Below, piece after piece: positions 1-21,396 of a DNA stretch of 21,396 nt. The notes under the pieces are model-generated. The model ran no database searches and was not told the DNA's origin. It worked only from the letters and a program-made list of their open reading frames with translations. The translations under genes were made by a program, and so were the position numbers. The stretch lies in the IMG/VR virus record IMGVR_UViG_2531839486_000009; one strand, 5' to 3'. Source of the DNA: a virus. Taxonomy: Duplodnaviria > Heunggongvirae > Uroviricota > Caudoviricetes. Positions within the stretch are counted from its first letter, which is position 1, and each line of letters starts with the position of its first letter.

Positions 1-308
1 GAAAAGGACGAGTAGTTCAGGCGGAAACGCTGGAAGCAGCGGGCCATGTGCTATTGCTAACATCATTACCGGAAGATGAATATTCAGCAGAGCAAGTGGC
101 TGATTGTTACCGTCTGCGATGGCAAATTGAACTGGCTTTTAAGCGGCTCAAAAGTTTGCTGCACCTGGATGCTTTGCGTGCAAAGGAACCTGAACTCGCG
201 AAAGCGTGGATATTTGCTAATCTACTCGCCGCATTTTTAATTGACGACATAATCCAGCCATCGCTGGATTTCCCCCCCAGAAGTGCCGGATCCGAAAAGA
301 AGAACTAA
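1..308 (+). CDS. IS4-family-like DDE transposase, C-terminal fragment (5' end outside window)
   Basis: Reading frame is open from the window edge to TAA 306-308. Translation ...ETLEAAGHVLLLTSLPEDEYSAEQVADCYRLRWQIELAFKRLKS... carries Y-x2-R-x3-E-x6-K (YREK), the signature of IS4/IS5-type DDE transposase C-termini. Family from motif only; exact IS not identified. Confidence 0.55.
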   Translation, partial: KGRVVQAETLEAAGHVLLLTSLPEDEYSAEQVADCYRLRWQIELAFKRLKSLLHLDALRAKEPELAKAWIFANLLAAFLIDDIIQPSLDFPPRSAGSEKKN

Positions 309-534
309 CTCGTTGTGGAGAATAACAAAAATGGTCATCTGGAGCTTACAGGTGGCCATTCGTGGGACAGTATCCCTGACAGCCTACAAAACGCAATTGA
401 AGAACGCTAGGCATCGTCTTAACGAGGCACCGAGGCGTCGCATTCTTCAGATGGTTCAACCCTTAAGTTAGCGCTTATGGGGAGAATCCCTCGCCACCTC
501 TGATGTGTCAGGCATCCTCAACGCACCCGCACTT

Positions 535-561
535 AACCCGCTTCGGCGGGTTTTGTTTTTT
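535..561 (+). terminator. Rho-independent terminator (nin-region)
   Basis: Seen directly: aacccgc-ttcg-gcgggtt hairpin followed by ttttgtttttt. Confidence 0.6.
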
Positions 562-633
562 CCTAGCATTCTGGTTTACAATTCGCACGCCAGCCTGAAC
601 AACTGGCACCTGCTGCGCCAGCAGAGACAACCG

Positions 634-912
634 ATGGCGCACGATACCAAATTACACAATTCTGATGATTCTGCCGTCTTTGCCAGCAGGCACGGGCGGC
701 GTTCCCGCACTTTCAAATCTGACTGGTTCCAGCATCCCCCATGCACTGAAGAACAGGCCGAGTGGCTAATTCAGTGCTACCGCAGACACGGATACGAGAT
801 TAAGAAAGCCCTCAGCCTCGATTATCGTCACTGGATAATCTCCGTCAGGCTTCCTTACTCCGAGCGCCCACCGCGTCCGTCCCGCACATTCCAGCAACGC
901 ATCTGGAGGTAA
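634..912 (+). CDS. hypothetical protein (92 aa)
   Basis: ATG 634 is the first start downstream of the 535-561 terminator in the frame of tool ORF 505..912. Stop TAA 910-912 abuts GGAGG plus GTG 914 of the next ORF. No motif recognised. Confidence 0.35.
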   Translation: MAHDTKLHNSDDSAVFASRHGRRSRTFKSDWFQHPPCTEEQAEWLIQCYRRHGYEIKKALSLDYRHWIISVRLPYSERPPRPSRTFQQRIWR

Positions 913-913
913 C

Positions 914-1348
914 GTGCGGGTATTACTTCGACCTGTTCTGGTACCGGAACTCGGGCTGGTGATCGTTAAGCCGGGCCGTGAATCCATGCCGGTATTCCAC
1001 AATACCCGGGTACTGGTGGAGCCGGAACCGAAAAGCATGCGTAATCTGTCGTCCGGGGTCGTTCCTGCCGTTCGCCAGCCGCTGGCGGAGGATAAATCAT
1101 TACTGCCATTTTTCAGTAACGCACGGGTGATTCGTGCTGCTGGTGGTGCTGGTGCATTGTCTGACTGGCTGTTGCGCCATATTAAATCCTGCCAGTGGCC
1201 ACACGGCGATTATCATCACAGGAAACCGTCATTCACCGTTATGGTACCGGCGCAATGGTGTTGTGCTGGCACTGCGACAACCAGCTGCGGACCAGACTCC
1301 GAATCACTCGGCAACTTGCTCACAAAACCTGTCAGCATGGATGATTGA
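914..1348 (+). CDS. hypothetical protein; possibly N-terminal part of a split DUF968/YdfU-like gene
   Basis: GTG 914 preceded by GGAGG at 905-909 with 4-nt spacing. Overlaps the following reading frame by more than 200 nt. Confidence 0.45.
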   Translation: MRVLLRPVLVPELGLVIVKPGRESMPVFHNTRVLVEPEPKSMRNLSSGVVPAVRQPLAEDKSLLPFFSNARVIRAAGGAGALSDWLLRHIKSCQWPHGDYHHRKPSFTVMVPAQWCCAGTATTSCGPDSESLGNLLTKPVSMDD

Positions 1349-1958
1349 CGTCATCGGTCACGCAATAAGCGGTACGCAGGAGCGTGAATTATCTTTGGCT
1401 GAATTATCCTGGTGGGCGGTCCGCAATCAGGTGGCGGACGCGCTACCGGAAGCGGTATTACGTCGTTCGCTGGGGTTGCGTGCAGAAAAAATCCGCTCAA
1501 TGTACCGTGAAAGCGACATCGTACCGGGAGAGCAGACCGCCACCAGCATACTGAAACAGCGCACAAAAAATCTTGCGCCGCTGCCTCACGCCCACCAGCA
1601 ACAGAACCCACCACAGGAAAAGACGGTGGTCAGCATTGCCGTTGATCCTGAGTCTCCGGAATCTTTCATGAAACGACCTAAACGTCGCCGCTGGGTTAAC
1701 GAGAAATACACACGCTGGGTGAAGACACAGCCGTGTGCGTGTTGTAGTAAGCCAGCCGACGATCCCCATCACCTGATTGGTCATGGTCAGGGCGGAATGG
1801 GAACAAAATCCCACGATATTTTCACGCTACCGCTGTGTCGGGAGCATCACAACGAGCTTCATGCGGATCCGCTGGCGTTCGAAGAAAAGCATGGTTCTCA
1901 GGTTGATTTAATTTTTCGTTTTCTTGATCACGCCTTTGCAACTGGCGTGCTTGGGTAA
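1341..1958 (+). CDS. DUF968 (YdfU-like) prophage protein, Cys/His-rich C-terminal region
   Basis: Translation ...KRPKRRRWVNEKYTRWVKTQPCACCSKPADDPHHLIGHGQGGMGTKSHDIFTLPLCREHHNELHADP... fits my recollection of the DUF968/YdfU family found next to Q in lambdoid prophages. Start placed at ATG 1341, which overlaps the stop of the previous ORF; the tool ORF opens at 1134 in the same frame. Confidence 0.55.
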   Translation: MIDVIGHAISGTQERELSLAELSWWAVRNQVADALPEAVLRRSLGLRAEKIRSMYRESDIVPGEQTATSILKQRTKNLAPLPHAHQQQNPPQEKTVVSIAVDPESPESFMKRPKRRRWVNEKYTRWVKTQPCACCSKPADDPHHLIGHGQGGMGTKSHDIFTLPLCREHHNELHADPLAFEEKHGSQVDLIFRFLDHAFATGVLG

Positions 1959-1970
1959 AAGAGGTGACTG

Positions 1971-2345
1971 ATGCTCATAGATTTGGTTTTACCTTACCCG
2001 CCGACGGTGAACACCTACTGGCGACGCCGTGGCAGCACATATTTTGTCTCAAAAGCCGGTGAGCGTTATCGCCGGGCTGTGGCGCTTATTGTTCGCCAGC
2101 AGCGGCTGAAATTAAGCCTGTCCGGAAGGCTGGCGATAAAGGTGATTGCAGAGCCACCGGATAAGCGTCGTCGCGACCTGGACAATATCCTGAAAGCACC
2201 GCTGGATGCGCTGACGCATGCGGGAGTGTTAATGGACGATGAGCAGTTTGATGAAATCAATATCGTTCGTGGTCAGCCAGTATCTGGTGGACGTATGGGG
2301 GTGAAGATTTACCCCATAATGCATGAAGAGCAGGTCAAAAAATGA
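1971..2345 (+). CDS. rusA: Holliday junction resolvase RusA
   Basis: 124 aa; AAGAGG RBS before ATG 1971. Translation contains ...PPDKRRRDLDNILKAPLDALTHAGVLMDDEQ..., matching the conserved RusA core (PDRRRRDLDN...DALT.AG...DD) as I recall it from E. coli RusA. Confidence 0.9.
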   Translation: MLIDLVLPYPPTVNTYWRRRGSTYFVSKAGERYRRAVALIVRQQRLKLSLSGRLAIKVIAEPPDKRRRDLDNILKAPLDALTHAGVLMDDEQFDEINIVRGQPVSGGRMGVKIYPIMHEEQVKK

Positions 2346-3163
2346 AACTGGAAGATTTACCGAAATACTACTCCCCAAAATCCCCTTGCCTGACCGATGC
2401 ATCGGCCTCAACGTCAAAAGATGCGCTGAGTATCACTGATGTGATGGCCGCGCAGGGCATGACACAGAATCGGGCTGAGATGGGGTTTTCTGCGTTCCTG
2501 GGGAAAATGGGCATCAGTATGAATGACAGGGCGCGGGCAACAGAATTACTGGCAGATTATGCACTCAGTCGGTGCGATCGTGTGGCGGCGTTGAGAAAAC
2601 TTCCGGCAGAAATAAAACCGTTAGTGATGCGCATTATGGCTTCGTACGCTTTTGAGGATTATGCCCGCAGCGCAGCGAGTAAAAAGCAGTGCCCTTGTTG
2701 CTATGGGGAAAAATTTATTGAAAGCGTAGTTTTTACAAACAAGGTCCAGTATCCGGATGGTAAGCCGCCGGTATGGGCAAAGTGTACGAAAGGTGTGTAT
2801 CCGTCTTACTGGGAAGAATGGAAAAAAGTCAGGGAGGTGGTAAAAGTTGCCTGTCCGGAGTGTGGCGGAAAGGGTGAGGTTTCCACCGCCTGTAAGGATT
2901 GCCGTGGGCGTGGTGTCGCCATTCATCGTGAAGAGTCGGTAAAACGTGGTATGCCTGTTATCAGAGACTGCCAGCGTTGTGGTGGTCGTGGCTATGAAAG
3001 ACTACCATCAACGGAGGCATTTAATGCTATATGCGAGGTGACAAACCAGATAACACGCGCGTCATGGGAAAAAACAGTTAAGAAATTCTATGATGCGCTG
3101 GTGACCCGGTTTGATATTGAAGAAGCATGGGCTGAGCGGCAGTTAAAAAAGGTAACTAGGTAA
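2342..3163 (+). CDS. late-gene antiterminator Q-like protein with zinc-finger motifs
   Basis: 273 aa; start overlaps rusA stop (ATGA). Sits immediately upstream of a pR'-like promoter and tR'-like terminator, the invariant position of Q. Contains CPCC plus three CxxCxGxG motifs. N-terminus MKLEDLPKYYSPKSP... resembles Q/QuuQ-type proteins as I recall them. Confidence 0.65.
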   Translation: MKLEDLPKYYSPKSPCLTDASASTSKDALSITDVMAAQGMTQNRAEMGFSAFLGKMGISMNDRARATELLADYALSRCDRVAALRKLPAEIKPLVMRIMASYAFEDYARSAASKKQCPCCYGEKFIESVVFTNKVQYPDGKPPVWAKCTKGVYPSYWEEWKKVREVVKVACPECGGKGEVSTACKDCRGRGVAIHREESVKRGMPVIRDCQRCGGRGYERLPSTEAFNAICEVTNQITRASWEKTVKKFYDALVTRFDIEEAWAERQLKKVTR

Positions 3164-3168
3164 CAAGG

Positions 3169-3196
3169 TTGATTTTTCCGGAATCTGTGGTAAATT
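3169..3196 (+). promoter_or_regulatory. pR'-like late promoter (sigma-70; -35 TTGATT, 16-nt spacer, extended -10 TGgTAAATT)
   Basis: Seen directly 6 nt after the Q stop. The -10 hexamer TAAATT is the same as lambda pR' as I recall it. Confidence 0.55.
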
Positions 3197-3245
3197 CGTC
3201 ATAACGATGGGCGTTTTATGCCTGGCGTTAGAAGAGTTTCTACAA

Positions 3246-3268
3246 CCCGCCGCTGAGCGGGTTTTTTA
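3246..3268 (+). terminator. tR'-like intrinsic terminator
   Basis: cccgc-cgctga-gcggg hairpin followed by tttttt, about 50 nt downstream of the predicted late promoter. Confidence 0.55.
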
Positions 3269-3306
3269 TTGCGAAATTAATTACGGACCGTTATTATTCT
3301 GCTCCC

Positions 3307-3382
3307 GGCCCTTTAGCTCAGTGGTGAGAGCGAGCGACTCATAATCGCCAGGTCGCTGGTTCAAATCCAGCAAGGGCCACCA
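3307..3382 (+). tRNA. tRNA with CAT anticodon (tRNA-Ile2-like or tRNA-Met)
   Basis: Cloverleaf read by eye: acceptor GGCCCTT/AAGGGCC, D-arm GCTC..GAGC, anticodon loop CTCATAA, T-arm GGTCGCTGGTTCAAATCCAGC, CCA encoded. Resembles E. coli ileX-type tRNA from memory. Confidence 0.85.
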
Positions 3383-3483
3383 TCACAAACCGCCATTAGC
3401 TTATCAGGAAGAGCAGACGACACGATAACAGGGTTGTTGGTGCGGGGGGCGGGTCCCCGATGGCGGTCCATTATCGGTATTCA

Positions 3484-3560
3484 GCGTTGTTAGCTCAGCC
3501 GGACAGAGCAATTGCCTTCTAAGCAATCGGTCACTGGTTCGAATCCAGTACAGCGCGCCA
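3484..3560 (+). tRNA. tRNA-Arg (anticodon TCT)
   Basis: Acceptor GCGTTGT/ACAGCGC (one G-U pair), D-arm AGCTCAGCCGGACAGAGC, anticodon stem-loop ATTGC-CTTCTAA-GCAAT, T-loop GGTTCGAATCC, CCA encoded. Confidence 0.85.
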
Positions 3561-3697
3561 TATTCATTCTTCCAGATTCCTTCCGGCAGAGCCTTATACT
3601 GAAATATACCTGGCTCAGGATATTGTTGAAAATATTATATGTTTGTCAAAAATAAAAGTTCTGTTAAGTATTGATTGAATATTTGTTATACGGTCTA

Positions 3698-4024
3698 ATG
3701 GTTTTTTCAGCATTAAATATTTATCATTCATATGGTGTGGGTAGAGTGAATATTGATGAGGCGTCGGGGTGTTTCATCCTTAGGCAGCGTATTGATATAG
3801 TCAATGCAGCACGAGCAAAGGCCTTCAGCCGTTTGACAGTTTTGTTCTGTACTCCTGATCGTCTTTCGGGAAGAGACGTTATTATTCTGAATAGTGATGC
3901 TATACAGAGGGTTTGCGATGAGTTCATGGTTGCTAATTCAGAATTATTTGCTCTTGTTCAGGAGTACAACAGAATAGCCAGGACCTGTGGTATGGATGAA
4001 CTTCGGATTACTCATCTGGGGTAG
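3698..4024 (+). CDS. hypothetical protein in AT-rich moron island
   Basis: Tool ORF 3671..4024. No convincing SD before any candidate start (TTG 3671, ATG 3698, GTG 3746). No motif recognised. Confidence 0.3.
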   Translation: MVFSALNIYHSYGVGRVNIDEASGCFILRQRIDIVNAARAKAFSRLTVLFCTPDRLSGRDVIILNSDAIQRVCDEFMVANSELFALVQEYNRIARTCGMDELRITHLG

Positions 4025-4416
4025 ATACATATCTGGATTATCACCTGTTACGGTAAAAAGTGATTGCTTACTGTTTTTGTGAATGGCATTGCAGCAGCCG
4101 GATAATGTCAGTGCTGGCTGACGGTGTGCTGGTGGCGGGTGTGGTGGTTGTTGCTTTCCCGTTGCTGAAAAAGAAAACGCCAGACTGTTAGCCGGGTATC
4201 AGTTAGCGGGAGAAATTTTTAAATACTTCACAATTCAGGCGGTTGACTGTTGTCTGGTTTGCGGGGAGTTTGTTAAAAGAAACTGGCATGGTGAATCCCC
4301 CTGTGCGGTGGGGCAATCAGCGAGTAGGTATATGGGATAATCGCGGATTCAGGTGCTGGTACTGAATTCACCGGGAGGCACCCGACACCATGCAATGGCA
4401 CATAGCGCCACTCTCC

Positions 4417-4440
4417 AGCCCCTCTCCGGAGGGGCTGTTT
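4417..4440 (+). terminator. GC-rich hairpin with downstream T-rich tract (terminator-like)
   Basis: agcccctc-tccg-gaggggct is a perfect 8-bp stem; followed by gtttatattgatttt. Lies about 35 nt beyond the 3' end of the minus-strand gene 4472..4807. Confidence 0.45.
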
Positions 4441-4471
4441 ATATTGATTTTGTCAGATGTGAGTAAACTCC

Positions 4472-4807
4472 TTATGGACTTTGTTGTTTTAGTCCATAAG
4501 GACATATTTGCAGAGTGCAACGGTTATTAAAGCATTCATTCAATACGTTATCTGTATTTGTAGGGCATTCCTGGCTGTTTTTGATTAAATTCCAGAATGT
4601 TTTATTGAATGGTACTACGTTGTAAATGGTTACAGGTAGCACTTTGTTATTGAGCATGATGCCTGTGTGAGTCAGTGTAAATATACTTTCAGGAGGTAAG
4701 AAAGCATCCGATTGATACCAGATTATTAATTTTATTTTACTCCATATGACTGAAAAAGATATTCCGCATGATGGCTGGATAACTGTATCAATCACAATCC
4801 ACTTCAT
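4472..4807 (-). CDS. hypothetical protein (111 aa), orphan antisense moron gene with Cys-rich C-terminus
   Basis: Minus-strand ORF with a near-ideal RBS (AAGGA, 6-nt spacing, from + strand ctttcctt at 4811-4818) and a plausible AT-rich promoter containing TATACT upstream. C-terminal C-x10-C-x4-C-x4-C cluster. Confidence 0.6.
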
Positions 4808-5066
4808 TTACTTTCCTTGTTTATGCCTTGCTGGTGATGTTCTGAAAAGTATAAATGATATTTTTGAATTAAACCATAGAGCAGAATTATTTTTCTGATG
4901 TTGTTTATTGTTTATTTAAATACAGGGTGGTTTATATCTCGTCTTGTAGTTTATCCATGCATATCTGCTTGATAATCAGGTTTTTATTTAAGGTATGGTT
5001 TTGTGTTTTTTCTGTATTACATGTCAGGTATTTTAAAGAATTATTTTTCAGATGGTGGAAAGAACC

Positions 5067-5255
5067 ATGGCATTTAAACACTATGATGTTGTCAGGGCGG
5101 CGCCGCCGTCAGATCTTGCGGAAAAGCTGACACATAAACTGAAAGAGGGCTGGCAGCCGTTTGGTAGTCCGGTGGCCATAACCCCTTATACCCTGATGCA
5201 GGCGATTGCAGCAGAAGGTGATGTGGTGGTCAGCGGTGCAACTGAGCCGGAGTGA
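5067..5255 (+). CDS. small conserved phage protein (possibly DUF1737-like), 62 aa
   Basis: ATG 5067 preceded by GGAAAGA; translation [62 protein letters not shown]. Family name is recollection only. Confidence 0.45.
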   Translation: MAFKHYDVVRAAPPSDLAEKLTHKLKEGWQPFGSPVAITPYTLMQAIAAEGDVVVSGATEPE

Positions 5256-5413
5256 TACTACGTCATCGTACTGGCCCGGCATTCCAGGCCATAAAAGACA
5301 GTCTGGCAGTGGGACTAAATGCACTGACGCTGACGGATATTACCAAAAATGCAACGTATGGCGTTGAGATAGAAAGTCTGGTGCTGGAGATAAATGCACC
5401 GGCATCATCATAA
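5252..5413 (+). CDS. possible small ORF (53 codons, GTG start overlapping previous stop)
   Basis: Open frame [53 protein letters not shown]. No ATG and poor SD spacing; could be the remnant 3' end of a deleted larger gene. Confidence 0.2.
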
Positions 5414-5498
5414 AAAGTGAGCCAGTCAAATGGAAGGTATCGTTAAACTCACCGGTAGTGTCAGTGGGTCGTCTGAGACGCTTGCATGAGTTATCAGA

Positions 5499-5530
5499 GC
5501 CATCAGTAGTTAACTGGTGGCTTTTTTATT
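5499..5530 (+). terminator. intrinsic terminator upstream of lysis cassette
   Basis: 8-bp stem gccatcag / ctggtggc (one G-U pair), 7-nt loop, then ttttttatt; ends about 30 nt before the holin start. Confidence 0.5.
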
Positions 5531-5562
5531 GTTGTCAGCTTCCGGATAACGGGAGACGGGGT

Positions 5563-5778
5563 ATGGACCAGATGGAAAAAATCACAACAGGTGTGTCATA
5601 CACCACGTCAGCGGTGGGAACGGGCTACTGGTTCCTGCAGTTGCTGGACAGGGTTTCCCCGTCTCAGTGGGCGGCAATAGGCGTGCTGGGGAGTCTGCTG
5701 TTTGGGCTGCTGACATATCTGACTAACCTGTATTTCAAAATCAGAGAGGACCGTCGTAAGGCTGCACGGGGAGAGTAA
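5563..5778 (+). CDS. class II pinholin, phage 21 S-like (71 aa, dual start)
   Basis: GGGAGACGGGG RBS before ATG 5563. Translation [71 protein letters not shown] closely matches my recollection of S21; two TM segments; Met1/Met4 dual-start arrangement. Confidence 0.9.
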
Positions 5779-5782
5779 TTCA

Positions 5783-6133
5783 ATGACTCAAAACTATGAA
5801 CTGATTGTGAAAGGGATCCGCAATTTTGAGAATAAAGTTACGGTAACTTTAGCGTTACGGGACAAAAAACGCTTTGACGGTGAAATTTTTGACCTGGACA
5901 TCTCGCTGGACCGTGTTGAAGGTGCCGCGCTGGAGTTTTATGAGGCAGCAGCCAGAATGAGCATCAGACAGGTCTTCCTGGATGTTGCTGCCGGGTTATG
6001 TGAAGGGGATGAGCAGTCGCCGGAAAAGCGCCCCGTAATTTTAGAGGCGCAGAATGTATGGATAACCTACAAAGGAAAGCTACCGGGAAGAATTACTGGT
6101 TCTCTGAAGACTCCTCCGGAATCACAACCTTAA
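5783..6133 (+). CDS. hypothetical protein (116 aa) between holin and endolysin
   Basis: ATG 5783 preceded by GGGGAGAG (7-nt spacing), 4 nt after the holin stop. Predicted soluble, no TM or signal peptide seen; no motif recognised. Confidence 0.6.
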   Translation: MTQNYELIVKGIRNFENKVTVTLALRDKKRFDGEIFDLDISLDRVEGAALEFYEAAARMSIRQVFLDVAAGLCEGDEQSPEKRPVILEAQNVWITYKGKLPGRITGSLKTPPESQP

Positions 6134-6196
6134 GTCACTGACCGGAACAGATAAACCTGTCCGTGGGCAGAAACCGATAAATCCTGATAAATATCC

Positions 6197-6730
6197 ATGA
6201 ACGCAAAAATCAGATACGGCCTGTCGGCTGCCGTTTTGGCACTGATTGCCGTCGGTGCGCCCGCGCCTGATATTCTCGACCAGTTTCTGGATGAAAAAGA
6301 AGGTAACCACACAACGGCATACCGCGATGGGTCCGGCATCTGGACCATCTGTCGGGGTGCCACGATGGTGGATGGAAAACCCGTTTTTCCCGGTATGAAA
6401 CTGTCGAAGGAAAAATGCGACCAGGTCAACGCCATTGAGCGTGATAAGGCGCTGGCATGGGTGGAGCGCAATATTAAAGTACCACTGACCGAACCACAAA
6501 AAGCGGGTATAGCGTCATTCTGTCCCTATAACATTGGCCCCGGTAAGTGTTTCCCGTCGACGTTTTATAAGCGGCTGAATGCAGGTGATCGTAAGGGCGC
6601 ATGCGAGGCGATTCGCTGGTGGATAAAAGATGGTGGGCGCGATTGCCGCATACGTTCAAATAACTGCTATGGACAGGTTATTCGTCGTGACCAGGAAAGC
6701 GCATTAGCCTGTTGGGGGATAGAGCAGTGA
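6197..6730 (+). CDS. SAR endolysin (phage 21 R-like lysozyme, T4-lysozyme fold)
   Basis: N-terminal Gly/Ala-rich signal-anchor-release segment ([17 protein letters not shown]) followed by ...[20 protein letters not shown]..., consistent with the Glu-Asp-Thr catalytic arrangement of R21-type lysozymes. Confidence 0.9.
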
Positions 6731-7188
6731 GCAGAGTCGCCGCGATTATTTATGCTTTGGTTATCTGCATCATCGTCTGCCTGTCGTGGGCGGTCAATCA
6801 TTACCGTGATAACGCCATCGCCTACAAAGAACAGCGTGATAAAAAAGTCAGTGAGCTGAAGCAGTCGATCGCCACCATCGCTGACATGCAGCAGCGTCAG
6901 CGTGATGTTGCTGCACTCGATGCAAAGTACTCGAGAGAATTAGCCAATGCGAAAGCTGAAAATGAAACTCTGCGCGCTGATGTTGCCGCTGGTCGTCGTC
7001 GGTTGCACATCAAAGCAGTCTGTCAGTCAGTGCGTGAAGCCACCACCGCCTCCGGCGTGGATAATGCAACCAGCCCCCGACTGGCAGACACCGCTGAACG
7101 GGATTATTTCACCCTCAGAGAGAGGCTGATCACTATGCAAAAACAACTGGAAGGAACCCAGAAGTATATTAATGAGCAGTGCAGATAG
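6727..7188 (+). CDS. Rz: i-spanin Rz
   Basis: Start overlaps the endolysin stop (GTGA; tool ORF opens at TTG 6712). N-terminal TM segment ([20 protein letters not shown]) followed by a charged coiled-coil region; embedded Rz1 in the +1 frame. Confidence 0.8.
6947..7129 (+). CDS. Rz1: o-spanin Rz1 (lipoprotein embedded in Rz)
   Basis: 60 aa, entirely inside Rz in another frame. Lipobox LVVVGC after signal peptide [14 protein letters not shown]; proline-rich mature part ([14 protein letters not shown]). Confidence 0.8.
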
Positions 7189-7219
7189 AGCTGCCCATAT
7201 CGATGGGCAACTCATGCAA

Positions 7220-7513
7220 TTATTGTGAGCAATACACACGCGCTTCCAGTGGAGTATAAATGCCTAAAGTAATAAAACCGAGAAATCCATTTACGAATGT
7301 TTGCTGGGTTTCTGTTTTAACAACATTTTCTGCGCCGCCACAAATTTTGGCTGCATCAACAGTTTTCTCCTGTCCAATTCCCGAAACGAAGAAATGATGG
7401 GTGATGGTTTCCTTTGGTGTTACTGCTGTCGGTTTGTTTCCAACAGTAAACGTCTGTTGAGCACATCCTGTAATAAGCATTGCCAGAGCGGCAGAAAACA
7501 ACATTTTTTTCAT
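7220..7513 (-). CDS. bor: Bor lipoprotein (serum-resistance moron, Iss family)
   Basis: Start at the internal MKKM of tool ORF 7220..7561. Translation MKKMLFSAALAMLITGCAQQTFTV...ETITHHFFVSGIGQEKTVDAAKICGGAENVVKTETQQTFVNGFLGFITLGIYTPLEARVYCSQ is near-identical to lambda Bor as I recall it; lipobox LITGC. Confidence 0.9.
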   Translation of the reverse strand: MKKMLFSAALAMLITGCAQQTFTVGNKPTAVTPKETITHHFFVSGIGQEKTVDAAKICGGAENVVKTETQQTFVNGFLGFITLGIYTPLEARVYCSQ

Positions 7514-7693
7514 CTTATTATCCTGCATTGTTAAAAACGGCAGAATCCTATGTGACAACAATTAAACGATAGTTAAATGGATTGATGAAAATTAAAACTA
7601 TATAGGTGGATGCTCAGCCTATCGGAGGTAGTCAGGATTTGAATGTCAGTCTGTTGTCGGCATTCTGGCAACGCAATTTGGATAAAGCGGGGA

Positions 7694-7816
7694 TTAAAAA
7701 GATAGAGGCGAGCCGGTCAGGTAGAAATGAATCAGGCTCAAAGTGAAGCGGAAAAGGTCTGTGGCACAAGCTGATGCAGCCATAATTACAGCCTGATGAT
7801 TTGTGGAATGAAACAT
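7694..7816 (-). CDS. possible small hydrophobic protein (40 aa)
   Basis: Minus-strand ATG (+ strand cat 7814-7816) preceded by AAGGAGG at 6-nt spacing. Translation MFHSTNHQAVIMAASACATDLFRFTLSLIHFYLTGSPLSF; stop TAA. Confidence 0.3.
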   Translation of the reverse strand: MFHSTNHQAVIMAASACATDLFRFTLSLIHFYLTGSPLSF

Positions 7817-7896
7817 GTTGAACCTCCTTAATTGATGTTATTCGAGTGATGAAGGCATTCTGTCCTTCTATAGTGTCCAGTAAATCAAACAGGAAA

Positions 7897-7918
7897 CTTG
7901 TCCAACGTGTTGGACAAG
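7897..7918. repeat. perfect 10-bp inverted repeat (CTTGTCCAAC-gt-GTTGGACAAG)
   Basis: Seen directly; the arms are exact reverse complements with a 2-nt spacer; no T-tract follows. Confidence 0.9.
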
Positions 7919-8038
7919 CCTCTCCATTAGTGAGTTGTATTGATCACAACTCTACAAAGAATTCATTACTGGGTAGATGAAAATAGTTTCACTATGAATG
8001 GAGGAGGCTATGTCGGTGGCTTCTTCATTGGAGTACAT

Positions 8039-8389
8039 ATGCCCCCACGAATCCCACGCGCCTGCCGTAAGCGTGGATGTGCAGGTACAACCACAGACAG
8101 TTCTGGTTACTGCGATAAACATCGTGGCGAAGGATGGGTACAGCATCAACGCGGACTGAGCCGCCACCAGCGTGGCTATGGCTCGAAATGGGATGCCATA
8201 CGTGCGCGCATACTGAAGCGTGATAATCATCTGTGTCAGAACTGCCTGCGCAATGGGAGAGCCGTTGAAGCCAGAACTGTGGACCACATCATTCCGAAAG
8301 CTCATGGTGGCACGGATGCAGACAGTAACCTGCAGAGTCTGTGCTGGCCCTGTCATAAAGCAAAAACAGCGCGCGAACGCATCAATTGA
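8039..8389 (+). CDS. HNH endonuclease (terminase-associated)
   Basis: ATG 8039 with GGAG RBS; tool ORF opens at 7940. Translation has Cys-rich N-terminus and the HNH core ...VDHIIPKAHGGTDADSNLQSLCWPCHKAKT...; sits directly upstream of terS/terL as in HK97-like cos phages. Confidence 0.85.
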   Translation: MPPRIPRACRKRGCAGTTTDSSGYCDKHRGEGWVQHQRGLSRHQRGYGSKWDAIRARILKRDNHLCQNCLRNGRAVEARTVDHIIPKAHGGTDADSNLQSLCWPCHKAKTARERIN

Positions 8390-8536
8390 TAACAGTTCCC
8401 ATCTGTAGGGGAGGGGCAGGTCAAATCTCTGCAACCCTGGCTGCTCAGTACCGCCGCCTGACCTTTCCTCGCATCGCCGCAGGTTCGAAAACTTTTTTTT
8501 GGAATGTGATTAAATGATTGATAGGTAAAACCGATT

Positions 8537-9019
8537 ATGTCAGGACCCCTGAAAACCCCGCCACGCCTGCATTTGATACGAGGCAACCCCTCAAAGCGCC
8601 CCGTTAAAGACCCAAAAAAAACCGCTAAAAAGGATGAAAAATGTCTCCCTAAAATTCCGCAACATTTAGGGTCGCAGGGGAAGTACTGGTTCAGGCGAAT
8701 GGCGGAAGAACTGAATGCGGAAGGGATCATTTCTCAGCTTGATGCGCGTGCACTCGAGTTACTGGTGGAAGCCTACACCGAATACCGGCATCACTGCGAA
8801 ACACTCGATGTTGAGGGGTATACCTACCGCACGGAAACGCAGAACGGTGATGTGCTGATTAAGGCACACCCGGCTGCTGCGATGAAAGCGGATGCCTGGA
8901 AGCGGATCCGGGCGATGCTTGCAGAATTTGGTATGTCACCGGCAAGCCGGGCGAAAGTAAATACCGCCGGACCGGATGATGTTGATCCGCTGGCGGAGCT
9001 TTTAAAAGCGAGAGACTGA
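8537..9019 (+). CDS. terminase small subunit (P27-family-like)
   Basis: 160 aa, immediately upstream of and overlapping terL (ATGA). Basic N-terminus and length typical of HK97/P27-type TerS; family from recollection. Confidence 0.75.
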   Translation: MSGPLKTPPRLHLIRGNPSKRPVKDPKKTAKKDEKCLPKIPQHLGSQGKYWFRRMAEELNAEGIISQLDARALELLVEAYTEYRHHCETLDVEGYTYRTETQNGDVLIKAHPAAAMKADAWKRIRAMLAEFGMSPASRAKVNTAGPDDVDPLAELLKARD

Positions 9020-10776
9020 TGGCAAAAGTGGCTGACGGGATCCGCTACGCCGAACGTGTTGTTGCAGGAGAAATTGTCGCTGGCGAATTTGTCCGTCTGG
9101 CCTGTCAGCGTTTTCTTGATGATCTGAAGTACGGCGAAGAGCGGGGGATTTATTTTAGTGAACCCCGTGCGCAGCACATCCTTAATTTCTACAAATTTGT
9201 GCCCCATGTGAAAGGGGCGCTGGCAGGCCAGCCCATTGAACTGATGGACTGGCATGTATTTATCCTCATTAATATTTTTGGTTTTGTCATTCCGCTGGTG
9301 AATGAAGAGACCGGGGAAGTTGTCATGCGCAGCGATGGCAGCGGACGCCCGGTGATGGTGCGCCGGTTCCGGACGGCGTACAACGAAGTCGCCCGTAAAA
9401 ACGCAAAATCAACCCTGTCATCGGGTATCGGTCTGTATATGACGGGGGCAGATGGTGAAGGTGGTGCTGAGGTGTATTCAGCCGCAACCACGCGTGATCA
9501 GGCCAGAATCGTGTTTGAAGACGCCAAAAATATGGTCAGAAAAGCCCGGTCGACACTCGGGCGGTTGTTTGACTTCAACAAGCTGGCGATTTACCAGGAG
9601 CAGAGCGCATCAAAATTTGAACCGCTTTCCTCGGATGCAAACAACCTGGACGGTCTGAACATCCACTGCGCCATTATTGATGAGCTGCATGCTCATAAAA
9701 CCCGTGACGTGTGGGACGTTCTGGAAACGGCAACCGGTGCCCGTCTGCAGTCTCTGTTATTTGGCATCACCACGGCTGGCTTTAACAAGGAAGGGATTTG
9801 CTACGAGCAGCGCGATTACGCCATTAAGGTATTGCGAGGCTATAACAGCGACGTGGAGGGCGCGGTAAAAGACGACTCCTACTTTGCGATCATTTACACG
9901 CTCGATGAGGGAGATGATCCGTTTGATGAAACGGTCTGGCAGAAAGCGAATCCTGGCCTGGGCATCTGTAAACGCTGGGATGATCTGCGTCGTCTGGCGA
10001 AAAAAGCGAAGGAGCAGGTCTCTGCGCGGGTGAATTTTTTTACCAAACACATGAATGTGTGGGTCACTGCCGAATCTGCCTGGATGGATATGATTAAGTG
10101 GGAGAAGTGCGAATACATTGCTCCACAACATGAGCTGAAAACATATCCCATGTGGGTCGGCGTAGACCTTGCTCATAAGATTGATATCTGTGCGGCGGCA
10201 AAACTCTGGCGAACCGATAACGGACATGTTCATGCTGATTTTAAATTCTGGCTTCCGGAAGGACGGCTGGAGCGATGCTCGCGGCAGCAGGCAGAACTTT
10301 ACCGGAAGTGGGCGGAGATGGATAAGCTCATCCTGACGGATGGTGATGTTATCGATCATGCTCAGATAAAAAGTGACTTACTGGAATGGATTGGCGGTGA
10401 AAACCTCAGGGAACTGGGATTTGACCCGTGGAGCGCAATGCAGTTCAGCCTGGCACTGGCTGAAGAAGGGATACCGCTGGTGGAGGTTCCGCAGACGGTC
10501 CGCAATCTGTCAGAGGCCATGAAGGAAACGGAATCACTGGTTTATGCCGGGCGTTTCCATCACAGCAATCATCCGGTCATGAACTGGATGATGTCTAACG
10601 TTACGGTAAAACCGGACAAAAACGACAACATCTTCCCGAATAAATCCACGCCTGAAGCCAAAATCGACGGCCCTGTTGCACTTTTTACGGCCATGAGCCG
10701 CTTTCTGGTAAATGGCGGGGGCGTGAATGACTTTCTGTCCACGCTTGATCCTGATGAGGACCTGTTAATTCTGTGA
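9019..10776 (+). CDS. terminase large subunit
   Basis: 585 aa; Walker-A-like ...ARKNAKST..., conserved acidic nuclease-domain residues; position between terS and portal. Confidence 0.9.
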   Translation: MAKVADGIRYAERVVAGEIVAGEFVRLACQRFLDDLKYGEERGIYFSEPRAQHILNFYKFVPHVKGALAGQPIELMDWHVFILINIFGFVIPLVNEETGEVVMRSDGSGRPVMVRRFRTAYNEVARKNAKSTLSSGIGLYMTGADGEGGAEVYSAATTRDQARIVFEDAKNMVRKARSTLGRLFDFNKLAIYQEQSASKFEPLSSDANNLDGLNIHCAIIDELHAHKTRDVWDVLETATGARLQSLLFGITTAGFNKEGICYEQRDYAIKVLRGYNSDVEGAVKDDSYFAIIYTLDEGDDPFDETVWQKANPGLGICKRWDDLRRLAKKAKEQVSARVNFFTKHMNVWVTAESAWMDMIKWEKCEYIAPQHELKTYPMWVGVDLAHKIDICAAAKLWRTDNGHVHADFKFWLPEGRLERCSRQQAELYRKWAEMDKLILTDGDVIDHAQIKSDLLEWIGGENLRELGFDPWSAMQFSLALAEEGIPLVEVPQTVRNLSEAMKETESLVYAGRFHHSNHPVMNWMMSNVTVKPDKNDNIFPNKSTPEAKIDGPVALFTAMSRFLVNGGGVNDFLSTLDPDEDLLIL

Positions 10777-10934
10777 AACAGCTTATTACTGATATGACCG
10801 GGCTGATCGGTTTCGGTTTGCTCACTGCTGGCGTTTATCTGTATGCAGGTCTGCCAGCGTCTCTGATGCTGTCGGGCTGTTTGTTGCTGCTTTATGCACT
10901 GGTGGTGTCCATGAGGAGAAAACATGCTTCTTGA
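10773..10934 (+). CDS. possible small membrane protein (53 aa) between terL and portal
   Basis: GTG 10773 overlaps the terL stop. Translation VKQLITDMTGLIGFGLLTAGVYLYAGLPASLMLSGCLLLLYALVVSMRRKHAS shows two hydrophobic segments; overlaps the portal start. Below the tool's size cutoff. Confidence 0.3.
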   Translation: MKQLITDMTGLIGFGLLTAGVYLYAGLPASLMLSGCLLLLYALVVSMRRKHAS

Positions 10935-12150
10935 TGCTCTGTTTCGCAGTGAGCCTCTGGAAAATCCCTCGGTTCCGGTAACCGGAGAGGCCGCTGAGAC
11001 GGATAATATTTTTGCCCGGGATGTGTATGTCAGTCCGGAAACATCCATGAAGCTGGCTGCTGTCTATGCCTGTATTTATGTTATTTCATCCAGTGTGGCT
11101 CAGATGCCCCTGCATGTGATGCGAAAAACGAATGAGCATGTTCAGCCTGCACGCGATCATCCGTTGTTCTGGCTCGTTCATGATGAACCGAATGCCTGGC
11201 AGACCAGCTATAAGTGGCGGGAACTGAAGCAGCGTCATGTGCTGGGGGGGGGCAATGGTTATACGTGGGTAAAACGTAATCGTCGTGGAGAGGTTACCAG
11301 CCTTGAATGCTGTATGCCATGGGAAACTACGTTACTTAACACCGGTGGGCGTCATACTTACGGGGTGTATAACGAAGAGGGTGCATTTGCGGTAAGTCCG
11401 GACGACATGATCCATATCAGGGCGCTGGGAAACAATCAGAAAATGGGACTGAGCCCGATCATGCAGCATGCTGAAACCATTGGTATGGGAATGAGTGGCC
11501 AGCAGTATACCAGCGCCTTTTTTAACGGTAATGCCCGTCCTGCCGGTATTATTTCTGTGAAAAATGAACTGAACGAACAAAGCTGGGGCAGGCTTAAAAA
11601 TATGTGGCAGCGGGCGGTGACAGCGCTTCGCAGCCAGGAAAATAAAACCATGTTGCTGCCTGCGCAACTGGATTACCGCGCTCTGACAGTTTCTCCGGTG
11701 GATGCTCAGATCATTGATATGACCAAGCTGAACCGGTCGATGATTGCCGGGATTTTTAATGTCCCGGCGCACATGATTAATGACCTGGAAAAAGCCACAT
11801 TTTCGAATATTACGCAGCAGGCGATTCAGTTTGTTCGCTACACGATGATGCCCTGGGTTGCGAACTGGGAGCAGGAGCTTAACCGTCGCCTGTTTACCCG
11901 TACAGAACGGGCTGCCGGGTATTACGTTCGTTTCAACCTCACGGGGTTGCTCCGTGGGACCCCACAGGAGCGTGCGCAGTTCTATCACTTTGCCATTACA
12001 GATGGCTGGATGAGTCGGAATGAAGCCAGGGCATTTGAGGATATGAACCCGGTTGACGGTCTGGATGAAATGCTGGTCAGCGTAAATGCAGCAAATCCGT
12101 TGAATAACTTTAAAGATACGAAAGGCAAAGAGGAAAAGAACGATGAATGA
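10924..12150 (+). CDS. portal protein (HK97 family)
   Basis: 408 aa; GAGGAGAAAAC RBS; position after terL and before prohead protease; sequence character typical of HK97-type portals. Confidence 0.85.
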   Translation: MLLDALFRSEPLENPSVPVTGEAAETDNIFARDVYVSPETSMKLAAVYACIYVISSSVAQMPLHVMRKTNEHVQPARDHPLFWLVHDEPNAWQTSYKWRELKQRHVLGGGNGYTWVKRNRRGEVTSLECCMPWETTLLNTGGRHTYGVYNEEGAFAVSPDDMIHIRALGNNQKMGLSPIMQHAETIGMGMSGQQYTSAFFNGNARPAGIISVKNELNEQSWGRLKNMWQRAVTALRSQENKTMLLPAQLDYRALTVSPVDAQIIDMTKLNRSMIAGIFNVPAHMINDLEKATFSNITQQAIQFVRYTMMPWVANWEQELNRRLFTRTERAAGYYVRFNLTGLLRGTPQERAQFYHFAITDGWMSRNEARAFEDMNPVDGLDEMLVSVNAANPLNNFKDTKGKEEKNDE

Positions 12151-12742
12151 CCGTGAAACGCGCTGTTACAGCGGGGAGGTGCGGGCGGAACAATATGATA
12201 ATGCCCCGACCCACATTCTGGGGTATGGCTCGGGATTTAACAGTCGTTCAGAACCTCTGTGGGGATTTCGTGAAATCATCAAGCCGGGGGCTTTTGATGA
12301 TGTACTGAATGATGATGTACGTGGCTTGTTTAATCATGATCCTAATTTCATTCTCGGACGAAGTTCTGCCGGCACGTTGTCATTGTCGGTGGATGAACGC
12401 GGTTTACGTTATGACATTGTTGCACCGGATACTCCGACTATTTGTGACCTGGTGCTGTCTCCAATGTTGCGTGGTGACATTAATCAGTCCTCGTTCGCGT
12501 TTCGTGTCGCCCGTGACGGAGAGAGCTGGTATGAAGACGACGAGGGGATTGTTATCCGGGAAATCACGCGCATTTCTCGTCTGTATGACGTCAGCCCGGT
12601 GACATATCCGGCCTATCAGGACGCAGACTCTGGTGTCCGCTCAATGAAAGCCTGGCAGGAAGCGCGGGCGAGGGGTGCGCTGAAGAAAGCTGTTAACGAA
12701 CGAATGGCGCGTGAGCGTCTTTTGACCCTTCTTAATGCATAA
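12143..12742 (+). CDS. prohead maturation protease (HK97 family, S78-like)
   Basis: 199 aa; overlaps portal stop; lies between portal and major capsid gene; contains ...IKPGAFDDVL... typical of HK97 protease family as I recall. Confidence 0.8.
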   Translation: MNDRETRCYSGEVRAEQYDNAPTHILGYGSGFNSRSEPLWGFREIIKPGAFDDVLNDDVRGLFNHDPNFILGRSSAGTLSLSVDERGLRYDIVAPDTPTICDLVLSPMLRGDINQSSFAFRVARDGESWYEDDEGIVIREITRISRLYDVSPVTYPAYQDADSGVRSMKAWQEARARGALKKAVNERMARERLLTLLNA

Positions 12743-12756
12743 GGATACTACTGACG

Positions 12757-13974
12757 ATGAAACTTCATGAGATGAAGCAAAAACGAAACACCATTGCAAA
12801 GGATATGCGTGCACTGCATGAAAAAATTGGTGATAACGCATGGACTGATGAGCAACGGGCAGAGTGGAACAGGGCGAAAGCTGAGCTGGATGCGCTGGAT
12901 GAGCAAATCGCCCGTGAAGAAGAGTTGCGCCGTCAGGATCAGGCATATGTGGATGAGTCCGGGCCGGAAGAGCGCCAGAATAATGAGGCGGAGAACGGGA
13001 AAAAGGCGGTGGAAGAGAAGCGCGCTGCGGCATTTAACCGTTTTCTGCGTGCCGGATTTGCAGAACTGAATGCTGAAGAGCGTAATCTGATGCGTGAACT
13101 GCGGGCTCAGAGTGTAACAACGGATTCTCAGGGCGGATATACGGTGCCCACGCAGATGCGTAACAAAATCATTGACACCATGAAGGCTTATGGCGGGATT
13201 GCCAGTGTGGCGCAACTTCTGACCACATCAACCGGGCAGGATATCACCTGGTCAACGTCTGATGGCACGACTGAAGAGGGCGAACTGCTGGCGGAGAATA
13301 CAGCCGCAACGGAACAGGATGTGACGTTCGGGACCGCTATTCTGGGGGCTAAAAAGCTGTCATCAAAAATAATTCGTGTGTCCAATGAGCTGCTCCAGGA
13401 CAGTGGGGTGGATATTGAATCTTATCTGGCAAACCGTATTGCCCAGCGTATTGGTCGTGGAGAGGCAAAATATCTGGTTCAGGGGACCGGAACGGGATCA
13501 CCGTTACAGCCAAAAGGGCTGGCAGCGTCGGTGACGGGAACCATCCAGACTGCAGCCTCTGCCGCTTTCACCTGGAAAGAAATGAATGCCCTGAAACATG
13601 CTATTGATCCGGCATATCGTGGTGGGCCGAAATACCGCTGGGCATTCAATGATGCCACATTGCAGACTATTGAAGAGATGGAGGATGGACAGAAACGCCC
13701 GTTATGGCTGCCGGATATTGCAGGCGGTACGCCGGCTACTGTGCTGGGGATCCCTTATGTTATTGATCAGGCTATTGACGGGATTGGTACCGGAAAAAAA
13801 TTCATTTTCCTGGGGGATTTCAACCGCTTTATTATTCGCCGCGTTACTTATATGGAACTGAAACGTCTGGTTGAGCGTTATGCTGAGTTTGATCAGGTGG
13901 CATTTCTGGCTTTCCATCGTTTTGACTGTGTGCTGGAAGATGTGGCAGCCATCAAGGCGCTCACTGGCAAATAA
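12757..13974 (+). CDS. major capsid protein (HK97 fold) with N-terminal delta/scaffold domain
   Basis: 405 aa; AAGGA RBS. N-terminal ~100 aa are charged and coiled-coil-like (delta domain), followed by a capsid-like body; followed by a terminator. Confidence 0.9.
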   Translation: MKLHEMKQKRNTIAKDMRALHEKIGDNAWTDEQRAEWNRAKAELDALDEQIAREEELRRQDQAYVDESGPEERQNNEAENGKKAVEEKRAAAFNRFLRAGFAELNAEERNLMRELRAQSVTTDSQGGYTVPTQMRNKIIDTMKAYGGIASVAQLLTTSTGQDITWSTSDGTTEEGELLAENTAATEQDVTFGTAILGAKKLSSKIIRVSNELLQDSGVDIESYLANRIAQRIGRGEAKYLVQGTGTGSPLQPKGLAASVTGTIQTAASAAFTWKEMNALKHAIDPAYRGGPKYRWAFNDATLQTIEEMEDGQKRPLWLPDIAGGTPATVLGIPYVIDQAIDGIGTGKKFIFLGDFNRFIIRRVTYMELKRLVERYAEFDQVAFLAFHRFDCVLEDVAAIKALTGK

Positions 13975-13995
13975 CCACTCGTTGTTCAGTTACAG

Positions 13996-14018
13996 ACCGC
14001 GCCGACGCGGTTTTTTTA
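13996..14018 (+). terminator. intrinsic terminator after major capsid gene
   Basis: accgcg-ccga-cgcggt hairpin followed by ttttttt; a second hairpin gcccgca-cagtgtt-gcgggc at 14021-14040 follows. Confidence 0.6.
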
Positions 14019-14050
14019 TGCCCGCACAGTGTTGCGGGCAGGAGTTTCTG

Positions 14051-14368
14051 ATGGCAGCAATAGTGGAAAAACTCAGGGCGCAGTGCCGTATTGATACAGA
14101 TGATGCAACTGATGATGAGTTACTGATGCTGTATTTCCGGGCTGCCTGCCGCAAGGCAGAAAATTTTATCAACCGTAAGCTTTATGAGGAGACGGTGCCG
14201 GAAGGTGATCCTGAAGGGGTGCTTATAGCTGATGATGTTTTGCTGGCGCTCATGTTGCTGGTCGGGCACTGGCACGAAAACCGGGAAAATTCCTCAGATG
14301 TCAGCAAGGCACCAGTCCCGTTTGGTTTTTCTTCTCTGCTGGAGCCTTATCGTTTTATTCCTTTGTAG
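14051..14368 (+). CDS. head-tail connector protein (gp6-like)
   Basis: ATG 14051 with AGGAG RBS downstream of terminator; tool ORF 13871..14368 would span the terminator. 105 aa; first gene after the capsid gene. Confidence 0.7.
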   Translation: MAAIVEKLRAQCRIDTDDATDDELLMLYFRAACRKAENFINRKLYEETVPEGDPEGVLIADDVLLALMLLVGHWHENRENSSDVSKAPVPFGFSSLLEPYRFIPL

Positions 14369-14376
14369 GAGGAGAG

Positions 14377-14715
14377 ATGCAGGCGGGCAGATTACGTGAT
14401 CGCGTAATTATTCTGAATGTCACCACCGCCCGCTCTCTGTCAGGGCATCCGGTGGAGACGGTGACGGAGGGAGCTACCGTATGGGCAGAAGTTAAGGGTA
14501 TCAGCGGGAGGGAGATAATCTCAGGCGGAGCAGAAACCGCTCAGGCTACGGTCAGAGTCTGGATGAGATTCCGGCGCGATGTGACAGCGACTTCACGTCT
14601 GAAAGTGCTGACCGGTGCATTTAAAGGGGCCATTCTGGGTATAGAAGGTCCACCAATACCGGATGCACGCGCTACCCGGCTTGAAATACTCTGCAGCCTG
14701 AAGGGGAATGTGTGA
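14377..14715 (+). CDS. head closure / head-tail adaptor protein
   Basis: 112 aa; AGGAGGAG RBS. N-terminus MQAGRLRDRVIIL... is typical of phage head-tail joining proteins as I recall; synteny. Confidence 0.7.
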   Translation: MQAGRLRDRVIILNVTTARSLSGHPVETVTEGATVWAEVKGISGREIISGGAETAQATVRVWMRFRRDVTATSRLKVLTGAFKGAILGIEGPPIPDARATRLEILCSLKGNV

Positions 14716-15161
14716 TGGATTTCAGTCTTGATTTTTCCGGCCTGGCGGATATTGCACGGGATTTGGAGACGCTCAGCAGGGCAGAAAACAATAAGGTTCT
14801 GCGCGATGCCACCCGTGCCGGTGCTGAAGTTATGCGGGATGCAGTTGTTGAACGTGCGCCGGAGCGAACCGGGAAACTGAAGAAAAATGTGGTTGTTCTC
14901 ACTCAGCGTTCAAAGCGTCGGGGGGAAATTATCTCGGGTGTCCACATTCGCGGACGGAACCTGCGAACCGGAAACAGTGATAACAGCATGAAAGCCAGCG
15001 ATCCCCGAAATGCATTTTACTGGCGCTTTGTGGAGCTGGGAACGATAAACATGCCCGCGCATCCATTCATTCGCCCGGCTTTCGATACGACAGAGGAGCT
15101 GGCGGCGCAGGTTGCCATACAGCGAATGAATCAGGCTATTGATGAGGTCTTAAGTAAATGA
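14715..15161 (+). CDS. tail-component protein, HK97 gp10-like
   Basis: ATGA overlap with previous stop; AAGGGGA RBS. About 148 aa; synteny in head-tail joining module. Confidence 0.65.
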   Translation: MDFSLDFSGLADIARDLETLSRAENNKVLRDATRAGAEVMRDAVVERAPERTGKLKKNVVVLTQRSKRRGEIISGVHIRGRNLRTGNSDNSMKASDPRNAFYWRFVELGTINMPAHPFIRPAFDTTEELAAQVAIQRMNQAIDEVLSK

Positions 15162-15502
15162 GGGAGGCCACACTGTATTCCCTGTTGTCTCAGCTGGCCG
15201 GAGGACAGGTTTATCCTTATGTGGTCCCGCTGACGGAGGGAAAGCCTGCGGTATCTCCGCCGTGGCTGGTGTTTTCTGTGGTGTCTGACACGGCATCTGA
15301 TGTGCTTGATGGGCAGGCTGAATCCAGAATTACCGTGCAGATCGATGTCTGGGCGACAGTACCTGATGACGCAGATAATATTCGTGAGCAGGCGCTTGAT
15401 GCGGTAAGGAAACTGGCACCCTCCGTTATTTCTAAAACGCAGGGTTATGATCCTGATTCCCGTCTGAGCAGAGCCACGCTTGAATTTCAGGTAATAGCCT
15501 GA
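15158..15502 (+). CDS. tail completion / tail terminator-like protein
   Basis: 114 aa; ATGA overlap; last gene before major tail protein; followed by terminator. Confidence 0.6.
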   Translation: MREATLYSLLSQLAGGQVYPYVVPLTEGKPAVSPPWLVFSVVSDTASDVLDGQAESRITVQIDVWATVPDDADNIREQALDAVRKLAPSVISKTQGYDPDSRLSRATLEFQVIA

Positions 15503-15523
15503 GGTCGTTAATGATTTTACCCA

Positions 15524-15548
15524 CCCGCCGCTGGCGGGTTTTTTATTT
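15524..15548 (+). terminator. intrinsic terminator before major tail gene
   Basis: cccgcc-gct-ggcggg hairpin followed by ttttttatttt. Confidence 0.55.
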
Positions 15549-15561
15549 TCAGGAGACGAGT

Positions 15562-16266
15562 ATGTCCTCTAATTTTGAGCGTTCGCAACTGACGAAAATT
15601 ATGATTTCGTCTGCACCGGTAACAGCAGAAACCCTGGATTCTGCCAGCTATCTTGGCCTGAGCTGTACAATCAAAGAAGTGCAGTTTACCGCTGGACAAA
15701 AGCAGGATATTGATGTCACCACGCTGTGTTCTGTTGAGCAGGAAAATATTAACGGTCTTGGTGCCGCGTCAGAGATTTCCATGTCAGGCAACTTTTACCT
15801 CAATGCTGCCCAGAATGCGTTGCGCAGTGCCTATGACAATGACACCACGTATGGCTTTAAAGTTATTTTTCCGTCAGGCAACGGATTTACCTTTATGGCA
15901 GAAGTGCGTCAGCATACCTGGTCTGCAGGAACCAATGGTGTTGTGGCTGCAACGTTTTCCCTGCGTCTGAAAGGCAAACCTGTGCTGACGACAGCTTCGC
16001 TGAAAGTGAAGGTTGATTTAAAAAGCACGCTGCGGGTTGCTTCCGGAGCGAAACTTGAAATGGCGGTTGAGGCTGCGGGTGGTGTGCCGCCTTATTCTTA
16101 TGTCTGGAAGAAAGGTGGTTCTCCTGTTTCCGGACAGACGGCGGCAACGTTCAGTAAGGCATCAGCATCATCCGGTGATGCGGGTGCGTATACCTGCGAG
16201 ATTTCTGATTCAGCGAGCCCGGTTAACAAAGTGACCTCCACTTCCTGCACTGTAACCGTCAGTTAA
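15562..16266 (+). CDS. major tail protein with C-terminal Ig-like domain
   Basis: ATG 15562 with AGGAG RBS; tool ORF opens at 15511 across the terminator. 234 aa; C-terminal ~80 aa are Ser/Thr/Gly-rich with ...GAYTCEISD..., typical of Ig-like decorations on siphovirus tail tube proteins. Confidence 0.8.
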   Translation: MSSNFERSQLTKIMISSAPVTAETLDSASYLGLSCTIKEVQFTAGQKQDIDVTTLCSVEQENINGLGAASEISMSGNFYLNAAQNALRSAYDNDTTYGFKVIFPSGNGFTFMAEVRQHTWSAGTNGVVAATFSLRLKGKPVLTTASLKVKVDLKSTLRVASGAKLEMAVEAAGGVPPYSYVWKKGGSPVSGQTAATFSKASASSGDAGAYTCEISDSASPVNKVTSTSCTVTVS

Positions 16267-16280
16267 TGAGGATGGATGTG

Positions 16281-16652
16281 ATGACTAAAAATATCCGTAA
16301 TCTGGCACTGGCAACGATGTCGGGGTTTCGCCATAAAACCGTTGATGTGCCTGAATGGGAGGGAGCAACGGTTGTGTTACGGGAACCTTCTGCAGAAGCC
16401 TGGTTGCGCTGGCAGGAGATCGTTAAAGCAAAAGATGATGAGACACCGTTATCCGTTGCGGAGCGCGCCCGCCGAAATCTGGAGGCAGATGTTGAACTGT
16501 TCATTGATGTTCTGTGTGATACCGGACTGCAACCCGTATTTTCAGAGGATGATCGTGAACAGGTGATTGCCGTGTATGGCCCGGTGCATGCGCGGCTTCT
16601 TCGGCAGTCTCTGGAACTGATCAGTGATGCCGGCGAGGTTAAAAAAAAGTAG
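16281..16652 (+). CDS. tail assembly chaperone G-like
   Basis: GAGGA RBS 8 nt before ATG 16281 (alternative starts 16266/16272). Ends ...GEVKKK at the slippery A-run; position between major tail and tape measure. Confidence 0.7.
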   Translation: MTKNIRNLALATMSGFRHKTVDVPEWEGATVVLREPSAEAWLRWQEIVKAKDDETPLSVAERARRNLEADVELFIDVLCDTGLQPVFSEDDREQVIAVYGPVHARLLRQSLELISDAGEVKKK

Positions 16653-16954
16653 CGCTTCCGGGGATGCGTTTTCTGATGATGCTGGCGCTCAGGATGGGGC
16701 GCACATTGTCAGAGTTACGCCGGGAAATGTCCGCATCAGAAATCATGATGTGGGCAGAATTTGACAGGTTCAGCCCGCTGGGGGACGAACGGGCTGATTT
16801 CCGGGCTGCCCAGATTGTTTCAGCTGTTTACGGTGCGCAGGGGGTCAAAGTGTCACTGAATGATGCGCTTCTTCAGTGGGAGAAGGAGCAGACAGAAGGC
16901 GCTTCAGATCCATTTGCCGGACTGGAAAACGCGCTTTTAATAGTGTCTCAGTGA
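16281..16954 (+). CDS. tail assembly chaperone G-T fusion via programmed -1 frameshift
   Basis: Tool ORF 16664..16954 is in the -1 frame relative to G and open from 16643; slippery A-AAA-AAG sits at the end of G. Classic G/GT arrangement. Confidence 0.6.
16641..16649 (+). other. -1 ribosomal frameshift slippery site (AAAAAAAAG)
   Basis: Eight A then G immediately before the G stop codon TAG 16650-16652; the downstream frame continues as ...VALPGMRFLMM... Confidence 0.6.
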
Positions 16955-16962
16955 GTCAACAT

Positions 16963-16984
16963 AACCGCTTCGGCGGTTTTTTTT
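16963..16984 (+). terminator. hairpin plus T-tract between T and tape measure gene
   Basis: aaccgc-ttcg-gcggtt followed by tttttttt; GGAGA RBS and ATG 16995 follow. Confidence 0.5.
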
Positions 16985-16994
16985 CGTCCGGAGA

Positions 16995-19900
16995 ATGAGT
17001 GTGGCGACATTACGTGAACTGATTATTAAAATCTCGGCAAATTCCCGGTCATTCCAGTCAGAGATCTCCCGGGCTTCGCGTATGGGGCAGGATTACTACC
17101 GTACCATGCAGAACGGAGGCCGGCAGTCCGCTGCTGCATCCCGTGAAATGCGGCGTGCACTGGCAGAAGTGACGGATCAGATAAATACAGCTAAATCTTC
17201 GGCACTGAATATGGCGGGGGCATTTGCCGGGGCTTTTGCTACCGGTCATCTTATTTCTCTCGCCGATGAGTGGAATTCAGTAAATGCCCGTCTGAAGCAG
17301 GCCTCACAGTCCAGTGATGATTTTCAGGTATCACAACGTGAATTAATGGCGATCAGCCAGAGAACGGGGACGGCGTTTTCTGATAACGCCAGCCTTTTTG
17401 CCCGTTCTGCAGCTTCCATGCGGGAGGATGGTTACAGTTCTGAGGAGGTACTGAAAGTCACCGAGGCGATCTCCACGGGCCTGAAATTATCCGGTGCCAG
17501 TACAGCAGAAGCCAGTTCGGTGATCACGCAGTTCAGTCAGGCACTGGCGCAGGGAGTGCTGCGCGGTGAAGAGTTTAACTCGGTGAATGAGAGCGGTGAT
17601 CGTGTTATTCGTGCGCTGGCTGCGGGAATGGGCGTTGCCCGTAAGGATCTGAAGGCCATGGCGGATAACGGAAAACTAACCGCCGATAAGGTTGTTCCTG
17701 CACTGATTAGTCAGCTTGGGGCGTTGCGTGATGAATATGCAGCAATGCCTGATACGGTTTCATCCTCTGCAACCAAAGTTGAAAACGCCTTTATGGCCTG
17801 GGTTGGTGGTGCGAACGAGGCAAGCGGAGTGACGAAGACGCTCTCCGGGGTGCTGAATGGTCTTGCAGGCAATATTGATACCGTGGCAACCGCTGCCGGT
17901 GCTCTGGTTGCCGTCGGGGTAGCCCGATATTTTGGCAATATGGCGTCGTCTGCTGGATCTGCAACTGCCGGATTAATTACTGCAGCCAGAAACGAAGTGG
18001 CTCTTGCTGAAGCGCAACTTCGGGGGACACAGATAGCAACCGCCAGGGCGCGTGCGGCGGTTTATCGTGCGCAACAGGCGGTTGTTGCTGCTCGCGGTAC
18101 CGAAAGGCAGGCCGCAGCAGAAGCGAAGCTGACAGCTGCTCAGGCGTCACTTACCCGTAATATTGCGGCCAGAACAGCGGCACAGACAACGCTGAATACT
18201 GTCACGTCAGTGGGGAGTCGTCTGTTAAGTGGTGCGCTGGGGTTGGTTGGTGGTGTGCCGGGACTCGTCATGCTGGGGGCGACGGCCTGGTACACGATGT
18301 ATCAGAATCAGGAGCAGGCCAGAGAATCTGCACGCCAGTATGCCGCAACAATCGACGAAATTCGCCAGAAAACGTCGGCAATGTCGCTTCCTGAAGCGTC
18401 AGATAATGAGGAAAAGACGCGGCAGGCACTTGATGAGCAAAACAGGTTAATTGACGAGCAGAAAAGTAAGATTAAATCCTTACAGGAAAAAATTGCTGGC
18501 TATCAGTATGTGCTGGCAAACCCGGGCTGGACAACCGATAACGGTTTTATGATTAACCACATGACGTCGGTAAAAACTGTCACAGAAGGGCTTGCAGAAG
18601 CAACAAATCAACTGGCAGTTGAACAGTCCCGTCTCACACAAATGCAGGGCAAAGCGCAATCCATTCAGGATGTGCTTGCCGGGCTGGAGGAGCGACGGGT
18701 GGCGTTGATCCGTCAACAGGCCGCGGAACAAAACAAAGCGTATCAGTCCCTGTTGATCATGAATGGGCAGCATACCGAGTTTAATCGCCTTCTCGGGCTC
18801 GGTAATGAATTACTTCAGCAGCGACAGGGGCTGGTGAATGTACCGTTACGGCTACCACAGGCAACCCTGGATGATAAACAGCAGACTGCACTGAATAACA
18901 GCGAGCGCGAACTGGCTCTGTCCCGCCTGAAGGGGGAAGCCCGTGAGCGTGCCCGCCTGGGTTATGCTGCGGATGATCTCGGCTTTGTGGGAGAGGCGTA
19001 TCAGACAGCCAGACAGAATTATATCAATAACTCACTGGATGCCTGGCGAAATAACCAGGCAAATAAACCCAAAGCGCATAAAAAGACCGAAGCGGAAAAA
19101 ACAGAAGATATTTATAAACGGCTGATTAAACAGCAAAAAGAACAAATAGCACTGGCAGGGCAGAATACTGAACTGGCTAAGATGAAATATCAGGTCAGTC
19201 AGGGCGAATTATCAACCCTGTCAGAAGCGCAGAAAAAAACGCTTTTGCAGAATGCAGCACTCATCGACCAGAAAAAGATTCGTGAGCAGCTTGCTGCGTA
19301 TGAAAGCAGCCTGGCGGACAGTAATGCCAGTGCCCGGGCATCTGACGACGCGCAGTTACTGGGATATGGTGAAGGCTCACGGATGCGTGAACGACTCCAG
19401 GAAATGTGGAGTATCCGGCATGAGTTTGAGCAGAAAAATAACGAGCTTCTGAGACAGTATCAGGCCGGAGAAATTGAAGAAGCCCTGTGGAAACAGGAGA
19501 AAGAACTGAATAAAAAATATCTGGAAGAGCGTCTCAGCGATCAGCAGGATTATTATGCAAAGGCCGATGCTTTACGTAATAACTGGAATGCAGGACTCCA
19601 GGAGGGGCTGACCAACTGGGCAGACAGTGCCACCGATTATGCTTCGCAGGCGGCAGATGCTGTCGTTTCCACTATGGACGGACTGGTATCAAATATTTCC
19701 GATGCACTGGCCGGAAATGTTGTGGACTGGAGAAACTGGGGGAGTTCAGTTCTCCGGGAAGTTTCAAAAATTCTGATGAATGCGGCCATTGTTAACGGAC
19801 TGAAGTCACTCTCCGGTGCCGGAGGGTGGCTTGGTACGGTCGGCGGATGGATTTCGGGGGCGGTGGCAAACGCAAAAGGTGGTGTTTACACATCGGCAAA

Positions 19901-20228
19901 TCTGAGTGCTTACAGTAACACTATTGTGGATACACCGACGTATTTTGCTTTTGCGAAAGGTGCCGGGCTGATGGGCGAGGCCGGGCCTGAAGCTATCATG
20001 CCACTGACACGGGCAGCGGACGGCTCTCTTGGGGTCAGAGCCATTGGCAATGTGAATAGTGGCGGGGGGGTTGTTTATTCTCCCGTGTATCACATCAGCA
20101 TTCAGAATCAAGGGAACAATGGCGAGATAGATGCGCGCTCAGCCAGGGGACTGGTGGATCTGATCGACAGCAGGGTTGTGTCAATTATGCAGTCATCGCG
20201 TCGGGATGGAGGATTGTACAGTGCCTGA
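16995..20228 (+). CDS. H: tail tape measure protein (lambda H-like)
   Basis: 1077 aa, Ala/Gln-rich with long predicted helical stretches; position after G/GT and before M. Confidence 0.9.
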   Translation: MSVATLRELIIKISANSRSFQSEISRASRMGQDYYRTMQNGGRQSAAASREMRRALAEVTDQINTAKSSALNMAGAFAGAFATGHLISLADEWNSVNARLKQASQSSDDFQVSQRELMAISQRTGTAFSDNASLFARSAASMREDGYSSEEVLKVTEAISTGLKLSGASTAEASSVITQFSQALAQGVLRGEEFNSVNESGDRVIRALAAGMGVARKDLKAMADNGKLTADKVVPALISQLGALRDEYAAMPDTVSSSATKVENAFMAWVGGANEASGVTKTLSGVLNGLAGNIDTVATAAGALVAVGVARYFGNMASSAGSATAGLITAARNEVALAEAQLRGTQIATARARAAVYRAQQAVVAARGTERQAAAEAKLTAAQASLTRNIAARTAAQTTLNTVTSVGSRLLSGALGLVGGVPGLVMLGATAWYTMYQNQEQARESARQYAATIDEIRQKTSAMSLPEASDNEEKTRQALDEQNRLIDEQKSKIKSLQEKIAGYQYVLANPGWTTDNGFMINHMTSVKTVTEGLAEATNQLAVEQSRLTQMQGKAQSIQDVLAGLEERRVALIRQQAAEQNKAYQSLLIMNGQHTEFNRLLGLGNELLQQRQGLVNVPLRLPQATLDDKQQTALNNSERELALSRLKGEARERARLGYAADDLGFVGEAYQTARQNYINNSLDAWRNNQANKPKAHKKTEAEKTEDIYKRLIKQQKEQIALAGQNTELAKMKYQVSQGELSTLSEAQKKTLLQNAALIDQKKIREQLAAYESSLADSNASARASDDAQLLGYGEGSRMRERLQEMWSIRHEFEQKNNELLRQYQAGEIEEALWKQEKELNKKYLEERLSDQQDYYAKADALRNNWNAGLQEGLTNWADSATDYASQAADAVVSTMDGLVSNISDALAGNVVDWRNWGSSVLREVSKILMNAAIVNGLKSLSGAGGWLGTVGGWISGAVANAKGGVYTSANLSAYSNTIVDTPTYFAFAKGAGLMGEAGPEAIMPLTRAADGSLGVRAIGNVNSGGGVVYSPVYHISIQNQGNNGEIDARSARGLVDLIDSRVVSIMQSSRRDGGLYSA

Positions 20229-20562
20229 GCCTGAAGTTTTTAACTGGATCCCCCGTGAGGGGATGGAGACGACACGAAAGCCATCAGTTATTACGGTAAA
20301 GTTTGGTGACGGATATGAACAGCGACGGGCTGGTGGTCTGAATGCGGATCTGAAAACGTTTAAACCGGTATTTCGTGTCACAGATGAATATTCCCGTGCC
20401 GCGCTGGACAGTTTTTTATCCCGTCATGCCGGGATTCGTGCTTTTTTGTGGCGTCCGCCAAAACACAACAGGACTGTCCGGGTTGTCTGCAGGGAGTGGA
20501 GCATTTCGGATAATGCCATGTATACCGATTTTAACTGTACCTTTGAAGAGGTCACTCACTGA
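20221..20562 (+). CDS. M: minor tail protein M
   Basis: Translation ...VKFGDGYEQRRAGGLNADLKT...FLWRPP... parallels lambda gpM (..VRFGDGYSQRAPAGLNANLKT...FLWTPP..) from memory. Start chosen at GTG 20221 with GGAGG 8 nt upstream; tool ORF opens at 20176. Confidence 0.8.
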   Translation: MPEPEVFNWIPREGMETTRKPSVITVKFGDGYEQRRAGGLNADLKTFKPVFRVTDEYSRAALDSFLSRHAGIRAFLWRPPKHNRTVRVVCREWSISDNAMYTDFNCTFEEVTH

Positions 20563-21260
20563 TGCAGGATATACAGCAGGAAACACTCAATGAGTGCACT
20601 AAAACGGAGCAATCCGCGCTGATCGTGCTCTGGGAAGTCGATCTGACAGAGGTCGGCGGAGAACGTTATTTTTTCTGTAATGAGCAGAACGAAAAAGGTG
20701 AGTCGGTCACTTGGCAGGGGCGACAGTATCAGGCGTACCCTATTCAGGGAAGCGGCTTTGAGATGAACGGCAAAGGAGCCAGTGCAAGACCAACGCTGAA
20801 AGTCTCTAACCTGCACGGCATGGTCACCGGGATGGCGGAAGACCTGCAGAGTCTGGTCGGCGGAACGGTGGTCAGGCGTAAGGTTTACGCCCGTTTTCTG
20901 GATGCGGTGAACTTCGTCAACGGAAACAGTGACGCCGATCCGGAGCAGGAGGTGATCAGCCGCTGGCGCATCGAGCAGTGCAGCGAACTGAGCGCGGTCA
21001 GTGCCTCCTTTGTGTTGTCCACACCGACGGAAACGGATGGTGCCGTTTTTCCGGGGCGCATCATGCTGGCCAACACCTGCACCTGGATCTACCGCGGCGA
21101 TGAGTGCGGTTATGATGGCCCGGCTGTCGCGGATGAATATGACCAGCCGACGTCCGATATCACGAAGGATAAATGCAGCAAATGCCTGAGTGGCTGTAAG
21201 TTTCGCAATAACGTCGGCAACTTTGGCGGCTTCCTTTCCATTAACAAACTTTCGCAGTAA
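20562..21260 (+). CDS. L: minor tail protein L
   Basis: 232 aa; ATGA overlap with M; C-terminal Cys cluster (CGYDG...CSKCLSGCKF) and synteny M-L-K as in lambda. Confidence 0.85.
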   Translation: MQDIQQETLNECTKTEQSALIVLWEVDLTEVGGERYFFCNEQNEKGESVTWQGRQYQAYPIQGSGFEMNGKGASARPTLKVSNLHGMVTGMAEDLQSLVGGTVVRRKVYARFLDAVNFVNGNSDADPEQEVISRWRIEQCSELSAVSASFVLSTPTETDGAVFPGRIMLANTCTWIYRGDECGYDGPAVADEYDQPTSDITKDKCSKCLSGCKFRNNVGNFGGFLSINKLSQ

Positions 21261-21264
21261 TCCC

Positions 21265-21396
21265 ATGACACAGACAGAATCAGCGATTCTGGCGCACGCC
21301 CGGCGATGTGCGCCAGCGGAATCGTGCGGCTTCGTGGTGAGAACGCCGGAGGGGGAAAGATATTTTCCCTGCGTGAATATCTCCGGTGAGCCGGAG
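21265..21396 (+). CDS. K: tail assembly protein K (N-terminal part; 3' end outside window)
   Basis: Translation MTQTESAILAHARRCAPAESCGFVVRTPEGERYFPCVNISGEPE matches the lambda gpK N-terminus as I recall it almost residue for residue. Confidence 0.85.
   Translation, partial: MTQTESAILAHARRCAPAESCGFVVRTPEGERYFPCVNISGEPE

Follow-up and report, generated by a model that had tools for sequence, protein, structure and literature searches.

A DUF968/YdfU prophage gene split between two reading frames in an Escherichia coli draft contig: a probable consensus error at sites separating two alleles

The DUF968/YdfU family and its intact relatives

Genes of the DUF968/YdfU type (PF06147, PHROG 96) belong to lambdoid prophages, and a distant relative is PdcB of phage P1. 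The characteristic layout of the family is a single open reading frame (ORF) of about 348–349 codons encoding an N-terminal part together with the DUF968 domain. We analysed a gene of this type in a 21,396-nt stretch of DNA (hereafter the window), in which the layout is broken by shifting frames. The window is one entire contig, APYD01000025.1 (21,396 bp), from the 2013 draft assembly of E. coli P0299438.4 (GCA_000357025.2). This ETEC strain came from a Bangladeshi patient. Its genome was read on an Illumina HiSeq2000 as paired ends from 300-bp inserts, with a reported mean coverage of >200x, and the draft contigs were produced with Celera Assembler (PMC4462620).

Relatives of the gene were collected from bacterial genomes, viral contigs and sequenced phages. 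At least 80% of the query (window positions 860–1990) is matched in 3,526 of the 5,426 complete E. coli genomes, and every one among the matches listed is annotated as ‘DUF968 domain-containing protein’. The coding sequence in the relatives examined is 1050 nt long (349 aa). All 80 homologous loci in IMG/VR are uninterrupted ORFs, either of 349 codons (n = 63) or of 348 codons (n = 17). A tblastn search of sequenced phages gave 187 records, and in 173 of them the match extends over 80% or more of the protein. The phage matches listed extend over residues 17–349 or 32–348 in one piece, with identity down to 26%, and the phage relatives include Klebsiella, Salmonella, Hafnia, Edwardsiella and Vibrio phages in addition to PdcB of P1.

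Once the five bases missing from the window (see below) are restored, the gene encodes a protein of 349 aa that belongs to the DUF968/YdfU family by both PF06147 and phrog_96. The latter profile, annotated as ‘HNH endonuclease’, aligns over its positions 1–333 of 334 with residues 1–348 of the repaired protein (E = 1.5e-174). The repaired gene thus shares with DUF968/YdfU genes of lambdoid prophages both the profile match and the genomic position. The relatives are intact, whereas the window as deposited, with its five 1-nt gaps, encodes no full-length product.

Judging from its sequence motifs, the intact protein appears to consist of two parts. The N-terminal part, which is the one disrupted in the window, carries the motif C..H..HH..CxxC. 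The C-terminal part is the DUF968 domain with the motif CxxC...HH...CxxHH at residues 276–320. HNHc_6 (PF16784) scored 22.0 bits, below its cut-off of 26.6, and the PHROG HNH families 131 and 7370 gave weak matches to the repaired protein. A sequence search of the PDB with the repaired protein returned no relative. A putative nuclease function beside the RusA resolvase is plausible.

The gene as deposited and its surroundings

The entire DUF968/YdfU-type gene occupies positions 914–1958 of the plus strand (1045 nt, compared with 1050 nt in intact relatives). Its GTG start (914–916) is the start used by the RefSeq relatives; it is preceded by the Shine–Dalgarno sequence GGAGG (905–909) and by the TAA stop codon of the upstream gene (910–912), so that these elements together span 905–916 of the plus strand. 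Two plus-strand ORFs, both with GTG starts, cover the gene: ORF 1 (914–1348, 144 aa), deposited in GenBank as ENC06159.1, and ORF 2 (1134–1958, 274 aa). The two lie in different frames and have 215 nt in common. The authentic frame of the N-terminal part is kept in 914–1221 of the plus strand (codons 1–102), where frame 0 agrees with the intact relatives up to ...GDYHH. The final 42 residues of ORF 1 are an out-of-frame read-through that ends at an out-of-frame TGA, and ORF 1 has no Pfam match. ORF 2 follows the authentic frame from 1323 on, but not before. Within it, PF06147 (DUF968) is matched over residues 85–271 and over all profile positions (1–171 of 171) with 256.7 bits, the cut-off being 27.8. 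GenBank holds this C-terminal piece as the 205-aa ENC06160.1 (1341–1958, plus strand), which starts at the internal Met145 and contains the whole Pfam DUF968 domain, Cys/His motif included.

Alignment to the intact 1050-nt genes of MLI110, CFT073 and NZ_CM136167.1 revealed five separate 1-nt deletions, all within a stretch of 102 nt (1221–1323, plus strand). Missing are a C after 1221 (gene position 309), a T after 1289 (378), an A after 1297 (387), an A after 1310 (401) and a T after 1322 (414). Each deletion shifts the frame by −1; the original frame is briefly regained after the third, and the net change is −5, which leaves 914–1958 with 348 codons plus one nucleotide. None of the five deleted bases lies inside a homopolymer. 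Four of the five are at third codon positions and the fifth is a common A/G polymorphism. The closest relative, NZ_CM136167.1, is 99.8% identical over window positions 479–21396, and the five deletions are the only gaps in these 20,918 nt. One internal residue distinguishes the repaired 349-aa protein from WP_220405013.1 (MLI110), and three residues distinguish it from WP_047609563.1 (NZ_CM136167.1). Being a mosaic of known alleles, the exact repaired protein is absent from the protein collection.

A preliminary description of this DNA had already noted two ORFs overlapping by about 215 nt in different frames and a total span of 1045 nt, equal to 348 codons plus one nucleotide. It had read them as one DUF968/YdfU gene of about 350 codons, with the lesion inside 1134–1348. 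All of this holds, and the length agrees with the 1050 nt (349 aa and a stop) of the relatives. Alignment to the intact genes placed every frame switch within 1221–1323. What did not survive the alignment is the proposed single +1 indel, since there are five 1-nt deletions with a net change of −5.

The deletions are private to this contig. In the 5,426 complete E. coli genomes, the best matches to 1190–1350 are all 166 nt long and 97.0% identical, a difference that consists of five gaps and no substitutions; the deletion stretch itself is thus free of substitutions relative to these matches. None of 185,579 species-representative genomes (GTDB) contains the 25-mer of the window that spans the first deletion. 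Among approximately 15 billion proteins, the 144-aa product forms a one-member cluster from one contig and no second copy of it was found, nor was the exact 274-aa product of ORF 2 found in the protein collection.

The surroundings of the gene are those of a lambdoid prophage. A small hypothetical gene lies upstream, and rusA (1971–2345) follows directly downstream, succeeded by the gene for the Q antiterminator (2342–3163). The position upstream of rusA and Q is the same in the window and in the relatives, in which the hokD side lies upstream of the gene. At its left end (window 1–478) the contig begins inside an IS4-family transposase gene (PF01609), of which it has the 3′ portion. Homology to related prophages starts at 479, just beyond the end of hokD in the relatives; either the IS has therefore disrupted the left part of the prophage, or the contig breaks off at this element. 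Downstream of Q there are two tRNA genes. The first (3307–3382) has a CAT anticodon and is called Met by ARAGORN, compared with tRNA-Ile in RefSeq relatives; the second (3484–3560) is tRNA-Arg(TCT). Further along are an IraM/PmrD-family anti-adapter gene (4472–4807, minus strand), a Bor/Iss lipoprotein gene (7220–7513, minus strand) and an HNH endonuclease gene (8039–8389, plus strand) directly upstream of the small terminase subunit. The window also contains a genuine two-frame gene. The tail assembly chaperone pair at 16281–16954, composed of G-like and T-like ORFs, has GGTTAAAAAAAAGTAG at the end of its first ORF, with an A-run near 16637–16652; this is the programmed −1 frameshift well known from the G/GT genes of lambdoid phages. 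Beyond 3018, six scattered substitutions separate the window from NZ_CM136167.1, four of which (11248, 12234, 12673 and 17427) are G in the window and T in the relative.

Two alleles and the missing bases

To describe the variation at the missing sites we used 73 distinct alleles of the gene from viral contigs. We denote by A the window's repaired allele and by B a common second allele class, which comprises 12 of the 73 alleles and includes the 348-codon type. Within gene positions 290–429, A and B differ at exactly seven sites (303, 309, 378, 387, 401, 414 and 426). All five missing bases are A/B SNP sites, namely the inner five of these seven, with the A/B bases C/T, T/C, A/C, A/G and T/C, respectively. 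These five positions are also among the most polymorphic in the stretch (non-reference frequency 0.29–0.45 among the 73 alleles). Accordingly, the window aligned to B-type loci displays the same five gaps, and window positions 1217–1333 represent the sequence common to A and B, from which every discriminating column is gone. Five positions drawn at random in this stretch would all coincide with the differences of any one allele with a probability of 1.5e-5 in a simulation and of 4e-5 by a union bound. The lesions therefore show two properties of collapsed paralogues: they are private to the assembly, and all five (5/5) occupy sites that distinguish the copies.

Over the whole gene, A and B differ at 38–44 sites. 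The window has the A base at positions 303 and 426, and likewise at isolated SNPs, for example 576. The deletions lie in an island of low divergence (269–446, seven SNPs) flanked by SNP-dense clusters at 204–268 and 447–487. A hypothetical ‘C’ allele, differing from A only at the five sites, was also considered; it was not found in IMG/VR, and the best match in complete E. coli genomes reached 97.8%. A second allele, if involved, must therefore be of the B class, which differs also at 303 and 426.

The B-type segment is widespread, being present at an identity of at least 99% in 888 of 20,395 complete-genome records, and many genomes harbour two to four DUF968 copies. In the finished genome of E. 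coli 042 both alleles are present as intact copies, and within the interval the two differ at exactly those seven sites; this is the only genome for which the presence of A and B together was demonstrated. Exact look-ups of the upstream 135-aa ORF, the portal protein, RusA and B-type proteins yielded no informative contig from elsewhere in the P0299438.4 assembly or from its sibling isolate P0299438.10, a member of the same clade (PMC4462620).

The window has two patches dense in substitutions relative to NZ_CM136167.1, at 1049–1108 (nine differences) and 1943–2150 (about 20). Both match other alleles (MLI110 and loci L103–L109). The window's RusA allele is one usually linked to B-type DUF968 genes, and its exact RusA protein adjoins B-type DUF968 genes in other genomes. 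The patches may form a mosaic left by natural recombination; alternatively, they hint at a chimeric contig that joins two prophage copies.

Origin of the split

We consider it likely (with a probability of roughly 0.8) that the split is a consensus error of the draft assembly, produced from merged reads of two prophage copies, and is not present in the DNA of the bacterium. The true sequence of the locus would then be that of an unremarkable, uninterrupted DUF968/YdfU gene of 349 codons, situated in the nin region of a lambdoid prophage with the hokD side on one flank and rusA–Q on the other. P0299438.4 would have a second lambdoid prophage with the B allele, and within the gene's low-divergence island reads from the two copies would have been combined. 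At the five discordant columns the consensus may have given no base, a software step that we infer from its outcome. Five dropped columns would mean five 1-nt deletions, which shift the frame by −5 in total and leave two ORFs that overlap. This explanation is favoured by the coincidence of the gaps with A/B sites: the five lie within 102 nt, are private to the contig and come without substitutions, and independent real deletions or random sequencing errors would be expected to miss allele-discriminating sites. Further points in its favour are the abundance of the B allele, the multiple DUF968 copies of many genomes, the A and B copies of E. coli 042, the RusA allele of the window and the short-read draft from which the contig comes.

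The case has features in common with known collapsed-repeat errors in short-read drafts, namely private lesions, an island of low divergence, a multi-copy prophage gene and lesions at copy-distinguishing sites. It also departs from them, as the usual collapse leaves a majority or a chimeric base, whereas here the discordant columns are absent altogether and only at five of about 40 sites. That so few of the roughly 40 A/B differences were lost speaks against an assembly error. So does a recruitment simulation with 100-nt B reads, allowing up to k mismatches, which did not reproduce the observed set of lost SNPs. Consensus indels are, moreover, normally rare at coverage >200x, and we know of no citable documentation of Celera Assembler dropping discordant columns.

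Considering that the B copy in this strain is inferred, that only five of about 40 sites are affected and that the recruitment simulation disagrees, there is some chance, albeit a small one, that the five deletions are real and that the locus is a strain-private pseudogene of a prophage DUF968 gene, which is the leading rival explanation. The N-terminal domain would then be destroyed after codon 102, and at most a 205-aa DUF968-domain protein would be made from ATG 1341 by termination–reinitiation at ATGATTGA. The deletions do stand in the deposited record, annotated as two CDSs; an Illumina consensus at >200x is usually accurate with respect to indels, and decay of cryptic-prophage genes does occur. 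Two other records illustrate such decay. In OY856303.1 (locus L005) an independent 1-nt deletion at gene position 285 leaves the same 205-aa ORF, and JARCEL010000020.1 (L004) has an N-terminally truncated copy that again retains this ORF. The disruptions are at 2853 of OY856303.1 and at 2947 of JARCEL010000020.1, the latter copy being truncated upstream of gene position 379, beside a DnaC-like gene. The OY856303.1 pseudogene thus resembles the window in the gene affected and in the 205-aa C-terminal ORF left, but its lesion consists of one deletion and two adjacent substitutions at gene position 285, whereas the window has five deletions, no substitutions and a lesion on an allele-discriminating site in every case. 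Five deletions outside homopolymers within 102 nt, with no substitution among them and no other indel in 20.9 kb, are unlike neutral decay. In E. coli mutation accumulation, substitutions outnumber indels by about 10:1, and indels prefer runs of repeated bases. Random real deletions would not land exactly on five A/B sites (P ~1e-5), and none of the deletions was found in any other genome or protein record searched. In another reading the deletions, though real, would have arisen in one event, with each of five mismatches in an A/B recombination heteroduplex over gene positions 309–414 turned into a 1-nt deletion. To our knowledge there is no established repair pathway that converts heteroduplex mismatches in this way, and we regard such an origin as very unlikely.

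Explanations in which both frames are functional fare worse. The preliminary description had offered, as an alternative, two translationally coupled genes, the first encoding the N-terminal 144 aa and the second the 205-aa DUF968 protein. The overlap it pointed to is there as described (ATG 1341 overlaps the TGA at 1346–1348), the second piece holds a complete Pfam domain, and PHROGs has a 134-residue family, phrog_11007, that amounts to the N-terminal part alone. This family, of unknown function, corresponds to residues 2–135 of the repaired protein (window 917 to ~1320); some phage annotations therefore contain ORFs for the N-terminal part only, which may result from splits or truncations of a similar kind. 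In the intact frame, the letters of the start/stop overlap ATGATTGA simply encode Met145-Ile-Asp, and the overlap appears when they are read in another frame; the final 42 residues of ORF 1 are found nowhere else. All 80 viral loci are single ORFs, the relatives in thousands of E. coli genomes are annotated as one 349-aa CDS, and the homologues in Klebsiella and Vibrio phages and in P1 (PdcB) match in one piece. No relative has the layout of 144 + 206 aa by which the preliminary description had itself proposed to judge the matter. The lack of any relative with a split layout refutes coupled genes, leaving a genuine pair highly improbable, and equally refutes programmed ribosomal frameshifting or another form of recoding. 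The latter might be suggested by two overlapping frames of one protein family, yet it would require five successive frame changes, there is no slippery heptamer or homopolymer at any of the five sites, and the layout is not conserved in the single-frame relatives; its probability is practically negligible.

Of the three origins that the preliminary description had left open, an error thus appears to be the right one, in the form of a consensus or assembly error at sites that differ between paralogues. A homopolymer miscall, or any error of sequencing chemistry, is rejected, given that no deleted base is in a run. A genuine split is rejected, and a pseudogene is less favoured.

The underlying gene is an ordinary and very common prophage DUF968/YdfU gene, and for biology the split is of little consequence. 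For curation, ENC06159.1 and ENC06160.1 are probably pieces of one intact gene. More generally, single-base gaps situated exactly on sites that differ between paralogues could flag consensus errors in older short-read drafts, and such a flag could be used before the gaps are counted as pseudogenes or ‘split genes’.

Follow-up and report, generated by a model that had tools for sequence, protein, structure and literature searches.

The open reading frame (ORF) at positions 2342–3163 of the window, the 21,396-nt stretch of Caudoviricetes DNA analysed here (IMGVR_UViG_2531839486_000009), encodes a full-length homologue of λQ. It lies on the + strand and specifies 273 residues (codons 2342–3160). 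With a probability of roughly 0.9, we take its product to be a lambdoid late antiterminator, a long form of the λQ family that would act like λQ, that likely carries two zinc ribbons and that contains a modular insert. The gene itself is already known, as phage and RefSeq entries at 99.5–99.9% identity bear the annotation antitermination protein Q. The finding adds little in itself, as the family, the mechanism and the zinc-ribbon arm are textbook matter and solved for λQ. A modestly useful comparative point is the second cysteine-rich module, which is common to QuuQ of E. coli K-12 and to many prophage Qs of E. coli, Salmonella and Klebsiella. Most members of the λQ family have this module, and no solved structure covers it.

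Identity of the Q gene

The start codon of the gene overlaps the stop codon of rusA (ATGA). A Pfam scan of the ORF gave PF03589 (Antiterm) at 185 bits against a cutoff of 26.7 (E = 2.6e-55); the only families found at E ≤ 0.01 were PF03589 and PF00684, with no match to the Q21 family (PF06530) or to the Q82 family. PHROG 127, "anti-termination protein Q-like", matched at E = 1.7e-110. In a search of the PDB the best matches were λQ chains (7ubm at E = 1.4e-40, then 4mo1 and 7ubj, down to 2e-20), which align to residues 1–113 and 182–273, and with a profile of the family the λQ match rises to E = 1.2e-64. The AlphaFold2 model, built on 107 homologues, has a mean pLDDT of 83. In Foldseek its top match is 7ubn_Q (E = 2.7e-13, target-normalised TM-score 0.73), and the first eight matches are λQ throughout. 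The first-pass annotation had called the protein a Q-type antiterminator. The Pfam, PDB and Foldseek matches bear this out, as does the canonical place of the gene between rusA and a pR′-like promoter and terminator.

The ORF could also be read as a decayed or non-functional piece of prophage, or as an accessory protein of DnaJ type, the true Q being encoded elsewhere, but this is very improbable. The K-12 homologue, YdfT/QuuQ, sits in the cryptic prophage Qin, and the gene is seen mostly in prophages, as such a reading would have it. However, the reading frame is unbroken over its full length and keeps all the functional segments of λQ, records of sequenced E. coli phages (vB_EcoS-640R1, mEp460) contain the gene, and the remaining window is an intact late region. 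The Pfam scan gives the ORF its two families only, the two genes 5′ of it encode DUF968 and RusA, and a search for a separate Q found no other Q family, the upstream gene that bears the name "Q" being DUF968/YdfU.

Segments of the protein and their counterparts in λQ

Homology to the ORF spans the whole length of λQ (PDB 4MO1, 7UBJ–7UBN), and the two proteins share the torus segment, the four-helix body with its helix-turn-helix, the zinc-ribbon arm and the C-terminal helix. Residues 1–113 (2342–2680), which comprise the N-terminal segment and the first body helices, align without gaps to λQ 1–113. In λQ, residues 1–44 form the torus of the RNA exit channel (PMC9388147). The alignment shows the equivalents of λ G39, L202 and T206 to be kept in the ORF. 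The model is of low confidence at residues 1–30 and helical from 31 to 108. The arm, a zinc ribbon, occupies residues 182–218 (2885–2995) and corresponds to λQ 116–152 in the PDB-search alignment; the arm of λQ contacts positions 11–13 of the Q-binding site, σ region 4 and the β′ zinc-binding domain (PMC9388147). The C-terminal body with the helix-turn-helix follows at residues 219–273 (2996–3160), as placed by the λQ alignment and by model helices at 223–233 and 239–272.

Outside the insert the identity to λQ is ~40%. The tip of the arm reads TELWG in λQ and SVKRG in the ORF, and the promoter spacer of the window, the presumed Q-binding element, differs in sequence from that of λ. The main difference is an insert of ~68 residues that λQ lacks, between its residues 113 and 116. 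Among the other Q proteins, the Q21 (PF06530) and Q82 families are functional analogues of the ORF, late antiterminators loaded at a σ-dependent pause. The three families (λQ, Q21 and Q82) are not homologous (PMC9388147).

Late promoter, pause element and proposed mode of action

A pR′-like late promoter is found at 3169–3196 (+) by alignment to λ pR′, with a −35 element TTGATT (3169–3174), a 16-nt spacer TTTCCGGAATCTGTGG (3175–3190), which is the presumed Q-binding element, and a −10 element TAAATT (3191–3196). A simple promoter scan did not list 3169–3196, and the assignment comes from the alignment to λ. The σ-dependent pause element AACGAT (3203–3208) and the following GGG (to 3211, +) begin 6 nt past the −10 element as in λ. 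The −10 hexamer and AACGATGGG (from 3203) coincide base for base with λ pR′ at identical spacing. A tR′-like intrinsic terminator (3244–3269, +) follows, with its stem at 3244–3263 and then a T-run. The region had been proposed earlier as pR′-tR′ at 3169–3268; its −35, −10, AACGAT and stem-loop are all present, and the T-run extends to 3269. The position of the gene and the layout of promoter, pause element and terminator are those of λ, with AACGATGGG equally spaced. The layout of promoter and pause element recurs after ~40 related Q genes in many genera of Enterobacterales, and the spacer is nearly invariant 3′ of window-like Q genes, again in many genera.

Because the ORF is homologous to λQ, its action may be modelled on the λQ loading complex (PMC9388147). 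By this analogy, the helix-turn-helix body and the zinc-ribbon arm would bind the Q-binding element in the late-promoter spacer (3175–3190), and Q would engage σ70-RNA polymerase paused at AACGAT (3203–3208). The N-terminal ~44 residues may then refold with NusA to form a torus inside the RNA exit channel. The polymerase would read through the terminator at 3244–3269 and go on to transcribe the tRNAs, the lysis cassette, and the head and tail genes.

The promoter-to-terminator transcript would be ~67 nt long (3203–3269, +). In Rfam it matches isrK below threshold (16.6 against 50 bits), and a Trp-leader match is also sub-threshold. The 5′ part of the transcript contains AACGATGGG...YCGTT, an AACG/CGTT inverted repeat, which is conserved 3′ of λQ family genes, λ included. 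At many Enterobacter, Kluyvera and Silvania loci (L006–L014 and similar), the stretch from the Q stop codon to the pR′ −35 element has an inverted repeat (for example AGCTCACG...CGTGAGCT), 0–40 nt past the stop codon; it is absent from the window.

Cysteine knuckles

The protein contains four cysteine knuckles, all on the + strand: knuckle 1, C117-P-C-C120-YGEK, a degenerate CxxCxGxG (2690–2713); knuckle 2, C171PECGGKG (2852–2875); knuckle 3, C184KDCRGRG (2891–2914), which corresponds to λQ C118/C121; and knuckle 4, C210QRCGGRG (2969–2992), which corresponds to λQ C144/C147. Shuffling the protein 200,000 times with its composition preserved never produced three exact CxxCxGxG motifs. The ORF has three exact motifs and the degenerate CPCCYGEK. 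In most relatives there are four exact ones, and in most knuckle 1 is a full CDCCxGxG. Among the 107 homologues, all eight cysteines (C117, C120, C171, C174, C184, C187, C210 and C213) are fully or almost fully conserved; C171, C174 and G176 are invariant across those sequences, while in many distant relatives knuckle 3 reads CxC.

The first-pass annotation had placed three CxxCxGxG repeats plus a CPCC at 2690–2986. The motifs and the start at 2690 hold, but the end falls 6 nt before the end of the last motif, and CPCC is not a separate feature, being the CxxC of the degenerate fourth repeat (CxxCxGxK). Its suggestion of a zinc module engaging DNA or RNA polymerase agrees with λQ, in which the counterpart of this module touches both (PMC9388147).

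Knuckles 3 and 4 contain the four cysteines that ligate zinc in the λQ arm: C184, C187, C210 and C213 align to the arm ligands C118, C121, C144 and C147, and they are invariant in the 107 homologues. The corresponding two knuckles of λQ bind one zinc jointly (PMC9388147). The protein had also been held to be a type distinct from λQ. At the family level this is wrong, since motifs 3 and 4 are λQ's own arm ligands. The ORF aligns to λQ over residues 1–113 and 182–273, and λQ itself has two CxxCxGxG motifs (CRDCHGTG and CGRCKGVG), which are motifs 3 and 4. What does set the ORF apart is the 68-residue insert, and the long form so created is the commoner state of the λQ family.

Resemblance to DnaJ and anti-TRAP

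An alternative is that the four knuckles form a true cysteine-rich domain of the DnaJ type, with interleaved zinc sites (knuckles 1+4 and 2+3) and a common descent with the chaperone domain. We consider this unlikely. The cysteine-rich domain of DnaJ (PF00684; PDB 1EXK) is like the ORF in its repeated CxxCxGxG, its four knuckles and, presumably, its two zinc ions. PF00684 matches residues 171–218 at E = 1.9e-6 and TIGR02349 (DnaJ_bact) matches at 1.4e-6, but the scores are 28.4 bits against a gathering score of 32.7 and 27.9 against 377 bits. Foldseek finds DnaJA2 (7zhs) with a probability of 0.87 as the next class after λQ, yet at E = 0.6, and the family profile matches the DnaJ structures 2ctt, 7zhs and 1exk only at E = 0.49–2.5. 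Some Q relatives are named "chaperone protein DnaJ" in database records. Precomputed assignments on the Q proteins of database records include PF27659.

The arrangement of the knuckles also argues against DnaJ-type pairing. Pfam aligns knuckles 2–4 of the ORF to DnaJ repeats 1–3, and the order of linker lengths is unlike that in DnaJ. The λQ counterparts of knuckles 3 and 4 share one zinc, a point against interleaved sites as in DnaJ. Moreover, such sites would have to be re-paired at every loss of the insert, and at least three such losses seem to have occurred. The secondary-structure pattern of the AlphaFold2 model favours placing knuckles 1 and 2 together. Judged by this pattern and by comparison within the family, the pairing in the ORF is likely sequential (1+2 and 3+4), unlike the interleaved pairing of DnaJ (1+4 and 2+3). 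The ORF knuckles are embedded in a helix-turn-helix transcription factor, unlike those of DnaJ, and a Pfam scan for the J domain found neither it nor the DnaJ C-terminal domain in the ORF.

Anti-TRAP (RtpA; PDB 2BX9) offers a further likeness, as it has two adjacent CxxCxGxG-like motifs ~10 residues apart that hold one zinc. It matches residues 167–195 at E = 0.03, and the spacing from knuckle 2 to knuckle 3 (9 residues) is that of the single zinc site of anti-TRAP, the matches being weak; such a 2+3 site would suit the interleaved pairing. NCBIfam NF058604 (RtpA) scores 21.4 bits against a cutoff of 65. Anti-TRAP is a 53-residue protein with one zinc, and its function is unrelated to that of Q. 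Assignment to the DnaJ family was rejected, as the sequence, profile and fold searches were all sub-threshold, and the likeness was kept as one of motif. The DnaJ-like zinc-finger signature proposed earlier for this protein therefore stands at the level of the motif, while homology to the family is not supported, given the PF00684 score below threshold, the E-values of 0.5–2.5 to DnaJ structures and the missing J domain.

The insert and a putative second zinc site

The insert, seen as a gap in the alignment to λQ, spans residues 114–181 (2681–2884, +) and consists of knuckle 1, a long β hairpin and knuckle 2. It sits at the junction of the λQ body (residues 61–113) and arm (114–152). Residues 110–112 and 117 of λQ contact the β′ zinc-binding domain in the loading complex (PMC9388147), and the equivalents of these contacts flank the insert. 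In the model, two strands of equal length (125–136 and 159–170) are separated by a loop with short helices, and the block-mean pLDDT of the strand region is 76–88. If paired, these strands would put knuckles 1 and 2 side by side at the base of a hairpin, as in a zinc ribbon, from which we infer a second Cys4 site. Most likely, then, knuckles 1 and 2 bind a further zinc ion at the foot of this variable β hairpin, so that the protein is predicted to carry tandem ribbons. The conservation of all eight cysteines was counted in favour of this site. Short forms of the family lack knuckles 1 and 2 together and still have 3 and 4, the pair seen with zinc in crystal structures of λQ (PMC9388147). Across the family, 6 to 55 poorly conserved residues separate knuckles 1 and 2, and the hairpin is mildly basic, with a mean net charge of +1.5.

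A search for homologues of the insert alone (residues 110–191) returned only fragments of Q proteins and the module in no other protein context, within the limited sensitivity of a word-indexed search. A profile–profile comparison of insert and arm aligned just a 10-residue knuckle, with a probability of 13%; it gave no evidence for the insert as a duplicated arm and was also counted against a DnaJ assignment. A literature search on CXXCXGXG antitermination, QuuQ and the λQ zinc finger returned nothing on the long-form insert, and experiments on the ORF or on any long-form Q were not found in the literature.

Promoter specificity

The insert might instead read DNA as an additional head and so lengthen or alter the Q-binding element, which would make the protein a new specificity class of Q. 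Its position between the two DNA-contacting parts of λQ, the body and the arm, and the mildly basic charge of its hairpin would suit such a role, as would the fact that window-like Q genes share a conserved promoter spacer of their own, TTTTCCSGAATCTGTG. We regard this as quite unlikely, because comparisons between loci separate the insert from the spacer. The Q of a Pectobacterium polonicum prophage (L034, 1501–2313) is essentially λQ with a 64-residue, four-knuckle insert: it is 84% identical to λQ outside the insert region, with 95 of 113 N-terminal and 46 of 55 C-terminal body residues in common. This long-form Q goes with a lambda-like spacer (AGTTGAATAACATTGGG, against TATTGAATAAAATTGGG in λ) as well as a lambda-like body. 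The converse holds for the Q of L079, which has its insert in common with the window protein (45 of 68 residues) and matches it at 16 of 55 C-terminal body residues; its spacer is unrelated.

The spacer classes follow the Q clade, window-like Qs having TTTTCCSGAATCTGTG and QuuQ-like Qs TTCAAAAAA..TGG. Over 990 pairs, the identity of the spacer correlates most strongly with that of the C-terminal body (ρ = 0.70) and most weakly with that of the insert (ρ = 0.46), so the spacer tracks the helix-turn-helix region best. Shared ancestry confounds all these correlations, although they rank in the expected order. The −35/−10 spacer has the usual 16–17 nt, which leaves no room for a longer Q-binding site, and the hairpin, at 6 to 55 residues, shows little conservation of sequence. 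By these sequence comparisons, the two loci and the order of the correlations, the insert behaves as a modular indel and does not determine DNA specificity or the promoter that is recognised.

The most plausible function left for the insert lies at the hinge, where it may be structural or touch the polymerase. Speculatively, it may have a structural role, stiffening or extending the hinge beside the β′ zinc-binding-domain contacts. The L034 Q is in effect a natural construct of λQ plus insert on a lambda-like pR′.

Distribution and evolution of the long form

An exhaustive search of 1.84 billion cluster representatives found only 237 relatives at E ≤ 0.001. Close protein clusters count their members in the thousands. 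To the annotated Q of vB_EcoS-640R1, vB_EcoS-813R8 and mEp460 the gene shows 99.5% identity, and 2,495 of 5,426 complete E. coli genomes contain it at ≥80% nucleotide identity, under the label "antitermination protein".

The long form, with all four knuckles, is present in ~30 of 35 full-length clusters at 50% identity, with four or five lambda-like short forms, and is by this count of sequences the majority state of the λQ family. E. coli K-12 YdfT/QuuQ (Qin prophage) has four knuckles and the long-form architecture at 40% identity over its full length. The Qs of mEp237, ES18, SfV, Fels-1 and phiEt88 match the full query at 37–54% identity and were judged long forms by length, their gene footprints being 750–830 nt against 621 nt in λ; those of λ, P22, HK022 and HK620 are of the 207-residue form. 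YdfT/QuuQ and the Qs of these five phages (250–276 aa) differ from the ORF in their shorter or different hairpins and in their promoter spacers. They are annotated as antitermination protein Q, and apparently no structural study covers them.

In a neighbour-joining tree of body and arm columns, computed without bootstrap, short forms occupy three separate positions among the long forms, and the nearest neighbour of λQ is a long form. This is suggestive of a long-form ancestor, of which λQ would be a deletion derivative. A wider proposal is possible, though doubtful: that the two-zinc arm is ancestral and dominant, that λQ is the deletion form, and that the second ribbon adds a contact with RNA polymerase, σ region 4 or NusA that changes loading. 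If true, the extra contact would alter loading, for example through a different NusA dependence or different hinge dynamics, and the current λQ loading structures would describe just a minimal variant. Q controls late-gene expression in lambdoid prophages, Stx-converting phages included, and the role of the second module could therefore merit a targeted experiment.

A group of loci (L055–L075) carries λQ genes with λ pR′ on short, low-coverage contigs from assemblies labelled Bacillota, Pseudomonas, Bradyrhizobium, Kitasatospora, Shewanella and others. These look like contamination of the assemblies with λ DNA.

Genes surrounding Q

The window represents the late region of a lambdoid phage, in the order DUF968/YdfU, RusA, Q, promoter, terminator, two tRNAs and then the lysis genes. 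Beyond the tRNAs it continues with a P21-type holin, DUF1327, lysozyme, Rz, terminase, and head and tail genes. The DUF968/YdfU ORF (1134–1958, +) lies two genes 5′ of Q and has a counterpart in L001 at 1568–2617. It is called "Phage antitermination protein Q" in the mEp460 record, a label that looks wrong, as Pfam gives DUF968 and a weak HNH-like match.

The first gene past the terminator is tRNA-Met(CAT) (3307–3382, +) and the second is tRNA-Arg(TCT) (3484–3560, +). Placed directly past the terminator, both would by analogy be Q-dependent. Their position is that of the ileZ/argN/argO tRNAs in Stx phages. The CAT anticodon of the tRNA at 3307–3382 could equally mean a tRNA of the Ile2 type.

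The ORFs at 3671–4024 (+, 117 aa) and 4472–4807 (−, 111 aa) have no Pfam match and lie between the tRNAs and the holin, the usual position of cargo genes ("morons"). Between the tRNAs and the lysis cassette there is also a full-length match to the STnc100 sRNA (Rfam RF02076) at 4257–4446 (+), with 123 bits against a gathering score of 47.

Follow-up and report, generated by a model that had tools for sequence, protein, structure and literature searches.

The stx-equivalent slot of a lambdoid prophage carries the RssB anti-adaptor gene iraL, an STnc100/PasD-family sRNA gene and remnants of a nanS-p esterase gene

We analyzed a stretch of 21,396 nucleotides of Caudoviricetes DNA (IMG/VR record IMGVR_UViG_2531839486_000009, hereafter the window) and found that positions 3561-5530 are very probably a real moron island, the cargo region of a lambdoid prophage late operon, which is already known and consists of mostly known, independent units. 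Its main gene is the characterized iraL, flanked by a known sRNA family and a broken esterase gene, so that the island is ordinary and not new; none of its units is a new kind of system. An earlier note, made from the letters alone, had placed a moron island here in the slot equivalent to that of stx, and in this it was right, as breakpoints of homology to phage 933W flank the cargo. Its statement that no ORF was recognizable fails on the antisense gene, which encodes IraL (PMC4045071), and its expectation of undescribed function in the interval shrinks to orf92 and a DUF3927 peptide, which alone are still functionally undescribed. The sequence identities, family memberships, synteny and esterase deletion reported here were observed directly. 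The features are collected in Table 1.

Table 1. Features in and around the island of the window
Feature	Position	Strand	Basis or detail
Q	2342-3163		PF03589
Candidate late promoter pR' (TTGATT, 16 nt, TGgTAAATT) and terminator tR'	3169-3269	+	just after Q
Phage tRNA block	3307-3560	+	ARAGORN, Rfam
tRNA-Ile2/Met(CAT)	3307-3382	+	ARAGORN
Degenerate middle tRNA, argN remnant	about 3390-3470	+	alignment to CFT073 tRNAs
tRNA-Arg(TCT)	3484-3560	+	ARAGORN
Cargo segment 1, positional equivalent of 933W stx2 promoter and stx2AB	3569-4227	+	blastn breakpoints
orf92, conserved small protein, GTG start (longer in-frame starts 3698, 3671)	3746-4024	+	phrog_2873
DUF3927 small hydrophobic peptide, 43 aa	4060-4191	+	PF13064
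STnc100/PasD-family sRNA gene	4257-4446	+	Rfam RF02076
Short ORF over sRNA gene, RefSeq pseudogene, PGAP 'incomplete'	4273-4401	-	wholly inside Rfam match
Intrinsic terminator hairpin of sRNA	4416-4437	+	9 pairs, 7 G-C, then TTTATATTG
iraL, RssB anti-adaptor of IraM/IraL family, 111 aa	4472-4807	-	NCBIfam NF007393
iraL 5'UTR and core promoter	4808-4853	-	start 4840; -10 TATACT 4853-4848
AT-rich region upstream of iraL, also upstream of esterase remnant	4854-5051		GC computed
nanS-p (SASA-family 9-O-acetyl-sialic-acid esterase) 5' remnant, DUF1737 domain only	5067-5255	+	PF08410
nanS-p 3' remnant, last 140 nt or so	5252-5413	+	phrog_143 positions 582-632/634
Hairpin and T-run, second 'terminator' of the earlier note	5496-5524	+	39 nt before holin start
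Class II holin S, dual-start motif, right border of island	5563-5778	+	PF04971, 110.6 bits; annotated WP_000372595.1

The interval lies between Q, pR' and the tRNAs on one side and the holin gene on the other, as described earlier, and the AT-richness that had been judged by eye was confirmed by computation. Its GC content is 41.6%, compared with 50.6% for the window, and is the minimum over all 1970-bp segments of the window. The AT-richness is patchy: 3561-3697 has 30.7% GC, and the iraL cassette (4447-5051, 605 bp) has 31.9%, the lowest of any 605-bp block in the whole window (mean 50.5%, sd 4.0), with 27.9% in the block 4808-5051 that includes the iraL 5'UTR and core promoter. The DUF3927 gene (50.8%), the sRNA gene (54.7%) and the esterase remnants (47-55%) are not AT-rich. 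Searches of Pfam, NCBIfam and PHROGs gave no match to a Stx A or B family in the interval, in agreement with the earlier reading, and the short sense ORFs (orf92, the DUF3927 gene and the two esterase remnants) and the two plus-strand hairpin/T-tract terminators are present. A terminator scan of 3100-5800 returned 7 terminator-like sites, compared with 2.8 +/- 1.9 in shuffles. The ORFs 4927-5130 (plus strand, in the promoter region) and 3724-3927 (minus strand, antisense to orf92) had no family match in Pfam, NCBIfam or PHROGs, and were treated as chance ORFs.

On the left flank, the terminator scan placed tR' at a hairpin at 3244-3263 followed by a T-run, and the assignment of pR' and tR', made from motifs, is probable and agrees in position with the pR'/terminator annotation of 933W. 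The tRNA block is 86.6% identical to ileZ-argN-argO of 933W, and its middle tRNA, when aligned with the three tRNAs of CFT073, is diverged in the anticodon-arm region. Homology to 933W, determined by blastn, ends right after argO (window 3568, 933W locus 1380) and restarts 46 nt past stx2B (window 4228, locus 2749), stx2A-stx2B being at 1463-2703 of the locus. These breakpoints indicate that 3569-4227 replaces the stx2AB cassette exactly; orf92 and the DUF3927 membrane peptide would thus occupy the exact place of stx2AB. Both phages have the backbone order Q, pR', tRNAs, cargo, STnc100, minus-strand element, nanS-p, hairpin and S. Unlike 933W, however, the window has orf92 and DUF3927 for stx2AB and iraL for AsxR (without sequence homology between the two), its nanS-p is internally deleted, and it lacks the ORFs that 933W has between nanS-p and S. 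We considered AsxR, whose minus-strand position is like that of iraL, as a relic of the 3' end of an IraM-family gene and rejected the idea, since AsxR has no homology to iraL; comparison of AsxR with the IraM-family gene of an Stx2c phage also revealed no homology.

That the iraL cassette itself replaces stx is contradicted by an O157:H7 Stx2c prophage, which has an IraM-family gene antisense beside stx2c. In O157:H7 Stx2c prophages, as in the window, this antisense gene lies between STnc100 and nanS-p and is convergent with the sRNA gene, the two 3' ends being 10 nt apart there and 25 nt here. The convergent pairing of STnc100 and an IraM-family gene is therefore conserved between the window and Stx2c phages, and might link sRNA output with RpoS stabilization through antisense read-through. 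The Stx2c prophage gene differs from that of the window in that it shows only 78% nucleotide identity, representing a third sequence class, and in that its prophages also have stx2c and an esterase gene that is intact.

The antisense gene does have its own RBS, as had been proposed, with AAGGAAAG five nt 5' of the ATG. Its product scored 162 bits against NF007393 (cut-off 121) over residues 1-110, is homologous to the solved N-domain of IraM (8TWD, E 9e-32), and has the protein accession WP_000871291.1, common to CFT073 and a 100%-identical genome. Nucleotide identities to the gene are distributed bimodally, at least 95% or about 70% (K-12 iraM), and the gene, with at least 95% identity to CFT073 iraL, falls in the iraL class; iraL and K-12 iraM have been described as separate gene classes (PMC4045071). 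We found iraL, at 95% nucleotide identity or more, in 1,442 of the complete-genome records searched; about one in four complete E. coli genomes has it.

Positions 3265-6122 of the window are 97.9% identical over 2.86 kb to the potB prophage of CFT073, a uropathogenic E. coli. The order of Q, tRNAs, DUF3927, IraM-family gene, DUF1737 pseudogene and holin is the same, and the two iraL genes are alike in encoded protein (identical), orientation, neighbors and transcription start sequence, whereas in CFT073 an IS200C separates Q from the tRNAs and the middle tRNA is intact. In the published work the CFT073 site is the 'potB genomic island' and is not identified as the stx-equivalent slot, between Q and the holin gene, of a lambdoid prophage (Hryckowian et al. 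2014, PMC4045071). At least 80% of 3200-5800 is contained in 753 complete E. coli genomes, and several contain 100%.

Expression of the antisense gene in the lysogen from its own promoter, another point of the earlier note, has been demonstrated by experiments in CFT073, whose IraL is the same protein. The 5'RACE sequence of CFT073 iraL, ACATCACCAGCAAGGCATAAACAAGGAAACCA (PMC4045071), equals the CFT073 genome. Of its 32 nt, the first 29 are the same in the window and 2 differ, both located between SD and ATG, so that the mapped transcription start falls within the core promoter given in Table 1. Over 111 nt the promoter region shows four small differences from CFT073, namely the loss of 1 nt from the -35/-10 spacer, a substitution at -1 and two changed nt before the ATG, and because of the spacer deletion and the substitutions the promoter strength could differ from that in CFT073. 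We found no canonical intrinsic terminator on the iraL strand. A search for a Fur box upstream of iraL gave a best match no better than shuffles, and this candidate was dropped; IraL is raised in a CFT073 fur mutant (PMC7157518). The gene would have a sigma-70 promoter of its own and be read opposite to the late transcript, and for both reasons iraL may be expressed in the lysogen without need of Q.

The activity of IraL and its transcription start are carried over from the published CFT073 experiments on the identical protein, which showed that IraL affects the level of RpoS, stabilizes it in log phase and binds the N-domain of RssB (PMC4045071); the structure of IraM with RssB has also been solved (PMC10844676; 8TWD). 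IraL would bind the adaptor RssB at its N-terminal receiver domain, RssB would no longer hand RpoS to ClpXP, and this block would lead to more RpoS and a stronger general stress response in exponential growth. K-12 IraM is like IraL in its family (NF007393), its homologous N-terminal beta-barrel domain, its target RssB and the outcome, RpoS stabilization. It differs in sequence (about 59% amino acid and 67-70% nucleotide identity to the gene of the window) and in location, since K-12 iraM adjoins icd/e14 and is not in a late operon. Furthermore, Mg2+ starvation induces K-12 IraM, which contacts both domains of RssB; IraL works in log phase and contacts the N-domain only (PMC4045071).

The sRNA gene convergent with iraL scored 123.1 bits against RF02076 (gathering score 47) over model positions 1-206 of 206. 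An extended -10 (TGtTAAAAG) lies at 4271-4279, PasD2 of E2348/69 can be aligned with the 5' half, and its RNA-seq 5' end falls at window position 4286; the transcript is likely 4286-4446. The first of the two terminators reported earlier is a real hairpin with a T-tract, but it is the 3' end of this known sRNA, since its stem-loop, followed by a U-tract, matches the terminal stem of the STnc100 model. The minimum free energy of the sRNA (-63 kcal/mol, z -1.8) is only modestly better than that of shuffles. The small ORF on the minus strand opposite the sRNA gene had no family match in Pfam, NCBIfam or PHROGs and is probably not a gene.

In 933W the STnc100 family is found 75 nt past stx2B, with 208 bits as opposed to 123 for the window sRNA, and an STnc100-family RNA after stx2B has been described (PMC12370729). 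The family is also present in an Stx2c prophage, and the late-region position, after stx or DUF3927 and before nanS-p, is common to 933W, the Stx2c prophage, E2348/69 PP2, mEp460 and CFT073. PasD1/PasD2 of EPEC E2348/69 and EcOnc27/sRNA103 of EHEC share with the window sRNA the late-region place, the conserved 5' half and promoter, and an intrinsic terminator. The 3' half of PasD2, including its seed region and terminator, could not be aligned, however, and PasD targets are therefore not transferable to the window sRNA. PasD1/2 are expressed, associate with Hfq and have base-pairing targets (PMC8550237), and EcOnc27 is described in the same terms in what PMC12711010 cites of it. The window sRNA, which has an extended -10 promoter and an intrinsic terminator of its own, would presumably be an Hfq-dependent base-pairing regulator; its expression and action are inferred.

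The remnants beyond iraL belong to one esterase gene. The 5' remnant matches PF08410 with 62 bits (5052/5067-5255) and corresponds to positions 1-58 of 634 of phrog_143; PGAP annotates it as a pseudogene 'missing C-terminus', and in the alignment with the E2348/69 esterase gene, window 5074-5286 pairs with nt 8-220. The 3' remnant is named 'YjhS' in the sources, and window 5271-5416 aligns to E2348/69 locus 5127-5272 with 91.8% identity. The 5' DUF1737 segment and the gene end of NanS-p esterases (yjhS-like, DUF1737 and SASA) are thus in the right order and place, with about 1.49 kb missing between them by comparison with the E2348/69 gene. A SASA catalytic domain in a continuous frame of ~645 aa was not found across 5067-5413. 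Because the catalytic SASA part is deleted, no esterase product is possible; the internal deletion would have inactivated the gene.

The second terminator reported earlier belongs to a conserved module upstream of the holin gene: window 5494-5778 and 933W locus 5762-6046 share 93% identity, and the equivalent hairpin of E2348/69 has one compensatory A-T to G-C change, as read from the alignment. It may act as an insulating terminator, probably barring moron transcription from the lysis genes in the lysogen, and would be read through by Q-modified polymerase upon induction. EPEC and Stx phages have a Pas-type sRNA between the esterase and holin genes. A PasA/PasC-type sRNA on the minus strand of this spacer was rejected, since window 5414-5562 lacks the PasA segment of E2348/69, which also means that the second hairpin does not terminate a Pas RNA.

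The product of orf92 matches phrog_2873 (E 4e-70) and is found on >1000 contigs, labelled 'hypothetical protein'; homologues of 92-95 aa begin at the 3746 position. Against a 58%-identical variant its dN/dS is 0.27 (dS 1.1), which marks orf92, omitted by RefSeq, as a real gene on which purifying selection acts. An AlphaFold2 model (pLDDT 84) shows two long helices in a helical hairpin. No match was found in Pfam, NCBIfam or PADLOC, and Foldseek against PDB and BFVD gave generic helical hairpins only (best E 0.23 and 0.36, none significant). A profile search of 1.8 billion proteins yielded only 20 clusters (50% identity), all of unannotated small proteins, and a scan of 185,579 species genomes yielded 3 loci; the family is tiny and restricted to Enterobacteriaceae. 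The DUF3927 peptide scored 95.6 bits against PF13064 (cut-off 25), belongs to phrog_1470 ('TciB-like'), and is annotated as WP_000562553.1 in CFT073 and the 100%-identical genome; its gene also precedes PasD2 in E2348/69. A literature search on TciB/DUF3927 found nothing relevant, and the PHROG label was traced to none of the papers searched. The genes orf92, DUF3927 and STnc100 remain together in two diverged variants and in phage mEp460_ev081. Served by a putative promoter, orf92 and DUF3927 may be an uncharacterized unit of lysogen conversion that swaps with stx2AB at exactly the same junctions and moves together with STnc100. That the island joins such a unit with a coupling of sRNA output to RpoS stabilization by the STnc100/IraM-family pair seems to us rather improbable.

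The earlier note expected an undescribed toxin, virulence or anti-phage defense function, which would now have to reside in orf92 and DUF3927. Because its family is tiny, Enterobacteriaceae-restricted and under purifying selection, orf92 could encode a new host-directed or phage-exclusion activity, and its lack of a family annotation, the small number of clusters and loci, the joint retention with STnc100 and the location of the pair exactly at the stx junctions agree with this. The predicted fold is, however, a generic two-helix hairpin without a significant structural match, neither a signal peptide nor a toxin-like domain was detected, the 'TciB-like' label leads to none of the papers searched, and the defense idea found no backing in PADLOC, which matched none of the 7 ORFs at E <= 0.01. 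The dominant, intact and experimentally supported cargo is iraL. We consider the expected function unlikely, and equally so its proposed expression from own signals or amplification by Q upon induction. We likewise give little credence to the idea that the antisense gene acts like K-12 IraM, that is, PhoP-activated, Mg-starvation-induced and binding both RssB domains, and not like the log-phase IraL. The NCBI name of the protein is IraM, its N-domain aligns well with the solved IraM structure, and a motif scan found a PhoP-box-like direct repeat, TGTTTAttgttTATTTA, at 4902-4918, 62-78 nt upstream of the start site, with 11 of 12 matches, a score reached in 3% of shuffles. This repeat is nonetheless a single weak match in very AT-rich DNA, the gene is in the iraL class, far from K-12 iraM, and the protein is identical to the CFT073 IraL that acts in log phase and binds the RssB N-domain only.

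With iraL as the main cargo, it is very hard to see the interval as merely decayed late-region DNA without a functional expressed unit. The broken esterase gene, the degenerate middle tRNA, the two pseudogenes that PGAP flags in the interval and the absence of orf92 from RefSeq would fit decay. However, iraL is intact, encodes the protein of the functional CFT073 gene and recurs in the 1,442 records, the sRNA fits the full Rfam model with its terminator, orf92 is under purifying selection, and the arrangement is kept in the 753 genomes. The decayed pseudogene remnant that the earlier note had named as its refuting outcome thus applies to 5067-5413 only and not to the rest of the interval.

These results bear on annotation: IraL carries the NCBI label IraM, the minus-strand 'pseudogene' 4273-4401 is the STnc100 sRNA gene on the opposite strand, and the ORFs at 5067-5413 are esterase debris. 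In many prophages of commensal, uropathogenic and Shigella strains, the Shiga-toxin slot of EHEC phages holds regulators of host physiology, an RpoS-stabilizing anti-adaptor and an Hfq-type sRNA. IraL alters the strength of the general stress response during growth, a trait linked to niche and pathotype.

The window covers the late genes of a lambdoid E. coli prophage, and the interval at 3561-5530 is a genuine moron island among them, positioned as the earlier note proposed. Beyond the class II holin gene the order is YdfR/DUF1327, lysozyme, Rz, bor/iss (minus strand), HNH endonuclease and terminase. Several complete E. coli chromosomes match nucleotides 3200-5800 at 100% identity, and at least 80% of this segment was present in 753 of the 5,426 genomes searched. 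The AT-richness that had been noticed by eye was borne out: GC content falls to its window minimum in the interval (41.6% versus 50.6% overall). The AT-richness is uneven, with low blocks at 3561-3697 (30.7% GC) and over the 605 bp at 4447-5051 (31.9%, the minimum among all 605-bp windows); the DUF3927 ORF, the sRNA gene and the esterase remnants have ordinary composition. As had also been claimed, no ORF of the interval matched a Shiga-toxin family, the antisense gene with its own ribosome-binding site is real, and both hairpin/T-tract sites were located. Seven terminator-like sites lie in the region; shuffled sequences gave 2.8 ± 1.9.

Features of the late region (coordinates in the window unless a locus is named)
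Feature	Window (strand)	Related loci
DDE transposase (PF01609), C-terminal fragment	48-308	
DUF968	1134-1958	
RusA	1971-2345	
Antiterminator Q	2342-3163	
Candidate pR'	3169-3269	
Two tRNAs	3307-3382 and 3484-3560	
Degenerate middle tRNA	3390-3470	
STnc100 sRNA	4257-4446 (+)	
First hairpin	4416-4437	
iraL	4807-4472 (-)	
Inverted repeat in iraL	4472-4506 (-)	
STnc100 plus antisense IraM-family gene before nanS-p	4257-4807	Stx2c prophage (L011) 3501-4046
PhoP-box-like repeat	4902-4918	
Esterase remnants	5067-5255 and 5252-5413	
Second hairpin	5496-5524	
Class II holin	5563-5778	
Bor/Iss lipoprotein	7220-7561 (-)	
Paired STnc100 copies		L002 2534-2727 and 3003-3191; L005 1344-1556 and 4650-4839
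TolA-like protein		mEp460_ev081 (L013) 4358-4786

Several further features were seen around the island. The transposase fragment lies in window 1-586, which CFT073 (alignment begins at 587) and an otherwise near-identical genome do not share. In the phage ileZ-argN-argO block the middle tRNA is degenerate; it has diverged in the anticodon arm from its intact counterpart in CFT073, and ARAGORN and Rfam detected two tRNAs only. The candidate pR' has an extended -10, and a strong terminator follows some 65 nt further on; in lambda and Stx phages such an arrangement yields the short leader RNA of 6S/StxS type. At this site the sole Rfam report was a sub-threshold Trp-leader-like match. The antisense Bor/Iss gene directly after Rz, named for 'increased serum survival' and a classical lysogen-expressed moron, is a second moron within the same late region.

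The antisense gene is iraL. Its protein scored 162 bits against the NCBIfam IraM model (cut-off 121), shows homology to the N-domain of IraM, for which a structure is solved (8TWD), and is identical to UniRef entry IRAM_ECO27. The CFT073 potB prophage has the same gene order and is 97.9% identical in alignment to window 3265-6122, and WP_000871291.1 is common to the CFT073 IraM-family protein and a genome 100% identical to the window. IraL, which is 58.9% identical to K-12 IraM, makes RpoS more abundant and more stable during log phase (Hryckowian et al., PMC4045071). Our survey, with 1,442 records at ≥95% nucleotide identity to iraL and 3,331 at 60-80%, reproduces the published iraL/iraM split (PMC4045071). 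The low GC of the iraL cassette (4447-5051) fits the usual pattern of morons that were acquired horizontally and are regulated independently.

The published iraL 5'RACE sequence (PMC4045071) agrees exactly with the CFT073 genome, and the transcription start maps from it to window 4840 (minus), with TATACT at 4853-4848. Relative to CFT073, the -35/-10 spacer carries a 1-nt deletion (4854-4876, alignment A9); the other differences in the 111 nt compared are one at -1 and two bases between SD and ATG. The iraL expression level may differ between strains. We also observed a PhoP-box-like direct repeat, TGTTTAttgttTATTTA, 62-78 nt upstream of the start site, with 11 of 12 matches, which 3% of shuffles reach. 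K-12 iraM is PhoP-activated; we know of no report of PhoP regulation of IraL. A motif scan found no Fur box above chance upstream of iraL. At the other end of the gene, the last iraL codons and the stop are spanned by an inverted repeat of 11 bp (TCCTTATGGAC ... GTCCATAAGGA). The repeat explains why the protein has four more C-terminal residues (QQSP) than K-12 IraM, and it might act as a weak terminator or stabilising 3' hairpin.

The first hairpin is the terminator of an STnc100-family sRNA, for which Rfam (RF02076) gave a full-length match of 123 bits (gathering score 47). The family was also found in 933W (208 bits, 75 nt after stx2B) and in the Stx2c prophage, CFT073 and mEp460_ev081 late regions; its occurrence downstream of stx2B has been reported (PMC12370729, PMC12711010). 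Zhu, Shabalina and Storz (bioRxiv 10.64898/2026.05.13.724894) connect STnc100 with EPEC PasD1/PasD2, sRNAs that depend on Hfq and have been confirmed by northern blot and RIL-seq (PMC8550237). With PasD2 placed by the coordinates in the PMC8550237 supplement and the E2348/69 locus, the 5' half of the sRNA could be aligned and the PasD2 5' end fell at window 4286, with an extended -10 (TGtTAAAAG, 4271-4279) lying seven bases upstream, whereas the 3' half, including the PasD seed region, differs. A minus-strand 'pseudogene' annotated by PGAP (4276-4401) overlies the sRNA gene and is probably no gene. In some related late regions, a single Q-to-holin interval contains STnc100 twice. The sRNA and ira genes are convergent, their 3' ends 25 nt apart in the window and 10 nt in the Stx2c prophage, and antisense overlap is possible because iraL itself lacks a canonical terminator.

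The sense ORFs after iraL are debris of a nanS-p-type esterase gene. The upstream ORF, a DUF1737 domain, covers positions 1-58 of a 634-position nanS-p-type PHROG, and the downstream ORF positions 582-632. Window 5074-5286 aligned to the first 220 nt, and 5271-5416 to the last 140 nt, of the intact E2348/69 SASA esterase gene; therefore about 1.49 kb is missing. The second hairpin is part of the holin module: the 933W segment ending with S matches window 5494-5778 at 93% identity, and in E2348/69 the corresponding hairpin differs by a single compensatory change of a base pair. PasA, an EPEC sRNA encoded between esterase and holin, is absent from the window. In a lysogen this hairpin would insulate the lysis genes against moron transcription, and Q-modified polymerase would override it.

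Homology to 933W ends at window 3568, just past argO, and restarts at 4228, 46 nt after stx2B; therefore 3569-4227 replaces the stx2 promoter and stx2AB, and assignment to the stx-equivalent slot stands. iraL itself adjoins the toxin position and does not replace it, because its cassette marks another insertion point, separate from the first and located between STnc100 and nanS-p, and the O157:H7 Stx2c prophage carries a third IraM-family class (78% nucleotide identity to iraL) alongside stx2c. In 933W, minus-strand AsxR takes the position of iraL. Elsewhere the iraL/nanS-p position holds other cargo: mEp460_ev081 has a TolA-like protein, and another E. coli contig (L005 810-1238 and 1933-2658) has one together with an AraC-type regulator and an IS3 element. 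This sub-slot is apparently an exchange hot spot.

The true stx replacement, 3569-4227, contains a DUF3927 peptide (43 aa) and orf92, a 92-aa ORF whose start was fixed at GTG 3746 by 92-95-aa homologues. Against a 58%-identical variant, orf92 showed dN/dS of 0.27 (dS 1.1) and the same stop position, and is therefore a real gene. It has no RefSeq annotation, and its family is very small: a search of 1.8 billion proteins gave 20 clusters at 50% identity, and one of 185,579 species genomes gave three loci. Its structure is predicted with confidence (pLDDT 84) as a hairpin of two helices, for which no significant structural neighbours were found; nor was any defence-family match. Linkage of orf92, DUF3927 and STnc100 is kept in both variants and in phage mEp460_ev081. 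Taken together, these results overturn the view that the ORFs are unrecognisable: the island's content is already described, namely the characterised iraL, an sRNA of the known STnc100/PasD family, a dead esterase gene and a conserved terminator, and its sole undescribed unit is orf92 with DUF3927.

Follow-up and report, generated by a model that had tools for sequence, protein, structure and literature searches.

The stretch of DNA analyzed here, which we call the window, comprises 21,396 nucleotides of a virus record of the class Caudoviricetes (IMG/VR IMGVR_UViG_2531839486_000009). The subject of this study is an open reading frame (ORF) at 4472..4807 on the minus strand, which starts with ATG and encodes 111 amino acids whose termini are those quoted in an earlier, preliminary description of the locus. 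Its GC content is 34.5%, compared with 50.6% for the whole window, and 300-nucleotide segments across the gene range from 31 to 39%. The gene is real and correctly delimited, and it is already known and characterized: our analysis assigns it to iraL, whose product is an anti-adaptor of the host protein RssB. The features on which the argument depends are as follows.

2342..3163, plus strand: late antiterminator gene Q, the upstream boundary of the slot; labeled "antitermination protein" by PGAP in a prophage that is 99.8% identical, PF03589 in related loci
4257-4446, plus strand: STnc100-family small RNA (sRNA) gene (Rfam RF02076), convergent with iraL
4472..4807, minus strand: iraL coding sequence, 111 codons plus stop, encoding the RssB anti-adaptor
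4502..4567, minus strand: codons 81 to 102 of iraL, four-cysteine motif C81-x10-C92-x4-C97-x4-C102-P-Y-G
4574..4807, minus strand: codons 1 to 78 of iraL, PmrD-like beta-barrel core by homology to PDB 8twd_A, the part that contacts RssB in the IraM structure
4814..4818, minus strand: Shine-Dalgarno sequence AAGGA, read from the sequence, with 6 nt between it and the ATG at 4807-4805
4840, minus strand: inferred start of transcription at the A of ACATCACCAGCAAGG..., with a leader of 33 nt
4848..4853, minus strand: -10 hexamer TATACT, 7 nt from the inferred start and in agreement with the start mapped by RACE
4866..4875, minus strand: putative -35 region, our own assignment, GGTTTA-ATTC in the window
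5563..5778, plus strand: class II holin gene, the downstream boundary of the slot, from the annotation of the 99.8%-identical prophage; PF04971 in related loci

The position of the holin gene was transferred from the coordinates of the annotated relative, minus 27. Lying on the minus strand between Q and this holin, the gene is antisense to Q-driven late transcription, as the preliminary description had proposed. That description had also called it the only convincingly signaled gene of its island; the gene and its signals stand, but the island also holds two tRNA genes, the sRNA gene, an ORF with a DUF3927 domain, and the remnant of a DUF1737 gene. The Q product (PF03589) contains the CxxC-type motifs CPCCYGEKF, CPECGGKGE, CKDCRGRG, and CQRCGGRG and gives faint matches to the Pfam family DnaJ_CXXCXGXG. 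About 80 nt past Q is a tR'-like intrinsic terminator (3244-3263, plus strand), followed by phage tRNA genes at 3307-3382 and 3484-3560, both on the plus strand. The second is tRNA-Arg (TCT). The first is tRNA-Met (CAT) according to ARAGORN and tRNA-Ile according to PGAP, which presumably took the CAT anticodon as lysidine modified. On the holin side of iraL, a 67-amino-acid DUF1737 ORF (5052-5255, plus strand) is the N-terminal remnant of a 617- to 623-amino-acid DUF1737-SASA gene, encoding a NanS-p-like esterase, that other iraL prophages carry intact in this place.

The preliminary description had presented the protein as an orphan that matched no family. Neither statement holds. The protein is identical over 111/111 amino acids to IraL of E. 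coli CFT073 (C_RS06710; WP_000871291.1), which is encoded in a lambdoid prophage beside potC/potD. For the NCBIfam model NF007393 (IraM), whose cutoff is 121 bits, it scores 162 bits (E = 4.7e-48), residues 1 to 110 aligning to positions 1 to 113 of the 114 in the profile, and in a phmmer search it matches PDB 8twd_A, which is IraM residues 1 to 78 with RssB (E = 9e-32). The gene iraL was named by Hryckowian et al. (mBio 2014) as a gene of the "potB island" (PMC4045071), and in CFT073 it is c1429 (PMC12890032). When a 701-nt query around the ORF was compared with 5,426 complete E. coli genomes, 2,584 of them gave a match, and the feature beneath the match is annotated as "anti-adapter protein IraM." Chance is far from sufficient to account for the ORF: the exact protein is recorded in 34,862 assembly blocks, and clustering at 50% identity gives about 90 representatives for the family. 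Nor is it the truncated remnant of a larger known gene, an outcome that the preliminary description had considered: members of the family are 107 to 126 amino acids long, and their start, Met1, is conserved. Pfam gave less consistent results. A local hmmscan of Pfam-A with the ORF protein and with K-12 IraM returned no family at E values up to 10, contrary to precomputed tables that label the whole IraL/IraM family as PF11183 (PmrD); a difference in Pfam version or in threshold may explain the disagreement.

The closest named relative is IraM (YcgW) of E. coli K-12, the anti-adaptor of Mg2+ starvation, which belongs to the same NF007393 family and has the same C-x10-C-x4-C-x4-C tail. Identity to IraM is 62% by BLASTP, without gaps over 107 amino acids, or 59.5% when counted over 111 residues, values that agree with the 58.9% published for IraL and IraM (PMC4045071). 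At the nucleotide level, iraL matches are at least 95% identical among themselves and do not overlap with iraM (PMC4045071). The two genes also differ in location and control region. K-12 iraM lies just outside the boundary of e14 rather than in a slot between Q and holin, and its upstream regulatory DNA is unrelated. Neither iraM-type upstream DNA nor the e14-side chromosomal locus is found with the window gene. Since its upstream DNA cannot be aligned with that of K-12 iraM and its locus is different, we file the window gene as IraL and not as IraM, and the PGAP product name "IraM" for iraL is to be taken as a family name. In E. coli ECGI0523, the chromosomal iraM (positions 6001-6330 of our locus L024) is a pseudogene: beyond about residue 22 the frame is gone, and it is regained only at the C-terminal ICPYGLK. 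Retrieved at 32% identity, this locus thus proved to be a frameshifted iraM and no new paralogue. [quoted passage not shown]

The transcript start ties this identification down further. The 5' end of CFT073 iraL mRNA, mapped by 5'-RACE in log-phase cells, is ACATCACCAGCAAGGCATAAACAAGGAAACCA (PMC4045071), and the promoter is of the σ70 type (PMC4045071). This sequence stands verbatim upstream of the CFT073 gene, and the window is identical to it for the first 29 of 32 nt; the RACE match and the agreeing IraL/IraM identity values both support the assignment. The window gene has the predicted transcript start ACATCACCAGCAAGG..., a putative σ70-type promoter, and the prophage context of iraL, with a 1-bp deletion in the putative -35 region. 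The TATACT -10 hexamer in an AT-rich upstream region, which had been picked out from the sequence beforehand, is present at 4853-4848 and fits the mapped start; the AAGGA Shine-Dalgarno sequence with its 6-nt spacing was likewise read correctly and is kept in 13 of 13 other iraL loci that we compared. A simple σ70 scan of the window did not report the iraL promoter, which we assign instead from the published RACE data.

The -10 hexamer, the start region, and the Shine-Dalgarno sequence are shared with CFT073, while the promoter and leader around them are not entirely the same. We compared the allele of the window and its near-identical relatives with those of CFT073 and ten other loci. CFT073 and most alleles have GGTTTACATTC or GGTTTACAATC (TTTACA) where the window has GGTTTA-ATTC, a 1-bp deletion that destroys the TTTACA hexamer of the putative -35 region and shortens the spacer from 15 to 14 nt. 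At position -1 the window has A where CFT073 has G, the other compared loci also having A, and directly 5' of the ATG the window has GT in place of the CC of CFT073 and the CT of most other alleles. Of the 5,426 complete E. coli genomes, 1,438 contain the 81-nt promoter-leader stretch, in up to three copies per genome, and the exact window version is a minority allele found in 163 of the 1,438 carriers. Expression has been demonstrated for the CFT073 allele; for the window allele, with its indel and two or three further base changes, it is predicted from sequence.

These differences raise the question of whether the gene, although it is iraL, is poorly expressed or silent in the window allele and contributes little to RpoS levels in this host. 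The indel in the putative -35 region and the changes at -1 and beside the start codon, relative to CFT073 and the 10 other loci, are consistent with such a defect, as are the failure of the σ70 scan to detect the promoter and the minority status of the allele. However, the -10 hexamer, the start region, the Shine-Dalgarno sequence, and the coding sequence are all intact, and the product is 100% identical to CFT073 IraL. Moreover, 163 complete genomes of diverse origin have kept the allele without change. In addition, the -35 region and spacer of CFT073 are themselves noncanonical, and the promoter may not depend on the putative TTTACA hexamer at all. We consider a poorly expressed or silent allele unlikely, although it is the chief alternative where the function of the gene in this host is concerned.

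IraL is an anti-adaptor for RssB that stabilizes RpoS in log phase (PMC4045071). When iraL is deleted from CFT073 or from Shigella sonnei, log-phase RpoS falls and its half-life drops from about 5 to about 2.5 min, and iraL on a plasmid with 100 bp of its native promoter raises RpoS in K-12 (PMC4045071). [quoted passage not shown] Expression of iraL is increased in a fur mutant and after a shift to 37°C. By its identity with the published protein, the window protein is predicted to bind RssB and to stabilize RpoS in the same way. The preliminary description had anticipated expression from the resident prophage, and this agrees with the identical CFT073 gene, which has a log-phase transcription start mapped by RACE and whose deletion lowers both the level and the half-life of RpoS (PMC4045071).

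For the mode of binding, the best guide is the structure of IraM with RssB. Residues 1 to 78 of IraM form a PmrD-like beta-barrel in the co-crystal (PMC10844676). [quoted passage not shown] Of the 14 IraM residues listed as contacts with RssB (PMC10844676), the window protein shares 10, among them all five that face the N-terminal (receiver) domain of RssB; the rest are T13S, L75I, I64V, and H63N. A fold search on a predicted structure, which the preliminary description had suggested, pointed in the same direction. The AlphaFold2 model of the ORF protein, built from a 16-sequence alignment, is of low confidence (pLDDT 55) and has the expected order of strands and helix; it retrieved 8twd_A as the top match (E = 1e-6), followed by the PmrD structures 4hn7 and 2jso, with E = 6e-3 and a TM score of 0.47 to 0.58 for 4hn7 from this low-confidence model. 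IraM is induced under other conditions and binds both domains of RssB, whereas IraL binds the N-terminal domain only (PMC4045071). Given that two-hybrid result, the IraM co-crystal may not describe IraL in detail.

The fold also raises the possibility of a different target or a different signal, namely, that the protein is a PmrD-type connector acting on another response regulator, such as PmrA, or an IraM-like orthologue induced by PhoP and Mg2+ starvation. PmrD, which protects phospho-PmrA, shares the beta-barrel-plus-helix fold, and both proteins bind a receiver domain (PMC10844676); the 62% identity to IraM could be read in favor of an orthologue. Against these points, identity to PmrD in the fold alignment is only about 15%, and PmrD is a protein of about 85 amino acids that lacks the four-cysteine tail and has a different regulator as its target. 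The upstream DNA of iraL is unrelated to that of iraM by alignment, and the published expression of iraL is in log phase under conditions unlike those of IraM (PMC4045071). We regard a connector or an IraM orthologue as highly improbable. The RssB anti-adaptor reading leads to a simple model. In a lysogen, IraL would be made during growth from its own σ70-type promoter, as was shown for the identical protein in CFT073. It would bind the response regulator-like adaptor RssB through residues 1 to 78 as a PmrD-like beta-barrel that sits on the receiver face and the interdomain linker, by homology with IraM and RssB. RssB would then be unable to deliver RpoS (σS) to ClpXP, and the half-life and level of RpoS would rise already in log phase.

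The position of iraL in the prophage is conserved, as the preliminary description had asked of its homologs. In 9 of 10 nonredundant contexts, iraL lies between Q, which comes from either of two families, and a class II holin gene; a DUF3927 ORF flanks it to one side, and to the other side it has a gene for DUF1737 or for a DUF1737-SASA esterase. The remaining context is a degraded remnant disrupted by an insertion sequence. Sequenced phage records contain the gene too, and a search for related loci with closer alignment yielded seven loci from Escherichia, Shigella, and Citrobacter. The CFT073 prophage has the same slot in a lambdoid setting, with Q, tRNA genes, DUF3927, the sRNA, iraL, DUF1737, and holin, but unlike the window, its slot includes IS200 and a third tRNA gene. 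The backbones are different as well: CFT073 has a λ-type Nu1/A terminase, whereas the window combines an HK97-type head with a P27-type small terminase and an HNH gene. The moron cassette that contains iraL is thus common to prophages with different packaging and head modules. In the window, the HNH endonuclease gene lies directly 5' of the P27-family small terminase gene, and next comes an HK97-type module of portal, protease, and capsid (8039-9019 and 9019-14000, plus strand). A second AT-rich reverse-strand moron of about 40% GC (7220-7513, minus strand) lies between Rz and the terminase genes and is annotated in the 99.8%-identical prophage as Iss, the increased-serum-survival lipoprotein of the Bor family.

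The DNA beside iraL also links the slot to Shiga toxin phages. Window positions 4300-4443 are 94 to 98% identical to DNA of many Stx-converting phages. In Shigella phage 75/02 Stx, the equivalent segment (4501-4595 of our locus L017) is directly 3' of stx1B and 5' of a nanS-p-type esterase gene, and this neighborhood indicates that iraL adjoins the slot in which Shiga toxin morons are found.

On the evidence of its layout, iraL would be an AT-rich moron placed between Q and holin in a lambdoid prophage with an HK97-type head, in the direction opposite to late transcription. It would be on in the lysogen and overrun by Q-antiterminated transcription during lytic growth. Because it has its own promoter and is expressed from the resident prophage in CFT073, iraL is a moron of the lysogenic conversion type that acts on RpoS, and the lysogenic conversion role proposed in the preliminary description was broadly right. 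The abortive infection or superinfection exclusion role named alongside it found no support. Morons of the Q-to-lysis region and reverse-strand prophage genes are often exclusion or defense genes, and the position of iraL as a reverse-strand moron in that region is the one point in favor of a factor directed at incoming phages and not at host stress regulation. We give this reading the least credence of all: the ORF protein matched no defense system family among the PADLOC-DB models at E values up to 1, the identical protein has the host adaptor RssB as its demonstrated target together with an RpoS phenotype (PMC4045071), and family members in Salmonella, Cronobacter, Enterobacter, and others, which are cited as chromosomal, carry the same family annotation.

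The cysteine cluster is the part of the preliminary description that keeps some value of its own. The cysteines of the ORF protein are at residues 14, 81, 92, 97, and 102, and the last four form the C-x10-C-x4-C-x4-C cluster noted from the sequence at the outset. These four are invariant in 16 of 16 members of the Escherichia group, while Cys14 is variable. A profile search of 1.84 billion cluster representatives returned 93 family proteins; those that we looked up are named IraM and come from Salmonella, Citrobacter, Enterobacter, Intestinirhabdus, Dryocola, Kosakonia, and Cronobacter. The four cysteines are kept in 43 to 44 of 44 full-length divergent representatives, at identities down to about 26%. 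Nine positions are conserved in at least 90% of these 44 representatives, and the cysteines account for four of them (M1, P12, W30, W72, C81, C92, C97, C102, and P103). Apart from the four cysteines, the tail has a mean column identity of 36%, compared with 45% for the core. The consensus for the family is CPGN-x7-C-x5-C-x4-CP[YF]G; the middle spacer of the E. coli IraL/IraM branch has one residue fewer. Salmonella RssC and further "IraM" proteins of enterobacteria, which are 26 to 41% identical to the window protein, belong to the same family and have the same four-cysteine hallmark in the form C-x10-C-x5-C-x4-C, one residue longer.

In the structural work on IraM, the tail was removed for crystallography, as the full-length protein was proteolyzed and insoluble (PMC10844676). 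The same paper describes the tail as less conserved and flexible and mentions neither cysteines nor zinc in IraM (PMC10844676), and the literature that we searched yielded no discussion of the C-terminal cysteines of IraL or IraM. A search of PDB sequences with a profile of the tail gave two chains of CCCH zinc fingers, both below significance (E = 0.09 and 0.84). The CCCH consensus C-x6-14-C-x4-5-C-x3-H resembles the tail, C-x10-C-x4/5-C-x4-C, in spacing, with Cys in place of His as the last ligand. In the AlphaFold2 model the tail (residues 76 to 111) has a pLDDT below 50 and is uninformative about a metal site. We tentatively suggest that the tail might be a knuckle that binds metal (Zn or Fe-S) or senses redox and thereby sets the stability or activity of the anti-adaptor, although we hold this to be somewhat less probable than its alternatives.

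The preliminary description had noted a GC hairpin just past the 3' end of the gene as one of its signals. The hairpin exists, a GC-rich stem of 9 bp at 4416-4437, about 35 nt past the iraL stop codon, but it is not a terminator dedicated to iraL. The terminator scan called 4416-4437 on the plus strand only, because the T-tract (TTTATATTGATTTTGT) is on that side, and the hairpin is the terminal stem-loop of the match to STnc100. That match is full length, covering positions 1 to 206 of the 206 in the RF02076 model and scoring 123.1 bits where the gathering score is 47 (E = 6e-27), and it ends 26 nt from the iraL stop codon. The plus-strand call and the full-length STnc100 match together rule out the hairpin as iraL's own terminator. 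It is the intrinsic terminator of the convergent STnc100 sRNA and at most secondary for iraL. With fold energies of -21.7 and -23.9 kcal/mol on the two strands, it is stable on either one and may also impede transcription of iraL. A smaller possibility is that the STnc100 sRNA and iraL share the hairpin as a terminator and influence each other's 3' ends. STnc100 is a known family of prophage-associated sRNAs that was recently linked to the PasD sRNAs (bioRxiv 10.64898/2026.05.13.724894). On the opposite strand, PGAP annotates a partial pseudogene at 4276-4401 ("hypothetical protein, missing C-terminus") in identical prophages; this is probably an annotation artifact, as it lies wholly within the STnc100 match.

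In bacterial genomes the gene is routinely annotated, but under the name of its paralogue, IraM. In PHROGs, the ORF protein falls into phrog_4407, which is labeled "unknown function," and for iraL phage-centered resources are thus behind the bacterial literature. If the four-cysteine tail binds a metal or senses redox, it would represent an extra input into the anti-adaptor control of the general stress response. Collectively, iraL is a prophage moron that rewires a core circuit of the host, the proteolysis of RpoS.

Follow-up and report, generated by a model that had tools for sequence, protein, structure and literature searches.

A YdfR-family (DUF1327) gene as optional cargo between the pinholin and endolysin genes of Escherichia coli lambdoid prophages

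The lysis cassette described here lies in the IMG/VR virus record IMGVR_UViG_2531839486_000009 (Duplodnaviria; Heunggongvirae; Uroviricota; Caudoviricetes). The whole DNA stretch of 21,396 nucleotides is called the window in the following. The cassette consists of these features:

5563..5778, + strand: S21-type class II (pin)holin gene (S), 71 codons; match to PF04971 (E 9e-33) and to a PHROG holin family
5768..5775, + strand: Shine-Dalgarno sequence GGGGAGAG, within the last codons of S and ahead of ydfR
5783..6133, + strand: ydfR-family gene (DUF1327), 116 codons plus stop (TAA at 6131-6133)
5783..6004, + strand: conserved N-terminal core domain of the ydfR product, amino acids 1-74, from alignments and an AlphaFold2 model (mean pLDDT 88, pTM 0.71)
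6005..6118, + strand: middle segment of the ydfR product, amino acids 75-112, GDEQSPEKRPVILEAQNVWITYKGKLPGRITGSLKTPP; from alignment, present in most E. coli copies and missing in K-12 YdfR
6134..6196, + strand: 63-nt spacer, which is the leader of the endolysin gene according to DNA alignment; no obvious Shine-Dalgarno sequence
6197..6730, + strand: gene for a SAR-type endolysin (R) of the T4-lysozyme family, 177 amino acids; PF00959 (Phage_lysozyme), E 1.4e-24; phrog_7, endolysin
6727..7188, + strand: Rz i-spanin gene; PF03245 (Phage_lysis), E 2e-49; annotated as 'lysis protein'
6947-7129, + strand: Rz1 o-spanin lipoprotein gene, embedded in Rz, from the list of open reading frames

The ydfR-family reading frame opens with the ATG at 5783, 4 nt past the stop codon of the pinholin gene (TAA at 5776-5778), and the 63-nt spacer at 6134-6196 separates it from the endolysin ATG at 6197. 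It has the same orientation as the lysis genes, and the Shine-Dalgarno sequence that serves it is part of the 3′ end of S. The original prediction, which was made from the letters alone, had described the reading frame in just this way, and its Shine-Dalgarno sequence, start position, length of 116 amino acids and 63-nt gap all match the sequence. The encoded protein is acidic (13.1 kDa, pI 5.2). A search for a transmembrane segment or a signal peptide by hydropathy and sequence found none, as had been predicted: the maximal Kyte-Doolittle value in a 19-residue window is only 1.03, while the holin reaches 1.7 and the endolysin 1.87. The protein is therefore classed here, by prediction, as soluble and cytoplasmic. 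The pinholin has a dual start, Met1/Met4 (MDQMEK, from 5563), and its Pfam family is named Phage_holin_2_1 (P21 holin S). The endolysin value of 1.87 comes from a weakly hydrophobic, SAR-like segment at the N-terminus, and the catalytic triad E-x8-D-x5-T can be read straight from the sequence. Accessory genes of the bor/iss type follow Rz in the window, and in relatives ant is located between R and Rz.

According to the original prediction the gene was unassigned and its product carried no recognisable motif. Homology searches overturned both statements. The protein matches Pfam family PF07041 (DUF1327) with 142.4 bits (E 5.3e-42; gathering cut-off 25 bits) over profile positions 1-92 of 93, and BLASTP aligns its residues 1-74 with K-12 YdfR at 59/74 identical positions (80%, E 2e-45). 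Copies that are 100% identical are found in phage records, where they are labelled 'putative YdfR family protein'. A megablast search with positions 5400-6800 returned the same cassette at 99.9% identity from many E. coli chromosomes, in which PGAP gives the gene order as 'class II holin family protein | YdfR family protein | lysozyme | lysis protein'; K-12 has this arrangement too, in its Qin prophage. From position 479 to its end the window is 99.8% identical to one such E. coli prophage. The gene as such is thus no discovery, being covered by Pfam as DUF1327 and by RefSeq as 'YdfR family protein' and being present in K-12. These comparisons establish it, on sequence grounds, as a functional and already catalogued member of the YdfR/DUF1327 family. 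It is evidently a real gene, far beyond a chance reading frame, since the Pfam match has an E value of 5e-42, hundreds of homologues exist, and the dN/dS values are 0.21-0.29.

The two matching PHROG families, phrog_2091 and phrog_406, have no assigned function. None of the NCBIfam models matches the window protein, a PDB sequence search returned nothing even at E 10, the PADLOC defence models gave no family at E <= 0.1, and a BFVD structure comparison gave no match at E <= 0.001. Altogether, no sequence or structure relative of known function was found for YdfR in PDB, BFVD, PADLOC and NCBIfam. The family is also narrow, since an exhaustive profile search of 1.84 billion representative proteins yielded only 90 matches.

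The core domain was modelled with AlphaFold2 using a diverse alignment. In the model, antiparallel strands at residues 5-14, 18-27 and 34-43 are followed by a long helix at residues 50-72 (beta-beta-beta-alpha). The most conserved motif, EGAxLEFYEA, is located at the junction of strand and helix, and its residues Y53 and E54 do not vary even among remote homologues with 25-30% identity. Structural neighbours are weak, mostly RNase-H-like and dsRBD beta-beta-beta-alpha units, and the modelled core has no convincing structural relative. It also occurs by itself in stand-alone proteins of 72-76 amino acids; phage Evi encodes only a core of 72 amino acids. Residues 75-116 are modelled poorly (pLDDT about 40). 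After codon 112 ('SLKTPP') the homologues part ways into different C-terminal modules, which results in forms of 114/116 amino acids (window type), of 176/183 amino acids with an extra helical domain, and of 263-287 amino acids; family protein lengths in E. coli span 72 to 287 amino acids. Pairwise dN/dS values of 0.21-0.29 for the N-domain show that the protein is under purifying selection; the middle segment has values of 0-0.5. Between the two main alleles the core has a dS of about 1.5 and the middle segment one of 0.18-0.34. This contrast in the alignments indicates mosaic recombination.

The prototype of the family is K-12 YdfR (b1555, P76160), which is encoded at the same site in Qin, in the order essQ-ydfR-rrrQ-rzpQ/rzoQ. 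Its start codon likewise lies 4-5 nt after the holin stop codon, and within the 80% identical residues 1-74 it has the same predicted beta-beta-beta-alpha core. In contrast to the window protein it continues into an unrelated 29-residue tail, and its stop codon overlaps the rrrQ start (ATGA), whereas the window copy has the 38-residue middle segment, a 4-residue tail and the 63-nt gap before R. There are also long forms such as orf5 of Stx2 phage 86 (268 amino acids), the protein of Stx1_499 (263 amino acids), P0128 (287 amino acids) and the 176/183-residue proteins. They share the N-domain, the middle segment and the S-adjacent start with the window copy and differ from it by extra C-terminal domains, often with a convergent small gene after them. 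The window copy stops at the module boundary, and no convergent gene follows it.

The original prediction had regarded the gene as an unusual insertion into a cassette in which R normally follows S directly. Comparison with minimal cassettes bears out the insertion: in VT2-Sakai/933W, S is followed after 4 nt by R, which uses the same GGGGAGAG, and in SfI, which has an R21-type endolysin, S overlaps R. Because these cassettes join S straight to R, ydfR is, as the cassette comparison shows, cargo that the S21-type cassettes of Escherichia/Shigella lambdoid prophages may have or lack at their S|R junction. The insertion is frequent and not odd, however. DNA of ydfR is present in 4349 of 5426 complete E. 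coli genomes (80%), and a single genome may have it at as many as 10 places. The S21-type holin is found in 427 phage records and a YdfR homologue in 101, many of the latter being Stx1a and Stx2c phages. In IMG/VR, at least 571 stretches encode a YdfR relative. We surveyed the best 80 of these at least 571 loci, ranked by similarity to the window protein. Within this set, the ydfR ATG lies exactly 7 nt after the last sense codon of the holin gene at all 79 loci with upstream DNA, and an endolysin gene is located downstream at all 78 loci with downstream DNA. The interval between ydfR and the endolysin gene is 66 nt (window type) at 67 of these 78 loci; at 10 it is 349-917 nt and contains cargo. 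The ydfR-R junctions of E. coli may carry C-terminal modules or convergent small genes as such extra cargo. In the annotated phages that were sampled, ydfR is next to S in all. The base composition of the gene is modestly lower than that of its neighbours, with 47.0% GC (GC3 47%) for ydfR, 53.7% (GC3 64%) for S and 52.6% (GC3 54%) for R.

A simple consensus scan of the + strand around 5783-6196 found no promoter-like or terminator-like site, which is a weak negative result; a terminator-like hairpin is located upstream of S at 5496-5524. Since no promoter or terminator was found, ydfR would be a passenger of the late transcript and not an autonomous moron. The start signals of R depend on whether ydfR is present. 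The sequence GGGGAGAG lies ahead of R in cassettes without ydfR and ahead of ydfR when it is present, and the N-terminus of R reads MNAKI with ydfR upstream and MSRKL in cassettes without it. In ydfR-containing cassettes the 3′ part of the leader, about 50 nt, is conserved regardless of the upstream cargo; it is kept in phages Evi, PhiR12_2_star, 86 and YYZ-2008, in UTI89 and in the window. Judging from this arrangement, insertion of ydfR moves R off the strong ribosome-binding site embedded in S. The altered translation signals of R might by themselves shift the time of lysis, irrespective of any activity of the protein. Deletions of ydfR would therefore confound an effect of the protein with an effect of spacing. 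A structured regulatory RNA in the gap between ydfR and R was also considered and rejected, since the predicted fold of the spacer is like that of shuffled sequences (z -0.35).

Distant matches to the family are stand-alone proteins of 72-94 amino acids, some of them named DUF1327 proteins of Serratia, Sodalis and Citrobacter. Seven such loci (Serratia, Sodalis, Citrobacter and metagenomes) were looked up. At all seven the gene is a co-oriented insert in a lambda-like tail cluster, and a lysis cassette surrounds it at none of them. The Serratia gene lies between the tail assembly chaperone and tape measure genes, the Citrobacter gene 3′ of the tape measure gene and the Sodalis gene ahead of L; further junctions are between M and L, between L and K, and before J. 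A tblastn search of the phage collection with the remote homologues recovered only E. coli YdfR genes. The location in tail clusters speaks against a dedicated lysis role and is the strongest argument, drawn from gene order, that the activity of the DUF1327 domain is not inherently tied to lysis. The invariant position at S|R in E. coli would more likely result from spread by homologous recombination between the conserved flanks.

At six of the seven distant loci a small convergent gene is located directly 3′ of the DUF1327 gene. A convergent gene after ydfR is also present in UTI89, phage Evi, PhiR12_2_star and Stx2 phage 86. The partners in Serratia and Citrobacter are homologous (36% identity, E 2e-14) yet lie at different tail junctions, so the pair has moved as a unit. 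Altogether, the convergent genes beside DUF1327 belong to at least seven unrelated PHROG families. Pfam searches with them gave sub-threshold noise only, including 'DUF1823' at E 0.023, and no PADLOC defence model matched.

Published data on function concern the K-12 protein. A bacterial two-hybrid screen picked up YdfR(1-72) three times, and full-length YdfR gave a two-hybrid signal with Rne 1-597 (PMC13232886, 2026). In the same study Rne 1-598 co-elutes with Strep-YdfR, and DNase-resistant nucleic acid (RNA) co-purifies with the protein. Because YdfR was pulled from lysate without nuclease treatment, the contact between RNase E and YdfR could be bridged by RNA. Overproduction of YdfR changed few transcripts; growth arrest upon overexpression is described for yegJ alone, with ydfR run alongside (PMC13232886). 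Almost no ydfR reads were found in K-12 under standard growth, and cold-stress induction of the Qin cluster is known from expression databases cited there (PMC13232886). Among the primary hits listed for a CPRG screen of envelope leakiness is the ydfR Keio mutant (PMC3879167, supplements), which gets no follow-up in the main text. This hit is likely a polar effect of the resistance cassette on rrrQ, since K-12 ydfR overlaps the start of this endolysin gene. Our literature search found no paper that pairs ydfR with the holin, and one that mentions DUF1327 in passing.

We tentatively favour the reading that YdfR is a late-expressed binder of a host factor, encoded at the S|R junction, with RNase E and RNA as candidate target, and that it is not a lysis-timing factor. 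Going by the anatomy, ydfR would be transcribed solely within the Q-dependent late operon, because it has no promoter or terminator of its own, and its translation would start from the strong Shine-Dalgarno sequence that the last codons of S contain; R would at the same time be displaced onto the conserved leader that has none. The core of 72-74 residues with its EGxxLEFYE motif is probably a host-factor binding module and not a component of lysis. The K-12 orthologue suggests RNA and the N-terminal half of RNase E, which is the catalytic one, as candidate target, because the interacting K-12 residues 1-72 are 80% identical here. Late in infection YdfR might modulate RNA processing or decay, for instance of the long late transcript. 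The site in the lysis cassette would then reflect recombinational history and a well-expressed landing place, not lysis timing. The mechanism, binding of a host factor such as RNase E, is what we infer and is the weakest step of this explanation; the link to RNase E is thin, coming from a single paper on the K-12 orthologue with two-hybrid and co-purification data.

Known regulators of lysis include the S21-71 antiholin, P1 LydB and T4 RI/RIII, and most antiholins are membrane-associated. YdfR is like them in being encoded next to the holin and co-expressed with it; it is unlike them in having no membrane segment, no obligatory linkage to a holin, and homologues in tail modules. YdfR might nevertheless time lysis, by acting in the cytoplasm on the pinholin, for example through its charged C-terminal tail or through the ratio of S71 to S68, or by changing the supply of endolysin. 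We consider this unlikely. It would account for the invariable location of ydfR between S and R, with its start 4 nt past the S stop codon, at every E. coli/Shigella locus examined, for the use of the late transcript and the S-embedded Shine-Dalgarno sequence, and for the distinct leader and MNAKI N-terminus of R, and it could draw on the Keio mutant in the CPRG primary lists (PMC3879167). This hit is absent from the main text, however, and could be polar on rrrQ, and the growth arrest upon overexpression is described for yegJ only (PMC13232886). A timing role is further opposed by the 427 records with this holin type compared with 101 with YdfR, by lysis-proficient Stx2 phages that go without the gene, and by the seven tail-cluster loci far from any holin. 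Of the two roles that the original prediction had offered, lysis-timing accessory and moron at a site of high expression, the evidence favours the accessory, moron-like passenger.

Classical lambdoid morons, such as bor and lom of lambda and the HK97/HK022 morons described by Hendrix and colleagues, are autonomous accessory transcription units in late operons. The window gene resembles them: it is optional between conserved late genes, has a lower GC content and stands beside other accessory genes (bor/iss, and ant in relatives). It is unlike them in that neither a promoter nor a terminator was detected for it. The moron proposal thus stands as far as optional presence, tail-cluster homologues and lower GC content are concerned, and does not stand as regards an autonomous unit. 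Embedded as it is in the translation signals of the late operon, ydfR is probably not expressed in the lysogen. This bears on the alternative that the prophage expresses it, for example under cold or envelope stress, and that it gives the lysogen stress tolerance or excludes other phages, which we also regard as unlikely and place behind a role in timing. Presence/absence polymorphism between conserved genes, a GC content below that of the flanks and the classic morons nearby all fit such a benefit, as does a gene that is intact and under purifying selection in the cryptic Qin prophage and present in 80% of E. coli genomes in up to 10 copies; the cold-stress induction of the Qin cluster would agree with it as well (databases cited in PMC13232886). 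It has to contend with the missing sigma-70-like promoter upstream and terminator downstream, with the near absence of ydfR reads in K-12 under standard growth and the small transcriptomic effect of overproduction (PMC13232886), and with the lack of a PADLOC defence model match.

Another reading takes YdfR as partner or controller of the convergent cargo, which would neutralise a protein expressed in the lysogen or handle antisense or double-stranded RNA; the window copy would then be an orphan. It builds on the reverse-strand genes after DUF1327 at six of seven distant loci and in UTI89, Evi, PhiR12_2_star and Stx2 phage 86, on the homologous Serratia and Citrobacter partners at different junctions, and on the weak dsRBD-like fold neighbours together with the co-purifying RNA. 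Yet DUF1327 is conserved beside convergent genes from no fewer than seven unrelated PHROG families, a partner is missing at 67 of the 78 best IMG/VR loci and in K-12 although these copies are under purifying selection, and a hot spot at which unrelated morons gather accounts for the pattern just as well; we find this reading quite improbable. A combination with the favoured host-factor binding would make DUF1327 a portable late module that binds RNase E and/or RNA and that travels with reverse-strand cargo and serves it, the window copy being without partner but keeping the activity. Where convergent morons interrupt the late transcript, such a module might shield it from RNase E or from decay set off by antisense RNA, or it might neutralise a partner expressed in the lysogen after the switch to lytic growth. 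We rate it as improbable, ahead of the pure partner reading and behind the timing and lysogen-benefit roles. Very improbable, finally, is that the gene is decaying filler, either a chance-open reading frame or a truncated remnant of the 176-287 amino acid forms. The window form does stop at codon 116, where longer homologues enter the extra helical domain, and its C-terminal 45 residues are predicted with low confidence. But the N-domain has a dN/dS of 0.2-0.3 and the middle segment one of 0-0.5, the 116-residue form is abundant, with 1129 member sequences in cluster P0001 and 67 of the 78 best IMG/VR loci, and the core is complete and conserved down to homologues with 25-30% identity.

Several phage proteins are known to modulate RNase E, namely T4 Srd, T7 gp0.7 and phiKZ Dip. 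Srd associates with the N-terminal catalytic half of the enzyme, and Srd and gp0.7 are products of early genes. YdfR has no sequence or fold relationship to Srd, gp0.7 or Dip. Like Srd, the K-12 protein is small, phage-encoded and reported to associate with this half of RNase E; unlike Srd and gp0.7, YdfR is encoded by a late gene. If the link to RNase E is confirmed, it would place a late gene of temperate phages among the few known phage modulators of this enzyme. YdfR is encoded in the operon that controls toxin release and lysis, is found in many Shiga-toxin phages and is under purifying selection.

The endolysin gene R is preceded by a leader of about 50 nt, which was delimited in alignment A6, the DNA alignment of the ydfR-R spacer with other ydfR-containing cassettes.

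window 6147-6196: endolysin leader, directly 5′ of the R ATG

This leader is kept across the ydfR-containing cassettes, whatever cargo intervenes. It reads …AACCGATAAATCCTGATAAATATCC-ATG up to the R start codon and contains GATAAA(T/C) motifs repeatedly. An obvious Shine-Dalgarno sequence was not found in the approximately 50 nt before the ATG, and RNA structure prediction for the leader revealed nothing significant. In the Qin prophage of E. coli K-12 the leader is reduced to about 15 nt adjoining the ATG, because the ydfR reading frame runs through this region.

Very frequently the gene directly 3′ of DUF1327 is small, lies on the opposite strand and is convergent with it. This arrangement was found at six of the seven distant tail-cluster loci and at no fewer than four E. 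coli loci with DUF1327 between S and R; the ydfR copy of the window is without such a partner.

L017:2311-2583 (-): convergent small gene
L019:2044-2340 (-): convergent small gene
L021:2258-2518 (-): convergent small gene
L003:3317-3631 (-): convergent small gene
L007:3744-4019 (-): convergent small gene
L011:3766-4053 (-): convergent small gene
L014:3773-4321 (-): convergent small gene
L106:754-966 (-): convergent small gene
L104:3769-3945 (-): convergent small gene

The partners are spread over seven or more PHROGs, each of unknown function. Those of Serratia and Citrobacter are homologous (36% identity, E 2e-14), and despite this the tail junctions of the two DUF1327 and partner gene pairs differ. 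In a Sodalis prophage (L009) and a metagenomic prophage (L104), two further genes, probably unrelated accessory cargo, are found a few kb 5′ of DUF1327.

L009:1725-1985 and L104:547-804: HicB-like gene (weak Pfam match) and ORF6N-domain gene

Upstream of the window lysis cassette, the following features were identified between the Q antiterminator gene and the holin gene S.

3307-3379 and 3484-3557 (+): tRNA genes, tRNA-Ile and tRNA-Arg by annotation of the matching genome
4257-4446 (+): STnc100 sRNA-family match (Rfam RF02076)
4472-4807 (-): IraM-like ORF of 111 aa, annotated "anti-adapter protein IraM" in a near-identical genome
5496-5524 (+): terminator-like hairpin with T-run

tRNA genes downstream of Q are the usual layout of Stx-like lambdoid prophages. 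The STnc100 match is full-length (123 bits, gathering score 47). It is located after the tRNA genes and before the lysis cassette, and overlaps the stretch immediately upstream of the IraM-like gene. IraM is an RssB/RpoS stabilisation factor, and this reverse-strand accessory gene lies between Q/tRNAs and S, the place occupied by stx in Stx phages. The hairpin is strong (12 pairs, followed by the T-run) and lies about 40 nt 5′ of the holin start, just downstream of a DUF1737 pseudogene; Q-modified polymerase presumably transcribes past it.

The end of the cassette is occupied by an accessory gene, convergent with Rz.

7220-7513 (-): bor/iss-type lipoprotein gene, annotated "increased serum survival lipoprotein Iss"

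Genes of the bor/iss type are classic lysogenic-conversion morons.

Follow-up and report, generated by a model that had tools for sequence, protein, structure and literature searches.

The stretch of DNA analyzed here (21.4 kb in all; referred to below as the window) belongs to a lambdoid, HK97-like prophage of E. coli and Shigella. The locus of interest lies between its bor/iss lipoprotein gene and an HNH gene, as described in the original prediction, and carries on the minus strand a 40-codon open reading frame (ORF) preceded by a Shine-Dalgarno (SD) motif, the SD-to-start region reading TTAAGGAGGTTCAACATG. The motif, the 6-nt spacer, the ATG, and the 40 codons first seen there are all present, and their translation is exactly as proposed (Table 1). 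Upstream of the SD, on the same strand, are two sites resembling promoters of single-subunit phage RNA polymerases (P1 and P2) with a hairpin between them. We refer to this set of elements as the cassette, to the ORF as its payload, and note that related cassettes occur in Klebsiella prophages.

The ORF lies on the strand opposite the late genes of the prophage, which uses a Q-type antiterminator, and is convergent with the 3′ remnant of a spanin gene; it does not belong to the lysis cassette (holin, antiholin, and spanin). The DNA at positions 7560 to 7628 is of the kind found upstream of bor in lambda. The ORF has been annotated once in GenBank (URC10065.1) and is not called by PGAP.

Table 1. 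Coordinates of the features at the locus, given as positions in the window
Feature	Position	Strand	Details
bor/iss lipoprotein gene	7220..7516	−	Pfam Lambda_Bor, 3.8e-30; next gene on the same strand as the ORF
LysC-type o-spanin gene, 3′-end remnant	7606..7746	+	Convergent overlap with the last 17 ORF codons
40-codon ORF (cassette payload)	7694..7816	−	Product MFHSTNHQAVIMAASACATDLFRFTLSLIHFYLTGSPLSF; ATG 7816-7814, stop TAA 7696-7694
Predicted P2 transcript leader, 52 nt	7817..7868	−	5-bp 5′ hairpin 7868-7851; SD and AUG otherwise open
Shine-Dalgarno AAGGAGG	7823..7829	−	6 nt ahead of ATG; spacer TTCAAC = 7822-7817
P2, SP6-group (Vectrevirus K1E/K1-5-type) promoter	7863..7885	−	ATTTACTGGACACTATAGAAGGA; predicted +1 = G at 7868
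13-bp hairpin	7893..7922	−	GAGGCTTGTCCAA-CACG-TTGGACAAGTTTC; begins at +4 of the P1 transcript
P1, T7-group (Berlinvirus-type) promoter	7921..7943	−	TCAATACAACTCACTAATGGAGA; predicted +1 = G at 7925
HNH gene	8036..8389	+	Pfam HNH, 1.9e-16

The 40-codon ORF and its product

The ORF had been singled out on the grounds that such a ribosome-binding site is unlikely to arise by chance in noncoding DNA, an argument that is weak when taken alone: AAGGAGG followed by 4 to 9 nt and an ATG occurs once in the window versus 0.22 expected, and 21 of 100 shuffled sequences contain at least one match. It is because of the comparative evidence, namely, the conservation of the frame and the SD together with a synonymous bias, rather than the ribosome-binding site alone, that the ORF is lifted above chance. 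Homologues gathered by means of an anchor outside the ORF comprised 85 loci and 43 distinct sequences. Conservation of the frame in related prophages, which had been suggested as a check, held throughout, as 43/43 distinct sequences retain both the ATG and the 40-codon frame, which is intact at all 85 loci. The SD reads AAGGAGG in 41 of the distinct sequences and AAGGAAG in the other 2.

Codons 21 to 41 contain 9 synonymous versus 3 nonsynonymous variants (P = 5e-4 to 4e-3), and when the Klebsiella sequences are added, 11 of 15 changes are synonymous (P of about 2e-4 to 4e-3 across tests). In Klebsiella phage Kp4864-1, the last 16 amino acids of the peptide are retained despite four synonymous changes. 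The changes in the N-terminal half are almost entirely amino acid changes (25 nonsynonymous versus 3 synonymous). A few of the database proteins corresponding to the peptide are frameshifted versions.

The 3′ half of the ORF overlaps the spanin remnant, whose conserved C terminus is seen in a comparison with a Shigella locus (L130); the o-spanin itself is intact in SfIV (gp53) and in Kp4864-1 (Pfam LysC). We considered the spanin frame as the cause of the conservation of the 3′ half of the ORF and rejected it, as the changes hit second codon positions of the spanin and are nonsynonymous there. Further, the spanin tail varies with the payload in both sequence and length and falls outside the LysC profile, which stops about 11 to 14 residues short of the spanin stop codon. 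Judging from these substitution patterns, purifying selection on the small ORF overrides the overlapping spanin frame. Given the conservation of its SD, ATG, length, and stop codon and the purifying selection on its C-terminal half, the ORF very likely represents a real small gene that is translated.

AlphaFold2 models the product as one helix (residues 3 to 34; pLDDT, 83), which agrees with the earlier description of a single hydrophobic helix as far as the helix is concerned. The hydrophobicity is less evident, the best 19-residue Kyte-Doolittle mean being 1.40 for the window allele and 0.90 for the SfIV allele, below the usual transmembrane level. The window allele is thus only moderately hydrophobic, and membrane insertion is therefore not assured. 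The payloads of the Klebsiella cassettes score 1.83 to 2.33, and because Klebsiella prophages hold these clearly hydrophobic peptides of 37 to 38 amino acids in the same slot, activity at the membrane or as a toxin is plausible. Hence, of the initial suggestion of a small membrane or toxin-like protein, the gene very likely stands and the role is plausible, while the arrangement typical of type I toxins was not found (see below). PADLOC, Pfam, and PHROGs returned no family for the 40-amino-acid peptide and no catalogued defense family, and a profile search against 1.8 billion representatives retrieved only the peptide's own small family and no distant homologues.

Podophage-type promoters and a hairpin ahead of the ORF

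The 21-mer of P1, ATCAATACAACTCACTAATGG (7944 to 7924), is identical to promoters of T7-like contigs of ~39 to 40 kb and is also found exactly in the Berlinvirus phages 285P and FE44 and in BSP161, PYPS50, and ErnstBeyeler, the last of which has K-12 as its recorded host. The matching site carries the annotation “phage-specific promoter” in FE44 and sits upstream of gene 4.3 in 285P. An A-to-G change at −6 of P1 occurs in 18 of the 85 loci.

P2 has three mismatches to the SP6 consensus, a match reached in 0 of 100 shuffles, and zero mismatches to the K1E-type consensus. Promoters that recur in Vectrevirus-type podophage contigs of ~44 kb match the 26 nt at positions 7888 to 7863 exactly; the promoter of K1-5 itself matches the P2 region over 25 nt, with the exact 21-mer in 4 of the 10 K1-5 promoters, and the records of K1E, K1-5, and other Vectrevirus phages have 4 to 7 P2-matching places per genome. 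About 18 of the 85 loci have P2 alleles (e.g., with C to G at −5, or ATG...GAGGG) that are unmatched in any podophage contig scanned, and no matching podophage was found for the minor alleles ACAGTATAGG and ATG...GAGGG. P1 and P2 are the only two phage-polymerase promoter sites of this kind in the window. We infer from these identities that both would be recognized by phage polymerases; a single-subunit RNA polymerase gene is absent from the window, in which the sole ORF of more than 600 amino acids encodes the tape-measure protein.

The hairpin between the two promoters is preserved across 11 alleles, with 93.7% of cells paired and compensatory changes at three pairs, a result reached by none of 500 shuffles, and its G-U and U-G pairs are possible only on minus-strand RNA. 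Its core, GGGCTTGTCCAACACGTTGGACA, is present in at least six copies in Klebsiella phage Kp7 and is also found in K1-5 (at 9570) and in one further contig (L193). On the basis of these matches, the hairpin copies one that recurs in the genomes of SP6-like phages. We dropped, as the main reading, a role as intrinsic terminator for an sRNA encoded upstream on the minus strand, as the Klebsiella version is without a U-tract and the hairpin is repeated in SP6-like phages, sometimes directly ahead of a promoter; partial termination or processing may take place at this site. The leader of the predicted P2 transcript is nearly invariant in sequence across alleles and is less structured than its shuffles (folding z = +1.17), with the SD unpaired in the centroid structure.

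In 5,426 complete E. coli genomes, P2 was found in 628 and P1 in 627 (~12%), always in the cassette context. The cassette is present in an O25b:H4 isolate that we examined, and DETEC-P169 carries a 100% identical copy; sitABCD is not near the cassette in the ST131 copy examined. Related cassettes differ in their signals. The SfIV-type allele has an SP6-type promoter matching that of an SP6-like contig at 31 of 32 nt. In the Klebsiella cassettes, the same hairpin is followed, at the position of P2, by AATAGTGGCGAGTATAGAA, which is identical to 5 of the 10 promoter copies of Klebsiella phage Kp7 (Molineuxvirinae), a phage whose genome also contains a hairpin-plus-promoter unit; the 16-mer at the P1 position was found in prophages only and in none of the podophages. 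These cassettes retain the architecture and carry other small hydrophobic peptides (37 to 38 amino acids) as payload. In a third type of prophage (L242), a T7/T3-type promoter, a hairpin, and an SP6-type promoter precede AAGGAG and a 39-amino-acid ORF. Overall, unrelated hydrophobic peptides of 37 to 39 amino acids fill the payload slot in other cassettes, and AAGGAG(G) stands at the SD position in the Klebsiella and other cassettes. The comparison of the E. coli and Klebsiella cassettes shows a host-matched swapping of both promoters and payloads. At one locus, a dead duplicate of a cassette unit was observed.

Only the promoters and the hairpin resemble podophage sequences, with no similarity in the flanks or in proteins. 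We therefore take these signals to be mimicked and not acquired through transfer of a gene; the possibility that the peptide is a captured podophage gene was rejected on the basis of tblastn and blastn, in which similarity was limited to the same elements. We also rejected the idea that the cassette travels with the HNH gene, since it is absent near HNH relatives in 40 other species and the Klebsiella cassette is linked to the spanin.

Possible roles of the cassette

Because two exact phage promoters and a hairpin precede the ORF, the expected time and trigger of its expression change: the ORF is probably switched on only during the attack of a T7-like or SP6-like phage on the lysogen. We hypothesize, with a probability of roughly 0.55, that the cassette places its payload ORF under the RNA polymerase of another, virulent phage and that the peptide harms the infection. 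Set opposite the late genes, a Berlinvirus-type promoter, an SP6-like hairpin, a Vectrevirus-type promoter, a leader, an SD, and a gene of ~40 codons would form a unit that is essentially silent in the undisturbed lysogen. Upon infection by either phage family, the invader's single-subunit RNA polymerase, an early product that the host transcription shutoff does not affect, would recognize the mimicked promoter and transcribe the cassette, leading to a high level of the peptide. The peptide might then act at the inner membrane through depolarization, permeabilization, or premature holin-like action, thereby aborting or crippling the infection and protecting sibling lysogens. Hence, the most likely role of the cassette would be that of an abort-or-interfere device. 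The phage-specific trigger expected of a defense system would be supplied by the exact promoters of two podophage families, which are exchanged for those of Klebsiella podophages in the Klebsiella prophages.

Slightly below even odds, in our estimation, is a more general proposal, that of a natural “tripwire” immunity in which copies of Autographiviridae promoters and hairpins drive a tiny peptide gene that aborts the invader by means of the invader's own polymerase. Signals from locally circulating Autographiviridae would pass between E. coli, Klebsiella, and further hosts. What is sensed would be the specificity with which a viral enzyme binds DNA, not a viral protein, a nucleic acid, or cell damage, and such immunity would need no antitoxin. 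A full-text literature search retrieved no experimental account of a host or prophage gene driven by a phage-polymerase promoter.

Among other explanations, the one that survives best, though we consider it unlikely, is that the promoters do function for the polymerases of infecting phages with a purpose other than defense by the peptide. The promoter identities and the tracking of hosts are, on their own, silent on the purpose of the transcript, and unit B of L242 and L207 is trailed only by a nonhydrophobic 20-amino-acid ORF. Against this explanation in general, a consensus SD and an ORF of 37 to 40 codons always come first after the promoters, and the selection on the ORF prevails over the spanin frame. 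The island could exploit a helper polymerase in the manner of a satellite, but its host prophage is fully equipped with packaging and lysis genes of its own, and transcription would proceed away from the packaging genes. The promoters could serve genes further downstream, bor/iss for example, and from the gene order bor would be cotranscribed by readthrough from P1 and P2; however, this would hold in this prophage only, as neither the SfIV-type nor the Klebsiella cassettes contain bor. At the RNA level, the transcripts would, after entering bor, run antisense to Rz, endolysin, and holin, and a strong antisense transcript across the lysis genes, a conflict between transcription and replication, or a polymerase sink could be envisaged, although one or two promoter copies per chromosome are unable to titrate a polymerase.

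Less probable again is the interpretation first given to the ORF, i.e., a small membrane protein or type I toxin-like peptide expressed in the lysogen from a host promoter, like the moron bor, and perhaps restrained by an antisense RNA. In its favor, the ORF and bor are on one strand, the SD is strong, and the product is helical, and late-operon transcription, the only antisense transcription over the ORF, would provide an antisense RNA on induction. However, the claim of expression from the lysogen strand found little to sustain it, as a sigma-70 scan gave no promoter at the 9/12 threshold and only a weak candidate at 8/12 (TTTACT-16-CAGAAT, 7884 to 7857), which overlaps P2; the same scan also missed the known bor promoter. 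Given the weak candidate and the missed bor promoter, basal expression of the ORF in the lysogen may nevertheless occur. The search for an overlapping antisense RNA came back empty: Rfam gave no RNA family in positions 7500 to 8100 at gathering or E-value thresholds, and the opposite strand has no sRNA-like unit and no promoter/terminator pair. Unlike in type I toxin mRNAs, the SD is not sequestered by the leader. Lysogen expression would also fail to account for the two exact heterologous phage promoters and the phage hairpin, which covary with the podophages of the host.

Some cassettes do look decayed (with G at −6 of P1 or at −5 of P2, the dead duplicate, and the frameshifted entries), a counterpoint to a polymerase-addressed payload. 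A functionless relic, i.e., a recombination scar between a temperate and a T7- or SP6-like phage with a fortuitous or podophage-derived ORF and SD, would fit these alleles and the poorly conserved N-terminal half, but it is improbable in view of the nil similarity to podophage DNA or protein beyond the signals, the intact frame with its synonymous-biased substitutions, the compensatory changes in the hairpin, the rebuilding of the architecture with Klebsiella-specific promoters and different payloads, and the presence of the cassette in ~12% of complete E. coli genomes.

Comparison with known systems and implications

The closest precedent is a purely computational one, as is the evidence here. 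Chen and Schneider reportedly described, in 2006, islands bearing tandem T7-like promoters in enterobacterial prophage-like DNA, with clusters of promoters over 150 to 620 bp from which two to five phage-related proteins without known function would be transcribed, and they are said to have treated these islands as phage-related elements of unknown role. The present locus shares the features reported for such islands, having at least two tandem T7-group promoters on one strand, no cognate polymerase gene in the window, and a setting in prophage-like DNA of Enterobacteriaceae. It differs in that ~60 nt separate the two promoters, which would drive an unannotated ORF of 40 codons. To our knowledge, that description did not include selection on an ORF, a mimicked hairpin, host-matched promoter swapping, or interchangeable peptides.

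Type I toxins (e.g., Hok/Sok, TisB/IstR-1, ZorO/OrzO, Ldr, and Ibs) are tiny helical hydrophobic peptides often found on prophages or other mobile elements, and Hok/Sok excludes T4. The payload resembles them as a very small helical peptide, moderately hydrophobic and presumably harmful if freely made, and has no sequence relationship to them. Control is proposed to be exerted here through the promoter specificity of a foreign polymerase, in contrast to the antisense RNA and inert mRNA of type I systems; neither an antisense or divergent sRNA nor a sequestered SD is found at the locus.

In its logic, the cassette is similar to engineered phage-triggered suicide cassettes, in which a promoter used only by the invader stands ahead of a harmful gene (the harm being presumed in our case); Djordjevic et al. 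reportedly fused, in 1997, a middle promoter of lactococcal phage phi31 to a lethal restriction cassette. In its layout of promoter, 5′ hairpin, AAGGAG, and ATG, it is closely similar to the phi10 leader of pET-type T7 phi10 units. These constructs are man-made, whereas the present cassette is natural and widespread, has promoters for two phage families at once, and carries a 40-amino-acid payload.

Cross talk between satellites and helpers is well known, the late promoters of P4 being activated by Ogr of P2 and PICI and PLE being induced by helper proteins. There, as may be the case here, a resident element is silent until an incoming phage supplies the factor that reads its promoter. In the present case, however, the trigger would be a complete heterologous RNA polymerase with its promoter, and the element consists of just one small gene within a full-size prophage, with nothing pointing to mobilization. 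Finally, the cassette occupies the niche of morons (bor/iss, lom, Rex, and sie genes) between the lysis and packaging modules on the strand opposite the late operon and shows the same modular presence or absence among related phages, but phage-polymerase promoters would take the place of the host-type promoter and terminator by which morons are expressed in the lysogen.

As an annotation gap, a conserved and selected 40-codon gene is missing from the RefSeq annotation of hundreds of genomes, and a cassette that works as proposed would, at ~250 bp, be cheap enough to escape every gene-based defense finder. With a defined payload, the occurrence of T7-like promoters without a polymerase in enterobacteria becomes a testable hypothesis, and test phages are to hand: the P1 21-mer is present in ErnstBeyeler, and P2 is found in Vectrevirus phages, K1-5 and K1E among them. 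The presence of the cassette in ~12% of complete E. coli genomes also bears on phage therapy, where phages of the Vectrevirus and T7-like groups are often put forward as agents against ExPEC and Klebsiella. If it works as proposed, the cassette would represent a new sensing principle for phage defense, a promoter trap fired by the polymerase of the attacker and active precisely during the shutoff of host transcription.

A small open reading frame between bor and HNH

The small ORF lies on the minus strand, flanked by bor and the HNH endonuclease gene. The prophage is of the lambdoid/HK97-like type, and its late genes here run holin, YdfR, lysozyme, Rz/Rz1, bor, HNH, TerS, TerL, and portal. The Shine-Dalgarno (SD) motif, ATG, and reading frame of the original prediction were confirmed, and the translation is exactly the peptide quoted there. 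The accompanying claim that such a ribosome-binding site is unlikely by chance carries little weight: the motif occurs once in the window, but 0.22 occurrences are expected by chance and 21 of 100 shuffles contain it, so that the motif alone is no evidence for a gene. NCBI's pipeline left the ORF unannotated in the copies examined; it is annotated in one GenBank phage record (URC10065.1).

Features of the small-ORF region and of its prophage surroundings
Feature	Position	Strand	Remarks
tRNA genes (two)	3307-3379; 3484-3557	plus	Prophage-borne; Rfam
STnc100 (RF02076)	4257-4446	plus	Strong Rfam match, 123 bits, E = 6e-27
111-codon ORF	4472-4807	minus	Size and position as iraM anti-adapter gene annotated in sister prophages
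YdfR-family ORF	5783-6133	plus	Inserted between holin and lysozyme
bor	7220-7516	minus	Pfam Lambda_Bor; one flank of small ORF
o-spanin (LysC-type) 3'-end remnant	7606-7746	plus	46 codons
Small ORF	7694-7816	minus	ATG 7816-7814, 40 sense codons, TAA 7696-7694
SD	7829-7823	minus	AAGGAGG; spacer TTCAAC
P2	7885-7863	minus	ATTTACTGGACACTATAGAAGGA; 3 mismatches to SP6 consensus
Hairpin, 13 bp	7922-7893	minus	Between P1 and P2; begins at +4 of P1 transcript
P1	7943-7921	minus	21-mer ATCAATACAACTCACTAATGG at 7944-7924, equal to promoters repeated in 39-40-kb T7-like contigs
HNH endonuclease gene	8036-8389	plus	Pfam HNH; other flank of small ORF

Several neighboring features deserve mention. The bor homologue, called iss (increased serum survival lipoprotein) by RefSeq in sister prophages, follows the cassette immediately, on the same strand. 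The HNH frame has an open 32-codon extension 5' of the annotated ATG, beginning with a TTG at 7940 (7940-8035, plus strand) and running across P1 and some of the cassette; the extension probably has no meaning, because the annotated start has its own GGAG. The STnc100 match has the Q-antiterminator/tRNA region on one side and the holin gene on the other and therefore probably belongs to the prophage late-operon leader. Equivalents of the two tRNA genes are annotated as tRNA-Ile and tRNA-Arg in an O25b:H4 E. coli copy.

Homologous DNA was gathered with two anchors outside the coding region, namely, the SD region and a stretch downstream of the stop. Conservation of the frame in related prophages, a check named in the original prediction, was borne out: the ATG and the 40-codon frame are kept in all 85 usable loci (43 distinct sequences), and AAGGAGG is kept in 41 of the 43. 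Codons 2 to 20 carry 25 nonsynonymous versus 3 synonymous variants. Codons 21 to 41 are the least variable stretch in the 440-nt region (11 of 63 sites variable), with 9 synonymous variants (TAA to TGA included) versus 3 rare nonsynonymous ones; the other five frames over these codons yield 2/12 to 7/12 synonymous. The binomial probability of the synonymous bias is 5e-4 to 4e-3, the range reflecting the assumed transition bias. In Klebsiella phage Kp4864-1, a tblastn search found an ORF of 38 codons, MLKISLLSTIVNHKITFAVIYFLLSLIHFYLTGSPLSF, placed 6 nt after an AAGGAG; the last 16 residues of its product are those of the window peptide, encoded with four synonymous differences, and the N terminus is unrelated.

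In its 3' half, the small ORF convergently overlaps the terminal part of an o-spanin gene of the LysC type; Shigella phage SfIV and Klebsiella prophages have this gene intact, and the window has only a remnant. In the spanin frame, the silent changes seen in the small ORF occupy second codon positions, and the spanin tail varies in sequence and length with the payload (the small ORF); therefore, selection acts on the small ORF. The remnant dates from the replacement of the original spanins by bor and a lambda-type Rz/Rz1 pair: positions 7560-7628 are lambda-like bor upstream DNA, and SfIV homology begins at 7627. With its conserved frame and the selection on its 3' half, the small ORF is quite probably a translated gene.

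Phage-type promoters and the intervening hairpin

Two promoters of the kind used by single-subunit phage RNA polymerases, P1 of the T7 group (Berlinvirus type) and P2 of the SP6 group (Vectrevirus type), were first recognized by reading the minus strand above the ORF and were then tested. Together they form a cassette in the order P1, hairpin, P2, leader, SD, and small ORF. None of the shuffles of the window contained a P2-quality match to the SP6 consensus. Scanning IMG/VR for ATTTANNNGACACTATAGAAG returned podophage contigs of about 44 kb with several copies apiece, many carrying exactly the window's CTG at -12 to -10; the identity of P2 to these promoters covers 26 nt (7888-7863) and then ends, with no further DNA or protein similarity to these contigs. 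In GenBank, P2 matches Vectrevirus phages (K1E, K1-5, LL11, AAPEc6, and many others) at four to seven places per genome, and the exact P2 21-mer is present in 4 of 10 K1-5 promoters. The P1 21-mer is identical to sites in the Berlinvirus genomes 285P, FE44, BSP161, PYPS50, and ErnstBeyeler; the site is annotated "phage-specific promoter" in FE44 and lies upstream of gene 4.3 in 285P. P1 and P2 were the only sites found in the 21.4-kb window with seven T7-group consensus sequences. Of 5,426 complete E. coli genomes, 628 contain P2 and 627 contain P1, and every occurrence has the cassette flanks. On these sequence matches, P1 and P2 are very likely addressed to the RNA polymerases of Berlinvirus- and Vectrevirus-type phages.

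The hairpin is conserved as well. In 11 alleles, 93.7% of pairs are kept, with three compensatory pair changes, a result reached by 0 of 500 shuffles, and its U-G intermediates pair solely in the minus-strand RNA. Its core, GGGCTTGTCCAACACGTTGGACA, recurs in SP6-like phages, which makes it a second signal that the cassette mimics. Klebsiella phage Kp7 has at least six copies, one of them immediately 5' of a promoter after the RNAP gene; the core is also found in K1-5 (at 9570) and, in an SP6-like contig of 44,349 bp, 3' of a gene for a 53-aa membrane protein. The hairpin may act as a 5' stabilizer or as a processing or termination site. Apart from a 5-bp hairpin at its 5' end, the 52-nt P2 leader shows less structure than shuffled sequences do, and the SD is thereby left open. 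In the 44,349-bp contig, a promoter at the primase/helicase gene end drives the strongly hydrophobic 53-aa ORF (9427-9588, minus strand), followed by the same hairpin at 9393-9414, and thus the phage has its own small membrane-protein unit resembling the prophage cassette in layout.

Related cassettes and host-matched promoters

Host-matched tracking of promoters argues most strongly for a function. The SfIV-type allele carries TACTTGATTTAGGTGACACTtTAGAAGGACAG, of which 31 of 32 nt match a promoter in an SP6-like 43,984-bp contig. In Klebsiella prophages the same layout recurs (P1-like promoter, hairpin, promoter, leader, AAGGAG(G), and small ORF), and their promoter 3' of the hairpin, AATAGTGGCGAGTATAGAA, is identical to 5 of 10 promoter copies in Kp7 (Molineuxvirinae). 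As payload they encode one of three unrelated, hydrophobic 37- to 38-aa peptides (hydropathy, 1.83 to 2.33). A non-E. coli prophage contig (L242) has a T7/T3-type promoter, hairpin, SP6-type promoter, AAGGAG, and 39-aa ORF, with a second hairpin-promoter unit about 690 nt upstream. The module is absent from HNH relatives in 40 other species, which marks it as a discrete, mobile cassette lying where the lysis and packaging modules meet.

The related loci show further variation. Klebsiella cassettes (Kp4864-1, 2330-2420, and loci L298 to L305) have more promoter-like motifs between the Kp7-type promoter and the SD, TTTAATGTTACACGAGTAGGAAC and AAGTTACACAATAGAAA (the latter 14/21 to SP6); neither could be matched to a phage, and they may be additional promoters for unsampled podophages. 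In L242 (8575-9470) and a second locus, L207, two units stand in tandem between Rz/Rz1 and TerS: the one with the 39-aa ORF has a near-consensus T7/T3-type promoter, ATTAACGACTCACTATAGGGGGA, and the other has an SP6 GGG-type promoter followed by just a nonhydrophobic 20-aa ORF and a truncated LysC remnant. In locus L021 (8620-9280), the cassette is tandemly duplicated along with the first 20 to 50 nt or so of the HNH gene. In the upstream copy, P2 (ACAGTATAGG), the SD (ACGGAGC), and the start codon (ACG) are all mutated, and this copy is therefore dead; the downstream copy is intact. At a contig end (L216), unrelated DNA breaks an E. coli-type cassette 4 nt after the P2 start site, possibly an insertion or rearrangement breakpoint.

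Possible function and relation to known systems

T7-group polymerases are made early, are highly promoter specific, ignore most host terminators, and remain active after host RNA polymerase is inactivated. A resident gene controlled by such a promoter would therefore stay silent during lysogeny and, upon superinfection, be strongly expressed by the incoming phage polymerase within a few minutes. The consensus SD and open leader would fit translation uncoupled from a fast polymerase, and the peptide may then act at the membrane, harming either the infected cell or the infection itself and causing abortive infection or interference. We give this full explanation, a cassette triggered by phage polymerase whose peptide harms the infection, a probability of roughly 0.55.

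Harm at the membrane is suggested by the cassette logic, the hydrophobic payloads of sister cassettes, and the selection on the ORF. AlphaFold2 predicted one helix (residues 3 to 34; pLDDT, 83) for the window peptide, which had no family match in Pfam, PHROG, or PADLOC; a profile search of 1.8 billion representatives found nothing beyond its own small family. Counted against such harm are the modest hydropathy of the window allele (1.40; 0.90 in the SfIV allele), the variable N-terminal half, the decayed-looking alleles, and a weak sigma-70 candidate overlapping P2. The promoters might instead matter for something other than a defensive peptide, namely, satellite-like exploitation, bor/iss expression, or RNA-level effects; we consider this unlikely beside the selection on the ORF. 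Less likely still is the lysogen-expressed, type I-like toxin of the original prediction, for which the sigma-70 candidate could serve: a genuine and plausibly toxin-like small gene was correctly seen, but its expression signals were wrongly identified, and two defining features of type I toxin systems, an antisense RNA antitoxin gene and a sequestered SD, were not found in the cassette. That the cassette is a relic, as the decayed-looking alleles (G at P2 -5, G at P1 -6, the dead L021 duplicate, and frameshifted database entries) might suggest, is improbable given the host-matched promoters.

Type I toxins, whose control logic differs, are among the nearest functional analogues, as are engineered phage-triggered suicide cassettes and satellite promoters awaiting a helper's activator. 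Chen and Schneider reportedly scanned enterobacterial genomes with T7-group promoter models in 2006 and are said to have found clusters of two or three tandem promoters, of unknown function, in prophage-like islands without a polymerase gene; the window locus is probably a member of that class. What this analysis appears to add is the selected but unannotated payload ORF, the finding that its promoters exactly equal those of Vectrevirus and Berlinvirus, the mimicry of the hairpin, the replacement of promoters in Klebsiella to match the host, and the interchangeable peptides. Our literature search found no experimental account of a natural cassette of this type. The feature belongs to a computationally known and functionally unexplored kind, and the cassette hypothesis is directly testable with available phages.
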